A stretch of 62,303 nt of DNA, filler included. It is 5 parts of 5 records of this genome, joined end to end, with 100 filler letters (N's around TTAATTAATTAA, not from the genome) between each part and the next. Parts side by side here need not be neighbours in the genome. Positions count along the whole stretch, not along the records: positions 32,293 to 40,144 come from SRR31156797_3253; 4 more parts are not named here. One strand, written 5' to 3'. The position numbers were made by a program, and so were the translations under genes. Below, piece by piece: positions 1-62,303 of this stretch (positions are counted from its first letter, which is position 1; each line of letters opens with the position of its first letter). Under the pieces are notes generated by a model. The model ran no database searches and had not been told where the DNA came from. It saw only the letters and a program-made list of their open reading frames with translations.

Positions 1-171
1 TTGATGAAATTAACCATGTTTTCAAGTTCTTTTCTTTTTTTATCAGGTAAATTTGTTAATGAATTTATCAAGGTTGACCCCTTTCTAATACATAACCCCT
101 TCCTTGTTATCGTTTCGGGAAGGAGTATATCTAGTGTTTTTAGCAATAATAAATATTATAGCATAATGATA

Positions 172-933
172 TTAATTTTTCTTACAAACTTCCAAATTAA
201 TCAAAACCCTTATCTGAATGACTCCTCCTATTGATTCAACATATTCAGAAATTTTCTCATAGAATAAATCTAGTGAAGAATCAGATACAGCATTGGTACT
301 AAATGATTTCAATAATTGGATATATCGATCTTTCGAGTATGTCAGATCATAACTGATTTCATGATGACCAATTAAACTAAAATAATTACTCTCGATAATT
401 TCATTTTGTCTTTGCATTATTTTCTGTTTTTGTAATTCTCTTATATCGATCTCACTTGAATTATCATAATGATATTCACTGTATATTTTTTGAATTGCTT
501 GAAAATGATCCTCTTCAGCGATTTGATAATTATTCCAGTATAGAATTAAGAATCCATTTTCCTTAAGAAGTTCAGATGCCTTTTTATACTTAGTTGATTT
601 ATCAAGCCAATGGAATGCTGTAGCTGAAAAAATTCCATCAAAAAGTTTATTCGTATGAAATTCATCAAATGTTCCATTGAAGAATGAAATATTATTGCTT
701 TTAATTTGTTCTCTTGCGATGTCCAATAAAGAACTACCAGGCTCGATGAGAGTAAGTTCAGGATTCCAGAAATCCAATATTTCCTGTGAAGCAACTCCGT
801 GACCTGCTCCGATTTCTAATAGTGATGATTCAGTAGAAAACTCTGTATAGGAATCAATAATTTGATAAACTTCCTCCGGGTAACCGGGCCTTCCATTTGA
901 GTATATTTTTGCAACTTTATCGAATGTATTCAT
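172..933 (-). CDS. Class I SAM-dependent methyltransferase
   Basis: LEIGAGHG motif I, 'FSATAFHW' motif, N-terminal 'GRPGYP'; GGAG RBS upstream. Confidence 0.85.
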   Translation of the reverse strand: MNTFDKVAKIYSNGRPGYPEEVYQIIDSYTEFSTESSLLEIGAGHGVASQEILDFWNPELTLIEPGSSLLDIAREQIKSNNISFFNGTFDEFHTNKLFDGIFSATAFHWLDKSTKYKKASELLKENGFLILYWNNYQIAEEDHFQAIQKIYSEYHYDNSSEIDIRELQKQKIMQRQNEIIESNYFSLIGHHEISYDLTYSKDRYIQLLKSFSTNAVSDSSLDLFYEKISEYVESIGGVIQIRVLINLEVCKKN

Positions 934-1028
934 TTAGTTAAGCTCCTATCTATATAAATTTTAGTGAATAAACTAAAAATTAACAATGTGTAATAGTAGA
1001 TTAAGCATCCGTGTAGTTCGAATCGCCG

Positions 1029-1967
1029 TTATTCTTGTTTCCATGAACTTAATCTTCGCCCAAATTCCTCGATATGCATTTTACTTGTTCCACAACAGCC
1101 ACCGAGAATTTGAATATCAATTACTTTATTCAGTTTCTCTACAGCATTGGCTAAACTAATAGGATCACTTGATTGAATCTCATTACAACCGTCTAATTCC
1201 TCTGGGCTTAGAGGTGAAGAATTAACTTGAACACCTCTAAATCTATTTCGAACCCTATCAGTCATATTAAATGCTTTTGTTAGCGTAGACATTAAGCGCT
1301 CGGGATGAATGCAGTTACTCATGTAACATAATGGATGTCGTTCAGTTGCATCATCTATCATTTGTATAGCATTGTCTAAGCTTGTCCCGTCCAGTAAACA
1401 TCCATCATCTCCCAACATGAAACTTATGATATAGGGTAATCCGCTTACCTCCATGGCTTTGGCCATACCAATAGCTTCCTGTATTTCAGGCATTATTCCT
1501 GCATAAAGATAATCAACACCTGCATTATAAAATACATCTGCCTGCCATTTATGGAAAGAATACGCTTCGTCTATATTACATTGTTTTTCACCATTATACG
1601 CATCTCCCCTGCAACCCATTAATCCACCGATATAAACTTTAGCACTCGATTTACTACGTAATTCAGATAGAAATTTTACATTGTCAATAATAAGTGGCTT
1701 ATCAAATCCATGTGCTTCAATTCGTTCTTTATTCGCCCGTCTTGTTGGTGTCATTATCATTAATGGTAAGCTGTAACGTTCCGCAATAGAAATATACTCA
1801 CCGAAAATCTCTTTAAGAGCAATACGCCCTTCATCTAAGTTTATCAAAGAAGCCATTGCGACTCCATCGCTATCATAATTAATGAAAAATTCATTCTTAA
1901 GGCGTTCTCCAATAGCACCTTCCATTAGTATTTTTTTGTTACTATTAAATGCATCTATAAATTTCAT
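1029..1967 (-). CDS. Homocysteine S-methyltransferase family protein
   Basis: 'MSNC' and 'GGCCGT' zinc-ligand motifs; N-terminal 'EGAIGERL'. Confidence 0.85.
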   Translation of the reverse strand: MKFIDAFNSNKKILMEGAIGERLKNEFFINYDSDGVAMASLINLDEGRIALKEIFGEYISIAERYSLPLMIMTPTRRANKERIEAHGFDKPLIIDNVKFLSELRSKSSAKVYIGGLMGCRGDAYNGEKQCNIDEAYSFHKWQADVFYNAGVDYLYAGIMPEIQEAIGMAKAMEVSGLPYIISFMLGDDGCLLDGTSLDNAIQMIDDATERHPLCYMSNCIHPERLMSTLTKAFNMTDRVRNRFRGVQVNSSPLSPEELDGCNEIQSSDPISLANAVEKLNKVIDIQILGGCCGTSKMHIEEFGRRLSSWKQE

Positions 1968-2008
1968 GTTGTATCATCCCTTTTCCTAAGCTTAAAGATT
2001 ATTGGTGT

Positions 2009-2452
2009 TTATTTATTTAACTCATTAATTCTCCCATTTTTAATTTTAGTACATAAATACCTAGTACAACCTTGATATTTTTCCCCTAAACACTCTATCT
2101 CAAATCCAAGTTTTTTATAAAACTCTACAGCATCATCGTCTGTTTCAGCTTTTATTTTATTTATATTAGAATTATTAATTAAATAATTAATTAAGCTTTT
2201 TCCAATACCTTTAAATCTAGCTTTTTTACTTACAGCTATATGTTTTATAGTTATTATCTTTCCTAGGGTTTCAATACCAATAATTCCTAAAATTATACTA
2301 TTATCTTCATATGTATAAATTTCTTTATTATTTGATTTCAGATAATCATTAATTAATTTTTCAAGTTTCTCGTTTGTCGGTTTGTATAAACATTGAGAAA
2401 GCACATCTAATAAATCTCTTTCTTTAAAATTATCTTTAATAATTTTGATCAT
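2009..2452 (-). CDS. GNAT family N-acetyltransferase
   Basis: 'IAVSKKARFKGIGKSL' acetyl-CoA motif and 'AVEFYKKLGF'. Confidence 0.85.
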   Translation of the reverse strand: MIKIIKDNFKERDLLDVLSQCLYKPTNEKLEKLINDYLKSNNKEIYTYEDNSIILGIIGIETLGKIITIKHIAVSKKARFKGIGKSLINYLINNSNINKIKAETDDDAVEFYKKLGFEIECLGEKYQGCTRYLCTKIKNGRINELNK

Positions 2453-2950
2453 TCAGTTTCTCCTAAATTCTTGCGATACTAAAGCTTCATTATGTACAAT
2501 ATGTTGCCTATCGAAATTTTGTTGTAAAATCTTTTCTTTAATAAAAGTTGGCTTTAAATTGATATGTCTTATCTCATCAATGGTAAACCACTTATAGACA
2601 ATTCTTGGATCATCTAAACCCTTGAACTCATTTTCAACAGTTTTTAATGACGTTTTAGATTTTAATTTATATACAAATCCTAACTCATGAAAATTTTTAT
2701 TATTATATTTAAAAAAGTTTTCAGTAGTCAAAATTAGTTCAACAGAATCTATAGTCCAACCCAACTCTTCATAAACTTCTCTTTTAATGGCAGTTTTACT
2801 TTCTTCAAAAATTTGAACTTTCCCACCAACTAATGCCCAGAAATCATCAGTATTTAACTTGTGTAACAAGTATTTACCATCTATTTCAATAATTCCAGAT
2901 ACTCGACACAAGAAGTTTCCTGATGATGAATTATATTTTATATCTTTCAT
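2453..2950 (-). CDS. NUDIX hydrolase
   Basis: Nudix box 'GGKVQIFEESKTAIKREVYEELG'. Confidence 0.85.
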   Translation of the reverse strand: MKDIKYNSSSGNFLCRVSGIIEIDGKYLLHKLNTDDFWALVGGKVQIFEESKTAIKREVYEELGWTIDSVELILTTENFFKYNNKNFHELGFVYKLKSKTSLKTVENEFKGLDDPRIVYKWFTIDEIRHINLKPTFIKEKILQQNFDRQHIVHNEALVSQEFRRN

Positions 2951-3023
2951 CGTAGCTCCTTTCTAGTTATGTTTAAGTTTTAAAAGACGTCTATGCTTAC
3001 TCGATATTTTATTAATATAGTCT

Positions 3024-4175
3024 TTAAATAAACTTATTAGATTTATTTCTAAAGCTACTTGGTAAATATTGAGAAGCTATTCTATTTTCTGGATTTTTAT
3101 CAAAGAGATATAAAACTATCAGAAATATATATTCAAGTGGCTTCATCAAAATATATGTAAAATTAGCTCTGTTTTCCGTAGTTATTATATTGGATAGTGG
3201 ATAGCCATATTTATCATAGTTTGAACGAATTACTTTATGAAGCCTTGGCGATTTCTCTTGAATCAGCTCTTCGAAAGCATTTGCGATCATTAACTGCCGA
3301 TTAATTACAATTTTATTTCCTCGCCTAAGTCCATATCGTAGAGGTTTTACTAGTTTTTTATTACCACGTAGAGAAACAGTACAGAGATAATGTGCATGAG
3401 TTTCAATAGGTGGTGGTGATATCTGTTGTGATAAAGTCCAGTCACTTGTTTGGGTAAAAGCTTCTATTAGACTATCAGGTCTTTGTCCAAAGAGGATTAG
3501 TATAATAGTTATCAGAGCATAAAGTGGGAATAGCAGTATAAAGGAAACTCTAACATAGCCTTTACTCTTTAGAAGAGTTAAATTTAAAAATTTTAAGAGT
3601 TTATTATTATATACTCTTTCCTGCGCTATATAGCTTTCTATTATCTCTTTTATCTTTAGAGTTGATAAAAAGATGAAGTTTAATGGAAACAGGATTAGTA
3701 ATAGAGATTCAATATAAACTGTAAATTTCCCAAACTCATCAAAAAACAAATTTTTTCCGATTTGAATAATAAAAATTGCTCCAACTAAATTAGCAAAAAC
3801 CAAAGCACTCAATGATAAGCATAGAGCTAATGGTGCAAGCTTCTTAAACTTAAATCTCAGTAATATATATGCAAAACAACCGATTATAAAAAAAATAACA
3901 GGTGTCCACAAATGCTCAGCGCTTAATGGAGCATGAAAACTCGCAATATCAATGTTGATTTGTATAGCTTCATAATATTCCTTAAAATCCATAGCAATCC
4001 AAAAGATTCCACTAAATATTATACCCAATACAATGGTAATGATGTCTATATATTTAGATTTCGTAAAATTGCTTATCTTTTTAGAATCTGTAAATGCCTC
4101 AATAAATGTTGCTAGATTAATTAGTGATAGAACAGCTGGTACTCCAAGAAAAAACAGTAATGCTAATACGCCCAT
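3024..4175 (-). CDS. Conserved membrane protein (DUF6688-like)
   Basis: Several TM segments followed by conserved 'HYLCTV...NRQL..ANAFE...YDKYGYP' block. Confidence 0.65.
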   Translation of the reverse strand: MGVLALLFFLGVPAVLSLINLATFIEAFTDSKKISNFTKSKYIDIITIVLGIIFSGIFWIAMDFKEYYEAIQINIDIASFHAPLSAEHLWTPVIFFIIGCFAYILLRFKFKKLAPLALCLSLSALVFANLVGAIFIIQIGKNLFFDEFGKFTVYIESLLLILFPLNFIFLSTLKIKEIIESYIAQERVYNNKLLKFLNLTLLKSKGYVRVSFILLFPLYALITIILILFGQRPDSLIEAFTQTSDWTLSQQISPPPIETHAHYLCTVSLRGNKKLVKPLRYGLRRGNKIVINRQLMIANAFEELIQEKSPRLHKVIRSNYDKYGYPLSNIITTENRANFTYILMKPLEYIFLIVLYLFDKNPENRIASQYLPSSFRNKSNKFI

Positions 4176-4349
4176 GTTAACCTCTTTTCATATTTAAAAT
4201 TGAAATCCAATTTTTAATTTCTCATATAATCCTTTTTCAACGCTTTTTTCAATAGTCTGCATAACTATTGGCCATAATTCAGGAACATTTTAATCTTTTT
4301 TAATTTCTCTATTTCTATCCTTACTGAAAGGGTGCATATGTAGCGAGTA

Positions 4350-5996
4350 TTATATTTCGTTTATATCTGAAAGTAGTTTTTTATATTTTTTGAACAGATG
4401 CTTGCGGATTTTATGTGTGTAGTATTCATTATAATACTGATCACCAATAAAATTAATCATTTCTTCTCTGTCATTTTTCCCTGTGAACAATTTTCTATAT
4501 AAATCCCATTCTTTAATTATCCATTCCTTATCACCAGAGCTTGCAGCGCTTACTCCAATTTGTTTTCGATAATAGCATTTTCTAACTAGAGCAAGTTCTT
4601 CTTTAGTATAACTTCCTCCTGCATATTGTATTCCTTTATTACTACCAGGAGCATAAAAGGTCATGTGCTCTTTTATCCTATCTTCATATATCGAAGTATT
4701 GTATTGTCCTAAATTAAAAGGCAATTTTCTTTTTTTCGGATAAATTAAAGCAGTCCAATACTTAATTGTTTTGCTATGTTTAATATATTTATTCGCTTCA
4801 TCAATAATCTCTTTTCTTCTTATCTCAATATAATTGTCTAAAACATGTATTTTATTTAAATTCAATAAGTAGATACTCCATGCTAACTCATTTTTAGGAT
4901 TTTTATCAATTACTTCTTTTAAAATTGATAAGCCTTTATTAATAAAGTAATCCCCTTCTATATCAAAATTAATATCAGTTCCACTAAATAAAGTTCTCAA
5001 TTCTTTGTTCAAGTCATTGCTTTCTTTATATTGAAACTCTTTTTTCAAGACATATTTTTCTTCAATTTCAATAAAGTACTTAAAAAACAAATCTCTTTCA
5101 TTAGTTTTTAAAAAAGGAAAAATGTTTTTTTCTACCATTTTTTTATCCAGTTCTTTTACATTTTCACTAAAATAAAGCTTTTTACCTCGATTGTATGCTA
5201 ATGAGAATAGTCTTAGTGCAATTAAAAGTTTTTCGTTTTCAGAGATATACTTTTCATTTATATTATTTAATTTCTTCAATTCTAAATAATCATAATATGA
5301 AAGAAATCTCACTTCGACATTGTTCCATTTCTCAGGTTCAACATTTTTCATTTCCCAAGATATTTTGTTTCCATCAATTGAGTAATTTTTTGGATTTACT
5401 TTCAAAATTCTCTCATTTAAACCTTCTAGAAAAATTAAGTCAATCTTTACACTTCCAATTGGATCTTTCCAAAATTTACCTGTTTGAATGATGTAGTAAA
5501 TATTTTGAAAAGCATTATCATAGCCGTTATTAGATATAACGTTATAAGAAAGCTCAATTACATTTAAACCACTTTTCAAAGTCATTTCCCATCCAAAACC
5601 AAATTCACCATTATATTTTTTCACATTCTTAATAATTCTATCCGCATATTTAACCTTAAAGTCATAGATTTCACTATTGAATCCAGAATGATAAAGAAGA
5701 TACTCATGCTCTTTAGGAAAACCTATTGGGACAGTTTTTGCTTTAGAAGATGTGTTATTCATATAGAACTTTGCAAAAACCTTAAAAACTTGATTTCTTT
5801 CTGAATCTTCATCATAACCAATTGTTTTAGAATTTTTTTTAGTTTCCTTAATAATAATTTCTTCTTTTTCCATTACAATGTCAGAGTTATGAATAGGAAC
5901 GATTCCCCTTCCTTCATATCTTGTCGGTGCTATGTCAGAAAAAGTAATTTGACTAGTAAAAATAATTGAAAAAAATATTAGAATAATCGCTTTAAT
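4350..5996 (-). CDS. Exported protein with DUF4424-like N-terminal domain, probable ATT start
   Basis: AGGAGGAG RBS followed by ATT AAA GCG giving signal peptide MKAIILIFFSIIFTSQITFS; 'IVMEKEEI', 'PIGFP', 'YIIQTGKFWKDPI' motifs. Confidence 0.6.
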   Translation of the reverse strand: MKAIILIFFSIIFTSQITFSDIAPTRYEGRGIVPIHNSDIVMEKEEIIIKETKKNSKTIGYDEDSERNQVFKVFAKFYMNNTSSKAKTVPIGFPKEHEYLLYHSGFNSEIYDFKVKYADRIIKNVKKYNGEFGFGWEMTLKSGLNVIELSYNVISNNGYDNAFQNIYYIIQTGKFWKDPIGSVKIDLIFLEGLNERILKVNPKNYSIDGNKISWEMKNVEPEKWNNVEVRFLSYYDYLELKKLNNINEKYISENEKLLIALRLFSLAYNRGKKLYFSENVKELDKKMVEKNIFPFLKTNERDLFFKYFIEIEEKYVLKKEFQYKESNDLNKELRTLFSGTDINFDIEGDYFINKGLSILKEVIDKNPKNELAWSIYLLNLNKIHVLDNYIEIRRKEIIDEANKYIKHSKTIKYWTALIYPKKRKLPFNLGQYNTSIYEDRIKEHMTFYAPGSNKGIQYAGGSYTKEELALVRKCYYRKQIGVSAASSGDKEWIIKEWDLYRKLFTGKNDREEMINFIGDQYYNEYYTHKIRKHLFKKYKKLLSDINEI

Positions 5997-6432
5997 TTTA
6001 AACTCCTCCTTTTTATTTTTCCAAATGATATATAATTTATTTATAACAACACAAATATAACAGTTCAAGAAATAACGAGTAAGTCTATTACGTGTTATTT
6101 TTTACTTACTCTAAATTATACATTTTATTAACGGCTGCATCAAGTAAAACTAACATCATAAAACTTTAATATGTAACAGGAATAATTTATTTATTCTTGT
6201 TTTATAAAAAATTAAAATGAAAAAACTGCTATATTTACCTAAAATTAGCTTTAAAATGATTGTTTTAATGAATAGATAACACTAAATTGAATCTAGAAGA
6301 TTATTAAATGGAAATTGAAAAACCCTTTATCATTTAACAAGTTCTTTACGACTCTCTTATAGATAAAAAAGTTTTAATATTGTATAATATTATCTAAAGA
6401 GACAGAAAAGCTTATTTTAGTTGGGAGAAAAA

Positions 6433-7494
6433 ATGAAGCGAATTAAGGGTTGGTTTTCATTACCAGAAAAATTTAATGAATTAGATGAGTATATATACAG
6501 AAGATGTCAAGTTACAAACTTCTTTTTAGTAATGTTTATGCTGGTGTTTGGATTTACAGTTGTATTGAATATATTGTATGGATTTTATTCTGTTGCTATT
6601 TCAGAGACTATACTTATAATAATTTCGTATTTTGTTAGAAAAAATTTGGTACAAAATATGAAAATTGATATATCAGGTTGGCTTACTATAATTATTATGA
6701 CAACACTTGTCATAGGGTTAATTTTTTTACGACAAGGAGTTCAGCAAAGTTATGTTAATACTTTACTTGTTCCAATTGTAGGAATAACTATTTTGGGATA
6801 TAAGAAAGGTGCAATTGCCTCAATTATTTATTCAGGGTTGGTTATTATGACTCTCTGGTATGGCAGTAATAATAACTGGCAACTTGATAGTATTAGTGAG
6901 ATGTATATAAATGTTACTCTTGCACTATTTGGTGTAATATGTACAATGGTCTATGTAGACTGGACTAAGGAAGTTGTTTTTAATAGAGTAAAGCTAATGG
7001 CTTTAAAAGATCCGTTAACAGGAATTTGGAATAGGAAGAAATTTGAAGAAGTTATTGAGTTTACTCTAGATAGTTATAGAAAAAAGAAAATACCATTTTC
7101 AATGCTAATCATGGATATAGATCACTTTAAAAAAGTGAATGATACTTTTGGGCATGATAAAGGTGATGAAGTCCTTGTAGAAATGGCGCGAAGAATTGAA
7201 AAGATTCTTAGCAAAAAAGACACGTTCGTTAGATGGGGTGGAGAAGAATTCGCAATAGTTATGCCAGAGGCAAACGAGAAAGTTGTGAAAGAATTTGCGG
7301 AACAAATTATAAAACGAATGAACAATAGTGAATTTGATCAAGTAGGAAAAGTAACTGTAAGTATAGGATATGGCACAGTTTATAATAGAGTAATAGATGA
7401 TGCAAAACCTTTTTTTAGAGAGATTGATGAAGCACTTTATCTGGCTAAGCGGACTGGACGGAATAGAGCGTTATCGATTGAGGAAATAGGGTAA
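6433..7494 (+). CDS. Membrane-bound diguanylate cyclase (GGEEF)
   Basis: N-terminal TM helices; 'DPLTGIWNR', 'DIDHFKKVNDTFGHDKGD', 'RWGGEEF'; no RxxD I-site (SKKD). Confidence 0.9.
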   Translation: MKRIKGWFSLPEKFNELDEYIYRRCQVTNFFLVMFMLVFGFTVVLNILYGFYSVAISETILIIISYFVRKNLVQNMKIDISGWLTIIIMTTLVIGLIFLRQGVQQSYVNTLLVPIVGITILGYKKGAIASIIYSGLVIMTLWYGSNNNWQLDSISEMYINVTLALFGVICTMVYVDWTKEVVFNRVKLMALKDPLTGIWNRKKFEEVIEFTLDSYRKKKIPFSMLIMDIDHFKKVNDTFGHDKGDEVLVEMARRIEKILSKKDTFVRWGGEEFAIVMPEANEKVVKEFAEQIIKRMNNSEFDQVGKVTVSIGYGTVYNRVIDDAKPFFREIDEALYLAKRTGRNRALSIEEIG

Positions 7495-7502
7495 GCTAAG
7501 AT

Positions 7503-7535
7503 AAAAGTTCTCTTCGAAAATGAAGAGAACTTTTT
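7503..7535 (+). terminator. Intrinsic (likely bidirectional) terminator
   Basis: AAAAGTTCTCTTC-gaaaat-GAAGAGAACTTTT inverted repeat between convergent genes. Confidence 0.8.
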
Positions 7536-7672
7536 ACTTTGAAAATCTTATTAATAATTTTAAGTAGAATTTTGATTGTATTTGGTATAAAATACCATGA
7601 AATTTTACCTAAGATCCAAAGTTAAGCCAGTATAATAATCAAGAGACTTATTAGTTTTCATATACTTACTTC

Positions 7673-8107
7673 TTAAACTACTTTAATCAAAAACCGACAC
7701 TCCTCGTAGCCACTCAATATTGTTGATAAAATCTCAACTTCTATTTTAGAGTTTGGACTAAGTGTTTTCAATACGTGTATAATACTTTGCCTTGAACATT
7801 CACAGATACAGTTTGAATTAATATATCCCTGTTTATGTAGCTCACATGTGCAACTTGAATATGTAAGTTCATACTCAGTTCCAGATTTATTTACAATTCC
7901 ACTAATTCCCTCATATTGAGATAAGTTCAAGAAGAACTTGTCAAAACTATTTTCAGAATCTATGAAAAGTTTTTGATATCTATTAATTGCTCCTCTATTT
8001 ACACAGTTAGCTCCACATTCTGAAAAGAACTTTTCTTTTGATTCCTGATCCAAATTTGCCATTCCTTTTTCAAACCACTTAAACCAATCTTTTATAAAAT
8101 CTGACAT
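7673..8107 (-). CDS. Cys-rich hypothetical protein (DUF6144/V4R-like)
   Basis: 'CGANC', 'CTC', 'CECS', 'STILSG..ECRF' pattern; GGAGG RBS. Confidence 0.55.
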   Translation of the reverse strand: MSDFIKDWFKWFEKGMANLDQESKEKFFSECGANCVNRGAINRYQKLFIDSENSFDKFFLNLSQYEGISGIVNKSGTEYELTYSSCTCELHKQGYINSNCICECSRQSIIHVLKTLSPNSKIEVEILSTILSGYEECRFLIKVV

Positions 8108-8455
8108 TTTAGCCTCCGTTTGCTCACTCTAATCATTTTGGATGAATTTAGAATCTTGATATAATATAATTAGTTAATTAAGTACTCAAAATCAATTATA
8201 CCTTGTGAATCTAAGCATATCAAGTAAATGTAAGCTAAATAATTATTAGAATTGTAGATGAGATCAAAAATCGAAATATTAGAAAAGTATTGGAGAAAAA
8301 ATGAAATGTAATGTCTCAAAGAATGTGGTAAGATTATTTGTAGAAACCGGTTATGAAATGCAAGTTTAAACTTAAAGAAACAATTAGCAAATGTAAATTT
8401 AATAGAACTGTGTCAGTCATTGTAAAATATTATTAAGAATCTTCAGAGGTGTGAA

Positions 8456-9304
8456 ATGCGTATAAAAGGAAAAGAAGATATCGAATTAGCAAAAGGATTT
8501 CCATTTAAAATATATAAAACAAATGGAAATAAAGATAATGATGTAGTTCCTCATTATCACAGCTGTTTGGAGATCAATTATATAATAAGCGGAACAGGGA
8601 TAAACATAGTTGAAGATGTAGTTTATGAGATGAAATCAGGCGAAATATATGTTATAAACAATTATGAACATCATATGGCATATGCGCATGGTGAATATGA
8701 GATGATTGTTATCTATTTCGAACCCGAGCTTGTTTGGAATCAAGATAGCTTCAATTATAAATATCTGAACCCGTTTTTCACCAGATCAGAGGATTTTTCC
8801 AATAGAATTGATAGAGAAAATGGTAAAAAAATTAGTAGGTTAATCAGAAAAATTTATTGTGAATGGGAAGAAAAAGATGAAGCTTATCAATTAATTGTAA
8901 AAGCATATCTTATGGAGATGCTTGCTCTCATGAATAGGCATTACAAAAGTGATAAGATAAATCATAAAGAGAGTGCTAAGTATAATCTATATGGTCAGGT
9001 TCATGAAGTTATACAGTATATTCATCAAAATATCCAGAACAAGTTAAGCCTTGAGGAGTTGGCAAAGATAGCCTGTATGAATAAGACCTACCTGTCTACA
9101 TATTTCAAAAAGGCTACAGGAAACAATCTATCAAGTTCCATAGAGTCAGTTAGAATTAATAAAGCGATACAACTGCTAAAAACAACAGATATGTCAATTA
9201 CAGATATCTGCTTCGAGGTTGGTTTTAATAACACGACACACTTTAGCAGAGTTTTTAAGCAACACACAGGAGTTTCAGCAAGAGAGTTCCGAAAAAGTTT
9301 ATAG
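8456..9304 (+). CDS. AraC family transcriptional regulator
   Basis: N-terminal cupin 'PHYHSCLE'; C-terminal 'ICFEVGFNNTTHFSRVFK' HTH. Confidence 0.92.
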   Translation: MRIKGKEDIELAKGFPFKIYKTNGNKDNDVVPHYHSCLEINYIISGTGINIVEDVVYEMKSGEIYVINNYEHHMAYAHGEYEMIVIYFEPELVWNQDSFNYKYLNPFFTRSEDFSNRIDRENGKKISRLIRKIYCEWEEKDEAYQLIVKAYLMEMLALMNRHYKSDKINHKESAKYNLYGQVHEVIQYIHQNIQNKLSLEELAKIACMNKTYLSTYFKKATGNNLSSSIESVRINKAIQLLKTTDMSITDICFEVGFNNTTHFSRVFKQHTGVSAREFRKSL

Positions 9305-9335
9305 GTTATAAAAAATAAAACAAAAGAGGTGTAAG

Positions 9336-11330
9336 ATGAAAATAATTTCTTTAAATAACGGATTTGAAATTGTACACAACGAAAGAACATTAATTAAGCA
9401 CACTGAGGAAGCTCCATTTTTATTTTTAGGAAAGGGAAAATCAGATATTGATATGTATAGAGGGAATTTTACTATAAATGATGATTTATTTGAAAGAATT
9501 CCTATGAGAAAATTTGAAATAAATGGAAATCTACTTAGTTTTATTGATAATGGAGAAAAGAAACTGGAAATCAAAATAGTTGAAGATAAAGACAAAGTGT
9601 ACTTTGAGTTTAATCAACTTGACAAGGAATATAATAGAATGTTCTTTAGAATAGATGCTGACAAAGATGAGCATATCTACGGATGTGGAGAACAGGTGTC
9701 TTACTTTGATCTGAGAGGGAGAAATTTCCCGATTTGGACATCAGAGCCGGGAGTAGGAAGAGATAAATCAACTCACATAACTTGGCAGGCAGATCATATA
9801 ATGGGGAAAGCCGGAGGAGATTATTATAATACAAATTATCCTCAACCAACATTTACATCAACTAAAAAATATTTCTGTCATGTAGACAGTACTGTATATA
9901 TGGATTTTAACTTTAAAAATGACGATTATCATGAGTTGGAAATATGGGAAGTACCAAAATATATTATGTTTGAAACTGGAGAAACTTATTTAGATATTGT
10001 TGAAAAACTTACAGATTTCTTTGGTAGACAACCAGAACTACCTGATTGGGTATATGAGGGAATCATACTTGGGATTCAGGGAGGAACGCAGGTTAGCCTT
10101 GATAAAATATCAAAAGTACAAGCTGAAGGAGTAAATGTAGCTGGTATCTGGATTCAAGATTGGCAAGGAATAAAAATGACTTCATTTGGTAAGAGGTTAT
10201 TCTGGGATTGGAAATGGAATTCTGACTTATATCCTGATTTAGATAAAAAAATATGGGAGCTTAAAGAGAAGGGGATCAGAACTCTTGGGTATATTAATCC
10301 TTATGTTGTAAACGAAGGGACTCAATTTGTAGAAGCTGAAGAAAACGGATATTTAGCATTGAACAAAGAGGGAGAAACATATTTAGTAGATTTTGGTGAG
10401 TTCTACTGTGGTGTAGTTGATTTCACAAATGAAGAAGCTTATGAATGGTATAAAAATATAATCAAAGTTAATATGATAGATTTTGGTCTGGATGGTTGGA
10501 TGGCTGATTTCGGCGAATACCTACCTACTGACTGTGTATTGTCAAATGGAGTAAGCGCAGAAGTGATGCATAATGCATGGCCTGCTATATGGGCAAAGGT
10601 AAACTATGAAGCAGTGAAAGAAGCAGGTAAACTTGGAGAAGTAGTATACTTCATGAGAGCTGGATTTACAGGTAATCAGAAATATTGTACACTTCTATGG
10701 GGTGGAGATCAGTGTGTTGACTTCAGTAGACATGATGGTATAGGGACAGTTATCCCGGCAGCACTGTCAGCAGGAATGACTGGAAATGGACTTCATCATA
10801 GTGATGTTGGAGGATATACGACTTTATTTGAATTAGCCAGAACTCAGGAACTATTTATGAGATGGGCTGAACTTGGGGCCTTTACACCATTTATGAGAAG
10901 TCATGAAGGTAACAGACCTGACACAAACCATCAATTTGACACAGATGTAGAAACGATGCAGCATCTGGCAAGAATGACAGAAGTGTTTAAGAAATTAACT
11001 CCATATACAAAATCACTTGTCAAAGAGAATGCAGATAGAGGAATACCTTGTCAAAGACCTATCTTCATGCATTATGAAGATGATGCAAAGTCATATGATA
11101 TTTTATTCCAATATATGTATGGTAGAGACCTTATAGTTGCACCGGTAATAACAGAAGGAGCTACAACAGTTGACCTGCATCTGCCGGAAGATGAATGGGT
11201 ACATCTGTGGACTGGTAAAGAGTATAAAGGCGGAGATTATACAGTGGATGCACCACTTGGTCAAATTCCTGTATTCTATAGAAAATCTTCTGAGTATAGA
11301 GAGTTGTTTGAAGAAATTGGAAAATTATAA
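9336..11330 (+). CDS. yihQ: GH31 sulfoquinovosidase (YihQ-type alpha-glucosidase)
   Basis: 'WMADFGEY' nucleophile, 'WGGDQ' acid/base, sulfonate-binding QQRWY residues in LGIQGG, IQDW, KRLFW, GGYT. Confidence 0.85.
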   Translation: MKIISLNNGFEIVHNERTLIKHTEEAPFLFLGKGKSDIDMYRGNFTINDDLFERIPMRKFEINGNLLSFIDNGEKKLEIKIVEDKDKVYFEFNQLDKEYNRMFFRIDADKDEHIYGCGEQVSYFDLRGRNFPIWTSEPGVGRDKSTHITWQADHIMGKAGGDYYNTNYPQPTFTSTKKYFCHVDSTVYMDFNFKNDDYHELEIWEVPKYIMFETGETYLDIVEKLTDFFGRQPELPDWVYEGIILGIQGGTQVSLDKISKVQAEGVNVAGIWIQDWQGIKMTSFGKRLFWDWKWNSDLYPDLDKKIWELKEKGIRTLGYINPYVVNEGTQFVEAEENGYLALNKEGETYLVDFGEFYCGVVDFTNEEAYEWYKNIIKVNMIDFGLDGWMADFGEYLPTDCVLSNGVSAEVMHNAWPAIWAKVNYEAVKEAGKLGEVVYFMRAGFTGNQKYCTLLWGGDQCVDFSRHDGIGTVIPAALSAGMTGNGLHHSDVGGYTTLFELARTQELFMRWAELGAFTPFMRSHEGNRPDTNHQFDTDVETMQHLARMTEVFKKLTPYTKSLVKENADRGIPCQRPIFMHYEDDAKSYDILFQYMYGRDLIVAPVITEGATTVDLHLPEDEWVHLWTGKEYKGGDYTVDAPLGQIPVFYRKSSEYRELFEEIGKL

Positions 11331-11347
11331 ATTGAGATAAAAATATG

Positions 11348-11390
11348 AAAAAGACTCTCGGATTATTAATATTAATCCGAGAGTCTTTTT
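11348..11390 (+). terminator. Intrinsic terminator
   Basis: AAAAAGACTCTCGGATTA...TAATCCGAGAGTCTTTTT inverted repeat. Confidence 0.85.
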
Positions 11391-11472
11391 AGTTGAAGAT
11401 AATTAATATAAAATTTAAAAAATAAAAAGCCCTTTTCAAATAGAAAAGGACCAAATAAACTTAAATTAGTAT

Positions 11473-11910
11473 TTACAGATCAATTTTATACAGCATTTCA
11501 TTATCGAATAGCTCACCTGTGTCTTTGAAACCACAGCTCTCATAGAGTTTTTTAGCAACGGAATTTGTGGGTTCAAAACTAGTTAAAAAAGGAGTTGGAC
11601 TATAATTTTCTTTTACAAATTCGATTAATTTAAGTACAGCTGATTTTCCATAACCTTTACCTTGATATTTCTCATCTATCATAAGCCTACACATACCTAC
11701 ATCTTTTGCAATATCATCTATCTCATACATTAGGAACCCAACCATAGTTTCATCATCATATATTGCCAATGGATATAATCCCTTGGTGAATTTTGATTCA
11801 AGTATAGAGTATGAATTTGATGCAACAAAATTTTCCTGTTCTTTGTTTACTTTTAGTTTGATACACTGTTCCCAATTATCCTTTGTAATATCCTTAAATA
11901 TTAGGTTCAT
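11473..11910 (-). CDS. GNAT acetyltransferase (spermine/spermidine acetyltransferase-like)
   Basis: 'RLMIDEKYQGKGYG', 'NSVAKKLYESCGF', N-terminal 'QENFVASN'. Confidence 0.8.
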   Translation of the reverse strand: MNLIFKDITKDNWEQCIKLKVNKEQENFVASNSYSILESKFTKGLYPLAIYDDETMVGFLMYEIDDIAKDVGMCRLMIDEKYQGKGYGKSAVLKLIEFVKENYSPTPFLTSFEPTNSVAKKLYESCGFKDTGELFDNEMLYKIDL

Positions 11911-11988
11911 TTTTCAGCTCCCTTTTCTAGTTAATATTGTTGTAACAAAAAAATCCAAGAAATCAACTTAATTTCTCGGATTATGTTT

Positions 11989-12288
11989 TTATAGGTCATC
12001 ACTCACATGAAGTGAGACATGTTCGCCCTCAGCATGATGAGGTTTCTCAAGTGTAATGAAATGATTAATTTTATCGTGATATAAGACTTTCGAATCAAAG
12101 TGAAAAGAGTTGTTGTCATTTACAACTTCAATTCTGACAACATCATTTTCAAAGATGGTAAACTTAGGATTTACTTTACTGTTTAGAAGTTTTAATTTGA
12201 ATTTTGATTTTTGTGGATGAAATTCAACCATTTGGCAAAAATAAGTTTTATCATCCTTGCTAAGTGTTAATAAATTTTGAAATTCCAT
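11989..12288 (-). CDS. Small protein, YcgR N-terminal (flagellar brake)-like domain, paralog 1
   Basis: Beta-rich, 'FHFDSKVL...ITLEKP' pattern; clear paralog of 12495..12803. Confidence 0.5.
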   Translation of the reverse strand: MEFQNLLTLSKDDKTYFCQMVEFHPQKSKFKLKLLNSKVNPKFTIFENDVVRIEVVNDNNSFHFDSKVLYHDKINHFITLEKPHHAEGEHVSLHVSDDL

Positions 12289-12494
12289 ACTGACCCCTTT
12301 TACATAAATATTGATATTAAAAATATTATCCCTAATCCCAAAACATATTTACATATACTAATGTTATTCTGAAACTTTGAAAAAATTCCTGCAAACATTT
12401 TAGAAAAAAACAGGATATTTAGAATAAAATACTTAAATTATAAGAGAGATTGATCACAAAATATTAATTATTTAATTGAAACTATATTTTACAC

Positions 12495-12803
12495 TTAAAC
12501 AGATGCGAATTCCAAATTTATAACAGAATTTAATAGATCACAGACAGCTTCTGTTGGTTTTTCAATAGTAAGAAAATGGTTAATTTTATCATGATATAAA
12601 ACTTTTGAAGTAAAGTGACATACTCTTTCTTTATGCTTTAACTCTAAATCGATAATATCATTTTCAAAAATACTAAAATTTCGTGATGTTCTTTTACTTA
12701 ATAATTGCAATTTCATCTTGTCACTATTCTCGGAAAAATCAATAATTCTACAATAATATGATTTATTATCCTTGTTTAGTGTGAGCAAATTACCTATATC
12801 CAT
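12495..12803 (-). CDS. Small protein, YcgR N-terminal-like domain, paralog 2
   Basis: Shares NLLTL.KD.K.Y.C, IFEND, SKVLYHDKINHF.T.EKP with paralog 1; GGAGG RBS. Confidence 0.5.
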   Translation of the reverse strand: MDIGNLLTLNKDNKSYYCRIIDFSENSDKMKLQLLSKRTSRNFSIFENDIIDLELKHKERVCHFTSKVLYHDKINHFLTIEKPTEAVCDLLNSVINLEFASV

Positions 12804-12969
12804 ACAAATACATCCTCCCGCCCAATAATTAATTAAAGTTCGCTATAAATTATGTGTAACATTTAAATAATACGATAATTTACTTAAAAAGTAAATAATT
12901 CTTTTATTTCACATATTATACTGAGTAATAGTGAATAATCCTTCTATATAAATTTTAATTAGTTTCTTA

Positions 12970-13069
12970 NNNNNNNNNNNNNNNNNNNNNNNNNNNNNNN
13001 NNNNNNNNNNNNNTTAATTAATTAANNNNNNNNNNNNNNNNNNNNNNNNNNNNNNNNNNNNNNNNNNNN
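12970..13069. other. Artificial contig linker
   Basis: N-run + TTAATTAATTAA + N-run; base composition changes across it. Confidence 0.98.
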
Positions 13070-13574
13070 CAAATTCGTCAATTACCTTTATCACATCTTC
13101 ATAGGGGATAATGGCGCGCTCGTCACTGATGGTCCGGGCAATGGGCAAGGCTCGCAATCCACGGTGATGCACCTGGTTATACTGTTCGATCCAATTGTCC
13201 ATTAACTTGTTTATCTCTATGGCCGTATTTACCGTTCGCGCGTCGGTCTCGCCCGGCCACAGGTTGGAACGCAACATGGCAAAGAATGTGTCGTTTAAGC
13301 GGTAACGGACAGAATCGCCGCGTGTTGATTTATAGATCATGCCTTTCCGGCCAAGATTCTCCAAAAGCGGCTCGAGTTTTTCAACCGGCATGCCTTTAAG
13401 TTCGACCAACTGCTCAATGCTGGTGCTGCCATGAGGAAATTCTGTTAAGAACTCCGCTTCCTCCTGTGTATAATTGGCTTCGATCATTGGCAATGCGCTT
13501 TCAAAGTCCGGCAGTTCCCACCAGGTTTTGCCCAGCCATTCAATAAAATCCCTATAAATATTATTCTCCGCCAT
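13070..13574 (-). CDS. Probable 4Fe-4S binding protein, N-terminal part (truncated by contig end)
   Basis: Winged-helix-like N-terminus ('YTQEEAEFL...LENLGRKGMI') and 'RALPI...IIPYEDV' as seen in Desulfobacterota Fe-S proteins; Cys motifs lie beyond the gap. Confidence 0.55.
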
Positions 13575-13719
13575 ACCCTTAAAACTCCTTTCATAGCGCT
13601 GGGCGCCTTGATTAGAATAAAAAATCTGCTTTTAAGGCCTTTCCTGCCCTGTCAGCGTCGAATCGTTATATCGGTTATTTGCATTTAAAACTTGCATTCC
13701 GATTCCATGCCTTCTCTTT

Positions 13720-14139
13720 CTATAGCCCTTCCATTCTGATTTCCTTAAGCATTTCCCGGAAAAGCTCCGCTTTTTCAGGATTCCATCGTTTCAAGAACTC
13801 TTTGTTGGCTTCAATCATAATTGAATGGATTTCCCCGGCATGTCCGGCGCCTTTTTCGGTCAGGCAGATCAATATGGCCCGGCGATCTTCCGGGTGAGGC
13901 CGGCGTTCAATCAAGTTCATTTTTTCGAGCCGGTCCAGGATGCCGGTCATGGTAGCGCTGGTTATCTGCAGTTTTTGTCCGAGAGAATGTGCGGAAATCC
14001 GGTCTTCCTCACTAAGAAAATTTAAAACCATTCCCTGAGAGGCGGTCACCCCCAAGTGTTCGAATTTTCGAGTGCAGAAGGCGACGCCGATCTGACTGGC
14101 CTTGGTCATCTGAAAAAAAATGCAGTCTTGAACTTTCAT
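13720..14139 (-). CDS. MarR family transcriptional regulator
   Basis: 'ATMTGILDRLEKMNLIER.P.PEDRR...I.LT..G'. Confidence 0.92.
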   Translation of the reverse strand: MKVQDCIFFQMTKASQIGVAFCTRKFEHLGVTASQGMVLNFLSEEDRISAHSLGQKLQITSATMTGILDRLEKMNLIERRPHPEDRRAILICLTEKGAGHAGEIHSIMIEANKEFLKRWNPEKAELFREMLKEIRMEGL

Positions 14140-14155
14140 CTCGCCTCCTTATTTC

Positions 14156-14195
14156 AAGCATACAAGTTTATAGCATGCCATTTAGTAGCATGCAA
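14156..14195. promoter_or_regulatory. Probable MarR operator array
   Basis: aAGCATaC / TAGCATGC / TAGCATGC at 14156, 14171, 14186 (15-bp period), just upstream of marR. Confidence 0.55.
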
Positions 14196-14321
14196 GCTAA
14201 CTTGTTGCTGAAAAAAACAGGCTGATCCGGTTTTAGATTCTTGTCAGGCAGCCGGCCTGATAATAGCAGCTAAATCTCAGAGATGCATCTGGATCCAGTA
14301 ACCGGTGAACATAACAAAAAA

Positions 14322-14855
14322 TCAAAAAGAGGATTGATTCTTATAAACAAGTTCCTTTTCTTTATCTGAAATGATTATTTCCATTATATAAGCCATCAAG
14401 ATTATTCCGGGCAGGTTGATTAATAATCTAGTCAACATGAATTCCCACCCCATCGATCCTGCTTCAAATAGTAACATCGGTATTTTGATAGTGGCCCAGG
14501 CGCTGATGAAAATCAATATGTTTGAAAATCTGCTTCCTTTATTGATTAATGCGGCGGCAACAGGGAAGGCGGCATATAGGGGACCGGCCGCAAAAGAGCC
14601 CAGGGCCAGAGCCAGGGAGACGCCGAGCAGTCCTGATTTTTCCCCCATCAACTTTATTATGGTTTCTTTAGGGACCCAGACATCGAAAAGGCCGAGCAAT
14701 AAAAAAATGGGAGGGATGATTATAAACATTTCAACCAGGCTATTAACCGATATTTCAACCGATTTCGTTCCTAATTCCGGTTTGAGGAAAACCAAGGCCA
14801 TATTTATTGCTGCCAGGAACAAGAAAAACCGGTATCTTTTCAAGATTGATTTCAC
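14322..14855 (-). CDS. Permease (DUF318/ArsP-like), subunit 2
   Basis: Hydrophobic; 'GLFDVWVP', 'AAGPLYAAFP', 'KIPMLLFE'; GTG start overlaps upstream TGA. Confidence 0.75.
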   Translation of the reverse strand: MKSILKRYRFFLFLAAINMALVFLKPELGTKSVEISVNSLVEMFIIIPPIFLLLGLFDVWVPKETIIKLMGEKSGLLGVSLALALGSFAAGPLYAAFPVAAALINKGSRFSNILIFISAWATIKIPMLLFEAGSMGWEFMLTRLLINLPGIILMAYIMEIIISDKEKELVYKNQSSF

Positions 14856-15331
14856 TTCAGCAGCCCTCCCATAACAATAGCCACAATAAAACAATAAATA
14901 AAGGCCATAAAATTTCTGACAATCGATATTTTCCGGCCGAAATACTTAATCTCAATCGGCAAAGTGACGACTCCGACAGCCATCAGGGCTGAAACGAATA
15001 CGGCAATCTGCATTAATCCGGCGCCATTTTCATATAGGGCCGCAGTTAATGGAAAGGCCACAAAACCCGGTATTAAAGTCGCCGATCCTATTAGCGCGGC
15101 CGCCAGCATTCCAAGCCACCCCGATTGGTTTCCTATGAAATTGCTAATGTCTTCCGGGCTTAATGCAGCCAGAGTGATTCCGATTATCAGGATGATGGAA
15201 AGAAATTGAGGCATTATGTTTTCCAGTGATTTGAATGATTTCTTCAATGCCATCCGTGTCTTTTGCTTATCCTTGACAAGGGAGACCGCCAATAATACGG
15301 CGGCCGAAATATATAATGCTTTTATAAACAT
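14852..15331 (-). CDS. Permease (DUF318/ArsP-like), subunit 1
   Basis: 'GSATLIPGFVAFPL', 'VGVVTLPIE..YFG...RN'. Confidence 0.75.
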   Translation of the reverse strand: MFIKALYISAAVLLAVSLVKDKQKTRMALKKSFKSLENIMPQFLSIILIIGITLAALSPEDISNFIGNQSGWLGMLAAALIGSATLIPGFVAFPLTAALYENGAGLMQIAVFVSALMAVGVVTLPIEIKYFGRKISIVRNFMAFIYCFIVAIVMGGLLK

Positions 15332-15488
15332 CAATGCGCCTTTCTCATGTATCGATTAAAAACAAAACCTGTTATACGCCGTAACCCAAGGAAAATAAAG
15401 GCGCCTTCAGTGAAAAAAAGAAAAAACGGACATCCAGATTAAAGGGTGATAAGGACGCCCATCCAAATATAATATTTTATGAATCATA

Positions 15489-15517
15489 TTGACACGTAGC
15501 CTGCATGCCGCTATTGT
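15489..15517 (+). promoter_or_regulatory. Sigma70-type promoter
   Basis: TTGACA-N17-TATTGT upstream of the mini-ORF at 15577. Confidence 0.6.
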
Positions 15518-15576
15518 TCGCCCAGTTTAAAAAGCTAAATCAGGCAAGATTAGCTTTTCCAAAAGGAGGTGAGTTT

Positions 15577-15720
15577 TTGAGTGTAAGAAACTTATGCGAT
15601 CCCGTGAAAGGATGAAGCCTGGCAGGCGCTTCCAGGATAATATCGCATAGGGGCCTTAGTGCATATAATTTACGAAAGACTGTAATTGTAAATTATTTTT
15701 ACGGCTGCCTCGTAGAATAG
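15577..15720 (+). CDS. Mini-ORF with in-frame UGA (candidate selenocysteine peptide; 12 aa if UGA is a stop, 47 aa if recoded)
   Basis: AGGAGGTGA RBS, TTG start, MSVRNLCDPVKG-UGA-SLAG...; CCTGG/CCAGG hairpin immediately after UGA. Confidence 0.45.
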
Positions 15721-16121
15721 ACAATACGCGTACGGAACGCATTTTTATCCTCACCGGAAGAAGTGCGTCTATTCTCCGTTTTTCCATTGGTGGATGCCAT
15801 ATCTTCTGTTTGGAAACGGATTGCCAGGTCTTCATACCTTTTGCCCGACACGGGCGCTCAATTTATACAATTTAATATCGCACTTGGTTTGACCCGATAA
15901 ACGGAGGGTTTAGATGTTGCCGTGCATCAGGAATCACCGGCATCAGCCTCATTATTGAGTCGAAAAAGTACAGTTCAATCATTAGCAAAAACTAATCTGA
16001 TTGGCCGACAAAACCGGTGTCAAAAACCTTGGCTTCGGGGCGCCGCATTAAAGCCGCCTCCGTTTCACAGGTCAGTAACAGGTTTTTGGCGGAGTTAGCA
16101 GCAATAAGAAGGAGATATCAA

Positions 16122-16667
16122 TTGAAGATAAGAAAAACTGTATCAGTGGATCTAAACAATATATTACATATCCACAGGCAAGCCTTTGGAAGTGAAAAAG
16201 GGATGGAAATCGCCGACCTGGTTAATGACCTGATGATTGACCGGTCAGCAATGCCATTCCTATCGCTTATAGCTGAAAATAATGACAAGCCCATCGGCCA
16301 CGTTTTGTTTACAAAAGCAATACTTAACGGCGCTGATGAAAACACAATGGTTCAGATATTGGCGCCGTTGGCTGTTATTCCGGAAGAGCAGTCCAAAGGT
16401 GTTGGGGGCCTGCTCATTAAAGAAGGCCTTAAACAATTAAAATCATCGGGTGTGGAACTGGTTTTCGTTCTCGGGCATCCCACGTATTACCCACGGTATG
16501 GATTCCAGCCTGCCGGTAAACTCGGTTATAAAGCGCCATACCCAATTCCTGAAGAACATGCCGACGCATGGATGGTTCAGGAATTACGCTCCGGCGTCAT
16601 GGACCAGGCAAGCGGCGCGGTTCAGTGCTCCGATGTTCTAAATCAACCTCAACATTGGCGGGAATGA
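16122..16667 (+). CDS. GNAT acetyltransferase (YhbS-like)
   Basis: 'LAPLAV.PE.Q.KGVG', 'VLGHPTYYPRYGF'; AGGAG RBS before TTG at 16122. Confidence 0.85.
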   Translation: MKIRKTVSVDLNNILHIHRQAFGSEKGMEIADLVNDLMIDRSAMPFLSLIAENNDKPIGHVLFTKAILNGADENTMVQILAPLAVIPEEQSKGVGGLLIKEGLKQLKSSGVELVFVLGHPTYYPRYGFQPAGKLGYKAPYPIPEEHADAWMVQELRSGVMDQASGAVQCSDVLNQPQHWRE

Positions 16668-16697
16668 TCTCGGCCAAAGAGCTGACTAATTAGCTCG

Positions 16698-16730
16698 GGC
16701 AGGCAAAAGCGACGCTTTTGCCTGCCTTTT
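16698..16730 (+). terminator. Intrinsic terminator
   Basis: GGCAGGCAAAAGC-gac-GCTTTTGCCTGCC-TTTT. Confidence 0.85.
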
Positions 16731-16821
16731 ATTTGTGGAAATTATTTATCAATTATTGAGAGGCATTATTCAAATTTACATTTATACGTCCAAGCTTAGT
16801 AAAAATGATAGTGTTCAGGTT

Positions 16822-18195
16822 TCAGATGGATGCCGGTTGAAAGCCCCCCAGCGCCTTCTCAAAGTATCCGGCCACTGCCAACGATATATCTTCTCGCCAA
16901 GGCTGAGCGATAATTTGCAAACCAATGGGAAGCCCATTCTGAGAGACGCCGCCCCTGACAACAGATGACGGCCAACCTGTAAGGTTGTAAGTCATGGTGT
17001 AGCTGAATGCCTTCAAGTCATCGTTTATCGATCCATGCGGTAAAGCAGGAAATGCATTTACCGGGCACAGAATAACATCATAATCTTTTATAAAAGAAAG
17101 CATGGTGCGACGAAAATTGTACCATTTTACAATCAAAGCATCAAACTGATTTGTGTCAATCGGCTTTGCATACTCTAACCACGGCAGTGTATTTTCTTGT
17201 GTGCCTGCGTCCCGCAATAATCGCCTTACAGACTCTCCACCGTCCGCGGATAATAGTCCCATCATAATATCGTAGGACTGTTCGATCCCATCGGGCCGTA
17301 TCTCTTCAAGGACAGCTACTTCACTTTCGAGCAGCTTTGCCGCTTCCATCACTGTTTTTTCGGTTTCACCGGAGGGGGAAACAATTCCATTATCAATATG
17401 GAAGGCAATGCGTAGCTTCTTAAGGTCCACTTTATCAGGGTCGCCAAATGGCATCGGAACAATGGAGGGATCAATCCAGTCCGAGCCGGAAATAAGCGGA
17501 AGCACCAGTTTTAAATCTTCCACATATCGAGCGATAGGGCCCGCCTGCTGAAAAGAATCCAATACCCCGCCAAATGGTAAGATATGTCCAGTCCTTGGAA
17601 CGCGCCCGGAAGTCGGTTTGATAGTAGTGACGCCGCAGCAGTGTGATGGGTAACGGAGGCTCCCGCCATAATCGCTGCCAATATCAAAAGCTGAGCCGCA
17701 GGCGGCCACAATAGCTGCTGCGCCGCCGCTGCTGCCTCCCGGTGAATAATCGATATCATATGGATTATTTGTCTGCCCATAGATTAAATTATTGGTATCA
17801 TATGACAATGTGAGTTCCGGCGTGTTGGTTTTTCCAAGAAGAACAGCCCCGGCGTCGCGCAAGCGAGCCATGACCGTCGCATCCCGGGATGGGACAAAAG
17901 CTTTCCGGCCCATTGTACCGCCAGTAGAAATAATACCTGCTGAGTCAAAAGAATCTTTCAAGGTTATCGGTACGCCATGCAGCGGACCAAGAATATTACC
18001 GCAAGCTGACGCTTCGTCCGCTTTAAATGCCTGTTTATAAGCCGTTTCCGCCGCAAGTTGTATAACAGCGTTCAATTTTGGATTTGCTTCATCAATGCGC
18101 TTCAGATAAGCATCGACTACTTCTCTTGATGACACTTTTTTAGTACGAATAGCTTCGGCAAGTCCAGTCGCAGACCCGCAAATCAATTGATTCAT
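16822..18195 (-). CDS. Amidase signature family protein
   Basis: 'GPLHGVP.TLKD', 'PGGSSGG', 'GSDYGGSLRYP' Ser-cisSer-Lys triad. Confidence 0.92.
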   Translation of the reverse strand: MNQLICGSATGLAEAIRTKKVSSREVVDAYLKRIDEANPKLNAVIQLAAETAYKQAFKADEASACGNILGPLHGVPITLKDSFDSAGIISTGGTMGRKAFVPSRDATVMARLRDAGAVLLGKTNTPELTLSYDTNNLIYGQTNNPYDIDYSPGGSSGGAAAIVAACGSAFDIGSDYGGSLRYPSHCCGVTTIKPTSGRVPRTGHILPFGGVLDSFQQAGPIARYVEDLKLVLPLISGSDWIDPSIVPMPFGDPDKVDLKKLRIAFHIDNGIVSPSGETEKTVMEAAKLLESEVAVLEEIRPDGIEQSYDIMMGLLSADGGESVRRLLRDAGTQENTLPWLEYAKPIDTNQFDALIVKWYNFRRTMLSFIKDYDVILCPVNAFPALPHGSINDDLKAFSYTMTYNLTGWPSSVVRGGVSQNGLPIGLQIIAQPWREDISLAVAGYFEKALGGFQPASI

Positions 18196-18466
18196 ATCTT
18201 CCCTTTGCAGTCACTACTAAAGACCAAATTTTTTTACAATCTTAATCCAACCCTTATCAGCCCGCGCGGAATTCAGCAAACCGCGGGAACCGGATAATAA
18301 AATGAAAGGTAATAAATGTTAAATGATTTTTTAAAAAGGCGCCTCTTCCTCGTCGACATAATCCTGCCCTTTTCTTAGTTTTTCAACATCATCCGGCTTT
18401 ACCTTTTTTACCGTCTCATTTTCCATCACCTCATATTCTTCCCTTCTTATCATGGACACCCATATT

Positions 18467-18614
18467 TTATGGGTTTTCTGTATCTATTTTTATTCAAATG
18501 GCCATTTGATTTTGGAACAAAATCTGGGTGTCTTCATAAACTATCCTTATGGATGTTCTATGTCTATTTTGATTCTAATGGCCATCTAATTTTAGAATAA
18601 AATTTGGGTGTCTT
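18467..18614. repeat. Imperfect tandem duplication (2 x 68 bp, 80-bp period)
   Basis: Copies at 18467-18534 and 18547-18614, each with a central ATGGCCAT palindrome and ending TGGGTGTCTT. Confidence 0.75.
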
Positions 18615-18792
18615 GATTAATTTTCTCGAAAAGATTGACAAGGTCCAATGCTTCTTATACATCAAACATGGGCAACTAAATAAAACGAATATAATTGTGA
18701 TTTCGATCATAACCGCGTCCTTTCAAGTCAATCAAAGATTGATAGTCTAAATTATTTTAACTTATTGAAAAGGAATGAATATCAGGTGTAAA

Positions 18793-19158
18793 ATGAATAA
18801 AATCAATTTAGAAGAAAAATTCCAAATAGTTGACGGCTATTGGTCCCCCAAAATAATAGGCGAGCTAAATGGACAATACGTTAAATTAGCCAAGTTGAAA
18901 GGTGAGTTCGTCTGGCATGCACACGATAAAGAAGATGAATATTTCCAAGTAATTAAGGGCCGGATTAGAATTCTTTTACGAAATGAAATTATTGAACTGG
19001 ATGAAGGCGAATGTTTTATTGTGCCTAAGGGCGTTGAACATAAACCGGAAGCTGATGAAGAAGCTCATGTATTATTATTTGAACCAAAAGCAACCGCGCA
19101 TACCGGTAATGTCGAAAGCGATATTACAGTGGATGTGGAAAAGCAAGAATGGATTTAG
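18793..19158 (+). CDS. Cupin domain protein
   Basis: 'WSPKIIGELNGQYVK', 'FVWHAH..EDE', 'VPKGVEHKP'. Confidence 0.85.
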   Translation: MNKINLEEKFQIVDGYWSPKIIGELNGQYVKLAKLKGEFVWHAHDKEDEYFQVIKGRIRILLRNEIIELDEGECFIVPKGVEHKPEADEEAHVLLFEPKATAHTGNVESDITVDVEKQEWI

Positions 19159-19196
19159 GGTAGAGGGCTTCGTTTAGATCGCCGGGTTAGCGGCTG

Positions 19197-19694
19197 TCAA
19201 AAAGGTATTTCATCCGGGCAGTCTTCATCATCAGCGGAATAGCCTTCAACTGGATGGTTGTCATTACCTTCCAACTCCTTTTGCTCTTGCTGTAACTTTT
19301 CATTATCAGCCCATTCTTCCCAAGTAATGCCGTATGGCGCTCCCCCTGAAGTAAAACCGGCAATAAAGGCATAATTATCGTCATGGCCGTATTCCATGCC
19401 CCATTCCGTATCATTCGATTCCTGTTCCTTGCGCCGCTTGGCCTTGCGTGTATTTGCCATCGAAATCCTGAGTTGCTTCTCATATTCCGTATCGATATGG
19501 AAGCCCAGCATCTTCAGTTCCTTTACGGCGCAAAGGAGATCCACCCCAAAGTGCTTTTTATAACCCCGCACAATATTTTTGCCTGAATAGTCGGCGATCC
19601 AGTGAGCGGCGGACTGAAGCCGAGCATTACGTTTCATTCGTTTGGCCCGAGGCGTCGAACTATGCTCCTCTTTTTTCTCGCCATGACGCCTCAA
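19197..19694 (-). CDS. Conserved hypothetical protein
   Basis: ORF coupled to comM (ATGA overlap); '[19 protein letters not shown]' block; acidic tail. Confidence 0.6.
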
Positions 19695-21220
19695 TCTCCC
19701 GCCCGGTCCAGGCTGCGGTAGCCGATGGATTCGGCCAGGTGATGGGCCTGTATGTTTTCCTGTCCTTCCAGGTCGGCAATGGTCCGGGATAATTTGATAA
19801 TTCTGGTGTAGGCCCTGGCGGAAAGGCCCAGCTTGCGCATGGCCGTTTCCAGGAGATTTCGGCCTGCTTCGTCCAGCTTGCAGAATTCGCGGAGGCTGCG
19901 GCTGTCCATCTGGGCGTTGTTGAAAAGCCCGGCCGGGGCCAGCCTTTCGGCCTGTCTAAGGCGGGCGGCCGTGACCCGCTCCCGGATTGTCTTTGACGAT
20001 TCCCCGCTGGTTTCAGTACCCAGGTCCTTGTATTTTACGGCCGGGACTTCAACATGCAGGTCGATCCGGTCCAACAAGGGGCCTGACACCCGCGACCGGT
20101 ATCTCTGGACCTGGGCCGGCGTGCAGGTGCATTCCCTGTTTATGTCGCCATAATACCCGCAGGGGCAGGGATTCATGGCCGCGACCAGCATAAACGAGGC
20201 CGGGAAAGTCAGGGACATGGCGGCCCGGGACACGGTCACCCGGCCGTCTTCGAGGGGCTGGCGCATGACCTCAAGCACGTTTTTTTTGAATTCCGGAAGT
20301 TCATCAAGAAAAAGGACGCCAAAATGGGCCAGGGACACTTCGCCCGGCCGGGGCGTGGCGCCGCCGCCGATAAGGCCGGCATCGGAAATGGTGTGATGGG
20401 GCGACCGGAACGGCCTGGCCGTGACAAGGGCCTGTTCCGCTGGGACCAGGCCGATCGCGCTGTAAATCCTCGTTGTTTCAAGGGCTTCTTCAAACGTCAG
20501 AGGCGGCAGGATGGACGGCAGGCGCTGGGCCAGCATGGTTTTCCCCGAGCCCGGCGGGCCTAGCATGATCAGGTTATGAGCGCCGGCGGCCGCGACTTCC
20601 AGGGCGCGTTTAACTGTTTCCTGGCCGCGCACATCGTTAAGATCAGCCCCCTTGACGTTTCCGTTAGCGAAGATGGAAGCCAAATCGATTTCCATCCGGT
20701 CCAACATACCAGACCCATTGAGAAATTCAATTACAGACGGAAGATCCCGGGCGGGCATGACATCTATTTCCCGGACAACCGCCGCTTCCGGAGCATTTTC
20801 TTCGGGCAGAACCAGGCCTCTCAAACCGGCGTCGCGGGCGGCCATGGCCAGGGACAATGCCCCCTTGACCGCCCGGAGGCGCCCGTCCAGGGAAAGCTCG
20901 CCTACAAGCATATATTCATTCAACCTTTCCGAGTTGAGAACGCCCTGGGCAGCCAAAAGCCCCACCGCCATGGGCAAGTCAAAACCGGCCCCTGTTTTCT
21001 TTACGTCAGCAGGAGCCAGATTGACGGTGACCCTTTCCCTGGGGAAGGAATAACCGCAATTTTTTAGAGCCGATTTAACTCGGTCCTTACTTTCCCGGAC
21101 TGCTCCTTCGGGCAGCCCGACCGTGGCAAAGGAAGGAAGTCCGCGGGCCAGATCAACCTGAACATCAACCGAGTATCCATCAATACCAAGCAGCGATCCG
21201 CTAATAACCTGAGATAGCAC
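19691..21220 (-). CDS. comM: YifB/ComM Mg-chelatase-like AAA+ ATPase
   Basis: 'VGLP...ES..RV', 'NLAPAD', 'GPPGSGKT', 'PFRSPHH', 'LFLDELPEF', 'NPCPCG', 'SGPLLDRID'. Confidence 0.93.
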
Positions 21221-21462
21221 TTTTATTCCCTTGGATAATTTTTTTGCCCCCAGCCCTTGAATTGGGCTGAATAGTGATTATAGCATATTACAAAGGTTTT
21301 AAAGGATTGGCAAGCGGTTGATCCTTTTTTTATTGAAGATGTCAATCAGTTACACAAATCCGGCCGTGATCCGATTTTACTTTACAGATGCAAAATAAAG
21401 TGCTATTTATGGCGATTTGCTAAGATTGGCAAGAAGACTGAACGGGATTTGAACTTACCGGG

Positions 21463-22410
21463 ATGGAAATTATGATTGAAGTTGATCATGTTGCAAAGCA
21501 TTTCGGCCTGATTCAGGCGGTTCAGGATGTATCTTTTCGTGTGAACAAGGGCGAAATTCTAGGCTTTTTGGGTCCGAACGGCGCCGGTAAAACCACGACC
21601 ATGCGCGTGTTGACCGGATTTTACCCGCCCACCAGCGGATCGGCCAGGGTCGACGGGCTGGATGTTTTTGAAAAACCTATGGAAATCAGGAAGATGATTG
21701 GCTATCTCCCTGAAAATGTTCCTCTTTACGGTGAAATGACCGTCAGCGGATACCTCAGGTTTGTAGCCGAGGTGAAGCGGCCCCCCCGTTCCAAACGCAC
21801 GGAATCCATCGGCGCGGCCATGGAAGCCTGCCAACTCAACGGCGTAAGCAACAGATACATAAGCAAGCTTTCCAAGGGGTACCGACAGCGAGTCGGATTG
21901 GCCCAGGCCCTGATCGGAGATCCGGACGTGTTGATACTGGATGAGCCGACCATCGGGCTCGATCCCAAGCAGATTAATGAGATCAGGAAGGTCATCAAGG
22001 GATTTGCCGGGCGAAAGACCGTAATCCTGTCCACACACATTTTGCCTGAAGTGTCAATGACTTGCGACCGGGTTGTCATAGTTAACCAGGGCCGGGTGGT
22101 GGCTGAAGACACGCCGGCCAACCTTAGCAGTCAATTATCCGGTTCGGACCGCATTCGCCTGAAGGCGAGCGGGCCGGCCGCGGAAATCAGCACCTCGATT
22201 TCATCCATTGCCGGCGTTCACAATGTATCATCCGGCGATGAAGAAGGCCTGTTCCATGTTGAAGCGGAACAGGAAGCACGGCCTGAAATAGCCAAGGTCA
22301 TTTGCAATGCCGGATGGGACCTGTTTGAAATGTCGCCCATGACCGCCACTCTTGAAGAAGTCTTTCTCAACCTTGTGACTACTGAACAGGAGGCGGCCGA
22401 CGATGAGTAA
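21463..22410 (+). CDS. ABC transporter ATP-binding protein (GldA-like)
   Basis: GPNGAGKTT, LSKGYRQR, ILDEPT, STH. Confidence 0.9.
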   Translation: MEIMIEVDHVAKHFGLIQAVQDVSFRVNKGEILGFLGPNGAGKTTTMRVLTGFYPPTSGSARVDGLDVFEKPMEIRKMIGYLPENVPLYGEMTVSGYLRFVAEVKRPPRSKRTESIGAAMEACQLNGVSNRYISKLSKGYRQRVGLAQALIGDPDVLILDEPTIGLDPKQINEIRKVIKGFAGRKTVILSTHILPEVSMTCDRVVIVNQGRVVAEDTPANLSSQLSGSDRIRLKASGPAAEISTSISSIAGVHNVSSGDEEGLFHVEAEQEARPEIAKVICNAGWDLFEMSPMTATLEEVFLNLVTTEQEAADDE

Positions 22411-23170
22411 TTTTCTCCCTATTTTCAAACGCGAACTCAAGGTCTATTTTTCATCGCCCATTGCCTATGCCATGATTTTCATGTTCCTGGTCGCATCGGG
22501 CTATTTTTTCTACAGTTCGGTAACCATGTACGTTTTCGCCAGTTTCCAGGCCGCGCGTAATCCTTACATACAGGGTTTGAACGCAACGGACATGGTTGTT
22601 TCTCCCTTTTTCGGCAATGTTAGCGTCATAATGCTGCTCATGCTGCCCATTTTAACCATGCGGCTTTTTTCCGAAGAAAAGAAAAGCGGCACATTTGAAC
22701 TGTTGTTCACCTACCCGGTCAGAGACATTGACGTTTTGATGGGCAAATACCTGGCCGCGCTGGCCGTATTTACCGTGATGATAGGCCTGACCGGCATCTA
22801 TCACCTGATTTTACTCTCCATGGGCGTCAGCGCCACGGGCGTGCTGCTGTCCGGATATTTGGGGCTTTTCCTGCTTGGCGCGGCCTTTATCGCCCTGGGC
22901 CTGTTTGTTTCTTCAACCACTGAAAACCAGATAGTCGCCGCTGCCGTTACCTTCGGCCTGCTGCTTCTTTTCTGGGTAGTGGGCTGGTCGGCTTCGTCGG
23001 CGAGCCCCCCCTGGGCCGGTGTTCTGGAATACATCGCCCTGATCAGTCATCTGCTCAATTTCGCCCGGGGCATAATAGATACGGCCGATGCGGCCTATTA
23101 CCTCTGCTTTATCGTTCTTTTCCTGTTCCTGACCTTGCGCAGCCTGGAATCAAAAAAGTGGAGGGGCTAA
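22403..23170 (+). CDS. ABC-2 permease (GldF-like)
   Basis: 'LTMRLFSEEKKSGTFELLFT.P', 'TENQIVA'; six TM segments. Confidence 0.85.
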   Translation: MSNFLPIFKRELKVYFSSPIAYAMIFMFLVASGYFFYSSVTMYVFASFQAARNPYIQGLNATDMVVSPFFGNVSVIMLLMLPILTMRLFSEEKKSGTFELLFTYPVRDIDVLMGKYLAALAVFTVMIGLTGIYHLILLSMGVSATGVLLSGYLGLFLLGAAFIALGLFVSSTTENQIVAAAVTFGLLLLFWVVGWSASSASPPWAGVLEYIALISHLLNFARGIIDTADAAYYLCFIVLFLFLTLRSLESKKWRG

Positions 23171-23171
23171 C

Positions 23172-24752
23172 ATGAAGAAATACAGCCGTCATTTTGGAAT
23201 AGCCGGCCTGGTGCTGATTATTGCCGGGGCTCTCGGGTACGGCATGGCCCCCCAATTCAAGGGCTTCCACGTTATCCCCTGGGTTCTGGCCGCCTTATGC
23301 CTTTGCATATACGTATTATACAACCTGGGCCGGATCCTCACCTTCAGCAAGGGGCGTTCGGCCAGGTACGGCGCCGGATCGCTGATCGCCACCATACTGT
23401 TTACAGGCATAATTATTCTGGTCGCGGTGCTAACTCTAAAGCATAACTGGCGAGTGGATTTAACCGAAAACAAGCGATTCAGCCTGGCGCCGCAGTCATT
23501 AAAAGTTTTGGCCGGCCTTGACACAGACGTCAAGGTGACCGGGTTTTTCCAGGGGGAGGGCTCGGGCAAGCCGCAGGCCAAGAGCCTGTTGGACCAGTAT
23601 GCCTATGAATCGGACAAGTTTAAATATGAGTTGGTGGACCCGGACAGAAACCCGGCCCGGGCCAAGGCTGCCGGAATAACCAAGTATGACATCGTCGTAG
23701 TGGAAGCAGCCGGCCGTAGCGAACAACTTACCGTTTTCAATGAAGAACGCCTGACAAACGCTATGGTCCGCCTGATCAACCCGAACAAAAAAACCATTTA
23801 CTTTTTAACCGGGCATGGTGAAAGGGACATTGAAGACATAGGCAAGGATGGGTACAGTTCGCTCAAAACCAACCTGGAAAACCAGAATTACAATGTCAAG
23901 CCTCTGCTTTTGATGCAGGAGTCCAAAATGCCGGAAGATACGGCGGTACTGGTCATTGCCGGCCCCAAAAAGGAAATTCTGCCAGCGGAACTCCAGGAAA
24001 TTGATAAGTACCTGAGCGGAGGAGGAAAGATTTTCTTTCTGGTCGATCCGGGCGACCAGCCGGGCCTGACCGCATTTTTAAAGAAATTCAAAGTTATTTT
24101 AGGAAAAGATTATATTGTCGACAAAATGAGCCGCCTTTTTGGGGGCGACTACCTGATGCCGCTGTCAGCCCAGTACACGCAGCATCCCATAACCGAAGGG
24201 GTCAGGGTTCCGTCTTTCTTTCCCCTGGCCAGGTCCGTATCGGTTTCCCCCAAAAAGGTCAAGGGTGTAAAAGTGGTTCCCCTGGCGGCAACCAGCGACC
24301 AGTCCTGGGCTGAAGTAGACATAGAAGGCATAAGGCAGGGCCGGGCCGAATTTTCCGAAGTAATGGACCAGATAGGCCCCATTCCCGTAGCCGTGGTCGG
24401 CAAGGTCGAACTGAAAGGCGACAAGAGTAAAAAGGAAAAAACAATCCCCTTGCCCCAGGACCAGGACAAGAAAAAAGCCGAAGGTAAATTCATCGTTTTT
24501 GGCGATTCGGATTTTGCATCAAACCAGTATTTGAACCTTCAGGGCAACGGCGACCTGTTTTTTGCTTCATTAAGCTGGCTGGCTGAAGAAGCCGATCTTA
24601 TCGCCATAAGGCCAAAGGAGGCGCCGTCAAAACCGCTGATGCTCACCCAGATGCAGGCGCGCATGGTATTCTGGATTCCGGTGGTGCTCATGCCCCTGTT
24701 AGTTCTGGCTGCCGCGGTTATGGTTTTAACGTCCAGGAGAAGAGGGCAGTGA
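23172..24752 (+). CDS. GldG-like ABC auxiliary protein
   Basis: 'DLT..KRFSL', 'IYFLTGHGE', 'VFGDSDF', C-terminal TM. Confidence 0.85.
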   Translation: MKKYSRHFGIAGLVLIIAGALGYGMAPQFKGFHVIPWVLAALCLCIYVLYNLGRILTFSKGRSARYGAGSLIATILFTGIIILVAVLTLKHNWRVDLTENKRFSLAPQSLKVLAGLDTDVKVTGFFQGEGSGKPQAKSLLDQYAYESDKFKYELVDPDRNPARAKAAGITKYDIVVVEAAGRSEQLTVFNEERLTNAMVRLINPNKKTIYFLTGHGERDIEDIGKDGYSSLKTNLENQNYNVKPLLLMQESKMPEDTAVLVIAGPKKEILPAELQEIDKYLSGGGKIFFLVDPGDQPGLTAFLKKFKVILGKDYIVDKMSRLFGGDYLMPLSAQYTQHPITEGVRVPSFFPLARSVSVSPKKVKGVKVVPLAATSDQSWAEVDIEGIRQGRAEFSEVMDQIGPIPVAVVGKVELKGDKSKKEKTIPLPQDQDKKKAEGKFIVFGDSDFASNQYLNLQGNGDLFFASLSWLAEEADLIAIRPKEAPSKPLMLTQMQARMVFWIPVVLMPLLVLAAAVMVLTSRRRGQ

Positions 24753-24906
24753 AACCAAAATCAATACTGATTTACCTGGTTGTCCTGGCGGCCCTGGGTT
24801 CGTTTTATTATATCTATGACGTCAGAATGGCTGCCAAAAAAAATGAGCTTAAAAAAGCAGAGGCCAAAATTTACAGCCTGGAAGTCGACCAGGTCACTGA
24901 ATTTAA
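24749..24906 (+). CDS. Probable DUF4340-type protein, truncated by contig end
   Basis: N-terminal membrane anchor directly after gldG-like gene; call rests on usual synteny. Confidence 0.45.
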
Positions 24907-25006
24907 NNNNNNNNNNNNNNNNNNNNNNNNNNNNNNNNNNNNNNNNNNNNTTAATTAATTAANNNNNNNNNNNNNNNNNNNNNNNNNNNNNNNNNNNNNN
25001 NNNNNN
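24907..25006. other. Artificial contig linker
   Basis: N-run + TTAATTAATTAA + N-run. Confidence 0.98.
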
Positions 25007-25080
25007 CCCCGAAACTTCGGGGCGTCTTTACCATATGATCATTTATTACTGTGATTGATATAATAATTATCGAGTTTCAC

Positions 25081-25122
25081 CAGTTACCAGTCACTCGTCA
25101 CTCGTCACTCGTTACTCGTTAC
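25081..25122. repeat. Heptamer tandem repeat
   Basis: cagttac cagtcac tcgtcac tcgtcac tcgttac tcgttac. Confidence 0.8.
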
Positions 25123-25559
25123 CCGTTCTTACAATCTTTACACACTCCAAATATCTTCATCGTATGCCGTTTGGGTGAAAAACCCTGCGATTCACAAATG
25201 GAATCTTGTAATGCTTCAAGTTCAAGATCATGAAATTCAATGATCTTTCCGCATTTTTCACAGATCATATGATCATGATGTTCTTCTACGATCTCGTAAA
25301 TTTTTTCATCATTGATACTACGTAAATATTTTATCAGACCTGCATCTTCTATGGTCTTGATACTGCGATAAACAGTTGCTCTAGAGACTTTTTTCTCGGT
25401 GTTGCTCATTTTAGAGATAATATCATCGATCTTAAAATGACAACCCTGTGCCAATACTTCATCAAATATCTCAAGACGCTCGGGGGTTACGCTTTTCCCT
25501 TGAGAACGAAGATATTCCGTATAACGGCGATGTGCTGACTTTTTCTTCATTTTACACAC
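25119..25559 (-). CDS. fur: Fur family transcriptional regulator
   Basis: 'VSRATVYR', 'HHDHMICEKCG', C-terminal 'C..C'. Confidence 0.88.
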   Translation of the reverse strand: MCKMKKKSAHRRYTEYLRSQGKSVTPERLEIFDEVLAQGCHFKIDDIISKMSNTEKKVSRATVYRSIKTIEDAGLIKYLRSINDEKIYEIVEEHHDHMICEKCGKIIEFHDLELEALQDSICESQGFSPKRHTMKIFGVCKDCKNG

Positions 25560-27663
25560 CTATCAAGAGTGATAATTGATATACAACAAAAGAAGCGATC
25601 CAGGCGACCACTAAGGTATAACTGACAAAGATAACTGTCCATTTTTTTGAATTGCTTTCCCTTGAGAAAACTGCAACAGAGGCGAGACAAGGTATGTAGA
25701 GCAAAACAAAGACCATAAAGGATATTCCAACCGCCCTTGAGTACTCGGGATCATTGCGTAATGATTCTGCAAGTGTCTTGGTATTACTGTCTGTGTCACC
25801 GATAGCATAGATCGTTCCCATGGTGGAAACCACGATCTCTTTGGCTGCCAATCCATTCACAAGTGCAATGTTCAAGCGCCAATCAAAACCCAAAGGCTTT
25901 GAAATGGGCTCAAGAAACTTTCCAACACGCCCTGCAATACTGTAGGGCAATTGTTCAGCCTTTTCAAGTCTGTCGATTTGTTCAATATTTGCACCTTGTT
26001 GCAGGCGCATGCTTTCATATTTTTGATGTATTTCTGTATTTCTCGGGTAAGAACCGGCAAACCAGATAATAACACTGGCTATGAGAATAACTGTTCCGGC
26101 TTTCTTGATATACATCCAGGCCCGGTTCCAGGTCTGTTGCGCCATGGAACGACCTGAGGGTCTGCGATAGGGGGGGAGTTCCATGACAAAAGGTTCTGAT
26201 TCGTCCTTGAAAGCGGCTTTTTTTAATAGTTTAGCTGAAAGCAAGCCGATGAATATACCAAAAAGATAAACACCAAATAGAACGTTACCGGCCATCGAGG
26301 GTGCAAAGAATGCTGAAATGATCACGGTATAAAGCGGAAGTTTTGCACCGCATGAAAAGAAAGGTACGACCATCATAGTGGTTAATCTGTCACCCCGGTT
26401 CCTAAGCGTTCGGGCCGCCATAATGGCCGGGACCGTACAACCGAAGCCGGTGATCATAGGGATGAAAGATTTTCCATGCAGGCCGATACGGTGCATGAGC
26501 TTGTCCACCACAAATGCTACCCTTGCCATATAACCTGTTGCTTCAAGCAATGAAATACAGAGAAAGAGAATAATAATATTCGGTAAAAAAACAAGAACGC
26601 CACCGACGCCGGCTAGGATGCCGTCGAGCAAGATAGATTTTGCCATGGATGCCGGAATGATGCTGTCAAGATGGTTTGTCAGCAACTGAAAAAGCCGGTC
26701 GATCCAGTGCATTGGGTATTCGCCTAGCCTGAAAGTCAGCTGGAAAATAGCATACATGATCAGTAAAAAGATAGGTAAACCAAAAATGCGGTGTAACAGA
26801 ATGTTATCTATCTTTTCGGTCAAAGACTCTGGTTCATCTTCCGGGTAGAAAACCGTCTCGTGGATCGCACCATGAATGAATGATACGCGTTCTTCACTAA
26901 GGTATACATTTGGTTCTTTGCCCTGATGGTATTTTGCAATGCTGTCCTTGATATAAGAATATTTTTCCTGTACTTCATCCCAGCAGGGGCGAGAGGAAAG
27001 TAGTTGGACCACATCTTTGTCATTTTCGATCAATTTAATGGCCATCCAACGTGTAGGATAGTCTTGAGCTATCTTTCTGTCAGTGATGAGATCTGATAAG
27101 CTGATAATAGCATTTTCAATATTTTCAGTATAGGTATGCTTATATTTTTTAGTTTCGATCTCACCGGATTTTATTTGAACAATATGATCAAGCAGGTCAC
27201 TGATCCCTTCGCCTGTAACAGCAGATGTAGGGATCACATGCGCACCAAAAAGCTTCTCGAACTGGTCAAGGTCGATATTGATATTTTGTTTTTTTACTTC
27301 ATCGATCATGTTCATGACAACCAGAAGCTCTACTTCCAGATCCATGAGCTGTGTTGTTAGAACAAGATTTCTCTCTAGATTTGTAGCATCTACAATATTA
27401 ACGACCATATCCGGTTTTTCATTGAGAATATAGTCTCTGGCCACTTTCTCTTCCGGGCTGTAAGGAGAGAGACTATAGGTTCCGGGAAGATCGACAAGTT
27501 TGATGGTATAACCTTTATGTTTAAAGGTACCTTCAACTTTTTCAACGGTTACACCGCTGAAATTACCTACTTTTTGATTAGTCCCTGCCAGGGTATTGAA
27601 AATTGATGTTTTACCGGAATTTGGGTTTCCGGCCAGTGCCACATGAATGGTCTTAGTCTTCAT
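25552..27663 (-). CDS. feoB: Ferrous iron transporter FeoB
   Basis: GNPNSGKT, 'VGNFSGVTVE', DLPG, NMID, 'GFGCTVP', 'LYIPC'. Confidence 0.96.
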   Translation of the reverse strand: MKTKTIHVALAGNPNSGKTSIFNTLAGTNQKVGNFSGVTVEKVEGTFKHKGYTIKLVDLPGTYSLSPYSPEEKVARDYILNEKPDMVVNIVDATNLERNLVLTTQLMDLEVELLVVMNMIDEVKKQNINIDLDQFEKLFGAHVIPTSAVTGEGISDLLDHIVQIKSGEIETKKYKHTYTENIENAIISLSDLITDRKIAQDYPTRWMAIKLIENDKDVVQLLSSRPCWDEVQEKYSYIKDSIAKYHQGKEPNVYLSEERVSFIHGAIHETVFYPEDEPESLTEKIDNILLHRIFGLPIFLLIMYAIFQLTFRLGEYPMHWIDRLFQLLTNHLDSIIPASMAKSILLDGILAGVGGVLVFLPNIIILFLCISLLEATGYMARVAFVVDKLMHRIGLHGKSFIPMITGFGCTVPAIMAARTLRNRGDRLTTMMVVPFFSCGAKLPLYTVIISAFFAPSMAGNVLFGVYLFGIFIGLLSAKLLKKAAFKDESEPFVMELPPYRRPSGRSMAQQTWNRAWMYIKKAGTVILIASVIIWFAGSYPRNTEIHQKYESMRLQQGANIEQIDRLEKAEQLPYSIAGRVGKFLEPISKPLGFDWRLNIALVNGLAAKEIVVSTMGTIYAIGDTDSNTKTLAESLRNDPEYSRAVGISFMVFVLLYIPCLASVAVFSRESNSKKWTVIFVSYTLVVAWIASFVVYQLSLLIGV

Positions 27664-27997
27664 GTTGCCACCTGTGATGTCTTAACCAGCCTTTGCGCCG
27701 GCCACGACAGTCTCCACGAAGATGATGATGGCTGTGATGGTATCCTAAATCAACGACCTCGATATCCTGTGCTTCTTCTTTACGCAAGCTCATTAAAAAG
27801 TGACGGATTCGTATCTCGATAGGATCTCCCAAAGGTGCAAAACGGATCACCCAAAGTCTGCTACCGGGAACCAGGCCCATATCCAGTATTCGTTGCCCCA
27901 CAGCCCCTTTTGCGCTAACAGAAACGACCTGATATCTTTTGCCGACTTCAGCTTTACTTAAGGGTAAGGTGGTGATTTTATCGTTGTTGCTCATCAT
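27653..27997 (-). CDS. feoA: FeoA with His/Arg-rich C-terminal extension
   Basis: 'RILDMGLVPG', 'APLGDPIEI', 'SLRKEEA'. Confidence 0.92.
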   Translation of the reverse strand: MMSNNDKITTLPLSKAEVGKRYQVVSVSAKGAVGQRILDMGLVPGSRLWVIRFAPLGDPIEIRIRHFLMSLRKEEAQDIEVVDLGYHHSHHHLRGDCRGRRKGWLRHHRWQHED

Positions 27998-28035
27998 AAA
28001 ATAAAATTAGTGAAATATATCACATTATCCAAGAC

Positions 28036-28062
28036 AATAATTGAGATTAAGTCTCAATTATT
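28036..28062. promoter_or_regulatory. Fur-box-like operator
   Basis: AATAATTGAGA-ttaag-TCTCAATTATT perfect 11-bp inverted repeat upstream of feoA. Confidence 0.75.
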
Positions 28063-28271
28063 AGCAAAGAGACAATAACCAAACTCCAATAACCAATTAA
28101 ATAGGATTGAGTATTGATATTATTATAGAGCTTGAACATTAAACTTCTAAACAGCGAAGCGTCTAAGCTTTTAAACATTCTTCAAATTTACATTTCATTT
28201 CTCTTGTTTTAAGAGTATGTTTCAAAGCTTTTTGAAAAACAGGGAGGAGAATACGTCGAAAGGTTATTACT

Positions 28272-28994
28272 ATGAGTGAACAAACTCCACTTCTACAACT
28301 TGAGAATATCAAAGTAAAAAAACCTAACCAACCGATCGAGATCTATACATCAACCCTATTTCCGGGTTTAATTTATCAGATCCAGGGGCCGAACGGCTCC
28401 GGAAAAACAGATTTATTGAATGTGTTTGCGCATGAACAAAAGGTCAATGAAGGGGCCATATATTTCGAAGGGAAGTCATCCGCAAAAAAACAATATTCCG
28501 CAAAGATCGTTAAAGGTTTAATTACCTATATTCGCCAGGAAGGCCAAGTCTTCAAAAAAACACCCCTGGCAACTTTATTAGATGCCGTAAAGGCAAAAAA
28601 ACTTTCATCACCGCTTGCTTATCGCACGGTTATGGAATTATTGGACGATTTCGGTTTACAGGATATCGCAAATCGTAAAATTTCCGAACTTTCATCCGGA
28701 ACACGCAAGAAGATCTCATTGCTAAAAGTATTCTTGCAGGATTCAAAGCTGATCATTATCGATGATCCCGGTTTTGATTCATTGGATGACCATTTTGTAA
28801 AAAAATATGTTACAGTCCTTAAAAAGAATGTCAAACAGGATAACAGGACCCTCGTACTTGCATCTGCACAATCTTTGGTCCGACACCGTTTGGTCGATAT
28901 TACACTTGTAATGCATAAGGGACATATTATTCGTGTGGAAAAAACGTATCAGCGTAAATCCACCAATCGCAAAAAGCCAACGAAAAAAACATAA
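28272..28994 (+). CDS. Degenerate ABC-type ATP-binding protein
   Basis: GPNGSGKT, signature LSSGT, Walker B IIIDDP, no H-switch. Confidence 0.7.
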   Translation: MSEQTPLLQLENIKVKKPNQPIEIYTSTLFPGLIYQIQGPNGSGKTDLLNVFAHEQKVNEGAIYFEGKSSAKKQYSAKIVKGLITYIRQEGQVFKKTPLATLLDAVKAKKLSSPLAYRTVMELLDDFGLQDIANRKISELSSGTRKKISLLKVFLQDSKLIIIDDPGFDSLDDHFVKKYVTVLKKNVKQDNRTLVLASAQSLVRHRLVDITLVMHKGHIIRVEKTYQRKSTNRKKPTKKT

Positions 28995-29022
28995 ATTATA
29001 TTATTCTCCTCCCCATTTTAAA

Positions 29023-29071
29023 TCAAGATACAAGAGACAGTATCCAAGAGACAATATCCAAGAGACCATTA
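29023..29071. repeat. Heptamer-periodic repeat
   Basis: tcaagat acaagag acagtat ccaagag acaatat ccaagag accatta. Confidence 0.7.
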
Positions 29072-29121
29072 TAATATTTTCGTTCAATTGAATAACTAAA
29101 ACTTTCATACTCTGCTTTATC

Positions 29122-29775
29122 ATGAAAAAAATCAAAACATCAAGATATGCCGAATTCGGTAAATATACCAAACGTGAGAAGATGGTAAAACTCCTCAAGG
29201 AGTATGGTATCAAAGATAAGCGCATACTTAATGCTTTTTTGACGATTCCCAGACATCTTTTTATGCCCGAAGATGAAGTAGAAAAATCATATCGTGATCA
29301 AGCAGTACCGATAGGTTGTGGCCAAACCATTTCCCAACCCTATGTGGTCGCCTTAATGCTTGAATACTTGGACTTGAAACCTCAAGATAGCATTCTCGAG
29401 ATTGGATCAGGTTCCGGATATGTAACTGCCATACTTTCATTACTCGTTAAAAAGATCGTCGGTATTGAACTTGAAAAAGATCTGGCGGAAAGAAGTAAAA
29501 AAGTACTAAACAAACTTAAGATAGAAAATGTAAACATTTTTTGTAAAGATGGGCATGTTGGCCATAAAGCCCGTGCACCCTATGATGCCATCTTATTATC
29601 AGCAGCACCGGAGAAATTACCGGAAGGTTTGCTAGATCAGCTTAAACCGCAAGGAAAACTAATTTTACCTGTTGGGAAATTCGATCAATTGTTAGTATTA
29701 TACGAACAGAAAAACGGAGAATGGAAGGGACGTGTCATCACGGATGTTCACTTTGTCCCACTGAGAGAAAAATGA
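29122..29775 (+). CDS. pcm: Protein-L-isoaspartate O-methyltransferase
   Basis: 'IPRHLF', 'GQTISQP', 'LEIGSGSGY', 'APYDAI', 'FVPL'. Confidence 0.93.
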   Translation: MKKIKTSRYAEFGKYTKREKMVKLLKEYGIKDKRILNAFLTIPRHLFMPEDEVEKSYRDQAVPIGCGQTISQPYVVALMLEYLDLKPQDSILEIGSGSGYVTAILSLLVKKIVGIELEKDLAERSKKVLNKLKIENVNIFCKDGHVGHKARAPYDAILLSAAPEKLPEGLLDQLKPQGKLILPVGKFDQLLVLYEQKNGEWKGRVITDVHFVPLREK

Positions 29776-30305
29776 GAGCAGCAGTAAGCAGAATAGATCT
29801 GAAATTATTCCAGGCGATATTCAACTTTCACCGAAAGTCGGTGCTTCCTGTGATATTCAGGATCATTTCATTTATAGGTGACGGTTACTTCTACGGATTA
29901 TATCTGCTTTATCTTTATCTTGCAAAGATCGAGCTTTTTAAACCTGCTCTATATACGGTATTGATCGCGTTTGCTATTGAATTGCCGATCTATAGAATCC
30001 TAAAAAATACCATACGAAGGGTCAGGCCTTTCAATGCGCATAATGAAGTTGAGAACATGGTCTATCCATTAGATGAGTTCTCATTCCCCTCGGGACATAC
30101 TTCAGCAGCTTTTCTTGTTGCAACTGTCATTGCTTATTTCACACCATTTTTAGCGATCCCGATCTTTATTTTTGCATTTTTAGTTGGGATGGCGCGTATT
30201 TATCTTGGTGTACATTATCCTTCCGATATTATTGGCGGGATCTTTTTTGGTAGTGGTATGGCGGCAATAGCGATCGTCATCGTCGAAAAATTCATAATTA
30301 ACTAA
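29772..30305 (+). CDS. PAP2 family phosphatase
   Basis: K-x6-RP, SFPSGH, 'RIYLGVHYPSD'; ATGA overlap with pcm. Confidence 0.9.
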   Translation: MRAAVSRIDLKLFQAIFNFHRKSVLPVIFRIISFIGDGYFYGLYLLYLYLAKIELFKPALYTVLIAFAIELPIYRILKNTIRRVRPFNAHNEVENMVYPLDEFSFPSGHTSAAFLVATVIAYFTPFLAIPIFIFAFLVGMARIYLGVHYPSDIIGGIFFGSGMAAIAIVIVEKFIIN

Positions 30306-30348
30306 ACAATATTTCAGAAAGAACCATAACAGGTTCCGGGAGGCTAAG

Positions 30349-32192
30349 ATGGGATCATCTGAAAACCTTAAATCATCCAAAAAAGCCAAAAATGCATCAG
30401 GGAATTCTACTAATCGTGGTACAAAAAGATCGTTGAGCGCGAAAAAGCCCTGGTTGAAGCAATATCATAAGCGCGTACCGGATGAGATCGTAACTCGCGA
30501 CGAGTCTCTTTATGAAACAATAAGAAGAGCCGCATATAATTATCCTAAGATCAATGCTTGGGAATTTCTTGGTGAAAAAAGCAGTTTTAAAGATTATCTA
30601 AAGGAAATAGATAAATGTGCTGATGCCTTTTGGGCACGAGGTATTAGAAAAGGAGATAGAATAACGATTTGCTTACCGAACGTTCCTCAAGCGGTCATCA
30701 CATTCTATGCTTTGAATAAGATCGGTGCCATCGTATCGGAAATACATCCTCTATCCACTTCGGATGAGATCGAATATTTTATGAACATTTCAAAAAGCAA
30801 GTGGGCAATAGCTCTGGATGCTTTTTATGGTCGTTTTGCAAAAGTTATGCCGAAGATCGAGGCTGAGACGCTGTTATTAACAAAGGTCACAGATTACCTT
30901 GGTGATGTGAAGTCGGGATTTTTTAATATGACCACCGGAAGGAAGATCCCTAAAGTTCCCTCTGATGATCCATTCGTCCTTTGGTGGCAAGATTTTATTA
31001 CCACCAAAACCCAACCTGCTCCGGAAGTGGAGATGGATCCCGATGAAATGGCTGTGATCCTTTATAGTGGAGGAACGACAGGCCTATCAAAAGGTATTAT
31101 GCTCACTAGTCGTAACTTTAATGCACTGGGCGAACAAATGGTGCTCCAACTGGATGATGATTTCAAGCCCGGGTCGGTTATATTGGCAATTTTACCTGTG
31201 TTTCATGGGTTTGGGCTGGGGATTTGTGTTCATACGATCATGATGCATGGTGGGACAAGTCGACTGGTACCGAAATTCGATGGCGATATCGTTGTTAAGC
31301 AAATACAGAGGAATTGTCCAAATATAATCGCCGGTGTACCGACTTTATATGAAGCAATGTTGAGAAATAAAAGGCTATATAAAGCAGACCTGTCAAATTT
31401 GATCGGGGTTTTTGTCGGTGCCGACAAAATGCCCAAACCTGTTCGCGATAAATTCAATAAGGTTTTAAAACAGGGCGGATCTAAGGCGAAGATCAGGGAA
31501 GGGTATGGATTGACCGAAACTGTGACAGGTCATACTCTTATACCCTCGGGCAATGATCGTGATGGCTCGGTCGGTATTCCTATCTCAAGCATGTTCGTCA
31601 AGATCGTTGAACCCAATACGATAAAAGAAGTACCTGCCGGGGAAGATGGAGAGATCTGCGCCACGGGTCCAACGATGATGCTGGGTTATCTGGATGAACC
31701 CGAGGAAACCGCAGAAGCGCTAAGGGTACATGAAGATGGTAAAACGTGGCTGCATACCGGAGATCTTGGGTATATGGATAAGGATGGATTTCTTTATTTC
31801 CGTCTCAGGATGAAACGTATGGTCAAAGTTTCCGGAATGGGAGTCTTTCCACCCGAAATTGAAAATTGTATTGATTCACATCCTGCCGTAAAATATTCCT
31901 GTGCTATCGGCGTTCCGGATCCTTATAAGATCAATGTGATCAAGGCTTTTGTTGTTACAGAAGGTGATATTGAGCCTTCTCCTGAACTTGCTGATGATAT
32001 AAAAGATTTCTGCAAAGGCAAGATCAACAGCTGGAGCTGTCCTCAGTATATCGAATTTCGCAAAGAACTTCCATTGACAAAAGTTGGTAAGATCGCTTAT
32101 ACGCAGCTTGAATCTGAAGAGCTTGCCAAATGGAAAGAAGATGGCGATTTCTCTAAAAAAGTTGAAGATGATATTATAAAAAGCGGACAAGA
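30349..32192 (+). CDS. Long-chain fatty acid-CoA ligase (3' end cut by contig end)
   Basis: 'YSGGTTGLSKG', 'EGYGLTE', 'WLHTGDLG', 'LPLTKVGK'. Confidence 0.9.
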
Positions 32193-32292
32193 NNNNNNNN
32201 NNNNNNNNNNNNNNNNNNNNNNNNNNNNNNNNNNNNTTAATTAATTAANNNNNNNNNNNNNNNNNNNNNNNNNNNNNNNNNNNNNNNNNNNN
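32193..32292. other. Artificial contig linker
   Basis: N-run + TTAATTAATTAA + N-run. Confidence 0.98.
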
Positions 32293-32316
32293 GAGCCGCC
32301 GAGGCCTCGGCGGCTC
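32293..32316. repeat. GC-rich perfect palindrome (REP-like)
   Basis: GAGCCGCCGAGG/CCTCGGCGGCTC at contig edge. Confidence 0.5.
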
Positions 32317-32428
32317 TACGGTGTTTGGGTTTTTATAACAATTTATTTGCAGAATTTCGCCAGGGGTATATAGTGCTTGAAACGGACTTGGGTTGTATTG
32401 AGAACGTCTTTATAACGGAGTCATTGGA

Positions 32429-32752
32429 ATGGGAAAGAAAGCAGCGGAAAAACGATCGGAAGAAAGATGCTGGATTGAACCTTCGGATACGGGGCATCTT
32501 CTCGAGGCCGTCATCAACGGCAGGGAATACCGGTTCAAGGTGCTGAATGTTTGCCGGGGGGGCATTGGCATGCTTGTCAAGGCGTCCCAGGATGAGGTCC
32601 TGGCAACCCTGCAAAAAGGGATGGTGATGAAGATGAACTACATTAACCCCAAAGGCAGCCTGGAGATCAAGGTTGAGATGCGCCATGGCACACGCTTTAA
32701 GAACGGTCCCTATGAAGGGGATTATTGTGTGGGTTTTTCCATGTCCATCTAA
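32429..32752 (+). CDS. Stand-alone PilZ-domain protein
   Basis: RxxxR (RSEER) and N-x-C-x-x-G variant of the D/NxSxxG motif. Confidence 0.65.
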   Translation: MGKKAAEKRSEERCWIEPSDTGHLLEAVINGREYRFKVLNVCRGGIGMLVKASQDEVLATLQKGMVMKMNYINPKGSLEIKVEMRHGTRFKNGPYEGDYCVGFSMSI

Positions 32753-32805
32753 TTGCCGCCGGAAAAATTATTTTACTATATCAAGCCCCGGCCTGGATTC
32801 CCTGG

Positions 32806-33669
32806 TCATGCCCCGAGCAGGATCATGACGGAGCCGAGGAACATCATAACGGCCCCCGTCATGCGCATCCTGATGTTTTTTTCATCGAAGATAACCCCGC
32901 CGTAGATCACACTGAACAGGATGCTGAGCCTTTTTATGGAGATCATATACGCTGCCTTTGCAAGGGAGATGGAAAGGCAGTGGAAGAGGGCATGGAAAAA
33001 CATGGCCCCGCCAATGAGAAGGCCCTTGAACTTGTATCTCATAAGGTTTTCCACGCTTATTTTTTTCATGAGCAGGAGAAGGAAAAACATCACCAGGTTG
33101 AACACCATGAAAAAGGTGACGGAAAAATAGACGGCGGAGGAATGGAGAATGCCCACTTTGCCGATGACGGCGGCAAAGCTGAATATAAAGGACACCAGCA
33201 GCATGATCATGGAGCCTTTTTCACGGAAAACCGCACGAATGGGGGAGAGCAGGGTGAATTTACCCAGATCCAGGTTCAGCACATAACCGCCCATGCAGAT
33301 CATCGCGATTCCGGTCACCCCCTGGATGCCCGGCACCTCCCCCAGAAACGCAAACCCCGTGAAAATCATGAAAACAGGGGTAAAGGCAAGGTAGGGGATG
33401 GTGAGGGAAAGGGGGGAGACCTTGATGGCTTTCATGTAAAGGATGAAGGCGATGCCGTTGATGGGCAGGCTGACCAGAAAGCTCAGATAGAACAGGAAAT
33501 CAAGGGGCGGGCTGTCAATGAGCAGGTATACGGGCAGGAAAAAGGGGACGCTGTATGCCATGGGAAAGACCGCCATCTCATAATGGGAGAGATGGGAAAA
33601 GAATTTCTTGGCAAAGGCGTCGTTCAAGGAGGCAAAAAATGCCGTTAGCAGGGCAAGTATAAACCACAT
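32806..33669 (-). CDS. EamA/DMT family transporter
   Basis: About 10 TM segments; 'SPLSLTIPYLAFTPVF', 'YMISIKR'. Confidence 0.85.
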   Translation of the reverse strand: MWFILALLTAFFASLNDAFAKKFFSHLSHYEMAVFPMAYSVPFFLPVYLLIDSPPLDFLFYLSFLVSLPINGIAFILYMKAIKVSPLSLTIPYLAFTPVFMIFTGFAFLGEVPGIQGVTGIAMICMGGYVLNLDLGKFTLLSPIRAVFREKGSMIMLLVSFIFSFAAVIGKVGILHSSAVYFSVTFFMVFNLVMFFLLLLMKKISVENLMRYKFKGLLIGGAMFFHALFHCLSISLAKAAYMISIKRLSILFSVIYGGVIFDEKNIRMRMTGAVMMFLGSVMILLGA

Positions 33670-33846
33670 GGATCTGTTTTATATCAACCGGATAAAAAAA
33701 TCCATTTATAGTGCTTCCGGGTATGGTCATGGGGGTGAACCGTCCCCGGAAAGGGCCCCGGCACGGTTCATCCTTGTTTTCGATAAATACCTGTGTTAAC
33801 TGTATCGTTCGTTAATGGGGTTCATATAATAAAGGACTTTTAGTTC

Positions 33847-34989
33847 ATGGGTATTTTAAAATTTTCAGTTCCGGAAATTTTTTTTGGGCTTGGCAGCCTG
33901 AAATATACCGGAATGTGCGCCAGGCGTCTCGGGGCCGAAAAAATATTTTTTGTCTCTGATCCGGGCCTGGAAAAATCCGGATGGATCGATCATGTGTTTG
34001 AGATCCTTGACAAGGAACGTCTCAAGTGGGTTTACTATTCCGATATCTCTCCCAATCCCCGGGACTGGCAGATAGAAAAAGGCGCTCTTCTATACAAAAA
34101 GCATGGATGTGATGTGGTTATGACCCTGGGCGGGGGAAGTCCCATGGATGCCGCCAAGGGCATCGCCCTTGTGGCCAGCAACGGCGGCCGCGTCAATGAT
34201 TACGAGGGGGCAAACCGCATTCAGCTGCCCCTGCCCCCCATGATTTTCATTCCGTCAACGGCGAGCAGCGGGTCTGACATTTCCCAGTTCGCCATTATCA
34301 CGGACATGGAACGCCAGGTGAAGATGTCCATCATCAGCCGGACCCTGATGCCGAATATATCCATTGTCGATCCCACCCTTCTGACCACAAAATCCCGGGA
34401 ACTAATCATTGAAGCCGCCGTGGACGCGCTTTCCCATGCGGTTGAGGCCCATGTGTCACGGATTGCCTCTCCCATGACCGAGGTGCATTCCCTGAAGGCC
34501 ATTGAGCTTATCGTGAAAAATTTGCCCCTGGCCCTGGAGAACCGATCACTGGAGAACCTGGAAAAGCTGAGCATGGCGGGAACCTCCGCGGCAATGGCAT
34601 TCAGCAACGCGAGCCTGGGCCTGGACCATGCCCTTGCCCATTCCCTTGGCGGCATGCTGGATGCGGTCCACGGCACCATTCATCCCATTCTGCTTCCCCA
34701 GGTGATGCGGTACAATCTTTGTGAATGCACGGATAAAATCGCCCAGATCGGGGAGGTGGTCCTGGGAAGATCCCTTGCCACCCCCCGGGAAACAGCCCTT
34801 GCGTGCATCGAACAGCTCGAGGGGTATTTCCAGAGCCTTGGTGTGGCCACCCGGTTGCGGGACATCGTGCCGGACCGGTCTGCATTGCCCCAGATCTGCA
34901 AAATGGCCACCTATGATTCCTGCCTGTTGAGCAATCCAAGAACGGCAACGGCCGAAGATATGATGCAAATCTGCGAAGGGGTGTGGTGA
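33847..34989 (+). CDS. Iron-containing alcohol dehydrogenase-like protein (ErcA-like)
   Basis: GGGSPMD, 'DALSHAVE', 'HALAH', 'HG' metal ligands. Confidence 0.85.
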   Translation: MGILKFSVPEIFFGLGSLKYTGMCARRLGAEKIFFVSDPGLEKSGWIDHVFEILDKERLKWVYYSDISPNPRDWQIEKGALLYKKHGCDVVMTLGGGSPMDAAKGIALVASNGGRVNDYEGANRIQLPLPPMIFIPSTASSGSDISQFAIITDMERQVKMSIISRTLMPNISIVDPTLLTTKSRELIIEAAVDALSHAVEAHVSRIASPMTEVHSLKAIELIVKNLPLALENRSLENLEKLSMAGTSAAMAFSNASLGLDHALAHSLGGMLDAVHGTIHPILLPQVMRYNLCECTDKIAQIGEVVLGRSLATPRETALACIEQLEGYFQSLGVATRLRDIVPDRSALPQICKMATYDSCLLSNPRTATAEDMMQICEGVW

Positions 34990-36206
34990 TGAACAAGCCG
35001 ACAACCCTGGATGATATCGTTGGGCTTGAATATACCAAGCTGGGTTTTTTCGGTGAGGTGAAAAATAAGGTGGCCGAACTCCAGGCGACCAACCTCAAGC
35101 TCGAGCGCAAGCAGCGCCAGCTCCAGGCGGTTCTGGACGGTATCTCCGATGTGATGGCCCTGATTTCATTGAATTTCACCATTGTGTCCGTGAACAACCT
35201 GTTTTTGGAAACCTTCAATTGTGAGAATCCCGAAGGCCGGTTGTGCTATGAGATCTTCTGCAACAGGACCGGCCCCTGTCCGGAATGCCCGGTCATAAAC
35301 GCCCAGAAGACCGCCAGGGTTTGCCGTCAGCTGATCGTCTACCAGATAGACGACAAAAACCATCAGTTTGAAGTCACGGTCTCCCCCATGCTGGACTCCA
35401 ATAAAAAGATATTCCGGTTTCTGCTTCTCATGCGGGACGTGACCCGGGAAAAGGAGTACCAGGAAAAATATAACTATTCGAGTAAAATGGCCACCGTGGG
35501 CGTCCTTGCCGCCGGTGTGGCCCATGAGATAAACAACCCCCTGACCGCCATCGGCGGATTCACCGAAGGGCTCAGGCGCCGGATGCCGAGGCTTGAGAAC
35601 AGCCTGGAGGATAATCCGGAAAACCGGGAACTCCTGGAGGATTTCAATGAATATGTGGAAACCATCATTGCCGAGTGCAACCGTTGCCGGGATATTGTAA
35701 AGGGATTGCTCACCTTCAGTCCCCGGAAAAAAATTGATTTTTCACCCGTGAATCTGAAGGCGCTGGTCACGGATGTTCTCAAACTGTTGAGCAACCGCCT
35801 GAAGCATTATCCCCAATTGAAAATCGACCTTGAATTCGGCGCCGGCATTCCAAAGGTTCACGGCAATGCCGGTGAACTGAAGCAGGTGATACTCAACATC
35901 ATATGCAATGCCATGGATGCCGCTGAGAACAACGGCAGGGTGCATATCAGCACGGAAAAAGAGGGCTCCTGGGTCGTGCTTGCGGTCCGGGACAACGGCT
36001 GCGGCATTGCCCCGGAAATCATGGACCGACTCTTTGATCCGTTTTTTACCACCAAGCCCGTTGACAAGGGAACCGGCATCGGCCTGTCCATCTGCTACAA
36101 TATCATCAAACAGCACAACGGAGAGATCACCGTGGACAGCAAGGAAGACCAGGGCACCGTTTTCAAGATTAAATTTCCAAACCCGGAATGTGTGAAAAAT
36201 GACTGA
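34989..36206 (+). CDS. Cytoplasmic PAS sensor histidine kinase
   Basis: 'AHEINNPL', N box, 'DNGCGI', 'FDPFFTTK', 'GTGIGL'; no TM segment. Confidence 0.9.
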   Translation: MNKPTTLDDIVGLEYTKLGFFGEVKNKVAELQATNLKLERKQRQLQAVLDGISDVMALISLNFTIVSVNNLFLETFNCENPEGRLCYEIFCNRTGPCPECPVINAQKTARVCRQLIVYQIDDKNHQFEVTVSPMLDSNKKIFRFLLLMRDVTREKEYQEKYNYSSKMATVGVLAAGVAHEINNPLTAIGGFTEGLRRRMPRLENSLEDNPENRELLEDFNEYVETIIAECNRCRDIVKGLLTFSPRKKIDFSPVNLKALVTDVLKLLSNRLKHYPQLKIDLEFGAGIPKVHGNAGELKQVILNIICNAMDAAENNGRVHISTEKEGSWVVLAVRDNGCGIAPEIMDRLFDPFFTTKPVDKGTGIGLSICYNIIKQHNGEITVDSKEDQGTVFKIKFPNPECVKND

Positions 36207-37557
36207 ACAATCAAGCACGATCAATATACTTGTGGTGGACGATGAGAAATCGATCCGCAGGCTACTTGAAAAGGAATTGAGCTCTCCCCGGCGGAGCATC
36301 ACAACGGCCGGTAATGCCAGGGAAGCCCTTGCCGCCATCCGCCAGGATGTGTTTGACGTCATCATCCTGGATATCAGCCTTCCCGACGCCAACGGCATCG
36401 AGCTCATGTCCCGATTCCAGGAGGAGATCCTGGCGGTCCAGGTCATTTTGATCACCGGGTACGGGGATGTGGACGATGCGGTGGAGGCCATGAAAACCGG
36501 TGCCTGCGATTATATCACCAAGCCCTTTGACCTGGAGCGTATCGAACAGGTTGTTGAAAAGGCCTATCAACGGGGAAGCCTGCAGAAGGAAAAGTTTCTG
36601 AAAAACCAAGGGGGACGGACAAAGAAGCATTACCCTGAAGAGATCGTGGGCCATTCCGCAGCCATGGAGGAGATCCGGTTCCTGATCGGCAAGGTCGCCC
36701 CCACTTCGGTACCCGTGCTCATCACCGGGGAGAGCGGCAGCGGTAAGAATGTGGTGGCAAGACAGCTCCACGGCCTGAGCCTGCGGAGTGACAAAACCAT
36801 GATAACGAAAAACTGCGCCACCCTCCAGGAGGAGTTGATGCGCAGCGAGCTGTTCGGTTATCACAAGGGCGCCTTTACCGGGGCCGAGGAATCCAGGAAC
36901 GGACTCCTTGCCCTTGCGGACCAGGGCACCCTGTTCCTGGACGAGGTGGGCGAGCTCTCCGTGGGGGTTCAGGCCTCCCTGCTCCGGGTCATGGAGAACC
37001 AGACATTCCGCCCGGTGGGGGACAAGAATGAGATAAAGGTGGATATCCGGTTTATCTTCGCCACCAACCGGGACCTGAAGGAAGAGGTGGCCCAGGGACG
37101 GTTCAGTGAAGCCCTTTTTCACCGGCTCAACGTGTTCTCCATAAAAATTCTTCCCCTGCGCAAACGAAAGGAGGAGATCCCGGTGCTTGTGGAATACTTC
37201 CTGGGAAAGATGAGTACCGGCACAACCCCCCACACGGTTTCAAAGGGCGCCATGGAACGGATCATGGCCTATGACTGGCCCGGCAATGTCCGGGAACTTC
37301 ACAATGTCATGGAACGGGGCGTCATCCTTGCCGATAACAATGTGATCACCGAACGCTGCCTGCCCCTTGAACTCCTTGAGAAAGCGGATGGTACGGACGG
37401 TGCGCACCCGCCGTTGTTTCCCACCCTCGAGGAGCTGGAAAAAGACTATACCCTCAAGGTGCTCAAGCATGTGGACGGGAACCGGTCAAAAGCTGCGGAA
37501 ATACTCGGTATCAGCCGGAAAACCCTGTACCGCAAATTGCTGGAAGACGGGGAATAG
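36199..37557 (+). CDS. Sigma54-dependent response regulator (NtrC family)
   Basis: REC domain, GESGSGK, GAFTGA, 'WPGNVREL', Fis HTH. Confidence 0.93.
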   Translation: MTEQSSTINILVVDDEKSIRRLLEKELSSPRRSITTAGNAREALAAIRQDVFDVIILDISLPDANGIELMSRFQEEILAVQVILITGYGDVDDAVEAMKTGACDYITKPFDLERIEQVVEKAYQRGSLQKEKFLKNQGGRTKKHYPEEIVGHSAAMEEIRFLIGKVAPTSVPVLITGESGSGKNVVARQLHGLSLRSDKTMITKNCATLQEELMRSELFGYHKGAFTGAEESRNGLLALADQGTLFLDEVGELSVGVQASLLRVMENQTFRPVGDKNEIKVDIRFIFATNRDLKEEVAQGRFSEALFHRLNVFSIKILPLRKRKEEIPVLVEYFLGKMSTGTTPHTVSKGAMERIMAYDWPGNVRELHNVMERGVILADNNVITERCLPLELLEKADGTDGAHPPLFPTLEELEKDYTLKVLKHVDGNRSKAAEILGISRKTLYRKLLEDGE

Positions 37558-37847
37558 GGTGGCCGGGCCGCCTGGAGAAGCGCATTCCTCCCCTGCATCC
37601 AAGGCGGTGTGTGTCAAGCAAGTTGTCACCTGAACCTGAAAAAAGATAAAAGGGGGTGTCATCCCAGATATCGTCGGCTTTTTTTTAAAACCAGCAGGGC
37701 CGCTGCTTCCACCAGGGCTTTTTCTTTACGGGACAAGTCCTTTTTTAAGCCCGCGACCTCTTTCTTTAACCGACGGAATAAAAGACACCCGCCATCCCGT
37801 AGTATTGGGACAGCGGGCGTAAATGTTTAAATGCTGGAATTGGGATA

Positions 37848-38432
37848 CTATCTTTCTGGCCTCATCTTTCTTCTGAACATAAATGCAAAACCGGCCAGCC
37901 CGAAGCCAAGGAGGAGGTAGGTCGACGGTTCCGGAATCACATTTACATTACGGCAGGAAGTGATGTCCTCACTCCCTGCCAGGAAGTAGATCAAGCCTTC
38001 GTTCAAGTCCTGCAGGTCGGATGCAATGCAGAGTTCTGACCGCCCGAGGCGGAGCGCGGTAAAATTCAGCGTCGCCAGATGGATATCGTAATCGGTGATA
38101 CCGGGAAAGGCCGAGCCGGCAACGTCCGTATCGGGAAACAGTGCCGAATCATCGTTGAAAAGAGCTCCCACCGTTGCAGAGTCAAAGCGAACGATGGAAG
38201 GGGCGGGGTTGGTGACATCAAATCCAAAAGCCAGAACTTCGTCTAATGGCGGGGTATCAAAGACGCCGTTCGCCCATACTTCGATATTGAACCTTTCACC
38301 TGGGGTTATAAAGCTGTCCGAAACCATGAGGTTTATGGTCAGGGCGGACACATGTGCCGCGCTCAGACCAAAAATGAGCATCATCCATACCGGTATTAAT
38401 TTTATTTTTCTGCTCAATCGGTTACCTTTCAT
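37848..38432 (-). CDS. Cohesin-like domain protein with PEP-CTERM sorting signal
   Basis: Signal peptide; 'PGERFNIEV', 'AFGFDV', 'LATLNFTA...G.S.L' cohesin pattern; IPEPST + TM + RRK. Confidence 0.8.
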   Translation of the reverse strand: MKGNRLSRKIKLIPVWMMLIFGLSAAHVSALTINLMVSDSFITPGERFNIEVWANGVFDTPPLDEVLAFGFDVTNPAPSIVRFDSATVGALFNDDSALFPDTDVAGSAFPGITDYDIHLATLNFTALRLGRSELCIASDLQDLNEGLIYFLAGSEDITSCRNVNVIPEPSTYLLLGFGLAGFAFMFRRKMRPER

Positions 38433-38462
38433 TTGAAATTTCTCCTTTGATTGTTGAAAAAA

Positions 38463-40144
38463 TTACTGGTTTTTGTATAACCCGTACCACATCCGGTAAT
38501 CGGCATAGGTGATACGGCCGTCGCCGTCATAGTCCGCCAATGGCGTGTAACCATTATGTCCGCCCCTCTTGCCGAGGAGTGCTCTGAATATCCTGTAGTC
38601 GTTGATATTGATGAGATTATTGCCATCCAGATCTCCTTGCCTTTCGGCGGCCGGAAGAACGTAGATGATGCTCAATTCCGAGTAATCCACCGTCGCGTCG
38701 TCGGCAATGACCAGATTGAATTCGCCGTCATAGAGAAGCGACAGGAGATTGCGATATTCGTCCGGATCGGTCGGCCAATGGCCGCCCGGACCGGGATCTC
38801 CGCTGACGCGAACCGGGACCTTGCTTAAATCCATCTCCACCTCGTGGACCTCTCCGATTTGCGGCTCTTTCCCGAGAAGATCCCTCAGGAGGATCAGCGG
38901 ATAGAACTGTTGGGGATCGCAAGGCGGCCGGGTCGGCGGATCTTGCAGGCATGCCGGGTCTGTCTCGCTTGGAGAAACCGATTCGTCATACATAATGACA
39001 TCATTATATACCAGAGTGCTTTGCCCTTTTATGCGGATCGTCAGCTTGGCCGACATGATCAGCGCCTGCTCCGGCAGATAAAAAAAATGGGTCAGGCCCA
39101 CAGGCCTGTCGAAGCCGCCTTCATCCAGGTCGACCCCGGGATTTTGGCCAACGATATCTCCCACACGATCTATGTAGTCAAGTATTTCCTTGATTCGATG
39201 TGACTTGGGTGCGGCATCGGCGGGATCCCCGGGATGGATATTGTCCTTATCTCCCACCAGGGTTGTGAGTGGCGGCGGCAGAGCGTTGAGGACCTTACAA
39301 AAGCCGTTTGATTCAGAGGGGCCCAGATAAGGATTCCCATCGTCACAATCTTTTTCAGCAAAAGCGGCAGAGGGGCAGGTGGGCGGTTTGATAGCGGAGA
39401 TTCCCCAATTGTAAAATCCGTCCCCATCGTTATCGACGCAACTGATATCATAGGGGGTGGCGCTCGTCACAGGATTCATCAATGCGTGGGTCCAGTTTAT
39501 GTTGCTGATGGGCGTTTTGACATACCCGTACCCATGCTCTCCCCAGCCTTCGCCCCAGCTGTTTTTAAATATCCATACGGTCTGCCCGTCGTCCGGATCC
39601 GTATCATACCCAACCAGGGTCATTGCATGGCGCCAGCTGGATATCCCGCCGCTGACAGCGCCATAGTCAATGATCATATTCTTTAATTTCTCTTCCGTTT
39701 TGGGAGATGAAAATGTCACTTTTCCATTGATCTTGATTAACTCACTGGGAACGGAACATTTATTACTGCAATCCTCATCGGTGTGGGTATATGGAAAGCA
39801 ATTTTCATCGACAATGCCGGTGTTGGTGACATAATTCAACGTCAGCCCCGGCCACCCTCCGGCGCAGCTTCCGGCGCCACTGCAGGAGAGAGCATCCTGT
39901 TCAGCCAGATTTAAATCAAGATGATCGTTGAAATAAAGATTGGTCAATGCTTCCGTTGCACCCGTAGCGGCAAAGGCCCAGCAGCTTCCGCACTGGGCCT
40001 GATCTTTAACTGAAGTGATCCATCCGCTGCCGTAAGGATCGCTATCGTAATAGGGCGTGGCGGGGCTGTTGGCGCCATGCCGGTTTCTCCAGTCAAAGGA
40101 GTTGATCAGGGAGGAGCTTTCGGTGGGGGAGGGCAGGGGGGGGG
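38463..40144 (-). CDS. Papain-family (C1) cysteine peptidase with C-terminal dockerin-like domain (5' end cut by contig end)
   Basis: Frame is open upstream of the ORF call: FDWR...VKDQAQCGSCWAF (Cys codon 39981-39983); 'HAMTLVGY', 'KNSWG'; DNDGDG/DCDD motif; GDLDGN...ADYDGDGRI repeat. Confidence 0.88.
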
Positions 40145-40244
40145 NNNNNNNNNNNNNNNNNNNNNNNNNNNNNNNNNNNNNNNNNNNNTTAATTAATTAA
40201 NNNNNNNNNNNNNNNNNNNNNNNNNNNNNNNNNNNNNNNNNNNN
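40145..40244. other. Artificial contig linker
   Basis: N-run + TTAATTAATTAA + N-run. Confidence 0.98.
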
Positions 40245-40245
40245 T

Positions 40246-40321
40246 GGAGGTATAGCAAAGTTGGTAATGCCCGGGATTGCAAATCCTGTATGCGTCGGTT
40301 CGAGTCCGGCTACCTCCTCCA
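40246..40321 (+). tRNA. tRNA-Cys(GCA)
   Basis: Acceptor GGAGGTA/TACCTCC, anticodon loop TTGCAAA, T-loop TTCGAGT, U discriminator and CCA. Confidence 0.95.
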
Positions 40322-40434
40322 CTTTTTAATCTAATACAAATCAATAAAATCCAAAAAACCCCTTTATATAAATACTTTGAAAGCTTTTTTATGCTATGTT
40401 AGTCTAAGTTAATTTAACAAAATCTAATTTTTTA

Positions 40435-40498
40435 TGTGGGGTTAAATACTACTTTACCCCACAACAAATAAATAAAAATAGATTTACCCCACAACAAA
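40435..40498. repeat. Integrase arm-type sites (left)
   Basis: TTTACCCCACAACAAA at 40453 and 40483, inverted TGTGGGGT at 40435. Confidence 0.7.
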
Positions 40499-40507
40499 AG
40501 GTAAAAT

Positions 40508-41764
40508 ATGCCTAAATTAGTGAAGCCTTTATCTGTTAGAGAAATTGAAGAAGCTAAGCCAAAAGATAAGAAATACTCTTTAAGTGATGGACAAGGCTTA
40601 TATTTAATAGTAAAAACAAACGGTACAAAATCGTGGATGTTTAGATATTCTTATAACTCTAAAAGAAAAGAGACTACTTTTAAAAACTATCCTTTAATAT
40701 CTTTAAAAGATGCAAGAGATAAAAGAGATAAATTTTTGAAGTTAATAGATAATGGCATTGACCCTATTACATATAACAATGAAGAAAAACTAAAAAAGAA
40801 AATTGAAGAAAACAATACATTTAAAAAAGTTATGTACGAATGGTTAGAACTTGAAAAACCAAGAGCAAGTCTTAATCAATATGAATGGAAAAGAAATAGG
40901 TTTGAAAAAGATGTATTACCTCATCTAAATGAAAAACCTATGAATAAGATAACTGTACAAGATATAACAAAAGTAATAGGAATTAAAAATAAGACTGCAC
41001 CTGAAACTGCTTCAAAATTGTTTGGTTATCTAAAAGCATTATGGGGCTATGCAATGATGAATGGATATTGTGAAAGAAATCTACTAATAGAAATGAATAA
41101 ATCCTTACTTATTACAAAACAAACAGTTAAACATATGCCAAAGATTACCGACAAAGAAATATTTAAAGAACTTGTAAACTCTATTTATAGTTATCACGGT
41201 GGATTTAGTGTAAAAAATGCTTTGAAAGTTGTATTACATTTACCATTAAGAGCAGAAAATTTATGTACTATGAAATGGAGTGAAATAGATTTTGATAAAA
41301 AGCTTCTAACTATTCCAAGAGAAAAGATGAAATTAAAAAACATAAATATAAGTGACTTTAAAATACCCCTTACTAATGAGGTTATATCTATACTTAAAGA
41401 ACAAAAGGAAGAACTACAAAACTATACAAATGAATTGGATTATGTTTTTTTAGGTGCAAATAATAAAGACCATATAAACAAAGAAAGTCCAAATAAAGCT
41501 TTACAACTAATGAGTTTTAATGATGAAAGAAAAGGAAGAAAAATAAGACTTCACGGTTTTAGAGGTACATTTAGAAGTATGATAGATACTTTAGATACTG
41601 AAAATAGATTTTCTTTTGAAACAAAAGAGAGAGCCTTAGACCATCACGAAAAAAGCAAAGTAGTAAGAGCATATTCTCATAAAGGTGATTATTTAGAACA
41701 ATTAAGAGAATTAATGAACTTTTGGAGCGATTATATTATGAGTTTGAAAGATGAGGTGAAATGA
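40508..41764 (+). CDS. P4-like tyrosine integrase
   Basis: Arm domain 'DGQGLYL.V...GTKSW.FRY'; catalytic R (LRAE), HGFR, 'LDH', 'RAY'. Confidence 0.92.
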   Translation: MPKLVKPLSVREIEEAKPKDKKYSLSDGQGLYLIVKTNGTKSWMFRYSYNSKRKETTFKNYPLISLKDARDKRDKFLKLIDNGIDPITYNNEEKLKKKIEENNTFKKVMYEWLELEKPRASLNQYEWKRNRFEKDVLPHLNEKPMNKITVQDITKVIGIKNKTAPETASKLFGYLKALWGYAMMNGYCERNLLIEMNKSLLITKQTVKHMPKITDKEIFKELVNSIYSYHGGFSVKNALKVVLHLPLRAENLCTMKWSEIDFDKKLLTIPREKMKLKNINISDFKIPLTNEVISILKEQKEELQNYTNELDYVFLGANNKDHINKESPNKALQLMSFNDERKGRKIRLHGFRGTFRSMIDTLDTENRFSFETKERALDHHEKSKVVRAYSHKGDYLEQLRELMNFWSDYIMSLKDEVK

Positions 41765-42510
41765 TGGAAAAGTTTACAGATATTCTTAAGCTTACAAAAG
41801 AAGAATTGACTATTGATAAACTTAAAGAATGCTTACCAACTGATTTAATTAAACAAATTGAAGAACACTTCACAATAGAAGATTTTTATAACATTTTTAT
41901 CAATAGTGAAGTCTTTGAAAGAGAAGTATTTATTACTATGTTAAATAGTAATCATAAAAAAGAAGAAATAGAAATATTATACTTTGAGAATGCAAAGAGT
42001 TTAATATCTGAATATGATTATAATATTTCAGAGATAGAGCTGTTGCTTAATGTTAAAATAGATAAAGAAGATATAATTAATAATTGCGATATTTTATTGA
42101 AAGAGTTTCAAACAGCAAAATTATTTAATACAAATGATGTTATAGATTTGAGTTACTTGCAAGGTTATTCAAGGCAAGAACTTTTAAATGCTTCACATTA
42201 TACTTATAGATATCTTCACATAATTATTGCAAGTATAAACTACACTATTCTTAAAACCTATTTTGACAAAATTACTAATAATAGACAAAGAAATATTAAA
42301 TCAAAAATAAAAGAATTAGATAACATACAAGATGAACATAAGCAAGTGGCACAAAATATAAAATCTGTATTATTATCAATTAAAACTAAAATTGAACTCC
42401 CAATAGTTTTTGATAGTGTTATTGATAAGTATTCAATAAAAGCAAGACATTTATCAAAATCTAGTAAAAGAATTGAACTTTTTGATTTTTTAATTTATAA
42501 AAACTTTTAA
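41761..42510 (+). CDS. Hypothetical protein (element-borne)
   Basis: 249-aa ORF overlapping integrase stop; GAGG RBS. Confidence 0.6.
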   Translation: MMEKFTDILKLTKEELTIDKLKECLPTDLIKQIEEHFTIEDFYNIFINSEVFEREVFITMLNSNHKKEEIEILYFENAKSLISEYDYNISEIELLLNVKIDKEDIINNCDILLKEFQTAKLFNTNDVIDLSYLQGYSRQELLNASHYTYRYLHIIIASINYTILKTYFDKITNNRQRNIKSKIKELDNIQDEHKQVAQNIKSVLLSIKTKIELPIVFDSVIDKYSIKARHLSKSSKRIELFDFLIYKNF

Positions 42511-42636
42511 ATTGAATAGTTACTCCTAAACCTTACATAATCTAAGTGTGTACAATAAAATTACAACAAGCCAATAAGCTAAAAGGCTAATTTTAAAGTT
42601 GTAACTTGAAGCTTCAAGTATCCGAAAGGGTACAAA

Positions 42637-42834
42637 ATGAACTCAACATTAAATGAGAACAAAAAACAAAAGTATATGAGAGCAAAAGAACTTGCAGAGT
42701 ATTTAGGAATTGGATTAAGTACAGTATGGCTATACGCTAAACAAGGGAAGATTAAACCTCAACAAATATCAAGCCGAGTAACTGTTTTTGATATTGATGA
42801 AGTTGAAAAATCTTTATTTGGTGGTGCAATATGA
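42637..42834 (+). CDS. AlpA-type HTH regulator/excisionase
   Basis: 'MRAKELAEYLGIGLSTVW..AKQG......IS.RVT.F'. Confidence 0.8.
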   Translation: MNSTLNENKKQKYMRAKELAEYLGIGLSTVWLYAKQGKIKPQQISSRVTVFDIDEVEKSLFGGAI

Positions 42835-43130
42835 AACTTGAAACAAGAATAAAAGATATTGTATCTCTAACAGTAGATGACTTTTTTAATAATGGTAGAA
42901 GTACAGAAGAAAGTGAAGAAACACTTGTCAAATGGCTTAATGCTGATTTAATGAAGATAGAAGACATTAAGGATTTAAACACTGTAGAAGTGTCTTTAAT
43001 AGTATTTCAGAAACTTAGTTCACTTGATATTATTGATTTAGAGTTTATTCATAATGTGCTTTTAAATGAACTTCCAACTAATCAAGTTGAATTAGAACAA
43101 TGTTCTATTTTAGAAGAGGTGCAGTTATGA
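42831..43130 (+). CDS. Hypothetical protein
   Basis: Translationally coupled (ATGA) to alpA-like gene. Confidence 0.55.
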   Translation: MKLETRIKDIVSLTVDDFFNNGRSTEESEETLVKWLNADLMKIEDIKDLNTVEVSLIVFQKLSSLDIIDLEFIHNVLLNELPTNQVELEQCSILEEVQL

Positions 43131-43459
43131 GAAAGTTACACCTCAACAAAACAGAGCATAAAATATTAAGTATGGCTTTACAAAATGATGACAGAGTACA
43201 AAATCATTACTCAAAAGAAGTTTTCAATTGTCATTATCTATCAGATTATGTTTCAAAATTACGGACTAAGTTAGCCAGTCATTTAAAAGCTGATGGCTTT
43301 GAAATTATTAAAACTGAAACACATCAGGTTATAAAAGCTGATGGCAGTAAAGCAAGTATAGGAATATACAGAATAAACAAAAGATACTATTCTAAAATAG
43401 AAGAAATAATAAAATTAAATCACAAACAAAACCCGACAAAAACGGCAGATACAAAGTGA
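43127..43459 (+). CDS. Hypothetical, possible winged-HTH protein
   Basis: ATGA overlap, GAGG RBS; 'LSDYVSKLR...G.EI.T.......G.Y.I' pattern. Confidence 0.5.
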   Translation: MRKLHLNKTEHKILSMALQNDDRVQNHYSKEVFNCHYLSDYVSKLRTKLASHLKADGFEIIKTETHQVIKADGSKASIGIYRINKRYYSKIEEIIKLNHKQNPTKTADTK

Positions 43460-43584
43460 TTATTTGTGATGGTATAAAAGCAACTCAAAGAGCCTTTATA
43501 TAAGGCTTTGAGAGTGATACAAAAACGGTAAGTTAGTATCATTTCCTTAATGTATAGTTAATAGTAGCATTATAACACTAAGAA

Positions 43585-44415
43585 ATAATCATTTTTCTTA
43601 ATAGTGTAGGAATAGATACACTCCGTTTTATTATACCATCTTCAACACTTGAAAAGTTTGTGATTAAACATAATTTAGAAATAGAAAAAGAGTGTGAGAA
43701 TTACATCATCAATAATTTCATTGATAGAAACGAGATTAAAAGAAATAGTGATTATGAAATCAAGTTCATTAAAATATCTAATGTTAAAAATGTAAGTGCA
43801 TACATACTAATTAAAACTAATTATGAAAGTGTTGGCACTTCGAAGAGTAGGAAGAAAAGAAAAAACTTTTATAGTGAAATTATATTCACTGGACTTAGAC
43901 AGCCTACAAAAAATATAAGTATCGATACCTATAAAATATTATGCTTATTCATTAATAGATTTAAAATTAATGATATGGATATTTGTTTTGATGGAGAGAA
44001 TGAAACAGAAATCAATGAGAGTAATATCAATCGTTTTTACTATCTATTTCAAGAGTATATTAATAGTTTTAGTGATAGAAGTATTTTCAAAACATCATTT
44101 TATATAAATACTCCAAGAAGTGTTGCTAGTGATACAGATGTATTTAAAAAAATACTTGTGTATGATAAATACATAAAAGAGAGTAAACATAAAAAGTTAG
44201 ATGATACATTGAAGAACTGGAAAAGATTGGAAGTTACTATCAATGTTAAATTTAAATATAAAGGCTTTAACCTTGATGACTATTTATCAGATATTGAAAT
44301 AATGGCAAAAAGATTTTTTAACAGTTCAAGTTTTAGTTATGAGTATTTACAGCTACAAAACACTCTTTTAACAGATAGAAGAACGCATAAGAGCTATGGA
44401 ATACTTAGAGGGTAA
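43585..44415 (+). CDS. Rolling-circle replication initiator-like protein (Rep_trans/CRI type); start uncertain
   Basis: 'GIDTLRF' in frame upstream of the GTG call, 'DICFD', 'VYDK..E', 'WKRLEV'. Confidence 0.6.
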   Translation: MIIFLNSVGIDTLRFIIPSSTLEKFVIKHNLEIEKECENYIINNFIDRNEIKRNSDYEIKFIKISNVKNVSAYILIKTNYESVGTSKSRKKRKNFYSEIIFTGLRQPTKNISIDTYKILCLFINRFKINDMDICFDGENETEINESNINRFYYLFQEYINSFSDRSIFKTSFYINTPRSVASDTDVFKKILVYDKYIKESKHKKLDDTLKNWKRLEVTINVKFKYKGFNLDDYLSDIEIMAKRFFNSSSFSYEYLQLQNTLLTDRRTHKSYGILRG

Positions 44416-44417
44416 CT

Positions 44418-44693
44418 TCACCCTTTGAGTATATCTTTTGTTTCAATACCTACAAAGAATTCATTAATATCTACATTTAAAGCAATAGCAATTTTATATA
44501 AATGTTCAAGATTAAAATGTTTACCTTCTGCTAATATTTCAGCCTTACCAAAAAAAGTTGCAGATGTGTGTCCAATAGATGTTGCAAGGTTAAGTTGTGA
44601 TATACCTTTTTCTTTTCTAACTCTTATAATATTATTACTTATCTTTGTGTAGAATTGTTGCATATCATTAGTATTTATATCTATTGTTTCCAT
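44418..44693 (-). CDS. XRE family HTH regulator
   Basis: 'RKEKGISQLNLA..IG', 'HLYKIAIALNVDI.EFF'. Confidence 0.82.
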   Translation of the reverse strand: METIDINTNDMQQFYTKISNNIIRVRKEKGISQLNLATSIGHTSATFFGKAEILAEGKHFNLEHLYKIAIALNVDINEFFVGIETKDILKG

Positions 44694-44770
44694 TGACACC
44701 CTATCGGTTTATTTAGGCTTCAATTATAATCATGTATGATATGTAAAACAACACTCTATAAGGTGGTATT

Positions 44771-45538
44771 ATGAAGTTATTAAAATGTGCAGATTGTGGT
44801 AAAGAAATATCAATTACAGCAGATAAGTGTCCTAATTGTGGAAGTGAAAAGCAGTTCAAAGGTTATATTTTTTATAGAAAAGAATTAGCTAAAGAAAAAA
44901 TAACCCCTATGGAAATGATGAGGTTTCAAAAACACGGGGGGAAAATAAAAATTATAAATTGGAAGAAATTGTTTAAATATGGTGGTATTGCTTTTGTTGT
45001 AATGATGGTAGTAGGTACAATAGTAGGAAATCAAAAAGTTAAATATACTAAAGCAGATGGTACAGTCCTTGAGATAACACAATTTGAATTAGATGAAATA
45101 GAAAAAAAGAAAGAACAAGCTAAAGAAAGAGAAGAACTAAAGAAAAAAGAAAAAGAAATATTTGAAGCAATAAAAAAGACTGAAACATTTAGATATGGCT
45201 TAATTGCAAAAGGTTATGAAAGGTTAATGGAAATAAACCCAAGTAATAAAGATTATAAGAAAAATTATGAGTTATTTAAAAAGGTTGATGATACTAAATA
45301 TACTTGCAAAAGATTAGTACAAGAAAGAGATAGAAATAGTACTATTATAAAAGATAGTTTCAAAGTTGTTGCTGGTAAAAAGAATAGGTTAGAAGGATGG
45401 ACTGCTGAACAAAGATTTACTTATATTTATAGTTATAAAGTAAAAAATCCTTTTGGTGTTGAAGTAAGACATAATAGTAGAAATAATTGTTTTTATGATG
45501 ATAACTTTAACTTAATAAATATACAAAAAACAAATTAA
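44771..45538 (+). CDS. Zinc-ribbon, single-TM protein
   Basis: N-terminal 'CADCGKEIS..ADKCPNCG', TM segment, 'KNPFG' near C-terminus. Confidence 0.65.
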   Translation: MKLLKCADCGKEISITADKCPNCGSEKQFKGYIFYRKELAKEKITPMEMMRFQKHGGKIKIINWKKLFKYGGIAFVVMMVVGTIVGNQKVKYTKADGTVLEITQFELDEIEKKKEQAKEREELKKKEKEIFEAIKKTETFRYGLIAKGYERLMEINPSNKDYKKNYELFKKVDDTKYTCKRLVQERDRNSTIIKDSFKVVAGKKNRLEGWTAEQRFTYIYSYKVKNPFGVEVRHNSRNNCFYDDNFNLINIQKTN

Positions 45539-45596
45539 TATAAAATAGCCTAAATTATGGTATAATATAACTAAATTATACTATAAAAGGCTATGA

Positions 45597-45905
45597 ATGA
45601 TAATTGAAATTGAAGAAGAACTATTCAAAAAACTAAAAGAACTAATGAAAAATAGAAGTAAATCTATCTATGAACAATTAGAACAAATAAAGCCACTTGA
45701 TAGTATACCTACAAACTCAATACAGCAAGCAAGAGAGATAAAAACTCAAAGAATTAAACAGTCTATCAAAGAAACAATCAAAAGCCTTTTTAATGCAGAT
45801 ATGAAGCCCACTAAGTACCAAGTACATAAAAAAACTGGTATTGCTTATGTAACTATCAATAAGTATTATGATGATATTCTTGATGAGGTTAAAAAGGTAG
45901 GTTAA
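45597..45905 (+). CDS. Hypothetical HTH-like protein
   Basis: 'PTKYQVHKKTGIAYVTINKYY' HTH-like C-terminus. Confidence 0.55.
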   Translation: MIIEIEEELFKKLKELMKNRSKSIYEQLEQIKPLDSIPTNSIQQAREIKTQRIKQSIKETIKSLFNADMKPTKYQVHKKTGIAYVTINKYYDDILDEVKKVG

Positions 45906-45907
45906 AA

Positions 45908-46369
45908 GTGAGTGATTTAACAGCTAAACAAATATCTTTTTGTGAAAACTACATACTTACAAGAGATGCGAAACAATCATCTCTAAACGCTGGTTATAGT
46001 CAATCGTATTCTAAATCAAAGGCTTATTAACTATTACAAGATGAGAAGATACTACAACATATACAGAAGTTAGAAAAAGAACACAATCAAGAACATTTTA
46101 AAAAGTTATCTATGTTAGCTAATGCAGAACTTGAAACAATCCTATTAAGTAGCGATAATGATAATACAAGATTAAGAGCCATAGAGTTAATTTATAAACT
46201 TAGTGGCGTGATACAAGATGATAAAATCTCTTTAAATGTAAATAATAAAAACCAAGTTCTAACAATAGATGATATTTATAATACAAAAACTTTAGATGAC
46301 TTTTATGAAGTAGAAAATATGAGTGAAAAGGAAATTTCAAAAGCTTATTTGGATATTATTAAAAAGTGA
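45908..46369 (+). pseudogene. terS: Terminase small subunit with in-frame TAA (46028-46030)
   Basis: MSDLTAKQISFCENY...AGYSQSYSKSKAY*LLQDEKI, continuing in frame into ORF 46112..46369. Confidence 0.8.
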
Positions 46370-46427
46370 TATAATAAAATTCTACAAGATAAATTAATTC
46401 CCTTCTCAACTGTATATAAAACTTCTT

Positions 46428-46450
46428 TTGTGGGGTTTGTTGTGGGGTTT
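46428..46450. repeat. Integrase arm-type sites (right)
   Basis: TTGTGGGGTTT x2, reverse complement of the left arm motif. Confidence 0.7.
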
Positions 46451-46639
46451 ATAAAAAATAAAATTATAGAAATTACCTTTTTATAGATATTTAAGTTAGT
46501 TAATCCGAAAGAGGCTACCTCCATTTATAAAATTCTAATAAAAACTTTTTTTTCATAAAATCAAAAAAAATTATATGTGTTAATCTTTCATTAACTGATG
46601 ATTAGATTATTATTAATCTATAGGGGTTATAATTTTCTT

Positions 46640-46748
46640 ATATAAGTTGAAGAGGTCGTGCGAAGCCTTTTCATTTTGTTCAAAAATGCGAATTTTGACA
46701 TTTATTCTCCAAAGATTAAGATAAAGGCTCCTACGGGAGCCTTTTTTT
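46640..46748 (+). ncRNA. Candidate small RNA
   Basis: TATAAT at 46628, two hairpins with TGCGAA in the loops, CATTTATTCTCC tract, strong terminator. Confidence 0.5.
46723..46748 (+). terminator. Intrinsic terminator
   Basis: AAAGGCTCC-tacg-GGAGCCTTTTTTT. Confidence 0.88.
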
Positions 46749-46861
46749 ATGCCTAAAAACTTTTAAATAAAAAATATATTACAAAGCAAGAAATAAAACC
46801 TATTATAGATTACAAATAGTAATTTATTTACAATATGCAATAAATATGATATAATTGTTTC

Positions 46862-47173
46862 ATGAAAAAATCTATTTTTAAACTAGAAAAAATTAGCAAT
46901 ACTCTTTATAACCATCAAACATATTATCAGTTTAATGATAAAGATGTAAATCTAAGTAAAAAATATCGAAAAGGTAGAGTAAATGCTGCAAAATGGTTAA
47001 ATGATTTAATTCTTTATTACATACAAAAAGAGAGTAATTTTATTTTTGAGTTTAAAGAACAGATTCAAAACCAAAAAAAAGAGCTAAATAGTATCAAAGA
47101 TAAAGACTTTAAAGCTGGTATTTATGATGAGCTTAATATTATAGAGGAGATGCTAAATGATAGAAATAATTAG
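46862..47173 (+). CDS. Hypothetical protein
   Basis: 103-aa ORF, TATAAT just upstream (possibly leaderless). Confidence 0.6.
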   Translation: MKKSIFKLEKISNTLYNHQTYYQFNDKDVNLSKKYRKGRVNAAKWLNDLILYYIQKESNFIFEFKEQIQNQKKELNSIKDKDFKAGIYDELNIIEEMLNDRNN

Positions 47174-47279
47174 TTTATTAGTTTTGTTTCTTCTTTTTGT
47201 TTTATGGAAAAATGAAAAAAAATATAATAAAGATAAAACACCTTTTAAGATATTAAATAAAGAGGACTTTACAAAGTAA
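47157..47279 (+). CDS. Small single-TM protein (40 aa)
   Basis: GAGGAG RBS; MIEIISLLVLFLLFVLWKNEKKYNKDKTPFKILNKEDFTK. Confidence 0.5.
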   Translation: MIEIISLLVLFLLFVLWKNEKKYNKDKTPFKILNKEDFTK

Positions 47280-47367
47280 AGAATTATTTTTTTTAATTCA
47301 TTAACTTTTCATTACTTAATCATTAATTCAGAAGCGTTAAGATTTCAAAAATCAAATAAGGAGATTT

Positions 47368-48981
47368 ATGAAATCTTTCTCACAGTATAGGCTTATACTT
47401 TTAGTTTCAATTCTTTTTGCAATACCGTATAATTACACTTTTTATAAAAATGTTTTAGATGTGTATTCTTTTCAAGGTTTAAATATCTTGTATATTTTTT
47501 CTTTGTTTGTTATTTTAGTGTGTGTTAATATTTTTATTTTTTCACTTTTTGCTTCAAAATATACAACTAAACCATTATTGATATTAGTTTTAATGGCATC
47601 TTCTTTTACTGCTTATTTTATGAATAGCTATAATATTGTTATTGATACTGAGATGATAAGAAATACTTTACAAACAAATGTAGATGAGTCAATGGATCTG
47701 TTTACAATGAAACTGCTAGTGTATGTTTTTGTTCTTGGAGTTATTCCTTCATATATTATATATAAAACAAATATAAAATATAAGAGTACAAAAAAAGAGT
47801 TATTATCAAAAATAAAAGCTTTATTTTTATCTTTAGGTATTATTGTAATAATTATTTTTGCATGTAGTAAGTTTTATACATCTTTTTTTAGAGAGCATAA
47901 ACCTTTAAGATACCATGTAAATCCCACATATTGGATATATAGTATTGGAAACTATATAAATAAAACCCTAAATGATGGACCGATAGAATTTAAGATTATT
48001 GGTGATGATGCAAAAGTTTCACAAGAAGACATTGACAGTGGAGAAAAAGAGCTGATTATTATGGTTGTTGGTGAAGCTGCAAGAGCAGATAGATTTTCAC
48101 TTAATGGATATGCTAAAAAAACTAATCCACTTTTAGAAAAAGAAAATATTATTAACTTCCCAAATATGTATTCATGTGGAACTTCAACAGCTGTTTCTGT
48201 TCCATGTATGTTCTCTATATTTTCAAAAGCTGATTATGATTATAAAAAGGGAATTTCAACTGAAAATGTAATTGATGTTTTAAAAGATACAAAAGATATA
48301 AATATTTTATGGAGAGATAATAACTCTGATTCAAAGGGTGTTGCATTAAGAGTAGATTATCAAGATTTTAAAACAGATAAAAACAATACAATTTGTGATG
48401 TTGAGTGTAGAGATGAAGGGATGCTTGTAGGACTTGATAAATATATACAAGAACATAAAGATAAAGATATCTTAATAGTACTTCATCAAATGGGAAATCA
48501 TGGTCCAGCATATTATAAAAGATATCCAAAAGAGTTTGAAAAGTTTACCCCTGTATGTAAAACAAATGAATTAGAAAAATGTACCCAAGAAGAGATTAGC
48601 AACGCCTATGACAATGCAATTTTGTATACAGATTATTTTTTATCAAAGGTTATTAACTTCTTAAAACCATATTCAAAAAACTTTGAAACATCAATGCTTT
48701 ATATGAGTGACCATGGAGAAAGTCTTGGTGAAAATGGAATATATTTACATGGTATGCCATATTTTATGGCACCAGAAGCACAAACTCATATTGGGTCATT
48801 TATTTGGCTTGGAGATGGACTTATTGCTGATGATTATGATGAAAAGAAATTAAGAAGTTATGCAAATAAAGAGTTTACCCAAGATGATTTATTTCATACT
48901 TTATTAGGTTTGTTTGAAGTTGAAAGTAAAGTATACAAAAAAGATATGGATATTTTAAATGACGCAAGAATCGAAGAATAA
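47368..48981 (+). CDS. eptA: Lipid A phosphoethanolamine transferase
   Basis: 5 TM + 'VVGEAARAD', 'SCGTSTAVSVPCMF', 'HQMGNHGP.Y', 'SDHGESLGE.G.YLHG'. Confidence 0.93.
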   Translation: MKSFSQYRLILLVSILFAIPYNYTFYKNVLDVYSFQGLNILYIFSLFVILVCVNIFIFSLFASKYTTKPLLILVLMASSFTAYFMNSYNIVIDTEMIRNTLQTNVDESMDLFTMKLLVYVFVLGVIPSYIIYKTNIKYKSTKKELLSKIKALFLSLGIIVIIIFACSKFYTSFFREHKPLRYHVNPTYWIYSIGNYINKTLNDGPIEFKIIGDDAKVSQEDIDSGEKELIIMVVGEAARADRFSLNGYAKKTNPLLEKENIINFPNMYSCGTSTAVSVPCMFSIFSKADYDYKKGISTENVIDVLKDTKDINILWRDNNSDSKGVALRVDYQDFKTDKNNTICDVECRDEGMLVGLDKYIQEHKDKDILIVLHQMGNHGPAYYKRYPKEFEKFTPVCKTNELEKCTQEEISNAYDNAILYTDYFLSKVINFLKPYSKNFETSMLYMSDHGESLGENGIYLHGMPYFMAPEAQTHIGSFIWLGDGLIADDYDEKKLRSYANKEFTQDDLFHTLLGLFEVESKVYKKDMDILNDARIEE

Positions 48982-49660
48982 ACAGATATTTATAACAGCA
49001 GCTTTGCTGCTGTTTACCTTGGCTATTTTTCAATTTACAGACTTAGATATAAAAGTTCAAGAGTATTTTTATAACTTTAGTACATCCTCTTGGATTTGGA
49101 ATAGAGATGAGCCAATATCTAAACTCATACTTTATACAGGTATGAAAAAAAGTTTGATTATCTTTGCTGTGATTGTATTATTTATTTTAATCATATTTAG
49201 AAAAAAACAATTTGTTCAAGAGTATAAAAAGGGGATGCAGATTATTGTAATCTCAGCTATTATTATACCTATGGTTGTTATCTCATTAAAATCAACTACA
49301 AATACTCCTTGTCCTAAAAATATCAGCCACTTTGGTGGAAATTATCCAGATATTAAGGTTTTTGATTTATATCCAAAAGATTTTAAACAAGAGGGCAAAA
49401 TAAAATGTTGGCCAGCAGGTCATGCAAGTGGTGGATTTGCATTGATGTCTATTTTCTTTTTATTTAAAAAAAGAAAAAACCAATATATTGCACTTTTTGT
49501 TGCTTTTTGTATTGGTTGGATTACTGCTTTATACAAAATGGTTATTGGGGATCATTTTTTAAGTCATACAATTATTACTATGCTTATTGCATGGTTATTA
49601 ATACTTTTAATTTCAAAATTTGTAGAAAGGATAAATGTTGAGAAACCAGCCCAAATATAA
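48959..49660 (+). CDS. PAP2 family protein
   Basis: 'K....PCP', 'CWPAGHAS.GF', 'GDHFLSH'. Confidence 0.85.
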   Translation: MTQESKNKQIFITAALLLFTLAIFQFTDLDIKVQEYFYNFSTSSWIWNRDEPISKLILYTGMKKSLIIFAVIVLFILIIFRKKQFVQEYKKGMQIIVISAIIIPMVVISLKSTTNTPCPKNISHFGGNYPDIKVFDLYPKDFKQEGKIKCWPAGHASGGFALMSIFFLFKKRKNQYIALFVAFCIGWITALYKMVIGDHFLSHTIITMLIAWLLILLISKFVERINVEKPAQI

Positions 49661-49997
49661 CTTTTTTAAAAATACATCATATGCTTTAAAAGGATTATTG
49701 GATTTAGTCAAAACAGAAACTTCATTTAAAGTGGAGTTGATTATAGTGGTTTTACTTTTACCTGTAATATTTTATGTTGATACCTCTTTATCAAATAAAT
49801 TATTGATGTTTATAACTCTATTTGGGATGCTTTTAGCTGAAAGTATAAATAGTGCAATCGAAAGAGTTGTTGATTTAGTTACTTTGGAACATCATCAAAT
49901 GGCAGGACGAGCAAAAGATGTGGGAAGTACTGCTGTGTTTATTAGTATTCTTATTTTTGTAGTCACATGGGGAACTATTATTTATTCACTTTTCTAA
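49635..49997 (+). CDS. dgkA: Diacylglycerol kinase
   Basis: 'E.INSAIERVVD', 'AKDVGSTAV'. Confidence 0.9.
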   Translation: MLRNQPKYNFFKNTSYALKGLLDLVKTETSFKVELIIVVLLLPVIFYVDTSLSNKLLMFITLFGMLLAESINSAIERVVDLVTLEHHQMAGRAKDVGSTAVFISILIFVVTWGTIIYSLF

Positions 49998-50077
49998 TTA
50001 TCTTTTTATTATTTATTGGAAAAAAACTTTAAATAGTGTAAACTTAAAAATTATAAACTTATAAAGAGGATTATCTT

Positions 50078-50401
50078 ATGCTTATGTTTACTGTAGAAAA
50101 ACTTCCAAAAGGGTGTGAAATCAAAGAGATGTTTTCGATGATAGAATACACATCTTCAGTGCAAATCTCTAAAAAAGGGATAGTTGGTAAATTTTTTGAT
50201 AATGAAAAAGATACTTACCAGACAGCAATGGATAATTTTGCAGCATGTGCTCCTGAAAGGGCAAATGCAATAGTTGGAGTACAAGTATCAACAGCAACTC
50301 AAGAGTTTTCAAATGGAATATTTTTATATATAACTTATATTGGAACGCCTGTATTTTTTGAAAAAAAAGAGAAAAAGAATGTAAATCCTGAAAATAGTTA
50401 A
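50078..50401 (+). CDS. Hypothetical protein, YbjQ/heavy-metal-binding-like fold
   Basis: 'ANAIVGV', 'YIGTPV'; GAGGA RBS. Confidence 0.5.
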   Translation: MLMFTVEKLPKGCEIKEMFSMIEYTSSVQISKKGIVGKFFDNEKDTYQTAMDNFAACAPERANAIVGVQVSTATQEFSNGIFLYITYIGTPVFFEKKEKKNVNPENS

Positions 50402-51528
50402 TTCTTGTCAACTATTTGATTTCTTCCATTCTCTTTTGCTATATAAAGTCTTTTATCAACTGTTTTCATAATAGATTCGCAATTATCATTTTCAGAAGGA
50501 ATAAGTGATACTAGCCCCATTGATACAGTCATATATTCTGAAACTTTACTACCTTTACTCTCTATTTGCATATCTTTTATATTTTGTTGAAGTTTATTGG
50601 CAAGCTTTATACATGCATTATCTTTTCCACAGTTATATAAAATAGCAAATTCTTCTCCTCCAACTCTAAAAGCGAAGTCAGCTGGTCTTTTACATGTGTC
50701 TTTTAAACATTGTCCAATTTTTTTTAATACTTCATCTCCATAAGTATGTCCATATACATCGTTTATTTGTTTGAAGTAGTCTATATCAAATAGAATAATT
50801 GATAAATATCGTTTTTCTCTTCTTGCTCTTTTTAGTTCTATTTCAAAAACATTCTCAAAATGTCTTCTATTGTATAAAGATGTTAATTGGTCAGTTATAG
50901 AAAGATTTTGAAGTCTTCTATTCGCTTCTTTTAAAGCCTCTTCAGCCTTGATTCTTGCGTTTCTTTCTCTCATTAGATTTAGAGTTCTTGAAGATACACC
51001 TTCATACATGCTAAGAATAGTTTCAATTAAAATTTTAATTGAACCATTCATTTTTCTATCTGAAACAATTTTAGCTTCTTCTAGGTTTTTACCTTTTTCA
51101 AGCTCTTCTAAAACAATAGCTAGTCTTTTGTCTTCATCAATTATATGAAAAGATAACCATCTAATAAGAAACTTTAAAACATCTTCAACAGCATCGATTA
51201 GCGGTTTATCTTTATTTTTTTCTTTTATCTCTAAAACTTTTGGTAAAAATGAAGAGTGAGTTCCTTTGTGTGCTTTTAACCAGGCATCACTAGATAAATG
51301 TTCTGACCAAATCTTTTCTTCGGCACTAAAGTGATAGTGAGCATATTTTGCAAGTTCTTCAAATGCATTTTCTATTTCTATTTTTTTTTCATAAATTAAT
51401 GTATTAGCAAGATTATTTAACAGTTTAACTAAAACTTTATGTTGCTCGTCAACTTCTTTATGTCCTGTTTCAAAGTTTTCATTCCATGGGAAAACTTCAA
51501 AATAGTCAAGTTGTTGAGGTTTCATCAT
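50398..51528 (-). CDS. Bacteriohemerythrin-GGDEF diguanylate cyclase
   Basis: H, HxxxE, HxxxH, HxxxxD di-iron ligands; RPAD I-site; GGEEF. Confidence 0.9.
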   Translation of the reverse strand: MMKPQQLDYFEVFPWNENFETGHKEVDEQHKVLVKLLNNLANTLIYEKKIEIENAFEELAKYAHYHFSAEEKIWSEHLSSDAWLKAHKGTHSSFLPKVLEIKEKNKDKPLIDAVEDVLKFLIRWLSFHIIDEDKRLAIVLEELEKGKNLEEAKIVSDRKMNGSIKILIETILSMYEGVSSRTLNLMRERNARIKAEEALKEANRRLQNLSITDQLTSLYNRRHFENVFEIELKRARREKRYLSIILFDIDYFKQINDVYGHTYGDEVLKKIGQCLKDTCKRPADFAFRVGGEEFAILYNCGKDNACIKLANKLQQNIKDMQIESKGSKVSEYMTVSMGLVSLIPSENDNCESIMKTVDKRLYIAKENGRNQIVDKN

Positions 51529-51679
51529 AGTCCTAGCCTTAAATTTTTGGAAATAATATCATAAAATAAATTATATTATCTAGAACTTCAGAATTTTTAA
51601 TAAGTTGTTTAATTATTTATATATCTTGAGTAGCCACTTATAGGATAAATAAGAGTTTTATAAAATATTGAATATTTAG

Positions 51680-51714
51680 TATAGGAGATAAATAAAATAT
51701 ATTTATCTCCTATA
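51680..51714 (-). terminator. Probable terminator of the dms operon
   Basis: TATAGGAGATAAATA...TATTTATCTCCTATA inverted repeat. Confidence 0.6.
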
Positions 51715-51716
51715 TT

Positions 51717-52352
51717 TTATGAAGCTTTTCTGAAAATAGGAGCTTGACAGTCTTTAATCATAAATTTTTTTATAAGAATCTTACAGTAATCTTCTATTTG
51801 GAATCCTAAGCCTTTATAAAATGAGCTTTTAGCATTTGTTTGGATATCTTTTGCCCAAACTTTTAGCCAAGATATAAAATGTTTTTCAAGAAAAAATTCT
51901 AAAACCTCTTTAAATCTAGCATCTTTTTCAAGATTAAAAAGTAGACTACTTAAAAACTCAAACTCAATTGCTATATGGTCTGGCGCATCTTCAAAAAGTT
52001 TTTCACTAAAAAAAGAGCAATCTTTATATAATGCTTTTATTTTATCTGACTCTTGAGAATATAACTCTCCTGAAATATCTAAATAAAATGACCCATAAGG
52101 TGGAGCTTTTAAACTCTCTTCATCACAAATAAATAAATCAGTAAAATCTGTAGCTATATCTAAATAATCTTCTTCTTTATGAGAAATTTTCCATAGCTTT
52201 GAAGCTTCATTTGAAGCATTATTATCAGAGTGGATAAACCACTCCAATAAAATGTTGTTTTGTTTTATATCTTTCCATTCAATTTCGTTTGGAGGATTAT
52301 ATAAAAACTTTGAAAATATAGATGCTGCATAAGCTAATATATTGTTATCCAT
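51717..52352 (-). CDS. dmsD: TorD/DmsD family chaperone
   Basis: 'APPYGSFY', 'PDHIAIEFEF', 'FL..H...W'. Confidence 0.85.
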   Translation of the reverse strand: MDNNILAYAASIFSKFLYNPPNEIEWKDIKQNNILLEWFIHSDNNASNEASKLWKISHKEEDYLDIATDFTDLFICDEESLKAPPYGSFYLDISGELYSQESDKIKALYKDCSFFSEKLFEDAPDHIAIEFEFLSSLLFNLEKDARFKEVLEFFLEKHFISWLKVWAKDIQTNAKSSFYKGLGFQIEDYCKILIKKFMIKDCQAPIFRKAS

Positions 52353-52363
52353 AACCTCTTCTC

Positions 52364-53203
52364 CTATCCTAAAAATAAATGAGATACAATTAATCCATAA
52401 AAAATAATTCTTGTTAAAAATACACCAAAAAGACTACTTATAAATGCCAATTTGAGTAATATACTGTTTGTATTAGGAAGCAATGCTAAAACTAATGCAA
52501 GTCCATTTAATAAGATTCCCCAGCTAATAAGTATTTCATAGTATCCGTCAGTCATTGCAAAAATATTTTTTATAGCATCAACTTGGATATTCCCTAAATG
52601 GAAAGTATATAAAGCTAGAGATAAAGTAAACAATACAAAACCAATCACTGCTACAATCATTGCAACACCTTTTTTATCTTTTCCAAAAAATGCCATATAA
52701 GCAAATGAACCTAGTAATATAGCAGAAGAGAAGAAAAGTATAATTGTTAAATTTAGATTCCAAGTTGGGATTGTCTCTGCCATAGAACCATAAATATTAC
52801 TCATAGCAAAAAGCATAGCAAAACCAATAATAGGTAGAATATAAATTGCAGATTTTAATCCTTTAAATAAAATAATCAATGCAATTAAAACCATAAGTGA
52901 TAAGCCAACAATTTCTAATGGAAGCCAAGAGATAACCCATGAACCATCTTGCATAAATCCAAAAATTCTTGTAATCATATATGGAGCATGCAAAGGGTCA
53001 CCTAAGTGAAATATAGAAATAACCATTGCCAATAATGTTAATGCCAAAAATATAATTGAAAACTTTTTATATGATGATTGCTCTTTTTTTAAACTAATAT
53101 TTCCATTAATTGAATATAACAATGAAAAACCAACAGCACTTTGTGCAATTACTGTAAAAAGTATAAGAGGAAGCTCCTCAATAAATGAATTAAACAATGT
53201 CAT
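52364..53203 (-). CDS. dmsC: DMSO reductase anchor subunit
   Basis: 'ELPLILFTV..Q...G', 'FHLG.P..A', 'SWLPLE', 'RIIFY'. Confidence 0.85.
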   Translation of the reverse strand: MTLFNSFIEELPLILFTVIAQSAVGFSLLYSINGNISLKKEQSSYKKFSIIFLALTLLAMVISIFHLGDPLHAPYMITRIFGFMQDGSWVISWLPLEIVGLSLMVLIALIILFKGLKSAIYILPIIGFAMLFAMSNIYGSMAETIPTWNLNLTIILFFSSAILLGSFAYMAFFGKDKKGVAMIVAVIGFVLFTLSLALYTFHLGNIQVDAIKNIFAMTDGYYEILISWGILLNGLALVLALLPNTNSILLKLAFISSLFGVFLTRIIFYGLIVSHLFLG

Positions 53204-53843
53204 AACTCACCTCCGAATAGTTTTGTGGAATATGTGCTTCCCCTGTACCATTTTCAGAAGGTTGCGCATTTTTTTCTGGTTTAATACATAGATTTGGTCT
53301 TGTTTTTGTGTATTTTGGAAGTGGAGCAACACTAGCTATATGTCCATGTTTTTCTCTTAAATCTTTAATAGAACCAGCTTCAAGTGCTCTAAAAGGACAA
53401 GCCTCAACACAAGTTGGTTTTTGATTTGCTTCTAACTTCTCAATACAACCATCACATTTACTCATATGCCCTTTGTGTTCATCAAATTGAGGAGCTCCAT
53501 AAGGGCAAGCCATTGCACAGGATTTACATCCAATACATTTGTCAGCGTCAACTGTAACAATCCCATAATTTCCTTTATGCATTGCACCTGTTGGGCATGC
53601 TTTTGTACATGCAGGGTCGTCACAATGATTACAAGACATAGAAGTATAATAAGTGAATACATTTGATTCTTGAACAGCTCCATTTTCTCTTTGTATCCAA
53701 GAACCACTTTCATACTCAGAAATTTTTCTAAAACTCACACCTATTGAAGATTGTTTATAATCTTTGCAAGCTAGTTGGCATGTTCTACAACCAACACATC
53801 TTGTTTGGTCCAAATAGAATCCAAATTGTTTATTTTTTTCCAT
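53190..53843 (-). CDS. dmsB: DMSO reductase Fe-S subunit
   Basis: Four 4Fe-4S Cys groups; 'CVGCRTCQLACKD', 'CNHCDDPAC..ACP'. Confidence 0.92.
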   Translation of the reverse strand: MEKNKQFGFYLDQTRCVGCRTCQLACKDYKQSSIGVSFRKISEYESGSWIQRENGAVQESNVFTYYTSMSCNHCDDPACTKACPTGAMHKGNYGIVTVDADKCIGCKSCAMACPYGAPQFDEHKGHMSKCDGCIEKLEANQKPTCVEACPFRALEAGSIKDLREKHGHIASVAPLPKYTKTRPNLCIKPEKNAQPSENGTGEAHIPQNYSEVSYDIV

Positions 53844-53854
53844 GATAGTTCCTT

Positions 53855-56266
53855 TTATGCTCTATATTTTTCTATTTCTACTAATACAGAGTGTTGTGGG
53901 TTTGCTTTAGAAATAGCAGTTGGTTCAAGGTTTGTTAAAGTGTTAATACAACCTCCAACATCAATTCCATTTACATTTTTATACCATCCACCTTGTGGGC
54001 AAGATGTAACTCCAGGTAAGATTTTTGGAGTAACTTTTACTTTCAGTAATATTTTCCCATGGTGGTTATATACAAGTGCGTCATCTCCTGTTTTAAGAGA
54101 TCTTTTTTTAGCATCTATTGGGTTTATCCATAACTCATTTGGATTAATCTCTCTTATTGCAGCACTTTCCCAGAAGCTTGAGTGTGTTCTACCTTTGTAG
54201 TGATATCCAAACATTTGAAGTGGATATTTTTTTCTAAGTGGATCTAATGGTCCCTCTTTTGCATTTACAAACTCAGGAAGTGGAGTGATTTTTTGCCCCT
54301 CTTTTAGAATCCAAGTTTTTGCCATAGTATCAAGTTGTGTACTATAAATCTCAATTTTTCCTGTTGGTGTTTTTAATGGGTTTGATTCAGGGTCTTTTAC
54401 AAATTTTTCATGCATGATAAGAGGTTTTTCATATTTTGGAAATTTTAAAATACCCATTTTTTTCATCTCTTTAAAAGTTGGCATATCTGCATTATCTTTA
54501 AACTTTTTATTCCAAAGATGTTCTAACCATTGAACTTGTGTTCTTCCCTCTGTAAATTTGTTTTTAAACTCTTCTCCACCAAGTTTTTCCGCTAGTTTTG
54601 TACACATATCGTATACAGTCATAGTTTCTCCAATTGGTTCAATTGCTTTTTGTGAATAGATAATATATGGTCTATCGTTTGAGTATCCAGCACTTGATCT
54701 TACAAAATCTTCTTGTTCTAAAGGCGTTGCATCTGGAAGAATAATATCTGCAAAATTATTACTTGAAGTTCTCGTAACATTTACATCAACTATAAACTCA
54801 CAAAGAGATTCATCTTCAAGAATTTTTGCAGTTTTATTAGTATCACTATGTTGGTTAATTAAACAGTTTCCACCTGTATTTAAAATAAATTTTACATTTG
54901 ATTTTAATTGTTTAGTGTTTTTAATTCCATCAGTAATATCTTTCATATCTTTTCCTCTTACTATGGCATCTGTCCATAGAAAACAAGGGATAGAATCTTT
55001 TATTGGGTTTTTATATGGTAGATGAGCAGGTTCAATCCAACCTGTTGTATGTTCTCTTCCTCCAGGATTTGTCCCTGCATAACCTATATTTCCAGTCATT
55101 GCACTTAAAGTTGCAATTGCTCTTGCTGATTGTTCACCATTTGCATGTCTTTGTGCTCCCCAACCTTGACCAATAAAACATGGTTTTGTATTTGCAATTT
55201 CTCTTGCTAGTTTGATAATAGTTTCAGCAGGTACTTTTGTGATTTTTTCTGCCCAGAAAGGTGTTTTTTCTGTATGGTCTTCACCTCTACCTAAAATATA
55301 GTCTTCATAAGAGCCATTTGAGGGAGCACCTTCAGGTAAAGTATCTTCTGTAAATCCAACACAGTATTTGTCTAAAAACTCTTTGTTATGTAGGTTCTCA
55401 GTTATCATAACATGTGCCATTCCTGCAATTAAAGCTGCATCTGTTCCTGGTTCTAATGGAACCCATTGGTCACATGCTCCTACTAAACTGTCATTGTATC
55501 TTGGGTCAATATGGATTACTCTAGCTTTGCTTTTTTCTAAAGCAGTTTTATAAGCATAACCAGTTCCTCCACCACTCATTCTTGTTTCAACTGGATTGTT
55601 ACCAAACATTACAACAAGTCTTGAGTTCTCAACTTGCATAATATCGCTACCTCTATGAGTGCCATAGAAATATTTTAGAGCATTTGCAATTTGTCCTGTT
55701 GAATAAGAGTTGTGATAATTTAAGTATCCACCATAAAGTGACATAAGTCTCATCCATGGACCTTTTGTGCATCTATTCATAATTGCACCAGTTGTACCAG
55801 TAGCATAAGGGATTAATATAGCTTCATTACCATATTTATTTTTCACCTCTTCAAGTTTTGAAGCAATAGTAGTTAAAGCCTCATCCCAAGAGATTCTAAC
55901 AAATTTTCCTTCTCCTCTTTTCCCTACTCTTTTAAGAGGATATTTAAGTCTATTTGGATTATAAACTCTAAATCTATTTGACCTACCTCTAAGACAGGCT
56001 CTTACTTGATGTGAACCAAACTCATCTCCTTGTGTGTTGTCTGTTTCTATATGATGAATTTTCCCATCATTTACAAAAACTCTAATAGGACATTTACTAC
56101 CACAGTTAATAGTACAACCTGCCCATTTTATTTCATCATAAGAGTTTTGATTTTCACTCTCTTTTGAACTTGCAAAACCTGGTATTGGTAATACAGATGT
56201 AGCAGCCACACTACCTCCAATTGCACCACTCCATTGTAAGAATTGTCTACGACTTACTTTATGCAT
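53855..56266 (-). CDS. dmsA: DMSO reductase-type molybdoenzyme catalytic subunit (DmsA/YnfE family)
   Basis: Tat signal SRRQFL; CTINCGSKC...ACLRG; Ser ligand 'SYSTGQI'; AGGAG RBS before ATG 56266. Confidence 0.92.
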   Translation of the reverse strand: MHKVSRRQFLQWSGAIGGSVAATSVLPIPGFASSKESENQNSYDEIKWAGCTINCGSKCPIRVFVNDGKIHHIETDNTQGDEFGSHQVRACLRGRSNRFRVYNPNRLKYPLKRVGKRGEGKFVRISWDEALTTIASKLEEVKNKYGNEAILIPYATGTTGAIMNRCTKGPWMRLMSLYGGYLNYHNSYSTGQIANALKYFYGTHRGSDIMQVENSRLVVMFGNNPVETRMSGGGTGYAYKTALEKSKARVIHIDPRYNDSLVGACDQWVPLEPGTDAALIAGMAHVMITENLHNKEFLDKYCVGFTEDTLPEGAPSNGSYEDYILGRGEDHTEKTPFWAEKITKVPAETIIKLAREIANTKPCFIGQGWGAQRHANGEQSARAIATLSAMTGNIGYAGTNPGGREHTTGWIEPAHLPYKNPIKDSIPCFLWTDAIVRGKDMKDITDGIKNTKQLKSNVKFILNTGGNCLINQHSDTNKTAKILEDESLCEFIVDVNVTRTSSNNFADIILPDATPLEQEDFVRSSAGYSNDRPYIIYSQKAIEPIGETMTVYDMCTKLAEKLGGEEFKNKFTEGRTQVQWLEHLWNKKFKDNADMPTFKEMKKMGILKFPKYEKPLIMHEKFVKDPESNPLKTPTGKIEIYSTQLDTMAKTWILKEGQKITPLPEFVNAKEGPLDPLRKKYPLQMFGYHYKGRTHSSFWESAAIREINPNELWINPIDAKKRSLKTGDDALVYNHHGKILLKVKVTPKILPGVTSCPQGGWYKNVNGIDVGGCINTLTNLEPTAISKANPQHSVLVEIEKYRA

Positions 56267-56309
56267 GATATCTCCTTCTGAATCATTTATAAAAGGAATC
56301 TTACAAAAA

Positions 56310-56340
56310 AAAGTTAGCAAAAAGTTGTCAGTATTAGCTA
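56310..56340. promoter_or_regulatory. 11-bp-period direct repeats (OmpR-type site)
   Basis: AAAGTTAGCA / AAAGTTGTCA between dmsA and the divergent two-component system. Confidence 0.5.
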
Positions 56341-56399
56341 AGGAGAAAAAATTATTTCTAAGCTATTCTGGATATAATAAAACAAAAAAGTGAATTGAG

Positions 56400-58571
56400 A
56401 TGAGAGTTTTATTTTTAATAGTTTTTATATTTGTAAGTATATCTTTTGCTACTATGAGTAAACATATACTGGTACTTCAGTCTTATAACAAAGGTTTGTT
56501 TTGGAGTGATAATATTTCTAAAGGGATTGAAGATATTCTACTTCATGAAAAACATTATGAAATTACTACAGAGTATATGGATACTAAGAAAAACAATGAA
56601 AAAGACTATTTAGATTCTTTATATAAACTATTTTACAAAAAAATGGAAAAACAAAAATTTGATGCAGTTATTGCAGCTGATAATGAAGCTGTAGAGTTTG
56701 TATTTAAAAATAAAGATATGTTATTTAAAGATATACCATTGATTTTTTGTGGAATAGATAAAAGAGATCCAGGAATAGATATCCAAAAAGTTTTAGATTC
56801 AGGAATTACTCTTATTTTAGAAAGTAAAGAGATTGCAATAAATGTAGACTTTATACTAAAAACTATGCCAAACTTAGAATATTTATATATACTAAATGAT
56901 TATACGGGTGCATCTATTTTAGTAAATCATAGTTATGAAGAGCAAGCTCAAAAAGTTAGAGAGTTGGGAATAAAAGTTAAAGTTGACTTTGAAGGAGATT
57001 TGGAACAAACTAGGAAAAATATTTTGTCTTTACCTAAAAACAGTGCAATTCTTTTTGGGTCTCTTTTTAGAAATAAAGAAGGAAATTATATCCCTTATTA
57101 TGATGTGAATACTTTGTTAAACCTATCAAAAGCCCCAGTATTTGCTGTATCAAGTGGTCATTTTGGAAAAGGTGTTATGGGAGGATACCTTTTAGGAGGA
57201 TATGATTTAGGAAAACAATCTGCAATAGAAACAATTAAAATACTTGAAGATAAAAAAACAAAAAATATTGAGCCTATAGTTGTTCCTGCTAAATGGAAGT
57301 TTGATTATAAGGTTTTAAAAAAACATCATATTCCTATTGTAAAAATTCCAAAGAATTCTGAAATTATAAATTTGCCTAAAAGCTTTTTTGACAGGAATAA
57401 AAAACTTGTAGAGTATGCCTTTATTCTTTTCCCATTTTTGTTATTATCTTTGATTTTTGCAGTTATAAACAACTATCAAAAGTATAAACTAAGTCAAAAA
57501 CTAAAAGCACAAAGTGAATTGCAAGAAGTTTTACTTAACAATATACAAAGCTCAATTTTTTGGATAGATAAAGATAATAGAGTAAAAGGCTGCAATAACT
57601 CCTTTTGTAAGTTATTAAATTTAAAAGAGAAAAATATTATTGGGGAAGAGATATGTAAACTCTTTTCGGTAATTTGTAATCTTTCAGTAAAAGAATCAAT
57701 AGAAAAACTAGAGGAAATAGAGTTTCGTCTAAAAGATAGAATCTATAGATTAAGAAGTCAAGTTTTTTTAAATGAACAAGGTAAAAATAGTGGTATAGTT
57801 TCGATTATAGTTGATATTACAGAGAAAAAGCAGTTAGAAGTTAATACTCAATTTATAGTACAGCAATCGAAACTTGCAGAGATTGGTGAAATGCTATCTG
57901 CAATAGTACACCAATGGAAAAATCCCCTTGTGGAACTTTCGGCAGTTGCTCACAAAATTATGTATTATGGCAAAAAAAATAAGCTTACAAGTGAAAATAT
58001 AAAAGAGTTTTACGACAATATAATGACTCAAACCATATATATGAGTGAAACAATTGATGGCTTTAGAGATTTTATTAGACCCTCAAATAAACCAAAAACT
58101 TTTAATGTTGATACAGGATTAACAGAGGTTTTATCTTTACTTTCTCACTCATTAAAGTTTACTCATATTGAACTTGATTATAAAAATAACTCGAAAGAGG
58201 GATGCTTGGCTTACGGTTATCCAAATGAGTTTAAACAAGTAGTAGTGAGTATAATAAACAATGCAAGAGATGCCATAGTTGAAAAAAAAGGTAGAGATTC
58301 AGAGTTAAAAGGGGAAATAAAACTAAGTCTTTATAAGTGTGATGATGAAATAAAACTCTATATAAAAGATAATGGAATAGGTATAGATGATGAGGTTAAA
58401 GAACAGATCTTTAATGCTTTTTTTACAACAAAATCAAAAGGGGATGGTTTTGGTTTATATATGGCAAGACTGATTATTGAAGAAAAAATGAATGGTAGAA
58501 TAGATATTGAAAAAGAAGATGATGGTACAAAAGTTTGTATACATATTCCAATTAATGAGAGTATTAAATAA
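56400..58571 (+). CDS. Sensor histidine kinase with periplasmic ligand-binding domain and PAS
   Basis: 'ILVLQSY...WS', TM, PAS, 'HQWKNPL', 'DNGIG', 'GFGLY'. Confidence 0.9.
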   Translation: MRVLFLIVFIFVSISFATMSKHILVLQSYNKGLFWSDNISKGIEDILLHEKHYEITTEYMDTKKNNEKDYLDSLYKLFYKKMEKQKFDAVIAADNEAVEFVFKNKDMLFKDIPLIFCGIDKRDPGIDIQKVLDSGITLILESKEIAINVDFILKTMPNLEYLYILNDYTGASILVNHSYEEQAQKVRELGIKVKVDFEGDLEQTRKNILSLPKNSAILFGSLFRNKEGNYIPYYDVNTLLNLSKAPVFAVSSGHFGKGVMGGYLLGGYDLGKQSAIETIKILEDKKTKNIEPIVVPAKWKFDYKVLKKHHIPIVKIPKNSEIINLPKSFFDRNKKLVEYAFILFPFLLLSLIFAVINNYQKYKLSQKLKAQSELQEVLLNNIQSSIFWIDKDNRVKGCNNSFCKLLNLKEKNIIGEEICKLFSVICNLSVKESIEKLEEIEFRLKDRIYRLRSQVFLNEQGKNSGIVSIIVDITEKKQLEVNTQFIVQQSKLAEIGEMLSAIVHQWKNPLVELSAVAHKIMYYGKKNKLTSENIKEFYDNIMTQTIYMSETIDGFRDFIRPSNKPKTFNVDTGLTEVLSLLSHSLKFTHIELDYKNNSKEGCLAYGYPNEFKQVVVSIINNARDAIVEKKGRDSELKGEIKLSLYKCDDEIKLYIKDNGIGIDDEVKEQIFNAFFTTKSKGDGFGLYMARLIIEEKMNGRIDIEKEDDGTKVCIHIPINESIK

Positions 58572-59215
58572 TGAAAATATTACTACTTGAAGATAATATC
58601 AGTTTAGCTGAGATTATAAAAGAGATGTTTGAAGAAAAAGGTCTTAAAGTTGACTGGTTTCAAGATGGACAAGAAGCATTATATGCGATAGTAAATGGTT
58701 ATGACTGTTTTATTTTAGATATTCATGTACCAAATATGAATGGCTTGAGTTTGTTAAAAGAGATTAGACAAAGAGATAAAAAAACACCTGCAATTATTAT
58801 AAGTTCGAATATTGAACTTGAAACAATACAAAAAGCATATTTAAGTGGTTGCAACGACTTTTTAAAAAAACCTTTTTATATTTATGAATTAGAGTGTAAA
58901 GTTGATTTATTGTGTGAAAAAGAAAGTTTTGTTAAGTTTGAAAATCAATTTTTATATGACCCAAATGATGAAGTTCTTTTGGATGAAAATAAAAAAGCTA
59001 TAAAGTTAACACATAAAGAAATAAGGTTTCTTACTCTTTTATCTAAAACACCAAATAGAACTGTTAGTTTAGAAGTTATTGAACAATATGTTTGGGAGGG
59101 TGAGATTGTTGGAATATCTGGGATCAGATCTCTTGTAAAAAGGGTTCGTTCAAAAACTTCAAAAGAAACAATAAAAACTGAAAATTATGGATATAAATTA
59201 GTTTCTGCAAATTAA
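58571..59215 (+). CDS. OmpR family response regulator
   Basis: 'LLLED', 'LDI.VP', 'KPF', winged helix 'LVKRVR.K...GY'. Confidence 0.9.
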   Translation: MKILLLEDNISLAEIIKEMFEEKGLKVDWFQDGQEALYAIVNGYDCFILDIHVPNMNGLSLLKEIRQRDKKTPAIIISSNIELETIQKAYLSGCNDFLKKPFYIYELECKVDLLCEKESFVKFENQFLYDPNDEVLLDENKKAIKLTHKEIRFLTLLSKTPNRTVSLEVIEQYVWEGEIVGISGIRSLVKRVRSKTSKETIKTENYGYKLVSAN

Positions 59216-59216
59216 A

Positions 59217-60290
59217 TTAGCTACTAATAGCAGCTAATTTTTTTGCAAGAGTAAGTAACTCATCTTTTTCATTTAGTCCTTCTATAAATCTTTTTGGAAT
59301 ATTGTTTATTCCAACTTGCGCACCAATTAAAGCACCAGTTAAAATAGACCTAGCAAGATTTTGTCCTCCACCATTTAAAGCATTTAAAATTCCACTTTCA
59401 AAATCATTTGAAAATCTAGCTGAAAGATAATAAGCTGATGGCAAAATATGATAAATAGCACATGGCATACCATAAACCAAAGAGACTTTCCAAGCAGGCT
59501 CAATTTTTATATCTTTGTCCTTTGCAGCTTGAGCCATATAAGATGGAGAAAGAAGTGCATCAGGAGAAGCAAATGAACCTACAACCCTTTTTTCTTTTTT
59601 ATCTTTATCTGGCATTTGAAGATTTCCTGATGTTACAGCATGAAAAGGTAAAGTTTTATTTTTAACAAGTTTCATCAGTTTTGTAGATATATTTTCATCT
59701 AACTTTTCACCTTGAATAAGTAAAGCTAAAACAGAACCATAAGCAACAGTCATAGAAGTAACTGTATCATCTACTTGTGTCTGGTTTGTATTTTCTGCAA
59801 TATTTTTTGCAAGATTTTTTAAATCATTTGCATACATTACAGCAATTGCTAAAGTTCTCTCAATAGCTTCAGTTGTGTCGGCATTGCTTCCCACTTTGTC
59901 CCAAGGTTTTTTCTCAACTACTCTTTGTTTATATACCTCTCTTATTGATTGTGAAGTGTATCCTCCTGGTCCAGAAATAGCAGAACCATCAATTTTACTA
60001 AACAAATCTTCTTCAAGTAAGTTGCAAAAATCTTGGTGGTCATATTTGTTATTTTTCAATAAAGATTTAATAGTTAATTTTAGTATATATCCAGCTTGTG
60101 ATAAATCCCCAGCTTTTAAACCCTCATGATATCTTCCTTTTTTAGGAGATGTATAATTAGTTATCCATTCACCATAATCTTTATGTTGTTCATCTAAATT
60201 ATAATACCAATGTGGTCCTAAAGCTAATGCGTCTCCAATAAATGCACCCATAATAGAACCAATAATTCTATCCTCTTTTGTGATATTCAT
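59217..60290 (-). CDS. ADP-ribosylglycohydrolase family protein
   Basis: 'GAFIGDAL.LG.HW.Y', 'NGGG...R..LTGAL.GA..G...IP'. Confidence 0.85.
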   Translation of the reverse strand: MNITKEDRIIGSIMGAFIGDALALGPHWYYNLDEQHKDYGEWITNYTSPKKGRYHEGLKAGDLSQAGYILKLTIKSLLKNNKYDHQDFCNLLEEDLFSKIDGSAISGPGGYTSQSIREVYKQRVVEKKPWDKVGSNADTTEAIERTLAIAVMYANDLKNLAKNIAENTNQTQVDDTVTSMTVAYGSVLALLIQGEKLDENISTKLMKLVKNKTLPFHAVTSGNLQMPDKDKKEKRVVGSFASPDALLSPSYMAQAAKDKDIKIEPAWKVSLVYGMPCAIYHILPSAYYLSARFSNDFESGILNALNGGGQNLARSILTGALIGAQVGINNIPKRFIEGLNEKDELLTLAKKLAAISS

Positions 60291-60536
60291 AAAAAATCCT
60301 TTGTTGATTTATAATATATCTTGTTTTTTTTAAATAGGGGTGAAAAATTATTTATAGAAAGAATGTTTTTTTAGTACAAAAGCTTTGAAAAATTATTAAA
60401 TAATATCTTTAAAATTGTGACAGAAGTTTTAAAATTGCTTTAATAACAAATTTGATAGACTTTTCTTTAAATTATATTTATATTAATAAAAAATAATAGT
60501 TTCTTTATTATTAGTTATTTTAAGTTAGGGTTGAAC

Positions 60537-62303
60537 TTGAAGCATTTATATTTACTTTTATTATTTTACTTCCCTTTATATTCTAACACTAATGATATAC
60601 AAGCAGAATATTTAATCAGACTTAATACAAACGAAATTCTTTACATATTAGCTGGTCTTTTAATAATTATAATTACCTCAATCTTATATTTCAATAGAAA
60701 AATCAGAAAAATTCTTTTAGATAGTACTAAAAAACAAAATATGTTACTAGAACTTTTTGATAAAGGTGATGTAGTTTTATTTAAATGGAACAATGACAAA
60801 GGCTATAGTGTTGATTATGTTTCTAAAAATGTATATGAACTTTTGGAATATACTCAAGATGAATTTTTAAACAATCATATATTATTTGACAACTGTATTT
60901 TAAAAGAGGATGAAAAAAGAGTTGATGAAGAACTTGAAAATTTTAAAAAAGATAAAAAAAGTTTTTTTAGACATAAACCTTATAGAGTTGTTACCAAATC
61001 AAAAAAGATAAAATGGATTTTAGATAGTACAATTATTGTAAGAGATGCACATGGGAAGATTATAAATTATTTAGGGCATATAGTTGATGTAAGCGAGCAA
61101 ATAGAGATTCAAGAAAAACTAAAAGAGAGTGAAAGAAGATGGAAGTTTGCAGTTGATGGAAATGGAGATGGTTTGTGGGATTGGAACATCAATACAAAAA
61201 AAGTATTTTTTTCAAAAACTTGGAAAAAACTTTTAGGCTTTGAAGATGATGAGCTAGAAAATACCATTGAATCTTGGGAAAATAGAATTCATCCAAACGA
61301 TTTAGAAGATGTAAAAAAAGCTGTATCAAAACATATTAAAAATGAAACTTTGCAATATAAATTAGAATATAGATTGTTGTGTAAAGATGGAAATTATAAG
61401 TGGTTTTTAGATAGAGGAATTGTTGTCGAAAAAGATGAAAACAATAATCCAATTAGAATGATTGGAACTCATAGTGATATAGATCAAAATAAAAAATTAA
61501 TACGAAGAGTAGAAGCTTTAAAGTTTAGGTTTGAGAGTATGTTTATGAATCACGATGCCATAATGCTTTTAATCAATCCTGATAATGGAAAAATTATTGA
61601 TGCAAATTACAGTGCACAAAAGTTTTATGGATATACGCATGAAGATTTTGTTTCTATGTCAATCAATGATATAAATAGTTTAAATAATGAAGATACAAAA
61701 AAGAAAAGACTTGAAGCAAAGAAAAACAAACATAATTCTTTTAAGTTTATTCATAAAACAAAAATTGGAGAGGAAAAGATTGTAGATGTGAACTCTTCTC
61801 CTATTGAAACTGATGAAGGGATAATTCTTTTTTCAATTATTAAGGATGTGACAAAAGAAAAAGAGATAGAGAAAAAGTTCTTAAAAGAAAGAGATTTTAT
61901 AAACAATATTTTTGAAGATGCAAATGCAATCTTTTCAGTTATTGATAGTTCTGGAAGAATGATAAAACTAAATAAATATGGTAGAGATTTTAGTGGATAT
62001 AGTTTTGAAACTTTAAGTAAAGAGCCATATTGTTGGGATATTTTAATCCCAAATGAGATGAGAGAAAAAGTAAGAAGTATTATAAAAAAAGCTATAGAAG
62101 GGAAGTCTTTTGAACATGTTGAAAATGGTTGGATTTCTAAAACAGGAGAGAGAAAACTTTTTGAATGGTCAAATACCTTAGTAAAAAAAGAGGATGGAAG
62201 TGTAGACTATATAGCTTCTATTGGTATTGATATTACAGATAAAAAGCTTCTTGAATCTCAATCAAAACTTGTTTCAATGGGTGAAATGATAGGAAATATT
62301 GCT
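60537..62303 (+). CDS. Multi-PAS sensor histidine kinase (runs off window end)
   Basis: Open frame from TTG 60537; 'GLWDWN', 'RIHPND' PAS motifs; ends 'SKLVSMGEMIGNIA' just before the H-box. Confidence 0.85.
   Translation, partial: MKHLYLLLLFYFPLYSNTNDIQAEYLIRLNTNEILYILAGLLIIIITSILYFNRKIRKILLDSTKKQNMLLELFDKGDVVLFKWNNDKGYSVDYVSKNVYELLEYTQDEFLNNHILFDNCILKEDEKRVDEELENFKKDKKSFFRHKPYRVVTKSKKIKWILDSTIIVRDAHGKIINYLGHIVDVSEQIEIQEKLKESERRWKFAVDGNGDGLWDWNINTKKVFFSKTWKKLLGFEDDELENTIESWENRIHPNDLEDVKKAVSKHIKNETLQYKLEYRLLCKDGNYKWFLDRGIVVEKDENNNPIRMIGTHSDIDQNKKLIRRVEALKFRFESMFMNHDAIMLLINPDNGKIIDANYSAQKFYGYTHEDFVSMSINDINSLNNEDTKKKRLEAKKNKHNSFKFIHKTKIGEEKIVDVNSSPIETDEGIILFSIIKDVTKEKEIEKKFLKERDFINNIFEDANAIFSVIDSSGRMIKLNKYGRDFSGYSFETLSKEPYCWDILIPNEMREKVRSIIKKAIEGKSFEHVENGWISKTGERKLFEWSNTLVKKEDGSVDYIASIGIDITDKKLLESQSKLVSMGEMIGNIA

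Follow-up and report, generated by a model that had tools for sequence, protein, structure and literature searches.

A dockerin-bearing protease gene paired with a cohesin-fold PEP-CTERM gene: a candidate two-gene unit for surface display in double-membraned bacteria

A C1 cysteine protease gene that ends in a dockerin, followed on the same strand by the gene of a small protein joining a cohesin-fold domain to a PEP-CTERM sorting signal, forms a real two-gene cassette in the DNA analysed here (the window, the whole stretch of 62,303 nucleotides). Because this pair recurs with many different enzymes, it may represent a scarcely described means by which double-membraned bacteria hold secreted proteins in place, and it is probable, if by no means certain, that the two genes constitute a unit for the non-covalent display of the protease on the surface or in the matrix. 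The window consists of five contigs with artificial spacers (N44-TTAATTAATTAA-N44) between them; the GC content of the contig pieces ranges from 0.28 to 0.53 and adjoining pieces differ strongly. Since both genes and the DNA between them lie inside one contig, the 7,852-bp piece at 32293-40144, we have rejected the idea that the pair is an assembly artefact.

The protease gene (P0001; 38463..40144, minus strand) is a partial frame of 559 amino acids, with its stop codon at 38463-38465 and the frame still open at the contig end (40144), where it is truncated by the contig-joining spacer at 40145..40244 (no strand). Because its full-length relatives measure 811 amino acids (P0042, 62% identity over 98%) and 808 amino acids (P0043), and because the gene ends at the contig edge, it is judged to be without about 250 N-terminal codons, those of the signal peptide included; in the orthologue P0042 the start resembles a signal peptide and some 270 residues precede the catalytic domain. 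In the part that is present, the C1 catalytic domain comes first (residues 40-205; 39528..40025, minus strand), followed by a middle region with no assigned domain and then by the C-terminal dockerin. The match to Pfam Peptidase_C1 (PF00112) covers residues 40-168 and is strong (123.1 bits against a cut-off of 20.7, E 2.3e-35), and Peptidase_C1_2 takes up residues 166-205. The active site is complete: Gln48, Cys54 within QCGSCWAF (residues 50-57, positions 39972-39995), His172 within RHAMTLVGYD and Asn194 within KNSWG, of which we take the Cys and His to be the catalytic dyad, the Gln to be the oxyanion residue and the Asn to be the orienting one.

The dockerin module (residues 503-559; 38466..38636, minus strand) contains two 12-residue calcium loops, DLDGNNLININD and DYDGDGRITYAD, both with D, N or T at positions 1, 3, 5, 9 and 12 and both followed by a helix, and its C-terminal end reads YRMWYGLYKNQ, in keeping with the DYRxWYG helix that is conserved in these dockerins. 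Against Dockerin_1 (PF00404; cut-off 22.9) the isolated module scores 27.2 bits and the whole of P0001 21.4, just below the threshold, while 25 of 30 aligned tails match the same profile at E <= 0.01. A search of the PDB with the dockerin profile gave as its best match 2y3n_B (E 1.9e-9), a dockerin from a solved complex with a cohesin. The structural model (pLDDT 92.2) has helices at 19-28 and 52-64, and the top 22 rows of a Foldseek search with it are all dockerins, at TM scores of at most 0.72 and with weak E-values (>= 0.025). The first-pass annotation, made from the sequence alone, had read a C1 protease with an intact QCGSCWAF/H/NSWG active site and, at its end, a duplicated calcium-binding repeat that it took for a dockerin; both readings are borne out here.

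As had likewise been noticed at first sight, the second gene begins 30 nucleotides past the protease stop with a ribosome-binding site of its own, the Shine-Dalgarno-like AAGGAG in the intergenic spacer (38433..38462, minus strand). It encodes P0002 (37848..38432, minus strand), a protein of 194 amino acids in which a signal peptide is followed by a single domain of cohesin fold and then by a PEP-CTERM tail. Twenty-eight nucleotides past its stop, a terminator-like hairpin with a 14-pair stem followed by CTTTTATT (37785..37820, minus strand) closes the two-gene unit on its 3' side. The short spacer, the ribosome-binding site and a terminator after the second gene fit co-transcription of the two genes.

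The single domain of P0002 (residues 30-165; 37938..38345, minus strand) is predicted to have the cohesin fold, a nine-stranded beta-sandwich, and in structure comparison of this predicted fold the cohesins rank before all other beta-sandwiches. The earlier description of the domain as a cohesin-like beta-sandwich is thus supported by the predicted fold but not by the Pfam Cohesin profile (PF00963), which has no match to P0002 at E <= 1 and matches only 1 of 32 family members (E 0.0088). The PDB sequence profile gave only 5lxv_A, a Scaffoldin C cohesin, at E 0.42, and a PDB sequence search with a domain-only P0002 profile returned nothing relevant. The nearest ESM Atlas clusters, at scores of at most 0.87, serve as leads only; two of them (members of ~200-236 amino acids) carry Pfam Cohesin on 11-20% of their members, and one of the two also carries PEP-CTERM on 26%. 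Conservation within the P0002 family is highest in strands 3, 5 and 6 (0.83, 0.89 and 0.77), extends to the NEGL that opens strand 8, and amounts to only 0.36-0.59 in strands 1, 2, 4, 7 and 9. We take the 8-3-6-5 sheet to be the dockerin-binding face in cohesin complexes such as 1OHZ.

The tail of P0002 (residues 166-194; 37851..37937, minus strand) consists of IPEPST, a hydrophobic helix and the basic stretch RRKMRPER, and it exceeds the cut-offs of both PF07589 (32.5 bits, cut-off 20.7) and TIGR02595 (24.1 bits, cut-off 16), in agreement with its first identification, as IPEPST-TM-RRK, with the PEP-CTERM signal. None of the full-length NCBIfam PEP-CTERM families matches P0002, the matches to them being confined to the tail and far below the cut-offs. 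The P0002 family comprises 771 clusters at 50% identity, with 'PEP-CTERM protein' as its sole annotation; among the best 150 of the 771 representatives, nearly all are 180-210 amino acids long with a single matched stretch.

With respect to function, we propose that the first gene would supply a secreted C1 cysteine protease with, as a plug, a C-terminal dockerin of ~58 residues (two EF-hand-like calcium loops and their helices), and that the second would supply a small Sec-exported protein in which one cohesin-fold domain, the socket, precedes the PEP-CTERM signal. Exosortase would process this cohesin protein and sort it to the cell envelope or to the exopolysaccharide matrix, and the cohesin would bind the dockerin encoded next door in a calcium-dependent manner. 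The sequence analysis itself shows the domain identities, the two folds as predicted structures, an operon-like arrangement of the genes, the return of the pair with unrelated cargo and its occurrence together with exosortase. What we infer in this scheme is the physical binding, its dependence on calcium, the processing by exosortase and the final location; given such calcium-dependent binding, the protease would therefore be retained at the cell rather than diffusing off.

To see how general the arrangement is, one may turn to related loci, of which 38 were gathered with a cohesin-like profile and a further 4 with a degenerate DNA motif of the dockerin. At 35 of the 38, a dockerin-ended ORF lies immediately upstream of the cohesin-like gene and on the same strand, so that the adjacency for which the first-pass annotation had proposed a survey across genomes does recur; two of the other three have less than 130 nucleotides of upstream DNA. 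At the loci found by the dockerin motif, the downstream cohesin-like gene is intact in two cases, frameshifted in one and absent in one. Behind the full-length orthologue of the protease, which comes from a Gammaproteobacteria MAG, there is again a gene of the P0002 family (hhalign probability 99.9%), and the cultured Methylobacter psychrophilus Z-0021 carries the cassette, there with an LTD-EEP protein as cargo. From one locus to the next the cargo is unrelated. It includes Peptidase_C25 (three loci), M64, M23, LTD+Exo_endo_phos, purple acid phosphatase and Lipase_3, and also a legume lectin and cadherin/Ig, PKD and TSP3 repeats; no glycoside hydrolase was seen among the cargo of the related loci. 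As judged from these sequences, conservation centres on the dockerin-cohesin pair, whereas one cargo can apparently be exchanged for another.

Such a variety of cargo bears on two other explanations. The frequency of proteases and other hydrolases would suit a P0002 that is a periplasmic chaperone or inhibitor holding a hydrolase inactive until its export. We regard this as very improbable because lectin and adhesin-like repeat cargo, which offer nothing to inhibit, also occur; moreover, the conserved element specific to the partner is the dockerin and not the catalytic domain, and P0002 bears a sorting signal of its own for leaving the inner membrane. The second explanation is that the genes are merely co-regulated neighbours with products that do not bind each other, the dockerin being a calcium-dependent stabilising or polysaccharide-binding tail and P0002 a matrix (floc) protein that works independently and whose beta-sandwich is of a generic kind. 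The lack of a Pfam Cohesin match in P0002 speaks for it, as does the weak match of one family member to the flocculation protein model floc_PepA, which spans residues 68-185 and reaches 27.1 bits where the cut-off is 80. Non-cellulosomal dockerins with no assigned function are, moreover, common according to two papers (PMC5244752, PMC10066038) that both cite Peer et al. 2009. Nevertheless, the dockerin and the cohesin-fold gene are the only constants across unrelated cargo, adjacent at nearly all loci, and the predicted fold of P0002 matches cohesins before any other beta-sandwich. The two modules also diverge together: a Mantel comparison of the dockerin and cohesin identity matrices for 28 pairs gave r = 0.563, a value that 0 of 5000 permutations attained, and the nearest neighbour is identical for dockerin and cohesin in 14 of the 28. 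Co-inheritance alone could suffice for this, and since genes lying side by side have a common ancestry anyway, we do not accept the Mantel result as proving co-evolution. In view of the whole, non-binding neighbours seem an improbable explanation, though a less improbable one than a chaperone or inhibitor.

Returning to display through cohesin-dockerin binding, the number of partners can be judged from 7 related genomes, which contain one or two dockerins each: in all, 8 dockerins of this subtype and 7 cohesin-like genes, every one of which adjoins a dockerin gene. One of these genomes has two cassettes, and both dockerin and cohesin have diverged between them; only at the locus L013 do two dockerin genes precede one cohesin gene. 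The pairs are thus mostly one-to-one and dedicated, rather than parts of a multi-enzyme scaffold, and the original suggestion of a mini-scaffoldin that captures other dockerin enzymes as well is not upheld by these counts. A multi-enzyme scaffoldin was rejected on the same grounds, namely one cohesin-fold domain per protein and one or two dockerins per genome. Exosortase, another point on which a survey had been proposed, is present (PF09721, above the cut-off) in 6 of the 7 genomes, the exception being the 1.5-Mb G002; none was found among the 29 ORFs scanned within the window.

Cohesin-dockerin docking is the textbook principle by which Gram-positive cellulosomes are assembled. There, SLH repeats or sortase attach the cohesin to the wall, and a scaffoldin with several cohesins, and usually with a CBM, brings together many dockerin-bearing glycoside hydrolases. 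The system described here differs in having no multi-cohesin scaffoldin, a single cohesin-fold domain per protein and no glycoside hydrolase among its cargo. OlpA and OlpC of C. thermocellum are SLH-anchored, and ScaE of Ruminococcus flavefaciens is anchored by LPXTG/sortase. These proteins (3ul4, 4dh2; 2zf9) are single-cohesin surface anchors, whereas the anchor of P0002 is the PEP-CTERM/exosortase signal of double-membraned bacteria, its sequence has diverged beyond the reach of Pfam Cohesin, its partner is encoded alongside, one per cohesin, and in place of plant cell-wall enzymes the cargo comprises proteases, phosphatases and lectins. The cohesin and dockerin modules of Clostridium perfringens and Archaeoglobus fulgidus reside within large enzymes and link enzymes to one another. 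These pairs (the C. perfringens glycoside hydrolase/toxin complexes 2vo8, 2w1n and 2ozn NagJ-NagH; the A. fulgidus cohesin 2xdh) are non-cellulosomal as well, but the cohesin of P0002 forms a sorted protein by itself, equipped with a tail for membrane sorting. With the PEP-CTERM/exosortase substrates (TIGR02595; the Zoogloea flocculation protein PepA, NF033554) P0002 shares the signal peptide, PEP motif, transmembrane helix and basic cluster; those proteins are described as being the sorted cargo itself, whereas P0002 seems to serve as the adaptor of another protein that has no such tag.

A comparison with the Bacteroidota, in which C1 proteases of the same catalytic family also end in a surface-sorting module, the T9SS C-terminal domain (PF18962), is relevant to one further explanation. 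Their tag is covalent and recognised by the T9SS, whereas the dockerin here would act by way of a separate protein. It could even be a sorting signal in trans: the cohesin-PEP-CTERM protein would bind it in the periplasm and carry the cargo along the exosortase route to the surface or the exopolysaccharide matrix. The strict one-to-one adjacency, with one dedicated carrier per cargo, would agree with this, as would cargo proteins with no sorting tail except the dockerin; and homologous C1 catalytic domains of other lineages bear the covalent T9SS tail in many matches, so that the C-terminal position is therefore one used for sorting. However, the present data fit transport and retention alike, and we know of no established route for PEP-CTERM proteins across the outer membrane. 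We consider transport of this kind rather unlikely, if somewhat less so than neighbours that do not bind.

In our literature search no paper was found that ties a cohesin or dockerin to PEP-CTERM or exosortase, and the joining of cohesin-dockerin anchoring to that sorting system, in a small cassette of two genes whose cargo can be exchanged, appears to be new. The range of cargo is broad, from proteases, phosphatases or nucleases and a lipase to lectins and adhesin-like repeats. If the binding is true, it would give a concrete function to many non-cellulosomal dockerins and an adaptor role to one class of PEP-CTERM proteins, with a bearing on what exosortase substrates do, and the pair would be a natural, small, calcium-switchable display module for Gram-negative hosts. 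If the carrier explanation is the true one, an entire class among the exosortase 'substrates' would consist of adaptors, and double-membraned bacteria would have a modular piggy-back route for exporting and displaying proteins. Since Methylobacter psychrophilus is a cultured carrier of the cassette, the idea is directly testable.

The window is divided into five pieces by four N44-TTAATTAATTAA-N44 spacers (12970-13069, 24907-25006, 32193-32292 and 40145-40244); the GC contents of the pieces are, in order, 0.30, 0.48, 0.41, 0.53 and 0.28. With composition this uneven, a common organism cannot be assumed for neighbouring pieces, and such a five-contig make-up points to a draft or binned assembly, possibly of mixed organisms. 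The protease/cohesin-like gene pair lies entirely within the fourth piece (32293-40144; 7,852 bp, GC 0.53). A PAS histidine kinase and a sigma-54-dependent response regulator (34983-37557) adjoin it and are convergent with it; at L001, a related locus from a Deltaproteobacteria MAG, a PAS kinase and a sigma-54-dependent regulator are found upstream of the cassette (2-2769 of that locus), and such pairs may be dedicated regulators. The low-GC piece after the last spacer opens with a tRNA-Cys (40246-40321); next come a tyrosine integrase that has an Arm DNA-binding domain (40508-41761) and small AT-rich ORFs; 40246-41761 looks like a mobile element integrated at a tRNA gene.

The protease frame (P0001) extends on the minus strand from the end of its contig, at 40144, as far as a stop codon at 38463-38465 and is translated into 559 residues. 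As the first-pass annotation had described, this is a C1 protease (Peptidase_C1, Pfam, E 2.3e-35) with an intact active site, comprising Gln48, Cys54 (QCGSCWAF), His172 (RHAMTLVGYD) and Asn194 (KNSWG), and it ends in a duplicated Ca-binding repeat: the last 57 residues (38466-38636, minus strand) contain two acidic loops of 12 residues each, DLDGNNLININD and DYDGDGRITYAD. The description is confirmed, missing just the composite nature of the window and the truncation of this gene, whose closest full-length relatives, P0042 (811 aa, 62% identity) and P0043 (808 aa, 56%), align over 98-99% of P0001 and have a signal-peptide-like start and about 270 further residues. The proposed Dockerin_1 check was positive for the isolated module, which scores 27.2 bits against a cut-off of 22.9; the whole protein, at 21.4, is just under it. 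The predicted structure of the tail (pLDDT 92.2) retrieves dockerins in the first 22 rows of a Foldseek search (TM up to 0.72, rmsd 1.5-2.7 Å), with E-values of only 0.025 and above for this very short domain, and the best PDB sequence match of the tail profile is the dockerin 2y3n_B (E 1.9e-9). The catalytic domain is separated from the dockerin by some 300 residues (about 206-502; 38637-39527) that have no match in Pfam and are conserved in P0042 and P0043. In P0043 and another close protease relative, P0048 (959 aa), the dockerin at the end is of another and more canonical type (...DLNGDxxVNIxDxRxLV...); other lineages thus equip this enzyme with alternative dockerins.

The second gene (37848-38432, minus strand; 194 codons) starts 30 nt after the protease stop behind its own ribosome-binding site, AAGGAG, as had been noted, and a 14-pair hairpin with a T-run is located 28 nt past its stop. 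Its product, P0002, has at its start a typical hydrophobic leader that ends in HVSA, and it finishes in IPEPSTYLLLGFGLAGFAFMFRRKMRPER, where the anticipated PEP-CTERM signal exceeds the curated cut-offs in Pfam and NCBIfam alike. The claim that the domain between them is a cohesin held for the predicted fold but not for Pfam. Residues 1-165 have no Pfam match even at E <= 1, just one of the 32 family members matches PF00963 (Cohesin; E 0.0088), and the sole match of the family profile to PDB sequences is the Ruminococcus ScaC cohesin 5lxv_A (E 0.42), so that by its sequence P0002 is not recognisably a cohesin. The AlphaFold2 model (40-sequence alignment; mean pLDDT 91.5, pTM 0.79) is a nine-stranded sandwich with 95 Foldseek matches in the PDB at E <= 0.001. 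Cohesins are on top, led by 2vo8 (E 8.2e-7, TM 0.76 on the target), and among the matches are OlpA and OlpC, which are single-cohesin anchors, as well as the non-cellulosomal cohesins from C. perfringens and Archaeoglobus fulgidus; by predicted structure, P0002 is a cohesin. In solved complexes the dockerin-binding face of cohesins is made up of strands 8-3-6-5. Conservation in the small protein reaches 0.83 in strand 3 (LAFGFD), 0.89 in strand 5 (VAGSAFP) and 0.77 in strand 6, and is also high in the 4-5 loop (DDS...TD, 0.72) and in NEGL at the start of strand 8, compared with 0.36-0.59 in the remaining strands.

When the full set of 1.84 billion cluster representatives was searched with the domain profile in HMMER, 771 proteins matched at E <= 1e-3, of which 426 passed E <= 1e-10 and 74 passed E <= 1e-30. 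Of the top-scoring 150 of these 771, nearly all are 180-210 aa long with one matched stretch, and there is no sign of a multi-cohesin scaffoldin among those 150; from these counts and lengths the family is sizeable, uniform and single-domain. The domain is retained while the C-terminal sorting motif varies (PEP, VPIP, VPLP, TEP). In a variant of about 380 aa at L023 (3254-4396) and L024, some 215 residues form an additional domain at the N-terminus, ahead of the cohesin-like domain and PEP-CTERM tail, and at L023 this variant is preceded by a purple-acid-phosphatase-like protein with a dockerin end. The L040 protein (1844-2413, minus strand) weakly matches the NCBIfam model for PepA, a flocculation-associated PEP-CTERM protein (E 3.2e-6; 27.1 bits, cut-off 80), over residues 68-185, beyond the tail; this is a hint that its cohesin-like fold may extend to floc proteins of the PepA type.

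The adjacency of the two genes recurs, as the first-pass annotation had expected. The cohesin-like profile yielded two loci from species-representative genomes and 36 from metagenomes, and HMMs of the dockerin tails (A2, 30 sequences) and cohesin-like domains (A3, 32 sequences) were run on all six frames of every locus. In 35 of the 38, the cohesin-like gene has a dockerin-ended ORF immediately before it on the same strand; several loci are duplicates or near-duplicates (L008/L009, L011/L012, L029/L030, L032/L033, L023/L024, L014/L019, L021/L026, L027/L038), so that the independent count is about 30. Of the three without it, L018 and L026 have just 126 and 23 nt of upstream DNA, and L034 has 1,096 nt that contain no dockerin. 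The reverse search used a DNA motif of the last dockerin helix and gave five genomic loci, including the L002 contig; the other four are new. Two of these, in a Methylomonas MAG and in the cultured Methylobacter psychrophilus Z-0021 (hhalign probability 99.6% for the Methylobacter one), have an intact family member just downstream, and a third has a frameshifted copy; no cohesin-like gene was found downstream of the dockerin in the last, from a Nitrospirota MAG. At L043, from a delta-proteobacterial MAG, the cohesin-like gene that follows the dockerin gene is spread across three frames (locus positions about 1944-2313, minus strand), either as a pseudogene or through long-read indel errors. 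A full-length protease orthologue in a Gammaproteobacteria MAG has a 203-aa family member 210 nt downstream (probability 99.9%).

The tail is the sole part that the upstream proteins have in common. Their Pfam domains, a partial list because many ORFs end at contig ends, include Peptidase_C25 (L003, L008, L022), Peptidase_M64 (L011), Peptidase_M23 (L014), legume lectins in two tandem genes (L013), LTD with Exo_endo_phos (L037, L040, L041), purple acid phosphatase/Metallophos (L023), RCC1 with Lipase_3 (L032) and cadherin/Big_9/He_PIG repeats (L031); others have PKD/TSP3 repeats, DUF7619, DUF4785_3rd or nothing recognisable. The tail module itself, of about 58 residues, is well conserved (GDLDGDGDVDxxDYxxFRSxLGKCxGDxGFxxxADYDGDGCITYADYRIWYGYY), its second loop-helix far more so than the first, and most copies have a Cys pair that is absent at both positions in the window copy and both L013 copies. 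The latter (923-1099 and 3699-3875 of L013) are near-identical. The two modules occur in an operon-like layout that recurs strictly with unrelated cargo. That the two products are simply neighbours that do not bind each other is distinctly improbable in our estimation, and a role of the small protein as inhibitor or chaperone is very improbable indeed; both readings are less likely than a dedicated plug-and-socket pair, the best-supported interpretation, or a carrier function.

Seven related genomes were reached through the loci and chosen as cassette carriers, so that their counts describe architecture and not frequency: they contain eight dockerins of this subtype and seven cohesin-like domains, and all seven cohesin-like genes adjoin a dockerin gene. 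When two of them were searched with the generic Dockerin_1 model, each showed one dockerin, in G001 the cassette's own and in G002 a second one on another contig. In the Methylomonas genome G003 there are two cassettes (L040 and L044). The dockerin of the second is more canonical, its last helix not being of the aromatic kind, and its cohesin-like gene has diverged correspondingly (E 5e-11 vs 2e-31 for the first); with both modules diverged, these are a natural test set of cognate and non-cognate partners. The survey of exosortases also bore out the earlier proposal, with PF09721 above cut-off in six of the seven genomes, the exception being a 1.5-Mb partial MAG. The core of the first-pass interpretation is supported, with corrections for the truncated gene and composite window and for its mini-scaffoldin capturing further dockerin enzymes, against which the one-to-one arrangement argues. 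The only hint of sharing is L013, the one two-cargo case seen, where a single cohesin-like PEP-CTERM gene follows both lectin genes. The one-to-one rule suits equally well a protein that takes its cargo with it through the exosortase pathway, the dockerin then being a sorting signal in trans, although we consider this unlikely.

No publication joining cohesin or dockerin to PEP-CTERM was found among CC-licensed papers in PMC and bioRxiv. The one paper found there that mentions exosortase together with dockerin or cohesin domains lists each of them on its own for ANME archaea and describes non-cellulosomal cohesins and dockerins as being of unknown function (PMC5244752); another describes nine non-cellulosomal dockerins in a giant Omnitrophota ORF (PMC10066038). 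Some related ESM Atlas clusters carry both Pfam Cohesin and PEP-CTERM in a minority of members; these are leads only, suggesting that the architecture is visible in databases even if undiscussed in print. The system is not a cellulosome, having no multi-cohesin scaffoldin, no CBM and, among the cargo identified, no glycoside hydrolase. The function proposed for P0002 rather resembles that of OlpA, OlpC and ScaE, the single-cohesin anchors of Gram-positive cellulosome producers, but here the anchor is of the PEP-CTERM/exosortase type, the sequence falls outside Pfam Cohesin, the cargo differs, and the cognate partner is encoded next door, one for each. As a plug-and-socket pair, the cohesin-fold protein would be exported by Sec and passed by its PEP-CTERM tail to exosortase, probably reaching the envelope or the exopolysaccharide matrix, where the cargo, in this case a C1 protease, would be kept on it through its Ca-loaded dockerin.
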